Shown in pieces: positions 1-34,853 of a DNA stretch of 34,853 bases (position 1 is its first letter; every line of letters starts with the position of its first letter). The notes beneath the pieces are model-generated. The model was not told the origin of the DNA. It made no database searches and worked only from the letters and a program-made list of their open reading frames with translations. The DNA lies in IMG/VR virus record IMGVR_UViG_3300025070_000114, positions 1 to 34,853 of that record; one strand, given 5' to 3'. This stretch comes from a virus (taxonomy: Duplodnaviria > Caudoviricetes). The translations under genes were made by a program, and so were the position numbers.

Positions 1-150
1 CGTTAAGTGTACGCCTGAGTGTGACTACGTTGTCTTTCGCGGCACTAACTCTTTAGGGGATTGGCTGTTTAATCTGTCTGCCTTCCCCGCGTACTACAAC
101 AGGCGATGGACGCATGGTGGCTTTGCCCTGGCGCACAAGTCTGTATGGAA
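1..150 (+). repeat. Terminal direct repeat, left copy (circular overlap)
   Basis: 1-150 matches 34704-34853 except at 127, 130 and 133. Confidence 0.97.
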
Positions 151-595
151 GAGAATCAAACGCTTACTTAACCCTCACAAGAAGACCGTCATTACAGGAC
201 ACTCTCTTGGTGGAGCGTTGGCTGAGTTGTCAGCATGGGCGTGTAGAGACTTTACTGACCTTACAATGATTACCTTTGGCAAGCCAAGGGTTTTTCTTCG
301 AGGCTCTAAGAAACAAATGAACCACGCTGTTCAAGTCTCTTACGTCTCAGGTAGTGACGTTGTGACTCGTATCCCCAAGATAGGGTACAAGCCTGACGCA
401 AACCAAGACTTAGTATACTTTGACAATTGGGGACAGGTGTTCTTTAACCCCCCTCAAGGTTACGTTAGCAATGACTTTGGACTAGGCGATGCTATCTCAG
501 ATCATTCAATGCAGGGCTATGAGCAGATTGTTAATGATATGCACCTTAGCATTGCAGAGCTGCGCCATCACAGACAACCTCTCAGACGGGTATGA
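2..595 (+). CDS. Class 3 lipase (alpha/beta hydrolase), 3' part; gene starts at 34606 and crosses the junction (230 aa total)
   Basis: Open frame from base 2 with motifs VVFRGT, DW, HGGF, TGHSLGGALA (nucleophile elbow), TFGKPRV, DVVTRIP and DHSMQGY. Confidence 0.9.
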   Translation, partial: VKCTPECDYVVFRGTNSLGDWLFNLSAFPAYYNRRWTHGGFALAHKSVWKRIKRLLNPHKKTVITGHSLGGALAELSAWACRDFTDLTMITFGKPRVFLRGSKKQMNHAVQVSYVSGSDVVTRIPKIGYKPDANQDLVYFDNWGQVFFNPPQGYVSNDFGLGDAISDHSMQGYEQIVNDMHLSIAELRHHRQPLRRV

Positions 596-731
596 CCGAG
601 GTGATATTAGTAAGGGGTTGGTTGAGGATTTTAAAATCTATTGTACGCCGCCTGTTACACACATTAGAAAGGCGGGAAGGACAATACTCTTAGCAACAAC
701 AGGAATACTGTTACCGGATGTATGCCCATGA
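519..731 (+). CDS. Small lipoprotein overlapping the lipase 3' end
   Basis: From ATG 519: MSRLLMICTLALQSC, a signal peptide II with lipobox-like LQSC; two further Cys in the mature part. Confidence 0.65.
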   Translation: MSRLLMICTLALQSCAITDNLSDGYDRGDISKGLVEDFKIYCTPPVTHIRKAGRTILLATTGILLPDVCP

Positions 732-907
732 TAGTAGAGTTTCCCGAAACAAAGTCAGAAAAGTTGATAGAAGACGCAATGGAAGAACTCGGCACATGGG
801 TCGAGTCACAAATAGAGAAAGGGGTTAGCCCCATAATCCTGATAGGTTTGATGGAGACATATAAGTCTGCACTATCTTACAACCTGTTAGTAGACGAGGA
901 CGAGTAA
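722..907 (+). CDS. Hypothetical acidic protein
   Basis: 61 aa ORF overlapping both neighbours; TAATG coupling at 905-909. Confidence 0.7.
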   Translation: MPMIVEFPETKSEKLIEDAMEELGTWVESQIEKGVSPIILIGLMETYKSALSYNLLVDEDE

Positions 908-2496
908 TGTCAGATGATCCAATGAGAGGCTTGTTTGGAGAAGCGCCTGATCCTTTTAACTTTGAGTTTGGCCTTGGCGGTTTAGCTGATTATGGCGGGG
1001 GCAGTGCTGACGCATTTAACAGAGAGGCTCTAACAGGCGCAATTGACTCTGCTATTCAACAAGGATTGCAGGGTTTACCTACTGCTGCTGACGCTGTGGC
1101 AGGCGGTCAATTAGGTTTAGAAGCGCGGGTTCAAGAAGGATTTAATACATTAGAAAACCTAATGAACAAGCCCGTGGAAGAAATGACGGCAAGTGAGCGT
1201 CAAATTTATAACGGTATTATAAACTCAGGAGGGTTTGCTCCTTTTATACCTTTCTTTAATAACACGACAGAAAGCTCCTCAAGCGCAGAAGATTCAGATG
1301 CAGCAGCATCTCAAGCAGCAGCAGATGCAGCAGCAGCGGACGCAGCATCTCAAGCAACAGCGGACGCAGCATCAGATGCAGCAGCATCTAGCGCAGCAGA
1401 CTCATCTCTTGAAAGCACTGTAGCAGCAGACACAGACCTTACAGGAGATACAGATAAAACCGCAGAAGAATTAGCGGCAGAGTCTTCAGGGGCATATTCA
1501 GTAGGCGACATTGTAACTGACGACAGGATTGTTGGTAAGTATCAGTATATTTATGACGCAGATGCTGATGTGTTTCATTTCACTCCGTTTGATGACAGTG
1601 GCAATAGAATCTACACAGGGGAAACACTAGATGCTTCTACTGTGAAAAACTTTGATTCAGACGAGGCAAGTACAGGTGATACTAAATCTATTATGTTTGA
1701 CCCTGTAACAGGCGAGGCAAGCGTTGAGCAGATTGGCGATGCAAGCACTAACACAGACGACACTAAAGACACAGGCTCTACAGGTGATTTGTTAAACATC
1801 ACTATTACCGGAGGCAGCTTAGTTGATGCTGTAATCAACTCTAAGATTTATGGGCCATTTCAAACAGATGGCGATACGGTGGTTACAAACGGTGATGATA
1901 AAGCTGTTATTACTAACGGCGATGACAATTCTGATGATGAAGATGATGAAGCTGAAGATGACACAATTGTAGATGACACAATTGTAGATGACACAATTGT
2001 AGATGACACAATTGTAGATGATGACGGTGATGATGGCGGTGATGATGGCGACAAATCAATTATTGTAGGAGACAAAGGGGACAAAGGGGACAAAGGGGAC
2101 AAAGGGGACAAAGGTGATGACGGTGATGATGGCGATGATGGCGATGATGGTGATGATGGCGATGATGGCAAGGATGGTGATGATGGCAAGGATGGCCTAG
2201 ACGGTCGTGATGGATTAGATGGCCTAGACGGTCGTGATGGATTAGATGGCCGTGATGGTGATGATGGCCTAGACGGCAATGACGGAAGAGATGGTAATGA
2301 CGGTCGTGATGGTCTAGACGGAAGAGACGGTCGCGATGGGAAAGACGGCAAAGACGGAGTTATAGGATTATTTACTGCTATTCAAGGCGCTCCGTTAACA
2401 GAATCAATTTTATTCGAGCCTCAGTTTACAGAGCTTGATAACGTACAACTTGGAATGTTTGAAAGATTCCTTCGTGCCGCAGGAGGCAGACGATGA
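907..2496 (+). CDS. Acidic collagen-like repeat protein, probably virion-associated
   Basis: About 32 consecutive G-X-Y triplets, an Ala-rich stretch and DDTIV repeats; lies directly before the tail adaptor gene. Confidence 0.8.
   Translation: MSDDPMRGLFGEAPDPFNFEFGLGGLADYGGGSADAFNREALTGAIDSAIQQGLQGLPTAADAVAGGQLGLEARVQEGFNTLENLMNKPVEEMTASERQIYNGIINSGGFAPFIPFFNNTTESSSSAEDSDAAASQAAADAAAADAASQATADAASDAAASSAADSSLESTVAADTDLTGDTDKTAEELAAESSGAYSVGDIVTDDRIVGKYQYIYDADADVFHFTPFDDSGNRIYTGETLDASTVKNFDSDEASTGDTKSIMFDPVTGEASVEQIGDASTNTDDTKDTGSTGDLLNITITGGSLVDAVINSKIYGPFQTDGDTVVTNGDDKAVITNGDDNSDDEDDEAEDDTIVDDTIVDDTIVDDTIVDDDGDDGGDDGDKSIIVGDKGDKGDKGDKGDKGDDGDDGDDGDDGDDGDDGKDGDDGKDGLDGRDGLDGLDGRDGLDGRDGDDGLDGNDGRDGNDGRDGLDGRDGRDGKDGKDGVIGLFTAIQGAPLTESILFEPQFTELDNVQLGMFERFLRAAGGRR
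1957..2016 (+). repeat. Perfect 15-bp tandem repeat x4 (GATGACACAATTGTA, encoding DDTIV)
   Basis: Copies at 1957, 1972, 1987 and 2002. Confidence 0.95.
2068..2355 (+). repeat. 9-bp periodic collagen-coding repeat
   Basis: GGGGACAAA x4 at 2077-2112, followed by GGYGATGAY and GGCCTAGAC/GGTCGTGAT units. Confidence 0.95.
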
Positions 2497-3140
2497 CATA
2501 TTTAGAAGCTATTAACAGTGTGCTTCGGCGGTTACGAGAAGACCAAGTAGACACAGCCCTTGAGTCTGACTACTCCGCATTGGTCGGAGACTTTGTTAAT
2601 GACGCAAAGAGGATAGTAGAAAACTCTTTTAATTGGTCAGCCCTTCGCGACACAGTGACCTTTGATACTGTTAATGGCACAGCGGAGTATTCACTAACAG
2701 GCTCAGGCCAAGAGGCCGTGCTGAAGGATGTAATCAACGACTCAGCTAATAGGATGATGAAGCTAGAAACCAAGTCATTCTTTAATAATGTATACTTCAA
2801 TCAAGACGTTACCTCGGGTTCGCCGTCTACCTACACCATCACGGGAGTAGATGCGAATGACGACCTCAAGGTTAAGGTCTACCCACAGCCTGACGGTATA
2901 TACAACCTGCGGTTTGACATGGCTAAACCTCAAGGCTTGATTACGGCAGACGCTACAAAGATCAACGTACCTCACAACCCTGTAGTCCAAATGGCCTTCG
3001 CTATGGCTCTGAGGGAGAGAGGAGAGACGGGAGGTCAGTCAGCAGCAGAGCAGTTCGCTATTGCTTCTACGGCCTTATCTGACGCGATAGCTATTGACGC
3101 TAACCGTTACCCTGACGAAACAACATTTATGGTGGTTTAG
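2493..3140 (+). CDS. Head-tail adaptor / tail tubular protein A-like
   Basis: N-terminus MTYLEAINSVLRRLRE, WSALR and VYPQPD motifs; size and position typical of podovirus adaptors. Confidence 0.7.
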   Translation: MTYLEAINSVLRRLREDQVDTALESDYSALVGDFVNDAKRIVENSFNWSALRDTVTFDTVNGTAEYSLTGSGQEAVLKDVINDSANRMMKLETKSFFNNVYFNQDVTSGSPSTYTITGVDANDDLKVKVYPQPDGIYNLRFDMAKPQGLITADATKINVPHNPVVQMAFAMALRERGETGGQSAAEQFAIASTALSDAIAIDANRYPDETTFMVV

Positions 3141-4664
3141 ATGGCTCAACAGCTACAAAGCATTACCATTACTGCACCGGGATTCGCGGGGATAAACACC
3201 CAAGACGCACCCTTGGCGCAGGACGCAAGTTTCTCTGCGGTCGCGGACAACTGTGTCATTGATAAGGAAGGTCGTGTTGCCGCGAGGAAGGGTTATGAAA
3301 TCCTGAATGGCAACGACCTTCTAGGGTCGTCTGACGGCATAGAGTCTATGGGTGAGTTTGTTGCTCAGGATGGAGACATTACGTTTTTCTCCGCAGGCAA
3401 CAACAAGATATTCTCAGGCACTACCACGATGGTGGACGAGACTCCTGCGGCCTACACCATTACAGAAAGCAATTGGAAGATGGTCAACTTCAATGACCAT
3501 ATGTACTTCTTCCAACGTGGACATGAGCCTTTGGTGTACGCAGACCACACAGGCGCTTTAGTTGCTATGTCTGATCATCCTCACTCTTCAGGCACACCTC
3601 CTGAAGGGCATGTAGCTATTGCTGCGTTTGGTCGCATGTGGGCAGCAGACTTTGATGATGATAAGTCTACGATCTATTGGTCAGACCTGTTAGACGGCAC
3701 TCATTGGTCAGGAGGCTCAACAGGGTCTTTAGACATCACTAACTTTTGGCCTACAGGGTATGACACTATCACCGCTCTTGCGGCACACAATGGATTCCTG
3801 ATCATCTTCGGTCGCCACTCCATTCTAGTCTACGAAGGCGCAGGCAGCCCTGCTAACATGACGTTGTCAGACACTGTTTCTAACATTGGTTGTGTAGGCA
3901 GAGACGCTGTAGTCAGTACAGGTAAAGACTTAATCTTCCTCGATGACTCAGGTGTGCGTAGCCTCTCAAGGACTATCCAAGAGAAGTCAGCCCCTATTGG
4001 AGATATATCCAAGAACGTCAACAACGATATTAAGTCTCTCTTCGCGGCAGAGACAGGGAATATCAGTATGCACTACTCGCCACAGCAGGCGTTTGTGTTA
4101 CTAAACTTCCCACAATTGGGTGTAGTGTATGCCTTTGACACACGTTTCCCGCTACAGGATGGGAGTTTCAGGTCGACTACTTGGAGTCATATGAACCCCT
4201 TGTGCTTCGCGGAGACATCTTCTGAGAAGCTGTACTTTGGCGTTCAGGACGGAATAGCAGAGTATAAAGGGTATTCCGACAACAACACCGGATACCTCTT
4301 GAGTTACTTCAGCCATCCCTTGAGCTTTGGTAATACCTCGAACCTCAAGTTCCTCAAGAAAATAAACCTCACTACCTTTGACGGAGCTGAGGCTACGGTC
4401 GTATTGAATTGGGCGTATGACTATTCAGGTAACTACAGGAAGCAAGCCTACACTTTACCGCAGTCAAACGTGGGACAATACAACATCTCAGAGTTCAACA
4501 CAGAGGCTGAGTATTCATCCTCTATCGCGTTGATTAAACGCAAGAAGATCAACGCCTCCGGTCAGGGTACAGTCGTGGCTGTGGGTGTAGAAACAACGGT
4601 TGATGGTAAGCCCATCGCCTTACAAGAAATCAATATTCAAGCCCTTATGGGAAGGATAGTGTAA
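3141..4664 (+). CDS. Tail nozzle / tubular protein B-like (beta-propeller)
   Basis: 507 aa, beta-rich, with IYWSD and IGCVG motifs; follows the adaptor gene. Confidence 0.7.
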   Translation: MAQQLQSITITAPGFAGINTQDAPLAQDASFSAVADNCVIDKEGRVAARKGYEILNGNDLLGSSDGIESMGEFVAQDGDITFFSAGNNKIFSGTTTMVDETPAAYTITESNWKMVNFNDHMYFFQRGHEPLVYADHTGALVAMSDHPHSSGTPPEGHVAIAAFGRMWAADFDDDKSTIYWSDLLDGTHWSGGSTGSLDITNFWPTGYDTITALAAHNGFLIIFGRHSILVYEGAGSPANMTLSDTVSNIGCVGRDAVVSTGKDLIFLDDSGVRSLSRTIQEKSAPIGDISKNVNNDIKSLFAAETGNISMHYSPQQAFVLLNFPQLGVVYAFDTRFPLQDGSFRSTTWSHMNPLCFAETSSEKLYFGVQDGIAEYKGYSDNNTGYLLSYFSHPLSFGNTSNLKFLKKINLTTFDGAEATVVLNWAYDYSGNYRKQAYTLPQSNVGQYNISEFNTEAEYSSSIALIKRKKINASGQGTVVAVGVETTVDGKPIALQEINIQALMGRIV

Positions 4665-4897
4665 TGTCGAACTATACTAAACTAACTAACTTCGCAGCCA
4701 AGGACGCTTTGGTTAGCGGTAACCCTGCCAAAGTAATCAAAGGCTCAGAGGTTGGGGCTGAATTTGATGCGATTCAGGTAGCCGTAGCCACGAAGTCTGA
4801 CGCTGCGAGTCCTACTTTCACAGGCTCAACTACAATGGCAGACCTAACAGTGAGTGGTACTTTCACCGTTGGCACGATTGATGGAGGTACATACTAA
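4664..4897 (+). CDS. Small virion (tail) protein
   Basis: TAATG-coupled on both sides; EFDAIQVAVATK and SPTFTG fibre-like motifs. Confidence 0.65.
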   Translation: MSNYTKLTNFAAKDALVSGNPAKVIKGSEVGAEFDAIQVAVATKSDAASPTFTGSTTMADLTVSGTFTVGTIDGGTY

Positions 4898-5904
4898 TGG
4901 GTGACGATATTTTAGATTTTCTTAAAGGAATTCCGGGCAGTTCTTTAGGAGGTTTAATCTCCGGAATTGGCGGTGCTGCTGCTCAAAACAAAATCATCAA
5001 AGATATTGAAGCGGCGGGTGAGAAAGACTTCTCTACAATCTTTGGTAAAAACTATCAATCGCCTGAAGGAGGGTTAATTGGTCAGGCTGAAAGGGATACA
5101 GAGTTTAAGGGTTTTACTGTAACAACTCCTACAGCTACTAGCACTGTAGGAAAAACGGGTGACGTTTCTTTAGGGTTAACTCCTGAGCAAATAGCTTTAC
5201 AAGAACAGTTGTCAGGCTTTACTAAGAGCGCATTTGATACACTAGGTAGTCCTGAAGCAAGAGCTGAAGAGCAAGCTAATATTATCGGCATGCTTACTCA
5301 AGACCCTGCTCAACGAGCTACTCGCGAGCAAGAGCTTTATGACCGTATTCGAGCTACTCAAACACCCGAAGAGCAAAGAGAGGCTTTAGCTCTTGAGGAA
5401 AGGCTGTTTAATCAAGGCAGGCTTGGAGTAAACACCGCAATGTATGGCGGTACACCTGAACAGTTAGCGCGAGCAAAAGCAGTAGAGGAAGCAAAAGCAG
5501 GAGCATCTGTTGATGCAATTACACAGGCAAGACTTGAGCAAGCACTAAATTCAGAGCAAATTCTCGCGGGTCTTGGTGAAACTCGTGAAAGGTTAGGCTT
5601 GTTTGGCGATCTTGGCCTACAAGGCTTGCTTGCTTCTTATTTGCCGCAAGACAAAGCGCTCGAAGCACTTAGCCCTTCTTTAGATGCTGCACGAATCCGC
5701 TCAGCACTACAGTCTACGGGTGCAACTTTAGGCGCGCAGCTTGGAGAAACGGGTCTTGAGGCTCAGTTGGCTTATTTCTCACTAGCCAACGCTCTACGTC
5801 AACAGCAGTTCCAAGGACTGTTTGATTTGTTGAAGGGCGAGCAGGCAAATCAAAAGCCTGACGTTGAGGCGGTGTTAAAGCAAATTGCCAATCAGGAATA
5901 TTAG
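4897..5904 (+). CDS. Probable DNA ejection / internal virion protein
   Basis: Gly-rich hydrophobic N-terminus, Q/A-rich helical body, position after the nozzle. Confidence 0.6.
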   Translation: MGDDILDFLKGIPGSSLGGLISGIGGAAAQNKIIKDIEAAGEKDFSTIFGKNYQSPEGGLIGQAERDTEFKGFTVTTPTATSTVGKTGDVSLGLTPEQIALQEQLSGFTKSAFDTLGSPEARAEEQANIIGMLTQDPAQRATREQELYDRIRATQTPEEQREALALEERLFNQGRLGVNTAMYGGTPEQLARAKAVEEAKAGASVDAITQARLEQALNSEQILAGLGETRERLGLFGDLGLQGLLASYLPQDKALEALSPSLDAARIRSALQSTGATLGAQLGETGLEAQLAYFSLANALRQQQFQGLFDLLKGEQANQKPDVEAVLKQIANQEY

Positions 5905-5914
5905 GAGTTAAACA

Positions 5915-7594
5915 ATGGCTATAGACGTACAAAGCCTGTTCGCGGACATCATTGATACTCCTGAACAGCGTCAACAGAAACTACTTCAACAAGGCATGGC
6001 GCAAGGTCAACTCCTTGCATCAGGTCTTCGTGGTCGTGCAGCAGCGTTAGCCCCTCTTGCTCAGGTAGCAGGTCAACTTGGTGTTCAGCGTAGTGAAGAC
6101 CTCCGCCGTGCAGTGCAGCCTATGATTGGTATTGACCCAAGGACTACGGGTGAGAAGCTTGCAGAGCAGCTAGGCCAAATAGACACCTCTACTCCTCAAG
6201 GCTTAATGCAAGCAGCTCAGGCTATTCAGTCTATTGATCCTGTTCGCGCGGCTGCATTAAGGCAATCTGCTACCGAACTAACACGAGAGTTAGAAGATCG
6301 CGAAAGAAAAATGAAACGAGAAGACGAGGCAGATGAAAGAGCTAGAGCAGCTCTCGCATTGGAGACTGGGTCTTTTATTGACAGAATGACTACAGCAGCA
6401 ATGCAGCGCGATCAACTTGCACTCACAACACAAAGATTGCAAGGCACTATTGAAGATGAAGAAACTCGTAGAAATATCGAGCAAGAAGCTAGAGCCGCAA
6501 GAAAAGAGCTAGAAGAAAACTTAGCTGATGCTTATGCCGAAAATCCTTCGACTAGAGAGCTGTCTGATTTTATTCGTAGCGGAGCTATGTCAACACAAGG
6601 ACTGGAAAGCTTAATTACTCCCTCTCAAACTGAGTGGAGTTTTGATACTCAGCAGTTTGTTGGAAAGGATGGCAAGACTGTAAATATGAGGGTTGCTGTT
6701 GATACTACAAACCCAAGCAACATTGTAATAATGAATCCCGCTAAAGATCAGCCAGAGCCTACCAAGCTTCCGGAAGTGCCAAAACTAACTGAGTCAGAGA
6801 TAGATAATCAGTACGCTCCTGCAATAAATAACAACCCAACACTAAAATCTTTAGTTGAAGGAGAAAGTAATTTTTTGGGCGAAGATGATCCTGCTGCTAT
6901 TACGATCGAAGAGCTTTCTGACGTAATGCACACTTTGAGATACAGCAAAAAAATTCCTTTACCTCAAGTTAATACCATTATCACTCAGTTAGCGAGAGAA
7001 AATCCTGACGCATTAGCTAGAGGAATAATTCCTCAGCAATATATAAATTTAGCGCAACAGTCTATTGGTAGTGGAGGAAATCCTCCTCTTAATCCGGCAG
7101 AACAAAACACAGGAACAAGCACCGACCCTCAACCTTTGTCTGATAACATTTTTTCACGGTATCCAGACTTAAGAATTTTGCCAAGCAGAGATGTTACTCC
7201 TTCAACTCAAGCGCAAGGAGGCATGCCTATCCCTCCTGCTCAGGATTCTGTGCCTAATCCATTTAATGTAGGTATAAACACAACAGCTCAGCCTGTCTCA
7301 GATATGCGGCTTGGCTCACCCGCTGTAGGATATGACGAGGCATTTACTAGACAAATACAAATGGAAGAAGAAAGAGTTCGCGAAGGTATTGTTAGCCCTT
7401 ATAGGCTCAACATAGTTAAACGCAACTTTTCTCGTCAGCTAGAAAAAAGACAAGAGCAACTTAAAAACGAACTAAGATATTTGAAGGGCTTAAAAAGCTA
7501 TGCTGCTCCCAATAAAGAAGAGCGCATTTCGGCAGTTCAGTCTCAGTTAAAAGACGTAGAGCAAAAGCTTAACCGATACAAAGTCTCAGACTAG
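5915..7594 (+). CDS. Probable internal virion / ejection protein
   Basis: AGGAG RBS, 559 aa with coiled-coil segments, podovirus synteny. Confidence 0.6.
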   Translation: MAIDVQSLFADIIDTPEQRQQKLLQQGMAQGQLLASGLRGRAAALAPLAQVAGQLGVQRSEDLRRAVQPMIGIDPRTTGEKLAEQLGQIDTSTPQGLMQAAQAIQSIDPVRAAALRQSATELTRELEDRERKMKREDEADERARAALALETGSFIDRMTTAAMQRDQLALTTQRLQGTIEDEETRRNIEQEARAARKELEENLADAYAENPSTRELSDFIRSGAMSTQGLESLITPSQTEWSFDTQQFVGKDGKTVNMRVAVDTTNPSNIVIMNPAKDQPEPTKLPEVPKLTESEIDNQYAPAINNNPTLKSLVEGESNFLGEDDPAAITIEELSDVMHTLRYSKKIPLPQVNTIITQLARENPDALARGIIPQQYINLAQQSIGSGGNPPLNPAEQNTGTSTDPQPLSDNIFSRYPDLRILPSRDVTPSTQAQGGMPIPPAQDSVPNPFNVGINTTAQPVSDMRLGSPAVGYDEAFTRQIQMEEERVREGIVSPYRLNIVKRNFSRQLEKRQEQLKNELRYLKGLKSYAAPNKEERISAVQSQLKDVEQKLNRYKVSD

Positions 7595-7602
7595 GAAAGT
7601 AA

Positions 7603-10548
7603 ATGCCTATTACTCAAGTAGAAACTCCAAATGGAGTAGTAGATGTTGAACATCCTGAAGGCACTCCAGACGCTCAGATCATTGAGTTTGTTGCTGCCTC
7701 TCAAGGAATACAGCCTACTACACAGACTCAAGCAGAAGCTCCTGACCCTGCTCGCAGTTTATTAGATTTACCTCTAGCATCTGAAAGAGGTATTGAAGAT
7801 TTCTCCGCGATGGAAAGGTTTGCTTATGAGTTTTCAAAATCAGGCAACCTCACCACAAATGTCTTAGCTTTAGCTGCGTCAGCAAGCCCTATTGGCATGT
7901 TTGCAGGCAGCGAGAAGTATGGATTATGGGCAAGCCCTACAGAGTTGTTTGGCGAGGGGTGGGGTAGCATGCCCGTAGATGAGCGCAGGCAAAGAATCCT
8001 AGAGTTTAAGGATGAGATGCTTCGCGAAGACTATCCCGAGCTTCACAGGCTTGCTGAAGAAGGAGGCGATACAGGTGTTTCAGGGTGGGTAGGAGCTTTC
8101 TTTAAGGGTGTTGCAGACCCATCATTAATACTCCCCGCGGGAAGAACTATAAAAAGCATATCTGCTTTAGGAGCTTTGTATGGTGGGGCGTATGAAGTTT
8201 CTCGGGGCTTATTAGAAGACGGAGAAATAGATACTGCTATGGCTGCGGCTACAGCGGCAGGAGGCGCTGTTCTTGGCGCAGGCGTATCTGTCGCCGCAAA
8301 AAAATTATTTCCTTTACACAAAAGCATTACAACAAACCGCAAAAAACCTAAAACAGAAAGTCAGGTTAAAAAAGCAAACGAGAAAGCTGAAGAACTCAAC
8401 AACCAAATGCTTGAGATTCAAGCAGAAGGAGGCTTGCAGCCAGATGCAAACATTCTTCTTGCAGCAGCAGAAAGAATTAAAATAAAACCCAAAGATTTGA
8501 AAAAGGTTATTGAGGACAAAACTGTTCCGTTTGAAGTGCAGCACCCAGAGATAGCTAAAACTCTTAAGTCTTACCAGAAGCAAACAAGGATAGGCAGGGT
8601 AATGGGGGCGGCAAGCGACATACTTGCTCCTATTGACGATAGAATTGGCTCTATTAGCAGACCTGTTCTTAAGGAAGTAAACGAGTACGACTTAAATTTA
8701 TTGCAACGTACAGCTCGCTATCAAGACTCAATAGAAGGCTTTGAAAAACTTGACGCAGCACTACCTAGCGAGGAGTTAAAGATTCAGTTTGAAGAATCTT
8801 TGCTGAACTATGAGTTTGACACAACACTTCCGCGAAGACTGTTGAAAGAAAATGGTGTTGAGTCTGTAAAATTAAACCTTACAGGAACGCAGGCAAGAAC
8901 TGTTGACGAGATATTTGACAGCGTTGATGAGACTCTCAAAGAAATTGGTTCAGAATGGAGTGAGTTGCGCGGAGAAAAGGTAACTTTGCGCGAGTTTTTC
9001 TTCCCTCGATCTGTTGCCGATATAGATGGGTTGTCAAAATACTTTGGTAAAGAAGCTCCTTCAGAGCTAGGAAAAATGTATGACATAAAAGCCAAGTCTC
9101 TTGGCTTTGCTTCTAGGTCAGAGCTGTCTCAGGATGAGATGTCTAAGGTGGCACTAGATTACTTTGAAGGAGTTCGCTACCAAGCAAAAGGCGGGAAAAA
9201 CAAAGGAAACGTACGTCAGTTTAAGAAGCGAAAAATAACTCAAGTAAACAGAGACATGATTCCGTATTACAAAAAATCTACTCAGACATTGGGGCAGTAT
9301 GTTCGCGAGATGGCTGAGAATATAGAAAACGCAAAATTATGGAGCAGGCTTGGCACAAAAGTTGTAGACCTTGATGATGTTGATCGCAACGAAAGTATTG
9401 CTCAGCTTATTTCCAAGAAAGTTGGAAGCGGAGAAATAGACACAGAAACCGCAGAAAGTCTTAGAGGCTTACTGGAAGCGAGGTTTGTTGGCGGCAAAAA
9501 AAGCATGAATGCAAATTTACAAGCCATCCGAAACAGTTCAAACATATTGTTGCTTGCTAACTTTCGTTCAGCCACCACACAGCTTGGAGATTTATTTACC
9601 AACCCATACAGATATGGAGCTAAAGCATCCCTTAAGTCTATCGCTCAAGTGGTTACTGGTCGCTCTGATATAGATGTAGATCAACTTGGGTTAGCAAAGA
9701 TTATCTCTACAGAATTTACCGGAGCAGGAAGAACTGCTGCATGGCTAGACAAGACCTTTGCTTTGTCTTTCTTTAGAGCTATAGATCGTTTTGGTAAAAA
9801 TGTTTCTTTGCAATCTGCGTACAACAAACACAAAGCTTTAGCCAAAACAGAGAAGGGAGTAAAAGAGTTACGCGAAGAGTACGGTGATTATCTTGGCGCT
9901 AGATTTGATAACTATATCCGCGACCTAAACGCAGGAGTTATTACGCCTGATGCAAAGCTTGTAAACTTTACTGAGATTGTAAAGATGCAGCCTTTAACCC
10001 CGACTCAAAAATCAAAAGTGGCACTTATGAATCCTAATTATGGGATTTTTTATATGCTAAAAACCTATGCGCTTAGGCATTTGTTTACGTTAAAAAATGA
10101 CATCGGCAAAGAAATAAATAAAGGCAACTATCTTGGCGCAGGAAGGAAACTTGCAACCTACATGGCGTTAGTAAATGGAGGCAACGCAACAATCAAAGAA
10201 GTTAAAAACTGGGAAGACGGGAAAGGCTTTGACCCTGACCGAGTGCCAGATCATTTCTATGATTCTTTGCTGAACTCTGTATTGTTATCAAGGTATGCAG
10301 TTGAAAACAGATGGCAAGAGAAAGATATTGTCGGTCTTGCTACAGATGCGGTTGCCCCTCCTCTTTCTGTGTTTAGCAATATCTCTAAAGACATCATGTC
10401 TTTTAATAAAGCATTGATTGAGGGAGAAGAGCTTCCTGTAAAATGGCTAAGAAATATCCCTGTTGCAGGACGAACAATATACAATATATTCTTTGGAGGA
10501 GCAGAGGAGTTCCTTGAAAGAGAGGCTAAACAAAAAGATAAAGACTAA
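7603..10548 (+). CDS. Large internal virion / ejection protein
   Basis: 981 aa, last gene of the structural arm, with Gly/Ala hydrophobic segments around aa 185-232. Confidence 0.6.
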   Translation: MPITQVETPNGVVDVEHPEGTPDAQIIEFVAASQGIQPTTQTQAEAPDPARSLLDLPLASERGIEDFSAMERFAYEFSKSGNLTTNVLALAASASPIGMFAGSEKYGLWASPTELFGEGWGSMPVDERRQRILEFKDEMLREDYPELHRLAEEGGDTGVSGWVGAFFKGVADPSLILPAGRTIKSISALGALYGGAYEVSRGLLEDGEIDTAMAAATAAGGAVLGAGVSVAAKKLFPLHKSITTNRKKPKTESQVKKANEKAEELNNQMLEIQAEGGLQPDANILLAAAERIKIKPKDLKKVIEDKTVPFEVQHPEIAKTLKSYQKQTRIGRVMGAASDILAPIDDRIGSISRPVLKEVNEYDLNLLQRTARYQDSIEGFEKLDAALPSEELKIQFEESLLNYEFDTTLPRRLLKENGVESVKLNLTGTQARTVDEIFDSVDETLKEIGSEWSELRGEKVTLREFFFPRSVADIDGLSKYFGKEAPSELGKMYDIKAKSLGFASRSELSQDEMSKVALDYFEGVRYQAKGGKNKGNVRQFKKRKITQVNRDMIPYYKKSTQTLGQYVREMAENIENAKLWSRLGTKVVDLDDVDRNESIAQLISKKVGSGEIDTETAESLRGLLEARFVGGKKSMNANLQAIRNSSNILLLANFRSATTQLGDLFTNPYRYGAKASLKSIAQVVTGRSDIDVDQLGLAKIISTEFTGAGRTAAWLDKTFALSFFRAIDRFGKNVSLQSAYNKHKALAKTEKGVKELREEYGDYLGARFDNYIRDLNAGVITPDAKLVNFTEIVKMQPLTPTQKSKVALMNPNYGIFYMLKTYALRHLFTLKNDIGKEINKGNYLGAGRKLATYMALVNGGNATIKEVKNWEDGKGFDPDRVPDHFYDSLLNSVLLSRYAVENRWQEKDIVGLATDAVAPPLSVFSNISKDIMSFNKALIEGEELPVKWLRNIPVAGRTIYNIFFGGAEEFLEREAKQKDKD

Positions 10549-10796
10549 CTCCTCGGCAAACGCCTCTCCTCCATAGTGGGGAGGGGCTTTCTTTTTAGCT
10601 CCTCCTCAATCAAGAACTCGCAGAACTGCTTGATCTTTCTTAAATCCTCGACTCCTCCCTTGTCCCTCCATCGAGAGATGTACTTAACAATAGCCCCCTC
10701 ACAGAACCCCAGTTGGTTAGCTAGGATATATTCCACAGGCTGTATCTTTAGTTTCTTGTAGTGGTCGCCACCTACTTGATGGTCTGTAGACTTCAT
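10545..10796 (-). CDS. DUF3310 family protein (T7 gp1.7-like nucleotide kinase domain)
   Basis: QVGGDHY..IQPVEYI...GFCEG..VKY.SRW..KGG.EDL.K signature. Confidence 0.85.
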   Translation of the reverse strand: MKSTDHQVGGDHYKKLKIQPVEYILANQLGFCEGAIVKYISRWRDKGGVEDLRKIKQFCEFLIEEELKRKPLPTMEERRLPRS

Positions 10797-11092
10797 ACGT
10801 CACTCTCTTTAATAAACACACCGTTAGGCTGCATCTTACCCTTGCGGTCTTTGATGTCGTCATAGGCTACCTGTAAACACTCCGCCAGGGTAGTCTCGTG
10901 CATCAGGGCTAAGTTATTTAAAACCACCAAGCAGTCGCCAATGTCATCCTTTACATCTCTTCCTTTCGCGATGTTGTCAGACAACTCCCCAACCTCTGAG
11001 ACTAGCTTTAATCCCTGAGCCTGTACGCTGCTGTACTTTAGTATCCCTCGCGTCTCACTCCACTCGGAGCAAAGTTTAATTAATCTGTTCAA
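10793..11092 (-). CDS. mazG: MazG-like nucleotide pyrophosphohydrolase
   Basis: KLVSEVGEL...DDIGDCLVVL (ExxE...DxxD) and AYDDIKDRKG. Confidence 0.85.
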   Translation of the reverse strand: MNRLIKLCSEWSETRGILKYSSVQAQGLKLVSEVGELSDNIAKGRDVKDDIGDCLVVLNNLALMHETTLAECLQVAYDDIKDRKGKMQPNGVFIKESDV

Positions 11093-11307
11093 TGTATTGC
11101 CTCATCTTGCAGTTCTGATAGTTCTAAGTATTCCATAAACTTTGCTTTCAGCTTGGGATGGCTATGAATAAACCCGCTGTAGTCCTCTAGCATAATCCCT
11201 ATTGAGCCTATGACGTTCTTGTCATGCCCCTCCGCTTCGTACAGCGCGTCAACCAACCAATCGCTGACCTCCTCCACGGATACAGGGTAGATTTCTATAG
11301 TCTTCAT
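11089..11307 (-). CDS. Hypothetical protein
   Basis: 72 aa, 4-nt overlaps with both neighbours. Confidence 0.7.
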   Translation of the reverse strand: MKTIEIYPVSVEEVSDWLVDALYEAEGHDKNVIGSIGIMLEDYSGFIHSHPKLKAKFMEYLELSELQDEAIH

Positions 11308-11777
11308 CTACACCTCCTTTTATAAAGGTCATTCATTGGACGTAAATGGCTCAAGTCTATATAGTGATTCGTCAAACCCCTGCCAAAATCTTTTGTTGGC
11401 GCAGCAAGAACTTCCGACCTCATAGCCCATCCAACAAAATCTATCATGCCATTTTCGTGCATTGCTGCCACATAAATGTCTGCTCGAACCTTTCCTTGCT
11501 CAACCAGAAGATTGTTTGCTCTTGATGTTTTGTCTGTAGTCTTTACATCAATGGTAAAGTTTAAAGGGATTGTAAAATCAAACCCCCCATCACCATTTAT
11601 TTTTTGCTCTAAATCAACAGAATGGCCGAGCAATAAAGCTAAGTACATTTCTCCCATCATACCCATAGGGTCTTGGTCTTTTACGAGAGCAGGTTGCTCT
11701 TCAATGGGGTTATGCAAATCCTTTCGGGCATTGCCGTGCGTCCTAGCGAAGACCTGTAGAGATTTGTAAAAATTCAT
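11304..11777 (-). CDS. Putative PD-(D/E)XK nuclease-fold protein
   Basis: E...GDGGFDF...IDVKT pattern. Confidence 0.5.
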   Translation of the reverse strand: MNFYKSLQVFARTHGNARKDLHNPIEEQPALVKDQDPMGMMGEMYLALLLGHSVDLEQKINGDGGFDFTIPLNFTIDVKTTDKTSRANNLLVEQGKVRADIYVAAMHENGMIDFVGWAMRSEVLAAPTKDFGRGLTNHYIDLSHLRPMNDLYKRRCR

Positions 11778-12238
11778 GCGACCCTCTTCTCGTGGTACTC
11801 AATTAGCTTAAGAAACTCCGCAAGGATTTCCTCGTAGTCTGCTTTGTATCTCTTGATAGGAGTAGACTTCTTGGCAATCATCTCCTCAACAAAGTCCCTG
11901 CCGTACATATCCTCCATGAACAGGGTGTACTCTTGAGCAGCAGACCCATGCTTCATGCCCCACATATTACAAGCAGGACACTGAGGGTGGACGTTTTCTA
12001 TCTCTAAAGACCAGTAAGAAGAGTTGCCTTTCGGGATGAAATGACCGCCTTGCATGTCTTTATAATGCTTAGTCACTCCGCAGGACACACAGGAGCAGTA
12101 TCCGTTATCGTCCGATGCTGCCAATCTGGCTAATTTTTGTACAGCTTTGTAGCACTCTTGTTTTAACTGAGCGGAAGTCTTGGTCTTGGGTTTAGATTTC
12201 CTTTTGACCCTGCGCTTCACGGCTCTAGTCATTTCCAA
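11774..12238 (-). CDS. ninG: NinG/Rap-like recombination endonuclease
   Basis: CVSCG...GGHFI...NVHPQCPACN zinc/HNH-like signature. Confidence 0.85.
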   Translation of the reverse strand: MEMTRAVKRRVKRKSKPKTKTSAQLKQECYKAVQKLARLAASDDNGYCSCVSCGVTKHYKDMQGGHFIPKGNSSYWSLEIENVHPQCPACNMWGMKHGSAAQEYTLFMEDMYGRDFVEEMIAKKSTPIKRYKADYEEILAEFLKLIEYHEKRVA

Positions 12239-12420
12239 TACCGCCCATCCTTGAGAGAGAGTAGGGTTTTCTCAGCCCTGATTTGAGTCTCTCTATCCAT
12301 CCGGTCATAGCGCAGCTTGATAAGAGCCTCGCTAAACTTTCTATTCGTAACAGGGTAGGTCTTCCTAGCCGCTGCTACATCCATCGGCATGTCATAATCG
12401 CCTTCGCTATTTACTGCCAT
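12229..12420 (-). CDS. Hypothetical protein
   Basis: 63 aa, overlaps both neighbours in the operon. Confidence 0.6.
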   Translation of the reverse strand: MAVNSEGDYDMPMDVAAARKTYPVTNRKFSEALIKLRYDRMDRETQIRAEKTLLSLKDGRYWK

Positions 12421-12589
12421 AAAGGCCGAGCCTCTTCGTGTAGTGTGAAGTGTACTTCCTGTGCAGCTCTATCTGTAAAGCCACTAAAGCATTGTATGTC
12501 TCCTTTACTTGTTTGTCTTCAATTTTATCCAAGCCAATTTGTAATTCATCAATGGCTTTGTGTATCACTTCCATCATGTCTGTACTCAT
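12407..12589 (-). CDS. Hypothetical protein
   Basis: 60 aa, GGGAG RBS. Confidence 0.65.
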   Translation of the reverse strand: MSTDMMEVIHKAIDELQIGLDKIEDKQVKETYNALVALQIELHRKYTSHYTKRLGLYGSK

Positions 12590-12692
12590 GGTTACTCCCG
12601 ATAAAAGATATGACGACCTATCTGCCGTCTAGTGCCAAGGCCGTCAACCCAATAAGGATTAACTTCCTCCCTGTGGTAGTAAACAGGCTATC

Positions 12693-12878
12693 TCAAGCAT
12701 CTCTCACCTCGCTCTTAAAGCCTACCTCAATGTGCTTATATCTTCGTACACCCTTACGGTACTTGGGCAAGGCGTAGAACTTGCCATGCTTCTCCCTAAC
12801 AATGTACTTGCGCTTCTCATCATTAGCGCAGAACACAGCCTCTTCGAGAGCGTCTTCCAAGTTATCGAAGGCAACCAT
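12693..12878 (-). CDS. Hypothetical protein
   Basis: 61 aa, GAGGTG RBS. Confidence 0.65.
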   Translation of the reverse strand: MVAFDNLEDALEEAVFCANDEKRKYIVREKHGKFYALPKYRKGVRRYKHIEVGFKSEVRDA

Positions 12879-12881
12879 GAT

Positions 12882-13316
12882 TCACCTCGCGGGAAACGGT
12901 ATGTAGACATTAAACTTCTCGCTCAGGTGCTTGCTTAGAACCTGATGCACCTTGTCGTAATCTTCTGTCCCCACGGTAGAGGTTGAGTCTGTGCCAGTTA
13001 CCGCTTCTTGCACAGGTTTCCATAGGTACTGTTTAACTAATTCTGTAGTCCAAGGAATCTCTGCCTCTTGCTTAAGGGTTTTCTTCATGTCATACCCTGC
13101 GTCATTCAAAGCCTCTGATAACATACGGCAGTAGACATGCAGTGCATTGTTCTGTTTGTGGGTTCTAGTCTTTCCTACCTTCCACTTCAAAGTCACATAG
13201 CCCTTCGTGTCGTACAGATGCTCTATATGCTTCTTGAACATATCCAAGCTATGCCTATTGTTGACGACCCAAAACTCTCCTTGATCTATAGGACTATCCA
13301 AGTTTTGCCACCTCAT
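12882..13316 (-). CDS. NinB-like protein (start uncertain)
   Basis: KTRTHKQNNALH...STST...PFP pattern resembles the NinB family; near ninG. Confidence 0.55.
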   Translation of the reverse strand: MRWQNLDSPIDQGEFWVVNNRHSLDMFKKHIEHLYDTKGYVTLKWKVGKTRTHKQNNALHVYCRMLSEALNDAGYDMKKTLKQEAEIPWTTELVKQYLWKPVQEAVTGTDSTSTVGTEDYDKVHQVLSKHLSEKFNVYIPFPAR

Positions 13317-13488
13317 CCATAGTCATGCCTAGCTGCTCGCAAACATTTCTAAATGTAGACACTAAAACATTCTGCCGCGAGAGTAGGTGAGAATAGTTAG
13401 CATGGCTCATACCTATAGCATCAGCCACGGTCTTACGAAGTATCCCAGTCTTCTCGTGGGCTTTCTTAATACAATTCCCCGTGTGCAT
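13294..13488 (-). CDS. Cro/XRE-type helix-turn-helix protein
   Basis: VADAIGMSHANYSHLL...VCEQLG; AGGAG RBS; no peptidase domain. Confidence 0.75.
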   Translation of the reverse strand: MHTGNCIKKAHEKTGILRKTVADAIGMSHANYSHLLSRQNVLVSTFRNVCEQLGMTMDEVAKLG

Positions 13489-13499
13489 TAACTTCTCCT

Positions 13500-13520
13500 A
13501 AAAAGGGGGCTTGCGCCCCC
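13500..13520 (-). terminator. Intrinsic terminator after the SSB-like gene
   Basis: Minus strand GGGGGC-GCAA-GCCCCC-UUUUU. Confidence 0.85.
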
Positions 13521-13526
13521 GTCAAA

Positions 13527-13754
13527 CTAAAAAGGAATATCTTCGCTTGATACTGTTTCTTGCTTCTCTTGAGGAACGAAGTCATCCACTGAGATGCTAA
13601 GGAAAGGATTGCCTGCCTTGGACATTTTAATCCAACCTGCAATCTTGAACTCAGAACCCTTGTAGTTGAAATTACCTTTGTAATCAGGCGCTTTCTCGTT
13701 AGTCTTATCAGTCTGCTTGAACAGCACACCACGGTTAGTATTGTCGTAATCCAT
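13527..13754 (-). CDS. Small ssDNA-binding protein-like (DUF736-like)
   Basis: APDYKG...IAGW...FLSISV core and acidic SSB-type tail EDIPF; follows ERF and the exonuclease. Confidence 0.7.
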   Translation of the reverse strand: MDYDNTNRGVLFKQTDKTNEKAPDYKGNFNYKGSEFKIAGWIKMSKAGNPFLSISVDDFVPQEKQETVSSEDIPF

Positions 13755-13762
13755 AAGTCCTC

Positions 13763-14362
13763 CTATTGGAAAAATTTTTCTACATTCTCTTCGATCAGTT
13801 TCACAGCTTTAGAAACACATGCTTCTAACTCTGCAATGTAATCCTCGTCTCGCTCTACACGAACGATCAGAGGTTTCATGTTGGGATGGTAGGACATAAA
13901 ATCCCACCACTCCCGTCCGGTTATCCATAGACAACCCATGACCTGCTGCTTGTACTTGGAGGGGAGTTTGTCCCCTCTTAGGTACTCAACGTGTGTGGCA
14001 GGAGCGGGGCATTTAATCTCTAATCCCCCGTCCTCGCCTATCAGTCCATCAGGACTTGCACCTGCCTCGAGGGTGTCATGTAGGCAGAACCCTACCTGCT
14101 GCACCTCAGAGCCAGTAATAAACTCATACAGCTGTCTCGCGTCAGGCTCTAACTCTGTCCCTCTAATCATGTGTTCGTTCTGGTAGAAGGGCGTAGTCTC
14201 TCCGGTAAGCTTCTCTGCCACCAGTTGATTAATATACGAGTCAGCCTGAGTAGACCACTTGCCTTGGGTCGTAATGATCTTGGCGTACATTGACGCTGAA
14301 GGAATGCCTAGCCTCGAGGCTAACCACTCGTCTGTACCCTGCTCACAGTTAATGCAGCGCAT
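13763..14362 (-). CDS. YqaJ / lambda-exonuclease family
   Basis: QGTDEWLASRLG, RGTELEP, GASPDGLI, LEIKCP, Y.QQVMG; likely start ATG 14362. Confidence 0.92.
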   Translation of the reverse strand: MRCINCEQGTDEWLASRLGIPSASMYAKIITTQGKWSTQADSYINQLVAEKLTGETTPFYQNEHMIRGTELEPDARQLYEFITGSEVQQVGFCLHDTLEAGASPDGLIGEDGGLEIKCPAPATHVEYLRGDKLPSKYKQQVMGCLWITGREWWDFMSYHPNMKPLIVRVERDEDYIAELEACVSKAVKLIEENVEKFFQ

Positions 14363-14558
14363 CTTTAGCCTCCAAGATTTCAAACTCAATCAAGGACACA
14401 ATTTTAGAAACTTTGTCCGAAATATCAGAGTTGAGGATTGCAGACACTTCACGTTTTAGCTCGCGGTTCTTTTCTAGCTCAAGCTGCTCCTCCTCATCAA
14501 GAGCCTGTTCCTGAGCGGAGAGATAGCGGTTTAGGTCTACCATTACTGGGTCGCTCAT
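14349..14558 (-). CDS. Hypothetical coiled-coil protein
   Basis: 69 aa, GGAGG RBS, overlaps neighbours. Confidence 0.7.
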   Translation of the reverse strand: MSDPVMVDLNRYLSAQEQALDEEEQLELEKNRELKREVSAILNSDISDKVSKIVSLIEFEILEAKDALH

Positions 14559-15133
14559 AAAGCCTCCGCTTTCTTATCAAGGATTTCCTTGGCCATATCA
14601 AACTTGTTCGCATCTAATTCAGATACAGACTCGCACTTAAAAGTTTTGCAGAACCTTTGTAGGTCTGACTCTGTTTTCTCAATCAGATCAGAGATAACTT
14701 TGGCCTGAGCCTTGGTGATAGTTTTAGCTTGTGCTATAGGCGCGGCCTGTGTCGCAGCGTTACCATCGTCATCCTCTGAGGGAATCCCTGCGATAGACTG
14801 TAGTGCGTAGCGTCTCGCGTAGGTGATAGCTGAACCCGCTGCCTGTGCATCCATCTTCCCCAAGGGGATGAAGTAGTCCTGCTCTAACCACTCGCCTGAC
14901 GAGTGCATGAGGCGGGTAGTAACACCGACTGAGTTTTCTCCAGTAACAGGGAATTGCACATAGCTAAGTCCATGCTTGGCAAAGGGAGGCTTGACTGCAT
15001 CGATGACATCCCCCAAGTCGGCGTATTTAGATTTGAAGAATGGGTTGGAAGCTGATTTCGTTGCCGCACCCATATCGCCCTGTGCCGCCGCCATTGCTCC
15101 GGCTAGGTTCTTAATTGATTCTGACTGCTTCAT
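14555..15133 (-). CDS. erf: ERF-family single-strand annealing protein
   Basis: NPFFKSKYADL and GSAITYARRYAL...EDDDG; likely start 15133 after AAGGGG. Confidence 0.92.
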   Translation of the reverse strand: MKQSESIKNLAGAMAAAQGDMGAATKSASNPFFKSKYADLGDVIDAVKPPFAKHGLSYVQFPVTGENSVGVTTRLMHSSGEWLEQDYFIPLGKMDAQAAGSAITYARRYALQSIAGIPSEDDDGNAATQAAPIAQAKTITKAQAKVISDLIEKTESDLQRFCKTFKCESVSELDANKFDMAKEILDKKAEAL

Positions 15134-15522
15134 ACTGTTGCCCCTTGTGTTTCCCATAGGTGAATGATCTGTGCATCTTTTGCGTAATCTTTCTCGAACT
15201 TCTTCAAAGCTGACACAGCTATCTCCACGTTCTGATCTAATACATACCGCGCATAGTCGCGCAGTGTAGTGTTAGCCTGTTCGTGAAACATAGCTATGTC
15301 GGAGATGTTGCCTGAGTGTAGCGATTTGATTAGGTCAACCGCGAATGTCTCGCAGTAGGCCTGTGTGTGTAGCGCCTCAATCAGGAAGTCGAACCCTGAC
15401 TCGCGGACTACGATTGATACGAATTCATCCACGAGGGAATCAGGCAGGTCTAGCTGACCTTCGTGAATCCAAGTGAATACATCTTCGCGGTTTAGAAATG
15501 ACTCGATGGTTTGTATTTTCAT
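15130..15522 (-). CDS. Hypothetical protein
   Basis: ORF with GAGGGG RBS before ATG 15522. Confidence 0.7.
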   Translation of the reverse strand: MKIQTIESFLNREDVFTWIHEGQLDLPDSLVDEFVSIVVRESGFDFLIEALHTQAYCETFAVDLIKSLHSGNISDIAMFHEQANTTLRDYARYVLDQNVEIAVSALKKFEKDYAKDAQIIHLWETQGATV

Positions 15523-15551
15523 AATATCCCCTCCCAAGGAATAACTGTACT

Positions 15552-16523
15552 CTAAAACATAAACTTGTCGCGGTCAACATTATCATCAAAATAAAAATGC
15601 ACCGGCCTATCTTCCTGCTCGGTTACCTGTAAGCTGTTGGAATGAAAGTAAAAATTGTATCTTCCCTCCCAACTACCATGCCTTTGTTTCGCTACCACGA
15701 TGTACTGGTCGTAACTTTTTTCTAAGTATTCCTGCTGCTTTTCGTCTAGCTCTACCAGTTTGGATAGCTCTTTCAGCTTGTGTCTTTTCTGATTGGCGGC
15801 AATCACTAGCACGTTGTCCGCGAGGTCTGAGATAGTAGACGCGCCCCGAATGTCATGCTTATCACCTATGTAATCATCCCCTGCTTGCTGAGGCTTTCGT
15901 AGGTGAGCGATGAGCATTACATGAATACCCAGAGTCTTACACGCATGCTGTAGTCGGTTGATGAAATCAGTCTCACCGTTGCGGTCGTCAAACTTAATCC
16001 CGCACTTGGTAAGGGAGTCTATGACCATAAACTTAACCCCTAACTCCTTCGCGCAGTAGTGGACTACCGCGAGGATTCTGGCGCTCTCCACTGTGTCCAG
16101 TTGGTCGTAAATTACTATGTTCTTGTCCACAAAATCCGCGAACTGGTTGATAAAATCCTCAGTAGGCTCGCCGTCCTTAGCCCCCGCAGACTGTAGGCAC
16201 ATCCGCCATAGTGTTTCGGAGGGTTTCATCTCGAGTGACGCAATGCAAACCTTGGAATGCTTCGCGAGCTTCAAGCAAAGCTGTCCAACAAGAATCGATT
16301 TCTTCGCGCCATTAGCTCCTGCCACGATGGTTAGCTCGCCCTCCCTCAAGCGAAACGTGTCGTATGTCTTAGGCCAAGGCAGCTTAGCTCCCCATATTTT
16401 CTCGCCCTTCGATCTTTCAATCACATCTTCCCGCCAGTGTCCGGCAGATTTAACTTGCTGCGCCTCCATCATCGAGGTGAGCTCGATGTATTTGTCTAGC
16501 TCCAGTCCTTCGGGTATTTTCAC
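15552..16523 (-). CDS. DnaB / T7 gp4-like SF4 replicative helicase
   Basis: Walker A-like AGANGAKKS, SLEM, MVIDSL, LIAHLRK, DIRGAS.I.DLADNV, KQRHG. Confidence 0.9.
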   Translation of the reverse strand: MKIPEGLELDKYIELTSMMEAQQVKSAGHWREDVIERSKGEKIWGAKLPWPKTYDTFRLREGELTIVAGANGAKKSILVGQLCLKLAKHSKVCIASLEMKPSETLWRMCLQSAGAKDGEPTEDFINQFADFVDKNIVIYDQLDTVESARILAVVHYCAKELGVKFMVIDSLTKCGIKFDDRNGETDFINRLQHACKTLGIHVMLIAHLRKPQQAGDDYIGDKHDIRGASTISDLADNVLVIAANQKRHKLKELSKLVELDEKQQEYLEKSYDQYIVVAKQRHGSWEGRYNFYFHSNSLQVTEQEDRPVHFYFDDNVDRDKFMF

Positions 16524-17128
16524 AGCTCAATCTCCCACGAGGCGGTCGGCTTTTCTTTTGCTAACTGTTCCTTCCTGCGGCCTTCCCATGTTCTAACTGT
16601 AGCCTTCCAAGATTTCATTTTATTTGTCCCCACAATCCATCCCCTTGATTCGTACCAGTCCACAAATCTCTCAGCATCTAAACCATTCCCTCGCTCCTCA
16701 CAGTAGGCCTTCACCTGCTCCACTGTTGGTGGCTTAAATATATTTGTTTCTTGTTTATTGTTTAGTTGTTGTCGCTTTGTTTGTCGTTTGCTTGTCGTTT
16801 GCTTGTCGCTGTCCTGATACTGGCAGTAGTTAGTTATTGATATGATTGAGTATTTACTGAAATTCTGCTTGTCAATTTGGTGACAGTTTTCGAACCGTTT
16901 GATTGTCGTTCTTAAACGCCTCACTGATATGCCTAGTCTGGCACTCACTGAGTTAAGGCCGAAAACTATCTGTCCTCTCTTTAAATTCAATGGCTTACCG
17001 TTAAATGAGACGGTCTTATCCTCCACCGCAGCACCCATCAGGAGGTAGAGCCAAAGCTTCAGCGCCTCGGGGTCGTCCCAAACAAACGAGTCTTGTATCT
17101 TGCGGTCTAATCTAATCCACCCGATCAT
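16520..17128 (-). CDS. Replication initiator (lambda O / replisome organiser-like)
   Basis: GWIRLDRKI, LKRGQ, ISITNYCQYQ, FKPPTVEQV..YC, MKSWKATVRTWE; internal iterons; precedes the helicase. Confidence 0.85.
   Translation of the reverse strand: MIGWIRLDRKIQDSFVWDDPEALKLWLYLLMGAAVEDKTVSFNGKPLNLKRGQIVFGLNSVSARLGISVRRLRTTIKRFENCHQIDKQNFSKYSIISITNYCQYQDSDKQTTSKRQTKRQQLNNKQETNIFKPPTVEQVKAYCEERGNGLDAERFVDWYESRGWIVGTNKMKSWKATVRTWEGRRKEQLAKEKPTASWEIEL
16734..16812. promoter_or_regulatory. Putative replication origin: four iterons plus AT-rich segment
   Basis: TTGTCG(T/C)T at 16769, 16781, 16792 and 16803 (11-12 bp period) next to AT-rich 16734-16768. Confidence 0.75.
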
Positions 17129-17517
17129 ATCTCAACCCCTGCCGCATCTAGCACGGCCTGAGCCTTATAGATTGCCTTGCGGTCTTCAGGGGTAGGGTTT
17201 AGATTCCCCTCGCTTGCCCATACCTGCACCAATTCCATCAGGCATTTAGCTGAGTCTATCTCCTCGCGGGTAGCCTTGTTAAACTCCGGCTTATACCCGT
17301 CCTCGGGGTAAATATCTGGCCACGATAATGACGCAGCCGATAGAATCACCTCTGCGGTACATCCTGCGAAACAGTGAATAAGAATCTTACCGTTGTCTAA
17401 GTGTTTGATACTTAAAGAATTAGACCCGTCATCGTGGGCAGGGCATTTCGCCATTGCCTTGTCGCCAGATTGCCTGACATCCTCGAGCCTTGATAATACT
17501 TTGCTATAGTCTGACAT
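17125..17517 (-). CDS. Stand-alone primase-type zinc-finger protein
   Basis: CPAHDD..SLSI...IHCFAGC; only 130 aa, no TOPRIM domain. Confidence 0.75.
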   Translation of the reverse strand: MSDYSKVLSRLEDVRQSGDKAMAKCPAHDDGSNSLSIKHLDNGKILIHCFAGCTAEVILSAASLSWPDIYPEDGYKPEFNKATREEIDSAKCLMELVQVWASEGNLNPTPEDRKAIYKAQAVLDAAGVEI

Positions 17518-17597
17518 GATTTTCCCTTTGTGTTTTCAAAGGGATAGGGTATTCTACGCATAGCCGCGCAGTTTCCCCTCCCCTTGTGTCTGCGTGG

Positions 17598-18206
17598 TTA
17601 GCCCCCTTCGGGGGGCGTTTCTAACAATTCACCCCAACGGGTAAGCCCTGCATACTCTAGCCTTTTCGGATTTCGCATTTTCCTTAAGGCCTTGCCGTAT
17701 ATTTGCCTCACCCTCTCCTTACTCACCCCGTACACATTGCCTATTGCCTCCCATTTATGTTCCTCCCCCTCGAAACCGAGCCGTAGCGATACGACCTCCG
17801 CCTCTCTTTTGGTTAGCATCCCCAACATACTGCCTACTGCCTCGCGCTTTGCCCCTATCTCCATAATTTGGGCAGGGTCTAGCGTGTCCTCCTCGAGGCG
17901 CACTAGCTCGTTAGCGTTTGCCTGTATAGTTTTTTTGTTGGTCTTTAGCGGCTCGATTATCTGAGCCTCGGGGTATAATTCGTGCGGCATGAGATTAAAA
18001 AAATCACATAGCCTCATAAAACACTTACGATACTCCCCGCGAAAATCGTACACGCTTTCCTGCAAGTTTAAATATCTGCAAGCCTGAGTATAAGTAATCC
18101 CCGCCTGCCTTGATAACTCAGCAGCGGAAGCAATCCCCTTCCGATCCATAGCACTAGCTAATAGATTATTTTTAACCTTTATCTCTACCCTATAATCCTT
18201 CATCAA
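17598..18206 (-). CDS. HTH plus sigma70 region 4 fusion protein
   Basis: C-terminal LTKREAEVVSLRLG...IGNVYGVSKERVRQIYGKALRKMRNP resembles RpoD region 4; N-terminal AELSRQAGITY HTH. Confidence 0.8.
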   Translation of the reverse strand: MMKDYRVEIKVKNNLLASAMDRKGIASAAELSRQAGITYTQACRYLNLQESVYDFRGEYRKCFMRLCDFFNLMPHELYPEAQIIEPLKTNKKTIQANANELVRLEEDTLDPAQIMEIGAKREAVGSMLGMLTKREAEVVSLRLGFEGEEHKWEAIGNVYGVSKERVRQIYGKALRKMRNPKRLEYAGLTRWGELLETPPEGG

Positions 18207-18309
18207 ACCCTCCCCTCGCTCAGGCCTTCACAGCGGCGATCTGAGCGATGTTAATTATACCCCTTGTGTTGGTATTAGTTTCCCATTTAAATCGCTTACA
18301 CGCGAGCTG

Positions 18310-18531
18310 TTAAGCCTTCACGATGGATATTTCAGCTTGCATGTAGGCTGTCGCAATATCCTCACACTCTTTTTGGAGTAATCGCATACCATTATCGCGG
18401 TATTCTCTCTCTACCAGAAAGGATTTATCCTTTGCATGCTCGCGAATGTAAGCTTGCTTCGCTTGCTCGGCTTGCTCCTCGGTCTGATAACCCAAACCGA
18501 ATAAGCCGTTCTTTCCCTTTAATCTGTACAT
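18310..18531 (-). CDS. Hypothetical early protein
   Basis: 73 aa, overlaps the upstream ORF. Confidence 0.65.
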   Translation of the reverse strand: MYRLKGKNGLFGLGYQTEEQAEQAKQAYIREHAKDKSFLVEREYRDNGMRLLQKECEDIATAYMQAEISIVKA

Positions 18532-18722
18532 ACTATGCCTAGCCCCTTATAGTCTGGATGTCCCGCCTCCCCTTCACTGGTTCGGCTACCACCTGTAGCG
18601 TACCACAGGCAAACCGACTCGGTATAGTATTCCTCGGCGTTTATTTCATCCTCGTAATCCCATTGCCCCGCGAGCAGTAATAAACCCGCGAGAGTTAGCA
18701 TTGCCAGTGATTCCTTAAGCAT
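18519..18722 (-). CDS. Small membrane-anchored or exported early protein
   Basis: GGAGG RBS before ATG 18722; hydrophobic LAMLTLAGLLLLAG followed by an acidic domain with two Cys. Confidence 0.65.
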   Translation of the reverse strand: MLKESLAMLTLAGLLLLAGQWDYEDEINAEEYYTESVCLWYATGGSRTSEGEAGHPDYKGLGIVCTD

Positions 18723-18897
18723 GATCGTCCTCCAGTTTTGGGTAAACATTGAGCGCGTACTCCTGCGCCTCCTCTATTTCCTTCGGTGTGCATAGCTGCG
18801 CTAGGTCATCGACTAGCTGTAAACTATCCGCCAGTCTGTGTTTTGGCGCTGTCAACGCGAGCATAAGCGCGTTAGTTAAGGCTTGTTGGTGATTCAT
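18715..18897 (-). CDS. Hypothetical early protein
   Basis: 60 aa, ATGA overlap with the upstream gene. Confidence 0.65.
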   Translation of the reverse strand: MNHQQALTNALMLALTAPKHRLADSLQLVDDLAQLCTPKEIEEAQEYALNVYPKLEDDHA

Positions 18898-19259
18898 TTT
18901 ACTTGCTCCGGCAATTCATCAAAGACCGCATAAGCTTCGCCGAACGATTCCGCGATCTTGGTAAACTTTTCCGCATAAGTTTCGCCATAAACCTCTGGCT
19001 TATCCCAAAACCCTGCGCCGTGGCCGTTGCGAGTAAGCCAGAAATCATGGCCCGCTTGCTCTATATTGTCCGGTGATAGGTAACACACAATGCGGCTATA
19101 GAATGCCAGACAATCGATTATAGACTCGCGGAGGAATTCCTCGTCTATTTCTGCGCCAATTGGCGGCTGCCCCTCCTCGCCCAATTCTGTAAAGTCTACC
19201 GCTTCAAGGTACGCGGCGATAAATTGAGACTCTTTCTTATTGGTTTCTATTATGTGCAT
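18894..19259 (-). CDS. Conserved phage hypothetical protein
   Basis: AGHDFWLTRNGHGAGFWD motif; AAGGGGA RBS. Confidence 0.75.
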   Translation of the reverse strand: MHIIETNKKESQFIAAYLEAVDFTELGEEGQPPIGAEIDEEFLRESIIDCLAFYSRIVCYLSPDNIEQAGHDFWLTRNGHGAGFWDKPEVYGETYAEKFTKIAESFGEAYAVFDELPEQVK

Positions 19260-19260
19260 T

Positions 19261-19404
19261 TTATTTTCCCCTTAAGTGATTGATTAGCGATAGGCATAAT
19301 TCTATATCGCGAGCAGCCCCTTCCTGTCCGGCTTCTGTTAAATCTGGAAGTAGCGTTGTTTCTAGCCATGCGGTATAGGCATTGATTTCGGATTCAGTCC
19401 ACAT
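19261..19404 (-). CDS. 47 aa early protein not in the ORF track
   Basis: MWTESEINAYTAWLETTLLPDLTEAGQEGAARDIELCLSLINHLRGK; GAGGGGA RBS; fills the gap exactly. Confidence 0.7.
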   Translation of the reverse strand: MWTESEINAYTAWLETTLLPDLTEAGQEGAARDIELCLSLINHLRGK

Positions 19405-19437
19405 AAAATTCCCCTCAAGTGTTTGATTGTGTTATGA

Positions 19438-19698
19438 TTAGCTGTACTTTATATGTTCTGCTATTTGCTCATCTAGTAACGGTTTGACCGATTCGGATAT
19501 AAATTTTGCCCCGTCTGGCGTTTCATTAGGTAAGGCCGCCAATAGCCCCTTGAGCGCTTCAGAGTGACTAACAGTCATATAGGCCGCCAATTCTGCATAG
19601 TGACATAGAGTCTCGTATAGCCCCTCATCATTGTTTAGCCATAAGGCCACGTTCCAATCATTCTTATTTGCATAACCTTTGAATGTTTCTTTTGTCAT
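19438..19698 (-). CDS. Conserved phage hypothetical protein
   Basis: GYAN..DWNVALWLNNDEGLY motif; AAGGGGA RBS. Confidence 0.75.
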   Translation of the reverse strand: MTKETFKGYANKNDWNVALWLNNDEGLYETLCHYAELAAYMTVSHSEALKGLLAALPNETPDGAKFISESVKPLLDEQIAEHIKYS

Positions 19699-19744
19699 TG
19701 TCTTTCCCCTTGTAAGTAATGCCCCGCCGAAACGGGGCGATTGA

Positions 19745-19960
19745 TTAGATCATGCTATCGAGTCTTTCTTCCAATTCCGCTTTGCTCGAGCAATAGATTT
19801 CATTAAGCCAGTCCGCCCCTTCAATCCAATAGCCGATGTCCCTACCGACTCGATCTATTTCTATCGTCAATCCTAGCTTTGCCGCTTTGCGTCTTAGCTT
19901 GGCAAGTGATATAGGGTTGCTTTGGTTTAGCGTGTTACTTAAAAGCTTCTCGAGTTTCAT
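19745..19960 (-). CDS. Hypothetical early protein
   Basis: 71 aa, GAGGGGA RBS. Confidence 0.7.
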   Translation of the reverse strand: MKLEKLLSNTLNQSNPISLAKLRRKAAKLGLTIEIDRVGRDIGYWIEGADWLNEIYCSSKAELEERLDSMI

Positions 19961-20001
19961 GATATTCCCCTCGGTAATGCGCCCCGTAGGGCGCGTATTG
20001 T

Positions 20002-20241
20002 TTAAAGTCTATTATCTTGCATAGCTTCCGCTAGTGTTTCGCAATAATTACCGCTTTCAAAGAATGGCGCATCGCCCGATCTAGAAGGATCAATTGCTCG
20101 CCAGACAACGAACGGGTGTAGCGAGTGTTCGCGCTTTACTATTGCCATCGCGGATGGATAGCTAAACGAGTCACCGTTCGAATTCTTAACTAGGTCAATT
20201 AACTGGCCGTTTACTTGTTCTAATGCTTTGCTTAAATCCAT
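20002..20241 (-). CDS. First gene of the early operon, hypothetical
   Basis: AAGGGGA RBS before ATG 20241 (MDLSKALE...). Confidence 0.7.
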   Translation of the reverse strand: MDLSKALEQVNGQLIDLVKNSNGDSFSYPSAMAIVKREHSLHPFVVWRAIDPSRSGDAPFFESGNYCETLAEAMQDNRL

Positions 20242-20297
20242 TGCGTGATTCCCCTTAAGTGATGCGCTGCACCGTTGCCGCGCTTTCGTAAAGTACA

Positions 20298-20315
20298 TTG
20301 CATGCGCCGTGCCAA
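20298..20315 (-). promoter_or_regulatory. Sigma54 (RpoN) -24/-12 promoter
   Basis: Minus strand TTGGCACGGCGCATGCAA: TGGCACG-N4-ATGC, exact GG-N10-GC spacing, about 60 nt upstream of the first early gene. Confidence 0.75.
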
Positions 20316-20338
20316 GTCCTGCCAACAATCGAAAACAA

Positions 20339-20368
20339 TTTTAAAACTTCAATGATTACAACGCGTTG
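20339..20368. promoter_or_regulatory. IHF-like binding site
   Basis: TTTTAAAA tract, then TTACAACGCGTTG (2 mismatches to WATCAANNNNTTR), between the sigma54 promoter and upstream repeats. Confidence 0.35.
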
Positions 20369-20393
20369 CGGATGAAAATAAATTCACCGGATT

Positions 20394-20422
20394 GTTTTAC
20401 TGTATAAATACACAGTGTTCAA
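20394..20422 (-). promoter_or_regulatory. Sigma70-like promoter with LexA box in the spacer
   Basis: Minus strand TTGAAC-N17-TAAAAC; the -10 lacks its final T. Confidence 0.45.
20398..20417. promoter_or_regulatory. LexA (SOS) box
   Basis: TACTGTATAAATACACAGTG = CTGT-N8-ACAG with AT-rich spacer. Confidence 0.8.
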
Positions 20423-20482
20423 AAGTGTTACTGTGTTACCGTAAAGTGTTACCGTGTTACCGTGAAAGTGTTACCGGTAACA
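20422..20482. repeat. Phased TGTTAC array
   Basis: TGTTAC at 20426, 20434, 20447, 20455 and 20469; inverted GTAACA at 20477; unit AAAGTGTTACYGTGTTACCGT with 21-22 bp period. Confidence 0.9.
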
Positions 20483-20535
20483 GATTGGGTTGGGGGTTGG
20501 GTGTAGGGTATTGGCTGCCTATCAATCCCTCACAT

Positions 20536-20573
20536 TTAGCGAATCTCGCCAATAGTTAGCGAATCTCGCCAAT
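20536..20573. repeat. 18-bp direct repeat x2 (TTAGCGAATCTCGCCAAT)
   Basis: Copies at 20536 and 20556, each containing a GCGA-ATC-TCGC dyad. Confidence 0.9.
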
Positions 20574-20804
20574 GTGTAGCGTATTTGACGAAGGGGGTCG
20601 CGGATTGGGGACGGGGAGGGGCGTGCGTGCGTGCGAATCATTATAGTTGCCCCCCAAATTTGCAGCAGGCAAAATTAAAAAAAAGCCAGAATTAGCATTA
20701 ACTCCCGCGCACGTAATATCTAGCGTTGTACAAAAATTAGACAATAATTAAAACTCATGTTTCAATGCAGTTAATTAATCTTAGATAATAGATACGAACC
20801 TGTT

Positions 20805-21167
20805 ATGAAAGACAACACAGATAAGCCTAAACGCAGAGTAGGTAGACCCCGCAAGGATGAGCTAATCCCACCCAAGAGGGGTAGGGGTAGACCCAAGGGC
20901 GACCACTCAGCTATGCAGGAGATGAAGCAGAGGTTCTTGGCTAGAAGAGACACCCCTGCGGTAATCAACTCTATTTACAAGGCGGCTATGGATGACGACC
21001 ACAAGAACCAAGCTGCTGCGTGGAAGCTGATTATAGATAGGGTCTTGCCTGTCAGTGCATTCGACAAGGACAAGATGGGCGGCAAGCCTACGGTCAACAT
21101 CACTATCTCAGGCGTAGGAGAAACTCCTGTGATAGACGGAGAGGTTATAGACCATGAACCTGATTGA
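20805..21167 (+). CDS. terS: Terminase small subunit-like protein with AT-hook motifs
   Basis: First late gene, upstream of TerL; VGRPRK and RGRPKG motifs; AAWKLIIDRVLP and a beta-strand C-terminus. Confidence 0.65.
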   Translation: MKDNTDKPKRRVGRPRKDELIPPKRGRGRPKGDHSAMQEMKQRFLARRDTPAVINSIYKAAMDDDHKNQAAAWKLIIDRVLPVSAFDKDKMGGKPTVNITISGVGETPVIDGEVIDHEPD

Positions 21168-21573
21168 TCTACTGGTTAAGCATGAGGGCTTACGGACTAA
21201 GCCGTATGAGGATACGACCGGACACCTAAGTATTGGTGTTGGGAGAAACTTAGACTCATTGGGGTTATCCCACGATGAAATCTACTATATGCTCAAGAAC
21301 GACATCAGAAGGTGTGAGGAAGAACTGGATAACACCTTCCGGTGGTACAAGTATCTAGATCAAGTGCGTAAGGATGCTATGGTATCATTATGCTTCAATC
21401 TTGGTATTACTAGACTGAGGAAGTTCAAACTGGCTCTTAAGTCTATGGAGACTGACGACTTCGAGGAAGCTGCCGATGAATTCTTAGATTCTCTGTGGGC
21501 GACTCAGGTTGGTCAACGGGCTGTAGAGATAACTTATATGATTCGATTTGGAGAATACTATGCCAATGGTTAA
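21154..21573 (+). CDS. Endolysin, T4-type lysozyme (GH24)
   Basis: HEGLRTKPYEDTTGHLSIGVGRNL, FNLG, DSLWATQVGQRA. Confidence 0.9.
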   Translation: MNLIDLLVKHEGLRTKPYEDTTGHLSIGVGRNLDSLGLSHDEIYYMLKNDIRRCEEELDNTFRWYKYLDQVRKDAMVSLCFNLGITRLRKFKLALKSMETDDFEEAADEFLDSLWATQVGQRAVEITYMIRFGEYYANG

Positions 21574-21673
21574 TGGTAAGAAATACGCATACACAACTAA
21601 AGGTAAGGCCGCTGCGAAGAAGGCAGCAGCTAAAGCCGGAACTAAGCCTAAGATGGCGAAGAAGCGCAAGTAA
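21560..21673 (+). CDS. 37 aa Lys/Ala-rich protein not in the ORF track
   Basis: MPMVNGKKYAYTTKGKAAAKKAAAKAGTKPKMAKKRK; GGAG RBS; TAATG coupling to the next gene. Confidence 0.75.
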   Translation: MPMVNGKKYAYTTKGKAAAKKAAAKAGTKPKMAKKRK

Positions 21674-22068
21674 TGGCCTACACTAAACCCGGATTACGCG
21701 AGAGCATTAAGAAGCGCGTAATGGCAGGGTCTAAAGGTGGTAAGGCAGGTCAGTGGTCAGCCCGTAAAGCCCAACTCGTAGCACAGGAGTACAAGGCTAA
21801 AGGAGGCGGCTACTCTGGCGGCAAGACTAGTAATCAAAAGTCTTTATCCAAGTGGACTAAAGAGGATTGGGGTACTAAGTCAGGCAAGCCGTCAACCCAA
21901 GGCAAGAAAGCCACAGGTGAAAGGTATCTCCCTAAGAAAGCTAGGGATTCTCTTTCCTCTAAGGAATACGCCGCTACCTCGCGGAAGAAACGTGAGGATA
22001 CAGCTAAAGGGAAGCAGTTTTCTAAGCAGCCCAAGAAGATAGCTAAGAAGACCTCGAGAAGTAGATGA
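21673..22068 (+). CDS. Highly basic conserved phage protein (DUF5872-like)
   Basis: GSKGGKAGQWSARKAQL...YKAKGGGY and ERYLPKKA motifs. Confidence 0.75.
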   Translation: MAYTKPGLRESIKKRVMAGSKGGKAGQWSARKAQLVAQEYKAKGGGYSGGKTSNQKSLSKWTKEDWGTKSGKPSTQGKKATGERYLPKKARDSLSSKEYAATSRKKREDTAKGKQFSKQPKKIAKKTSRSR

Positions 22069-23312
22069 ACCTAAACATAAGTCTCCTAGAGTGGCAGAAG
22101 AAGGTTTGGAACGACCCCACGCGTTTCAAAGTGGTTGCTGCGGGTCGCCGGACGGGCAAGTCTCGTTTGGCGGCTTACCTTTTGATCGTCAACGCCCTGA
22201 AGTCCGATAAGGGGCAAGTGTTCTATGTCGCCCCCACTCAGGGTCAAGCTAGGGACATTATGTGGAATCTCCTCTTGGAGATAGGCCAACCCGTTATAGA
22301 AAACTCTCACGTTAATAATATGCAGGTCAGGCTGATCAACGGCACTACGATTAGCTTGAAAGGTGCGGACAGACCTGAGACTATGCGTGGTGTAAGCCTT
22401 AAGTTTCTGGTCATGGACGAATACGCGGACATGAAATCAGATGTTTGGGAGCTTATCCTTAGACCTGCGTTGACAGACCTGAAGGGCGAGGCTTTATTTA
22501 TCGGGACACCAATGGGTAGAAATCATTTCTATGAACTCTACAAACAAGCCAGTTTAGGCACAGACCCCACTTATAAAGCATGGCACTTTACCAGTTACGA
22601 CAATGACTTACTTGATGAGTCAGAGATAGACGCAGCTAAGCAATCAATGTCCTCCTATGCCTTCCGGCAGGAGTTTCTTGCTTCCTTCGAGGCTAGAGGC
22701 TCTGAGATGTTCAAGGAGGATTGGATTAAGTTTGACGAGGAAGAGCCGACTACAGGTGACTACTATGTCGCCATTGACCTCGCGGGCTTTGAGGAGGTCG
22801 GCAAAAAGACCCGAAACAAAAAGCTTGACAACACTGCTATATCTATAGTAAAAGTCGGCGAATATGGATGGTGGGTTTGTGATATAATAGCCGGACGTTG
22901 GGAGTTGAATGAGACTGCCCAAAAGATATTTCAGGTTGTTAGGGATTACGAACCCGTCTCAGTAGGCATAGAGAAAGGCATAGCCCGTCAGGCTGTGATG
23001 TCTCCGCTTACCGATCTTATGAGGAAATATCAGCGTTTCTTCCGTGTTGAGGAACTGACTCACGGAAACAAGAAGAAGACAGACCGTGTGATGTGGGCAT
23101 TACAGGGTAGGTTTGAGAATGGCATTTGTACCTTAAACAAAGGTGAGTGGAATGTCCAATTCTTAGACGAGATATTTCAATTCCCTGATGCTCTAACACA
23201 CGATGACATGGTGGACGCACTAGCCTACATAGATCAGTTGGCTACTGTGTCCTACGCGTATGACTTTGAAATTGATGACTACGAAGTCATAGATTCTGTT
23301 TCGGGATACTAA
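22065..23312 (+). CDS. terL: Terminase large subunit
   Basis: AAGRRTGKS Walker A, YVAPT, LVMDE Walker B, IGTP, nuclease motifs AIDLA and HDDMVDA. Confidence 0.96.
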   Translation: MNLNISLLEWQKKVWNDPTRFKVVAAGRRTGKSRLAAYLLIVNALKSDKGQVFYVAPTQGQARDIMWNLLLEIGQPVIENSHVNNMQVRLINGTTISLKGADRPETMRGVSLKFLVMDEYADMKSDVWELILRPALTDLKGEALFIGTPMGRNHFYELYKQASLGTDPTYKAWHFTSYDNDLLDESEIDAAKQSMSSYAFRQEFLASFEARGSEMFKEDWIKFDEEEPTTGDYYVAIDLAGFEEVGKKTRNKKLDNTAISIVKVGEYGWWVCDIIAGRWELNETAQKIFQVVRDYEPVSVGIEKGIARQAVMSPLTDLMRKYQRFFRVEELTHGNKKKTDRVMWALQGRFENGICTLNKGEWNVQFLDEIFQFPDALTHDDMVDALAYIDQLATVSYAYDFEIDDYEVIDSVSGY

Positions 23313-23313
23313 T

Positions 23314-25245
23314 ATGCTAGATAGCAACGAAGATCAATTCGGCATAGAAGAGACGCTAGAGTCTTGGATAATGGAGAAGTGCCGCGAGTGGCGCGACCAT
23401 TACGAGTCGAACTATGAACAGAAGTTCGATGAATACTACCGTCTATGGCGAGGAATCTTCTCTGCTGAAGACCGCAACAGAGACTCTGAGCGGTCGCAGA
23501 TCATATCCCCTGCCCTCCAACAAGCCGTAGAATCTTCTGTCGCAGAGATTGAGGAAGCTACCTTTGGTCGTGGTAAGTTCTTTGATATTAAGGATGACGA
23601 TCAAGAGACAGCAGATGTCGCCTACCTTCGCGACCAACTGACTAAAGATTTTAAGAAGAACAAAATCCGCAAGGCTGTTGGAGAGTGTCTAATTAACTCC
23701 GCTGTCTACGGTACAGGTATTGCCGAGCTAGTCCTTGAGGAAGTAAAGGACATGCGTCCTGCCTCTCGTCCTACAATGGACGGGCAGTTGCAAGAAGTCG
23801 GCGTAGAAATGTTCGACAGGACTGTGTGTAAGCTAAGAAGCATCCAACCACAGAACTTCCTGATCGACCCTGTAGCTACAAGTGTAGATGAATCCATCGG
23901 TGTAGCCATTGATGAGTTTGTCTCTGTACACCAAGTAGAACTCCTACAAGAGAAAGGGGTGTACAAAGATGTGCCGTTTAACTTCGCTTACCCTGACATC
24001 GACTTAGATGCAGACCACGAACTTACCACGCAGCCTACCGAGAAGGTTCGTCTCACCAAGTATTATGGTCTAGTCCCCCGCCATCTACTTGAGAATGATG
24101 ATCTTTACGAAGAGGTTGAAGAGCTAGTACCAAGTGACGAAGATAAGACCTTTTACGTTGAGGCAATCGTGGTAATAGCGAACGGTGGTACTCTCCTGAA
24201 AGCGGAGAAGAACCCGTACATGATGAACGACCGTCCCGTCATTGCATTCCCGTGGGACGTTGTGCCTAATCGTTTTTGGGGAAGAGGTGTTTGTGAGAAA
24301 GGTTATAACTCACAGAAAGCCTTGGACGCAGAACTCCGCGCAAGAATTGACGCACTAGCTTTAACAGTCCATCCGATGATGGCTATGGACGCTACCCGTC
24401 TGCCTCGTGGAGCAAGACCTGAAGTCAAAGCAGGCAAGATCATTCTTACTAATGGCAACCCTGCTGAGGTTCTACAGCCGTTTAACTTCGGTCAGGTTAA
24501 TCAAATCACCTTCGCGCAAGCAGGTGAGTTGCAGAAGATGGTACAGACTGCCACAGGCGCTATAGACTCTGCGGGTATTCCCGGCTCTATCAATGGTGAG
24601 TCTACGGCGGCAGGAATTTCAATGTCTCTCGGGGCTATCATCAAACGCCACAAGCGTACACTGATTAACTTCCAAGAATCATTCTTGATTCCGTTTGTCT
24701 CTAAAGCTGCTTATAGGTATATGCAGTTTGAGCCTGAGATTTATCCTGTTGCGGATTATCAGTTTGAAGTGTCTTCTTCTCTAGGGATTATTGCCCGAGA
24801 GTATGAAGTTACTCAGTTGGTACAACTGCTACAGACTATGGGTCAAGACTCACCTCTGTATCCTACATTGATTCAGTCCATCATAGACAACATGAATCTC
24901 TCGAACAGAGAAGAGTTAATCCAAGCTCTTGCTCAGGCGGGACAACCCTCACCTGAACAGCAACAAGCTCAACAGGCTGCACAGCAAGCACAGGCGGCCT
25001 TCCAACAATCACAGACCAACGCACTCAACGGTCAGGCTGCGGAGTCTCAAGCGCGAGCAGGTAAGATTGCGGCAGAGACTAAAGCTATTCCTGTTGAGTT
25101 GGAAACAGATCAGATCAAAGCCATCACCTCTAACCTCAAGGTGGGTGACGCAGATGACCGTGAGTTTGAAAGAAGACTCAAGGTCGCAGACACAGCTCTT
25201 AAAGAGAAGAGGCTAAATCTTGACGCAGCAAAGGCTATATCCTAA
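23314..25245 (+). CDS. Portal protein (P22/podovirus type)
   Basis: 643 aa after TerL; YGTGI, NFLIDP, FWGRG motifs; Gln-rich C-terminal helical barrel. Confidence 0.9.
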   Translation: MLDSNEDQFGIEETLESWIMEKCREWRDHYESNYEQKFDEYYRLWRGIFSAEDRNRDSERSQIISPALQQAVESSVAEIEEATFGRGKFFDIKDDDQETADVAYLRDQLTKDFKKNKIRKAVGECLINSAVYGTGIAELVLEEVKDMRPASRPTMDGQLQEVGVEMFDRTVCKLRSIQPQNFLIDPVATSVDESIGVAIDEFVSVHQVELLQEKGVYKDVPFNFAYPDIDLDADHELTTQPTEKVRLTKYYGLVPRHLLENDDLYEEVEELVPSDEDKTFYVEAIVVIANGGTLLKAEKNPYMMNDRPVIAFPWDVVPNRFWGRGVCEKGYNSQKALDAELRARIDALALTVHPMMAMDATRLPRGARPEVKAGKIILTNGNPAEVLQPFNFGQVNQITFAQAGELQKMVQTATGAIDSAGIPGSINGESTAAGISMSLGAIIKRHKRTLINFQESFLIPFVSKAAYRYMQFEPEIYPVADYQFEVSSSLGIIAREYEVTQLVQLLQTMGQDSPLYPTLIQSIIDNMNLSNREELIQALAQAGQPSPEQQQAQQAAQQAQAAFQQSQTNALNGQAAESQARAGKIAAETKAIPVELETDQIKAITSNLKVGDADDREFERRLKVADTALKEKRLNLDAAKAIS

Positions 25246-25379
25246 TGGTTTCGCAAAGAGAGTTGCAGGAGGTCGTTACACAGATCAACGGCATCCTAGA
25301 ACGCCTAGACAAAAGAATCACGGCGTTAGAAAAGAAGCAAGAGACTCCAAAGAAACAAGGGCGACCTAAGAATGGATAA
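25245..25379 (+). CDS. 44 aa coiled-coil protein not in the ORF track
   Basis: MVSQRELQEVVTQINGILERLDKRITALEKKQETPKKQGRPKNG; TAATG coupling to the portal gene. Confidence 0.65.
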   Translation: MVSQRELQEVVTQINGILERLDKRITALEKKQETPKKQGRPKNG

Positions 25380-25611
25380 AGCAACAGAAAAGTATTATGA
25401 CGACCTTCAGGGAATGTTTATGACTGACGGTTGGAAAGAATTGATGAAAGAGCTAAGTGCCAATGCTCTTCAGATAAATTCAGTTGAGGCAACAAAAGAC
25501 AACGAGGATTTGTACTTCCGTAAAGGACAGTTAAACATTCTCTCTTTTATCCTTAACTTAGAATCTACGGTTGACCATTTACAGAAAGAGGATAGCAATG
25601 AAGGTGTTTGA
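25372..25611 (+). CDS. Hypothetical head-module protein
   Basis: 79 aa, T.GWK and LYFRKGQL motifs, between portal and scaffold. Confidence 0.75.
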   Translation: MDKATEKYYDDLQGMFMTDGWKELMKELSANALQINSVEATKDNEDLYFRKGQLNILSFILNLESTVDHLQKEDSNEGV

Positions 25612-25825
25612 TTTTCAGTGTGAAGAAGGCCACATACATGAGGCTTTTGTGAAGACTGACGAAGACCGTCCTTGTCCCGACTGTGGTGGAAACAGTAGTA
25701 AGGTTATCTCTGCACCTCGTGTAGTCCTTGACCCAATATCCGGTGCGTTTCCGGGCGCTACGATGAAGTGGGCAAAAGACAGGCAGCAGAAGATAAAAAA
25801 AGAACGCAAGGTAGCCGAGCAATAG
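25598..25825 (+). CDS. FmdB-like zinc-ribbon protein
   Basis: FDFQCEEGH...CPDCG...ISAP; GAGG RBS before ATG 25598. Confidence 0.8.
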   Translation: MKVFDFQCEEGHIHEAFVKTDEDRPCPDCGGNSSKVISAPRVVLDPISGAFPGATMKWAKDRQQKIKKERKVAEQ

Positions 25826-25875
25826 TCCCACTTCGGGGTAGCTAGAATCGGTCTTGTTAGTTATGGAGTTAAATA

Positions 25876-26640
25876 GTGGCACAATTAATTGATGAAGTTA
25901 CGCAAGAGGTAGATGAAACACAGAACGAAGAAGCGGTCTTAGAGGAAACTCCCGAGGTAGCCGCAGAAGACGACTTACCCGAGCAGTACCGTAATAAAAC
26001 GGCTGCTGAGTTGGTTAAGATGCACCAAGAGGCAGAGTCTCGCATCGGTCAACAGGGTGAAGAAGTCGGCAAGTTAAGAAGCGTTGTTGATGATTTCATT
26101 CTTAAGCAGACAAAATCAACTGAACCGGAAGAGGCTGAGGAGATAGACTACTTCGCTGACCCCGACAAAGCTGTAGAACACAAGATTGCAAACCATCCAA
26201 CCATTAAACAGTTGGAGCAGTTAGGTGTTCAGATGCAACAAAGTCAGACTCTCTCTGCGTTACAGCAGAAGCACCCTGACTTAAAAGAGATTGCTTCGAG
26301 TCCTGAATTCCAAAAGTGGGTGACAGGAAGCAAAGTAAGAACTCAGCTATACGAGCAAGCGAACAACCAATACAACTATGACGCAGCGGATGAATTGTTT
26401 TCCACATGGAAAGAGATTCGTAATGTCGCAACTCAGACTGTAGAAGTTGAGCGCAAAGAGCGTAAGCAAGCATTGAACGCAGCATCAACGGGCGGAGCAT
26501 CAGGCAGTACCGAAGCTCCAAGCAAGAAGATATATCGCCGAAGCGACATTATTGACTTAATGCGGAACGACCCGAAGCGTTATCAATCATTATCCGGTGA
26601 GATAATGAAGGCGTATCAGGAAGGCCGCGTACGTAACTAA
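25876..26640 (+). CDS. Capsid scaffolding protein
   Basis: Acidic and helical, directly upstream of the capsid gene; C-terminal AYQEGRV. Confidence 0.8.
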   Translation: MAQLIDEVTQEVDETQNEEAVLEETPEVAAEDDLPEQYRNKTAAELVKMHQEAESRIGQQGEEVGKLRSVVDDFILKQTKSTEPEEAEEIDYFADPDKAVEHKIANHPTIKQLEQLGVQMQQSQTLSALQQKHPDLKEIASSPEFQKWVTGSKVRTQLYEQANNQYNYDAADELFSTWKEIRNVATQTVEVERKERKQALNAASTGGASGSTEAPSKKIYRRSDIIDLMRNDPKRYQSLSGEIMKAYQEGRVRN

Positions 26641-26653
26641 TAGGTATTAGATC

Positions 26654-27607
26654 ATGGCTACATCAACTTTTCCCGCTACTGGCGGTTTTGTAGATAACAC
26701 TTCAGCGGCTACTTTTGTACCCGAAATTTGGAGTGACGAGATTCGCGCCGCGTATGAGAAGAACCTCATCCTCGCGAACCTAGTAAAGAAAATGACAATG
26801 AGCGGCAAGAAAGGTGACACGATTCACGTTCCTGCTCCTATCCGTGGCGCTGCTTACGCTAAAGCAGAAAACACTGCGGTAACTGTACAGAACGACACTG
26901 AGTCAGAAGTACAGATCGTCATTGACAAGCACTACGAGTATTCACGCATCATCGAAGATATTACTGAAGTGCAGGCTCTTGCTTCACTCCGTAACTTCTA
27001 CACAGGTGACGCGGGTTACGCGCTTGCTCGTCAGATTGACAACGATCTGTTCGCGCTTGGTAAGTCACTTGGTGACGGTGATGGCTCTTCTTGGGTTAAC
27101 TCTGCTGTCTACTACAATGACGCATCTACAGGTCTGACTGCTTACGCTGCTGACACTGTTGCTGCTGCTGACGTATTCACTGACGCTGCATTCCGTGCGT
27201 TGATTCAGAAGCAGGATGACGCGGACGTTCCTATGGACAACCGTTGTTTCGTTATTCCTCCTTCACTGCGTAATGCCATCATGGGCATTGACCGTTATGT
27301 ATCTTCTGACTTCGTAAGCGGTCAGCCTGTTGCTAACGGTAAGATCGGTAGCCTGTACGGCATTGACGTATTCGTTACTTCTAACTGCCCTGTCATCGAG
27401 GCTGCTGCTGATAACGCAGCGGGTGGCGATGTTAAGGCGGCAATGCTTATCCATCAGGACACTATGATCCTCGCGGAGCAAGTAGGTGTTCGTTCGCAGA
27501 CTCAGTACAAGCAAGAGTTCCTCGGTACTCTGTACACTGCTGACACTCTGTACGGTGTTAAGGCTTACCGCCCTGACAGCGGTTTCGCTCTTGCTGTAAA
27601 CGGCTAA
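26654..27607 (+). CDS. Major capsid protein
   Basis: FVPEIWS, KGDTIHVP, ADTLYGVK..RP; followed by a terminator. Confidence 0.92.
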   Translation: MATSTFPATGGFVDNTSAATFVPEIWSDEIRAAYEKNLILANLVKKMTMSGKKGDTIHVPAPIRGAAYAKAENTAVTVQNDTESEVQIVIDKHYEYSRIIEDITEVQALASLRNFYTGDAGYALARQIDNDLFALGKSLGDGDGSSWVNSAVYYNDASTGLTAYAADTVAAADVFTDAAFRALIQKQDDADVPMDNRCFVIPPSLRNAIMGIDRYVSSDFVSGQPVANGKIGSLYGIDVFVTSNCPVIEAAADNAAGGDVKAAMLIHQDTMILAEQVGVRSQTQYKQEFLGTLYTADTLYGVKAYRPDSGFALAVNG

Positions 27608-27616
27608 GACGGAGAT

Positions 27617-27645
27617 GGGGGTAGGGAAACCTGCCCCCTTATCTT
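27617..27645 (+). terminator. Intrinsic terminator after the capsid gene
   Basis: GGGGGUAGG-GAAA-CCUGCCCCC-UUAUCUU. Confidence 0.8.
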
Positions 27646-27924
27646 ATGAAAGACCCAAGAATACAGAAGCTAGGCGTTAGCGGGTTTAATAAGCCCAAAC
27701 GCACACCCAACCATCCGACCAAGAGCCATGTTGTATTGGCTAAGGTAGGGGATGAAGTTAAGACCATACGGTTTGGTCAACAGGGCGTAAAAGGAGCGGG
27801 TAAGAATCCAACCACCGCCAAAGACAAAGCCCGGAAGAAGTCATACTACGCGCGACATAACGCGCAGGACTCTAACCCTTCTAAACTGTCAGCGAGATAT
27901 TGGTCGCACAAAACGAAGTGGTAA
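27646..27924 (+). CDS. Basic conserved phage protein
   Basis: KSHVVLAK...IRFGQQG...SYYARH...ARYWS. Confidence 0.75.
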   Translation: MKDPRIQKLGVSGFNKPKRTPNHPTKSHVVLAKVGDEVKTIRFGQQGVKGAGKNPTTAKDKARKKSYYARHNAQDSNPSKLSARYWSHKTKW

Positions 27925-27940
27925 TTAACAGGAATTTAAA

Positions 27941-29662
27941 ATGGCAACGATAGTAACCAAGAACAGCTCTACCGCCTCTGCAGTCCCTCTTACAAGCGAC
28001 TTGGTTCAGGGCGAACTCGCTGTCAACGTCACAGACAAACGCATCTTCACAGAGAATGCGTCTACACAGATTGTAGAGTTGGGTACTAACCCCTCAGCTA
28101 TCACTACAGCCACAGCTACCGTTACCGGAACTCTAACCGCTAACGGTACTTTTGCATCTAGCAATGCAGTTATTACAGGCGGCTCAATTAACGGTGTCGT
28201 CATTGGCGGCTCTACACCCTTAGCCATTACAGGCACAACAGTCACAGCTAACACAGGCTTTGTTGGTGGGCTGACGGGTAACGTCACAGGTAACGTAACA
28301 GGAAACGTCACAGGCAACGTCACAGGCGACCTGACAGGCGATGTTACAGGTAATCTCACAGCTTCCACGGGTACGACTACAGTCAACAACCTTGTGGTTA
28401 ATGGCACTGTAGACTTTACAGACACCAAGCTGACTAACATCTCTACGCCTACCGCAGACTCTGACGCGGCTAATAAGGCTTATGTAGACACCTCAGTTTC
28501 CAATGTTATTGCTGCTGCTCCTGCCGCGCTAGACACTCTGAATGAGTTAGCTGCTGCGCTAGGTGATGATGCTAACTTCTCTACCACCATGACTAACTCC
28601 CTCGCGGGTAAGTTAAACCTGTCAGGTGGTACGATGACGGGCGCAATAGCAATGGGTACGGCTAAGATTACAGGTCTTGGCGATCCTACTTCTGCACAGG
28701 ACGCAGCAACTAAGACCTATGTAGACACAGCAGATGCTCTTAAACTAGCTTTAGCAGGCGGCACGATGTCTGGTGCTATCGCCATGGGGACTAACAAGAT
28801 CACCGGAGCAGGCGACCCTACAGCGGCTCAAGATGTAGCGACTAAAGCCTACACAGACTCTATCTTAGGCTCGGCTACAAGTGCAGCTGCATCGGCTACC
28901 GCTGCGGCTTCTAGTGCTAGTGCTGCTGCCACCTCAGAGTCTAACGCTTCCGGTTCTGCGACAACCGCTGCTAGTGAAGCTACTGCTGCTGCGGGTTCAG
29001 CTACTTCAGCCGCAACAAGCTACGATAACTTTGATGACCGCTATCTTGGGCAGAAATCTTCTGATCCTACGCTAGACAATGATGGTGATGCGCTTTTAAC
29101 AGGAGCTTTGTATTTCAACACAACCTCTGATGCAATGAAAGTTTACTCCGGTTCTGCGTGGGTAGACGTAGCTCCTGTTGCAACTTCAGTTACCGCTTCT
29201 CAGATTAGCGACTATACAGGCACAGCGGCAGAGCTAAATTATAATGACGTAACAACGCTTGGACTAACAGAAGCCTCTAAAACAGTCACAGCAGACGCTA
29301 ATGGTGTAGTGACTTTTGATAACGGTATTTCTGAAGAGTACAATGCAGTAACGTCTACCTCTAATGCTACTACCTGTAATATGCAGGACGGTACTAACTT
29401 TAGTCATGTGCTGACAGAGAACACTACGTTTACTTTTAGCAACCCTGCGGCAAGTGGCAAAGTGTCTGCGTTTACTCTAAAGATTGTCCAAGATGCTAGT
29501 GCGTCAGGGTTTACCGTAACATGGCCTGCCGCTGTTGATTGGGCTGCTGCTACAGCTCCTACCTTAACTGCAACAGCTTCTGCGGTAGATTACTTTGTAT
29601 TTATCACGCATGACGGTGGCACAACTTGGTATGGGTTTACTGCCGGACAGGCGATGGGGTAA
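27941..29662 (+). CDS. Tail fibre protein
   Basis: GELAVN..DKRIF N-terminus, GNVT repeats, APAALDTLNELAAALGDDANF, repeated DPTxAQDxATK, Ala/Ser stalk. Confidence 0.88.
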   Translation: MATIVTKNSSTASAVPLTSDLVQGELAVNVTDKRIFTENASTQIVELGTNPSAITTATATVTGTLTANGTFASSNAVITGGSINGVVIGGSTPLAITGTTVTANTGFVGGLTGNVTGNVTGNVTGNVTGDLTGDVTGNLTASTGTTTVNNLVVNGTVDFTDTKLTNISTPTADSDAANKAYVDTSVSNVIAAAPAALDTLNELAAALGDDANFSTTMTNSLAGKLNLSGGTMTGAIAMGTAKITGLGDPTSAQDAATKTYVDTADALKLALAGGTMSGAIAMGTNKITGAGDPTAAQDVATKAYTDSILGSATSAAASATAAASSASAAATSESNASGSATTAASEATAAAGSATSAATSYDNFDDRYLGQKSSDPTLDNDGDALLTGALYFNTTSDAMKVYSGSAWVDVAPVATSVTASQISDYTGTAAELNYNDVTTLGLTEASKTVTADANGVVTFDNGISEEYNAVTSTSNATTCNMQDGTNFSHVLTENTTFTFSNPAASGKVSAFTLKIVQDASASGFTVTWPAAVDWAAATAPTLTATASAVDYFVFITHDGGTTWYGFTAGQAMG

Positions 29663-29665
29663 TTA

Positions 29666-31816
29666 ATGAGTTCAGCAACTAAATTAATGCAAGCTCAAGG
29701 AAGCGCAGCCGGAACTAATCTTGAGTGGTACGCACTACGTCCTGACAGCGGAGCAACGTATGACGAGGTAGCTATCAGCATGGGATCTGCCGTGTTTGAT
29801 GAAGCAAACAACTTATACTTTAGCTATTTGGGCTACGCCTATCAACGAGATTATGGTGTTGCTGAAGGTATCAGTGATTGCATCATGTCGATTGACACTT
29901 CTGATTTTAGCGTAAATTGGAACAAACAATATAGTGCGAGTTTTTTTAACGATAATACTCTTGTGTGGTCTGAAAACTACAACAAGCTTTACGTTCTTGG
30001 CGGAAGACTTTCAAGCGTTCCGAATACTACTGTGTCTTCTTTTTCTATTATTGAGCCTTCTAGCGGAGCAGAATATGATTCTGACAATTTTAGGGATAGC
30101 ACGGCTACTTATGCGGTAGCATTATATGCCGGTGCTGTAAGGCCATCTGACGGACACTGTATGGCTGTGGGAAGGTTGAGAAATCAGTCAGCTACAAGTG
30201 ACCATAAAGGCATTCACATGGAGGTCTACGGAAGCACTTCTATTACTAAGTCAACGTCTTATACTTTTGAAAACAGCGGTGACGATATTGCTTTAGGAAG
30301 TATTGAGTGGTCTGAGAACGATCAAGACTTTTACGCCTACGGAATTGCCGACGGTGGTAGATTTTCAGTATCAAGGATAAATTCTACCGGCAGCCCATCG
30401 GGAAGCGCATATATCTACACTGTTAGCACAGTCGGAGGTGGTGATGTTGGAGGTGCTTATGTATTAGCAATAGACGATTCGGGTAATAGATTTGTTCTTC
30501 ACATATCTGACGACACAGACGCAACTTACTCGGTATTAACTTGCTTTGATAGTGCGGAATTAAACGACACATCTCCTGCGTGGAGCGTCCGCTTAGATTA
30601 CACAATAGGTTTAAGAGCTACCGGATGCTTAGGAGCAGATGGCAATTTATACATCGCAACCAATAACGGCACTCTTATTCAAGTGGATACAAGTGACGGA
30701 TCGTTATTAAACGCTATGTACATTCCAAGCCCTATAATTTGGGACGGATATGAGGACAATGCTTTACAGCCATACAATCCAAGCAGTTTGGAGTATGGAA
30801 CGATTACTTCTATAAACTCTAATGACTCAAAAATATACATAACATTTAGCGGTAGTTTTGTTGCAAGCTCTATGCACGGCAATATATTAGTCATACCGGA
30901 GGAGGACTTTGGTGCGGAGTTCTTGCTTGAAGGTGGATCAGGATTGCTAACCTACGAAGGAGCAACGCACACTACGGTTACTCCTACCTATTCTTATACT
31001 ACAATTTCTAATACTAGCGAAACCATAAACGCTGCTCATGTAACTAATAATGCTACCGACATTTCTGTGACAAATTCTTTATCTACAGTAAATGAAGGCA
31101 ATTCGCCAATAATTATTCCTTTAAGCAGAGATCACGAATCAGGAGGAACTTCTACTAACACGGTAAATTTACCGGATAGCATTGAGGCAAATTATTTATC
31201 TGTAGAGATAAAAGAAAATGATGTTGTTGTTTATATTAGTGCCTGCGCTAACGATAATGGCGACTCAACTTCAAGCAATCTAGTCACCACAACTTCGGGT
31301 TACACAACCATAACAAGTTTAGATCAGGCTGTTACCAACGGTTCATGTATGGTTGTTGGGTGGAAGCGTATGGGATCTACTCCTGACACGAGTATTAGAT
31401 TGCCGGAAAGTCAGGTATCTACTAATGGTCAGGCGTATCTAATGTTTTTGATTAGAGGTCTTTCGAGCGACGCAGATGTTGTAGATTCTTTTACTACAGA
31501 GGAAGGCAGCTCTATCACTTCAGCAGGCTTTCCGGCTATTACTCCCACGGGAAATAGTTTTGTTGTTACTGTAGGAACTATGGGTTATGCAGGTACTAGA
31601 TACGTTACAAGCCCAACAGATATAGACGCAGGCGATTACGACAGCTTGGTTAATTTTTCAGGCAACGTAAAAGGCTCTGACACTCACGACTGTAGCACTT
31701 TTTACGCAACCACTAACGTAGCGGCAGGACAGACTTTTACTCCTAGCGATTGGAGTTTAGACACCGGAAGCACTTCCGCATCCTACGTTGCAGCAACGAT
31801 AGCATTTAAGAAATAG
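29666..31816 (+). CDS. Second fibre / receptor-binding protein
   Basis: 716 aa S/T/Y-rich beta protein between the fibre and the fibre chaperone. Confidence 0.65.
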   Translation: MSSATKLMQAQGSAAGTNLEWYALRPDSGATYDEVAISMGSAVFDEANNLYFSYLGYAYQRDYGVAEGISDCIMSIDTSDFSVNWNKQYSASFFNDNTLVWSENYNKLYVLGGRLSSVPNTTVSSFSIIEPSSGAEYDSDNFRDSTATYAVALYAGAVRPSDGHCMAVGRLRNQSATSDHKGIHMEVYGSTSITKSTSYTFENSGDDIALGSIEWSENDQDFYAYGIADGGRFSVSRINSTGSPSGSAYIYTVSTVGGGDVGGAYVLAIDDSGNRFVLHISDDTDATYSVLTCFDSAELNDTSPAWSVRLDYTIGLRATGCLGADGNLYIATNNGTLIQVDTSDGSLLNAMYIPSPIIWDGYEDNALQPYNPSSLEYGTITSINSNDSKIYITFSGSFVASSMHGNILVIPEEDFGAEFLLEGGSGLLTYEGATHTTVTPTYSYTTISNTSETINAAHVTNNATDISVTNSLSTVNEGNSPIIIPLSRDHESGGTSTNTVNLPDSIEANYLSVEIKENDVVVYISACANDNGDSTSSNLVTTTSGYTTITSLDQAVTNGSCMVVGWKRMGSTPDTSIRLPESQVSTNGQAYLMFLIRGLSSDADVVDSFTTEEGSSITSAGFPAITPTGNSFVVTVGTMGYAGTRYVTSPTDIDAGDYDSLVNFSGNVKGSDTHDCSTFYATTNVAAGQTFTPSDWSLDTGSTSASYVAATIAFKK

Positions 31817-31824
31817 AGGTTTTT

Positions 31825-32307
31825 ATGTATAGAGTAAGAAGCACAGGCGAAATTAAAAACGCAAGCGAAATTAGGGCTATGAACCCTAACGTCTCTATGC
31901 CGCAGAAGTTTACGACAGTTACTTGTGACGCTCTCGGAATTGATCTAGTTAAGCCCTCAACACGACCTGAGCCTACAGGCACTTACAAGAAAGTCATTAA
32001 GAATGGCTATGAGCAGGTAAATGGTTCGTGGCAGGTTGCGTGGTTAGAGGTAGATATGTTTACCGCAAACGACTCACAGACCAAAGCCGAACAAGAGGCT
32101 GCTTACCAATCTGAGCTTGATGCGGAGAAAGCTGCTGATGTGCGGAATCAGCGCAATGGCTTGCTCACGTCGTCCGATTGGACACAGGTAGACGACTCTC
32201 AAGTAGACAAGGCGGCATGGGCTACTTACAGGCAGGCTCTTAGAGACATAACATTGCACGCTAACTTTCCTAATCTTGCAGAAGATGATTGGCCTACTGA
32301 GCCTTAA
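31825..32307 (+). CDS. Tail fibre assembly chaperone
   Basis: RNQRNGLL..SDWTQ..D....WATYRQALRDI...WP. Confidence 0.85.
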   Translation: MYRVRSTGEIKNASEIRAMNPNVSMPQKFTTVTCDALGIDLVKPSTRPEPTGTYKKVIKNGYEQVNGSWQVAWLEVDMFTANDSQTKAEQEAAYQSELDAEKAADVRNQRNGLLTSSDWTQVDDSQVDKAAWATYRQALRDITLHANFPNLAEDDWPTEP

Positions 32308-32520
32308 ATGACACACCTGTTCTTGTTAATGGTATTAGTTAATGGGCAGGTGCAGTCATCTGACATGTACTTCTATGACATCAACAGGTGTAACTACTTT
32401 GCCAATGCAATCGTCAAGGGCAAGGTAGAGAGGACGATTAAGGCAGAACCAAGACAGATAACCCTCGCGGCGTATTGTTTGCCAAGAGTCGCAGACCCTG
32501 TAAGCGTGAGGGCTTATTGA
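32308..32520 (+). CDS. Hypothetical protein
   Basis: 70 aa, hydrophobic N-terminus, two Cys. Confidence 0.65.
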   Translation: MTHLFLLMVLVNGQVQSSDMYFYDINRCNYFANAIVKGKVERTIKAEPRQITLAAYCLPRVADPVSVRAY

Positions 32521-32984
32521 TGATAGAGATTATTGCAGCAGTAAACGCAGCGGGTAAGGCGTTTAACTACATCAACCAAGCTGTCAACAAAGGACACGAG
32601 GTACAAGACTTAGCTCATAAGTTTGGCGCGTTCTTTGATAGCAAGGACAAGATACTCGAAGCAGAGGCTGAGATAAACAACGCCTCTACGGTATCTAAGA
32701 TATTCGCGAAAGGGTCTGTAGAGTCCACAGCTCTACAAATTACAATGGCGAAGCATAAGACTCAGGAGATGGAAAAGAAGCTCCGTGAGTTAATAGTCTT
32801 AACGGTAGGTCAGGACTTCTACATTGAGATGATGCGCCAACGTCAAGTCATCCGAAAGCAAAGACTAGATGCAGCTAAAGCAAGGGCAGCTAGGAAGCGG
32901 ATGATTATTGACACTATAGGGTTTGTATTCATTGGCGGGATTTTACTTGTGTGTATCTTTGCCATAGTAGGAGCAGTAGTTTGA
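32520..32984 (+). CDS. Membrane protein with C-terminal TM helix
   Basis: TGATG coupling at 32518-32522; helical body; IGFVFIGGILLVCIFAIVGAVV. Confidence 0.7.
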   Translation: MIEIIAAVNAAGKAFNYINQAVNKGHEVQDLAHKFGAFFDSKDKILEAEAEINNASTVSKIFAKGSVESTALQITMAKHKTQEMEKKLRELIVLTVGQDFYIEMMRQRQVIRKQRLDAAKARAARKRMIIDTIGFVFIGGILLVCIFAIVGAVV

Positions 32985-34168
32985 GCCTAGTCGATTTTGC
33001 CAAGACCGAACGCCAACGCGAGATAATTGAGACTTGGGAGTTGGCAGGTAAAAACTCTGCTAGGGCTGCAACACAGCTTGGAATAAATCCGGGCAGTGTT
33101 CGCGATCATGTATGTATGGTTAGAGCTGCTGCATCGGCGGCGGGGTACTCAGAAAATTGGGATGCGCGAAGGCACGTTCCTGAAGGCGAGTATGTTGTTG
33201 GTCGGTCTATCTACACCACCAACGATGATGGCGAGAAGGCTTGGTTAAAGACTCGCAGGACAATGAAAGAGGCCGAGCGAGACAAAGCTCTACAGGCTTT
33301 CGTGGAGGGTTTAACTAAAGACCTTCCCAAAGCTAAGAAACAAGTTAAGCCCAAGGCCAAGAAATTTGACGCTGACTTGTTGCCTACCATTGTAATTGGT
33401 GACGCACACTTCGGCATGAGGGCTGACGCAAGAGAGACTAAAGAGAAGGACTACGACACTAAGATAGCCTCAGAGTCTATGCGAGATTCTATAGACTACT
33501 TAGTAGACCTAGCGCCTCCTTCTGAGAATGCTTTGTTAGTCAACGTGGGTGACTTTATCCACGCTAACGGCTCAGGTGGTACGACCTTTGGCGGTACTAA
33601 GCTAGACGTAGATACCCGTATTGAAGTAGTGCTAGACGTAGCAGCACAGACCTTTGTGTACTCTATCTCGAAGATGCTAGAGAAGCACAAGAAGGTAGCA
33701 GTCATTATGGCTCGCGGTAATCACGACTCCGACACTGCCATAGCCCTCGCGTTGATACTTAAGTATTACTACGACAAAGAGCCAAGGGTGGCAATACTAG
33801 ACCCTCACGGGTTCTTTCATACTTTGCAGTTTGGCAAGAACCTAATAGCAGTACACCACGGTGATAAGGTAAGAGCGCCTAAACTTGCGTCCCTGTTGCC
33901 TAAGATGCTTCCTGAGCAGTGGTCGTCCACTAACTACCGCAAGTGGCTAGTAGGACACATACACCATCAGACTCTGTTAGAGACAGACAATGGAGTTTTT
34001 GTAGAGTCATTCGCGACACTAGCTCCTCCTGACTCGTGGCATGCAGGAGCAGGGTACGGTGCTGCCTCAGCTATGCATCAAATTGTCTTCCATAAAGAAG
34101 GCGGTGAAGCATTACGTCATATCTATCAGCTACGAAGCAGCCGCAAGGCTACTGATATAACTTTATAG
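32981..34168 (+). CDS. Calcineurin-like metallophosphoesterase with N-terminal HTH
   Basis: GDAHFG, VGDF, GNHD, HHGD, GHIHH motifs; AATQLGINPGSV HTH; TTG start after AGGAG. Confidence 0.85.
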   Translation: MSLVDFAKTERQREIIETWELAGKNSARAATQLGINPGSVRDHVCMVRAAASAAGYSENWDARRHVPEGEYVVGRSIYTTNDDGEKAWLKTRRTMKEAERDKALQAFVEGLTKDLPKAKKQVKPKAKKFDADLLPTIVIGDAHFGMRADARETKEKDYDTKIASESMRDSIDYLVDLAPPSENALLVNVGDFIHANGSGGTTFGGTKLDVDTRIEVVLDVAAQTFVYSISKMLEKHKKVAVIMARGNHDSDTAIALALILKYYYDKEPRVAILDPHGFFHTLQFGKNLIAVHHGDKVRAPKLASLLPKMLPEQWSSTNYRKWLVGHIHHQTLLETDNGVFVESFATLAPPDSWHAGAGYGAASAMHQIVFHKEGGEALRHIYQLRSSRKATDITL

Positions 34169-34175
34169 GTGCAGT

Positions 34176-34427
34176 ATGGAAGACCGACTCTCAAGAGTAG
34201 AAAAGAAAATAGACTCTCTACAGGAGGCAATCATTTCTCTAGCGCGAGTAGAAGAAAGGTTGGTTACGGTCTTCAACCGTCAGTCTAAGATCGAGTCGCA
34301 AGTAGACGCGATGGAGCAGAAGCTAGACTCCCTTGCGGAAAGCGTAGCTACTTCTATGGCTACCGAAAGAATTGTTTGGATACTAATTTCCGCAGGCATT
34401 GCGGCTTTCTTTGGATTTATGGAGTAA
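34176..34427 (+). CDS. Coiled-coil plus C-terminal TM protein (XhlA/holin-like)
   Basis: Heptad-rich N-terminal part, IVWILISAGIAAFFGF TM segment. Confidence 0.6.
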   Translation: MEDRLSRVEKKIDSLQEAIISLARVEERLVTVFNRQSKIESQVDAMEQKLDSLAESVATSMATERIVWILISAGIAAFFGFME

Positions 34428-34429
34428 CT

Positions 34430-34606
34430 ATGAAAAAGCTACTGATTGTCCCTATGTTGTTTCTTGCGTCTTGCTCGTCACTAGAAGTCATTGACGGGGC
34501 TGTAGAGAAGTATTGTGAATTGTCACCTACTCAGCGACTCGCTAACCGCGAAGCTATTGCTGATGTAGTCGCCCCTAACACTATTCAGATCGAGTGTGTT
34601 GAGTAA
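34430..34606 (+). CDS. Small lipoprotein
   Basis: GGAG RBS; MKKLLIVPMLFLASC with canonical lipobox; two further Cys. Confidence 0.8.
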   Translation: MKKLLIVPMLFLASCSSLEVIDGAVEKYCELSPTQRLANREAIADVVAPNTIQIECVE

Positions 34607-34853
34607 TGCATAAGGTCGCCGCAAAGCTGTCACTAGACGCTTACAAGGACGACATGGTTGGCGCTATTAAGGTAGAGAATAAGATGACCTCTACTGTGGC
34701 GTACGTTAAGTGTACGCCTGAGTGTGACTACGTTGTCTTTCGCGGCACTAACTCTTTAGGGGATTGGCTGTTTAATCTGTCTGCCTTCCCCGCGTACTAC
34801 AACAGGCGATGGACGCATGGTGGCTTTGCTCTAGCACACAAGTCTGTATGGAA
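34606..34853 (+). CDS. Class 3 lipase, 5' part (continues at base 151 on circularisation)
   Basis: TAATG-coupled start; MHKVAAKLSLDAY...YVVFRGTNSLGDW...HGGF, in frame with 2-595. Confidence 0.88.
   Translation, partial: MHKVAAKLSLDAYKDDMVGAIKVENKMTSTVAYVKCTPECDYVVFRGTNSLGDWLFNLSAFPAYYNRRWTHGGFALAHKSVW
34704..34853 (+). repeat. Terminal direct repeat, right copy
   Basis: Matches 1-150 except at 34830, 34833 and 34836. Confidence 0.97.

Follow-up and report, generated by a model that had tools for sequence, protein, structure and literature searches.

A candidate crcZ-type sigma54 promoter with CbrB-like subsites and a LexA box ahead of the early genes of an uncultured phage

Promoters dependent on sigma54 remain silent until an activator that uses ATP opens them. 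The relationship between the timing of phage lysis and the state of the host has long been discussed, as pseudolysogeny in starved ocean bacteria.

In the part of the account of Pseudomonas putida drawn on here (PMC6296734), CbrB recognizes a forward subsite, F1 (TGTTAC), and two reverse subsites, R1 and R2 (GTAACA), 20-25 bp apart, at promoters that also carry an IHF site and a GG-N10-GC element. CbrB occupies the F and R subsites on one face of the helix and, with the DNA bent by IHF, opens the sigma54 closed complex; it depends only weakly on phosphorylation. Promoters of the crcZ type change several-fold with the carbon source and need both CbrB and IHF, with changes of 4.3- and 20.6-fold for PP2810 (PMC6296734, same part).

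On the phage side, a sigma54-like phage promoter, that of YuA, and the control of phage genes by host LexA, Spo0A or CtrA are already known from the sources drawn on in part. As at the locus described below, the promoter of Pseudomonas phage YuA is sigma54-like and served by host sigma54 (PMC10914365); the excerpted account names neither an enhancer protein nor upstream sites, whereas at the present locus the type of enhancer can be recognized and is conserved over many uncultured phages. Host LexA (GIL01 and others), Spo0A (phi29) and CtrA, the latter described as 'lytic deferment', govern phage genes according to the excerpts of PMC9437464 and PMC4551915. Literal-term searches of the open-access literature found no case of CbrB, or of any other host enhancer protein identified by name, acting at a phage promoter.

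The window, that is, the whole stretch of 34,853 nt that was analysed, is a whole phage genome, the words of which are present in marine metagenomes, several studies containing at least half of them. The candidate promoter region sits between the minus-strand and the plus-strand arm (Table 1), and the AT-hook protein of the latter is read as TerS by its position. The ribosome-binding block of the predicted leader (AAGGGGAA) also precedes other early genes. A Sigma54_activat domain was found neither in this genome, in agreement with the earlier claim that it encodes no enhancer-binding protein, nor in four other module-bearing phage records (five in total), and no tyrosine integrase was found in five complete phage records. 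The intergenic region was free of sites in a scan for sigma70 promoters, which over 17400-21200 found 5 against 6.2 expected, and Rfam gave no match in 19200-20900. CrcZ was not matched in the phage, in a search whose controls gave no match either.

Table 1. Features of the candidate promoter region and of the flanking arms (positions in the window)
Feature	Position	Strand	Remarks
Minus-strand early arm	10545-20241	-	small early ORFs, sigma70-region-4 protein, DnaD-like initiator, helicase, Erf, YqaJ, NinG
First early ORF, 79 aa	20002..20241	-	no match in family searches; slot occupied by many different genes in relatives
Predicted leader, 47 nt	20242..20288	-	ribosome-binding site AAGGGGAA at 20256-20249; read from sequence
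sigma54 -24/-12 element, TGGCACGGCGCATGCA	20299..20314	-	exact GG-N10-GC spacing; predicted start near 20288
22-bp insertion 1 (about two helical turns)	20318..20339	.	relative to the short form and crcZ promoters, by alignment
IHF-like site, weak, with A/T tract	20340..20368	-	lies 54 bp before TGGCAC, versus 32 bp in hosts and in relatives of the short form
22-bp insertion 2, with GGTGAATTTATTTTCATCC	20372..20393	.	identical in the window, L004 and L009
LexA (SOS) box CTGT-N8-ACAG, TACTGTATAAATACACAGTG	20398..20417	.	between IHF site and enhancer array
CbrB-type enhancer array	20422..20483	.	TGTTAC/GTAACA hexamers; binding predicted from sequence
Imperfect 17-bp palindrome TTAGCGAATCTCGCCAA	20536..20572	.	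two copies 20 bp apart; only in some module-bearing relatives
Plus-strand arm	from 20805	+	AT-hook protein, lysozyme, TerL, portal, capsid

Other features were observed along the genome. Iteron-like 11-bp repeats and the best IHF site of the genome (22.9 bits) lie at 16776-16998, inside the gene of the DnaD-like initiator, where a replication origin is likely. The protein encoded at 17598-18206 (minus strand) combines a weak Cro/C1-type HTH with a sigma70 region 4; it is present in G002 and G004 and absent from G001, G003 and G005. Short GC-rich hairpins, possibly processing or stability elements, occur between early genes at 19721-19740, 19977-19996 and about 17600-17616; the first two stand immediately before ribosome-binding sites, with no T-run on the coding strand. 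A G-rich run followed by ATAGTTGCCCCCCAAATTTGCAGCAGG and an A-tract (20607-20686) is the top-conserved intergenic stretch across all 15 aligned sequences, has looser versions in distant relatives and, standing before TerS, may be a signal for packaging or for the terminus. At 34704 the opening 50 bases of the window appear again, as would fit a circular or permuted assembly, although the 150-nt overlap (34704-34853) is incompletely identical.

The sequence-only reading of this DNA had placed a sigma54 element, TGGCACG-GCGC-ATGCA with GG-N10-GC spacing, on the minus strand, and this element is present at 20314-20299. RpoN scoring, which had been suggested as a check, made it the best site in the genome, with 19.5 bits versus 5.2 for the runner-up in a profile trained on 52 host promoters. 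TGGCAC-N6-TGC stands upstream of the first early gene and points at it, that is, toward the early arm. Chance tests used 300 second-order Markov simulated genomes, in which the pattern TGGCACG-N5-TGCW appeared 0.02 times per genome and in 6 of the 300. A population variant carried 26 substitutions in 178 bp, with 20302, 20303, 20305 and 20307 changed, yet TGGCAC and GC were kept. Relatives likewise share the -24/-12 core but differ freely in its spacer and in the gene that comes first downstream, and in most modules a ribosome-binding site and a gene lay about 60-75 bp downstream of TGGCAC.

The array upstream had been described as five TGTTAC and one GTAACA phased at 21-22 bp. The hexamers are as described (TGTTAC at 20426, 20434, 20447, 20455 and 20469; GTAACA at 20477), but they are phased as two series of 21-22 bp that interleave with an offset of 8 bp and end in the palindrome TGTTACCGGTAACA. 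These six hexamers occupy 57 bp, 138-194 nt upstream of the predicted start, and the maximum in the same 300 simulated genomes was 3 per 60 bp. Read on the transcribed strand and measured upstream from TGGCAC, the array has its single F subsite (TGTTAC) at 168 bp and its five R subsites (GTAACA) at 160, 146, 138, 125 and 117 bp. The order F1-R1-R2 with F distal and steps of 20-25 bp is found in F 168, R 146 and R 125, with steps of 22 and 21 bp. For the IHF-like element that had been claimed, an A/T-tract site exists at the expected place, but it is weak: the best match in 20245-20500 has two mismatches, no exact WATCARN4TTR is present there, and the score of 8.5 bits ranks ninth in the genome. 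Across 25 modules the IHF score exceeded 11 bits at 31-32 bp in 8 and was negative in 10, with a strong element in several relatives and a degenerate one in others. The second insertion contains TGAAAATAAATTCA, one mismatch from what we take to be an ArgR-type box, and the 17-bp palindromes on the other side of the array are possibly the site of a second regulator.

When the distances upstream of TGGCAC were compared, six host crcZ promoters had F1 at 123-125, R1 at 102-104 and R2 at 80-82 bp, with IHF at 32 bp in five of them. A short form found in phage relatives has F at 124, R at 116, 102, 94, 81 and 73, a LexA box at 57-58 and IHF at 32 bp, and the more distant L080/L089 group (TerL 79% in L080) has F at 123, R at 104 and 80 and IHF at 32 bp. 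The crcZ distances (about 124/103/81) are therefore those of the short form and of the L080/L089 group, whereas the window is shifted by 44 bp, or four turns. In the alignment, these two forms are colinear with the crcZ promoters and the window differs by the two 22-bp insertions. In a slide test against the host position profile, the register of the short form and of L080/L089 ranked within the top 1-3 of 91 shifts, and the flipped orientation scored 0.06-0.31 versus 1.2-1.3 for the observed one. The array of the window matched the host positions only after removal of 44-45 bp (or 36), and the best fit of L066, L107, L104 and L185 was 8-23 bp away from them. The claim of a sigma54 promoter with a CbrB-like array is supported by the short form, which equals the crcZ promoters in distance and orientation.

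The arrangement is like that of Pseudomonas crcZ, crcY and PP2810, as far as the excerpted accounts go (PMC6296734, PMC8871633), in having F-R-R subsites at 20-25 bp, an IHF-like site and GG-N10-GC, with the same distances in the short form. Unlike crcZ, the phage promoter heads protein-coding early genes and not an sRNA, and has three extra subsites; the window is in addition 44 bp longer, with a weak IHF site. A LexA box is inserted in the phage, and none was present in the host loci inspected for it.

This LexA box had been overlooked by the sequence-only reading. It has three mismatches to what we take to be the E. coli consensus, and none of the 300 simulated genomes had a site within three mismatches of it. 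The box was present in 38 of the 65 distinct modules, as 11 sequence variants with a varying spacer, and absent from 27. Boxes like that of the phage were found in three of the four host lexA upstream regions examined, so that a CTGT-N8-ACAG of host type lies within the promoter, and the recN upstream regions of four host loci showed no convincing LexA box. Four of 25 modules contain boxes that match the NtrC consensus (PMC4987338): L104, L110 and L131 have them 82 bp upstream, L080 and L131 at 50 bp downstream. This is reminiscent of the overlap of CbrB and NtrC at hut promoters in the excerpted account (PMC8871633). Other repeated motifs fill the same region in L080 (2650-2710), L021, L107 (2310-2410), L193, L194, L006, L007, L012, L029 and L031. 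Presumably, these repeats resemble Fur, Zur and TetR-family sites and multiple LexA boxes.

Conservation was followed in 40 TerS loci, of which the 14 with 77-100% identity and at least 620 nt upstream were compared. Promoter and array were both present in 8 of the 14, two of these near-identical to the window, and both absent in 6; neither was ever found alone. The -24/-12 element and the boxes, whose conservation in relatives the earlier reading had proposed as a check, are thus kept together while the spacer and the downstream gene change. When viral sequences were scanned for a sigma54 element with one subsite 60-80 bp ahead of it, 62 stretches were returned, 51 of them distinct, which comprised 30 short-form modules, 15 modules of other layouts and 6 chance matches in coding DNA. 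Some of the other layouts belonged to phages with TerL 55-56% identical or without a family marker nearby. Over all phage loci there were 65 distinct modules, a set that was gathered partly by its motifs and shares common ancestry and therefore shows spread, not frequency; because of that ancestry the module counts are not independent either. The absence of the LexA box from 27 of the 65 modules and of the whole module from close relatives makes the module optional.

A strong sigma54 site lay within 300 bp of 24 of the 40 distinct arrays, versus 4.7% of 300 background windows. GTTAC arrays without a sigma54 site were found in family members L022, L025, L026, L027 and L040 and at the ends of primase genes in unrelated phages; therefore, the hexamer is not diagnostic by itself, whereas the geometry is. 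In those five members (L022, 1091-1147), a small membrane-protein-like ORF follows the TGTTAC/GTAACA arrays, which are found past the G-rich element toward the late genes and lack any sigma54 site within 300 bp. In L050 (2490-2760), L062 and L102, which are unrelated AT-rich phages, GTGTTACC arrays end primase-like genes and look origin-like, the hexamer being employed there in another context. The early ORFs 18519-18749 and 18715-18897 were present in three of three module-bearing and none of two module-free genomes; linkage explains this tracking, and the product of either ORF could conceivably be a phage cofactor.

Of 401 genomes in the crcZ-bearing GTDB order, by inference Pseudomonadales, 359 were found to have the CbrB C-terminal domain, among them assemblies as small as 1.3-1.7 Mb. 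A phylum-wide sample of 151 genomes gave 11 with the domain, every one a member of this order. The 56 cbrB loci analysed were the 6 of crcZ, the 30 best-scoring and 20 from hand-picked small genomes. A sigma54 promoter was located downstream at 52 of these 56, with R at 79-82 in 43, R at 100-104 in 18 and F at 122-126 in 20. The exact palindrome of the phage stands between cbrB and pcnB in two small genomes (47-49% GC), and the cbrB-pcnB promoter of L341 has F at 120, R at 112, 80 and 67 and IHF at 32 bp. rpoN was found in four of five small genomes tested. In host genomes L246-L305, L341 and L342, a sigma54 promoter bearing CbrB subsites and a AANAANAA-rich transcript come after cbrB; this arrangement, common across the order, suggests that CrcZ-like RNAs not yet annotated exist in other families than Pseudomonadaceae. 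Regulators of the CbrB type, together with promoters like that of crcZ, thus reach well beyond Pseudomonadaceae, contrary to a statement in the part of PMC8871633 drawn on here.

As CbrB-type regulators are spread over the whole order, the host need not be Pseudomonas. The earlier proposal that a CbrAB-like host activator is borrowed is supported by the CbrB-type promoter but loosened as to the host. TerL matches in GTDB contigs, considered as a clue to the host, fell in six bins of unrelated taxa and were read as mis-binned phage contigs. All cultured phages were less than 60% identical for TerL, capsid and helicase, and blastn of the promoter region gave no match.

With the motifs observed in this order, orientation and spacing, conserved in relatives and matching host crcZ promoters, and with neither an activator nor a tyrosine integrase found in the phage records searched, we consider it moderately probable that the early arm is headed by a crcZ-type sigma54 promoter likely activated by host CbrB and likely repressed by host LexA. 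That such a promoter would gate infection on carbon status, and not merely be strong, is the least certain step. It might have been captured for its strength in hosts that are nearly always carbon-limited, CbrB then being an always-on booster and LexA only tuning the level. CbrB in P. putida barely depends on phosphorylation, which would suit such a use, whereas the several-fold variation of crcZ-type promoters with carbon source and their need for CbrB and IHF would not (PMC6296734, in part). In its favour, the additional subsites point to selection for strength, the module can be swapped and is missing from close relatives, and the five complete records yielded no tyrosine integrase with which a long silent phase could be maintained. 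Against it, the LexA box, constant at 57-58 bp, and the NtrC boxes of other lineages contribute control and not strength; we regard capture for strength as unlikely. Still less probable, and in our view very doubtful, is that the site serves as a decoy bank, amplified phage DNA soaking up host CbrB, sigma54, LexA and other regulators and rewiring the host with little use of the promoter. It is true that varied sites resembling those of host regulators accumulate here in relatives, among them Fur-like repeats and, in L193 and L194, three or four LexA boxes, and that arrays without a promoter exist, but the fixed orientation toward the early arm, the ribosome-binding site and gene that most modules have downstream of TGGCAC and the in-phase spacing are needs of a promoter and not of a decoy.

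The sigma54 promoter could also be real and the array bound by something other than CbrB, either a sugar-acid repressor of GntR type (LacI family) acting at the palindrome or one of the phage's own proteins (TerS, the replication initiator or the sigma-like protein), with another enhancer protein, such as PspF, as the activator; this we judge improbable as a whole. TGTTACCGGTAACA resembles an operator of the GntR (LacI family) kind. Exact copies were present in 17 of the 251 host genomes (control 8); at 10 of the 17 host loci they precede genes of gluconate-permease or TRAP type, as their identity is read from sequence, so that a second binder is possible. The host sites are mostly single palindromes, however, none with a downstream sigma54 match, the palindrome is also present in host cbrB-pcnB promoters, and 14 of the 51 scan matches (11 plus L400 and similar) lose the exact palindrome yet keep the R subsites. 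PspF would be favoured by the 17-bp repeats, which equal its published consensus at 11 of 16 positions by eye; that consensus, however, matched none of five evaluable pspA promoters at three mismatches or fewer (14 of the 19 loci not being evaluable), and no more than 19 of 201 genomes were found to have PspF. As for phage proteins, the existence of arrays without sigma54 sites is compatible with another binder. TerS binding, which the earlier reading had itself raised, is unlikely because TerS is identical over the aligned length in L009, which has the array, and L010, which has none; on this ground a reading of the array as TerS packaging-site repeats was rejected. A role as replication origin bound by the initiator is unlikely with the iteron-like repeats and best IHF site inside the rep gene, 3.4 kb away, as is the sigma-like protein as a required partner, its gene being absent from module-bearing G003.

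Under the preferred reading, a crcZ-type promoter under host CbrB and LexA, host CbrB would load onto the array, the extra R subsites strengthening its loading, IHF would bend the DNA, and sigma54 polymerase would open near 20288 and transcribe the early arm. LexA, placed between IHF and the first subsite, would block looping until its RecA-triggered cleavage, and the two 22-bp insertions of the window would preserve helical phase. Early transcription would therefore depend on both the carbon and the DNA-damage status of the host. As in the phages governed by LexA, Spo0A or CtrA, the promoter has sites for host global regulators, LexA among them; unlike those cases, the activator is a sigma54 enhancer-binding regulator of carbon metabolism joined with LexA or NtrC sites on one promoter, no tyrosine integrase was found here, and deferment is a proposal only.

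Since sigma54 promoters are silent without an ATP-using activator, a phage with its first genes behind one cedes the start of infection to host signalling. As a tentative proposal, with a good chance of being wrong, an abundant, non-integrating family of marine phages lacking a switch of its own may carry swappable CbrB-, NtrC-, LexA- and Fur-like sites (for carbon, nitrogen, DNA damage and iron) on a captured crcZ-type sigma54 promoter, the injected genome staying silent until the nutrient and stress state of the host is right, as a nutrient-logic form of lytic deferment. If true, this would provide a mechanism, testable at the level of sequence, that links the timing of marine phage lysis to the carbon, nitrogen and damage state of the host, and the module would predict the host order for many uncultured phages.
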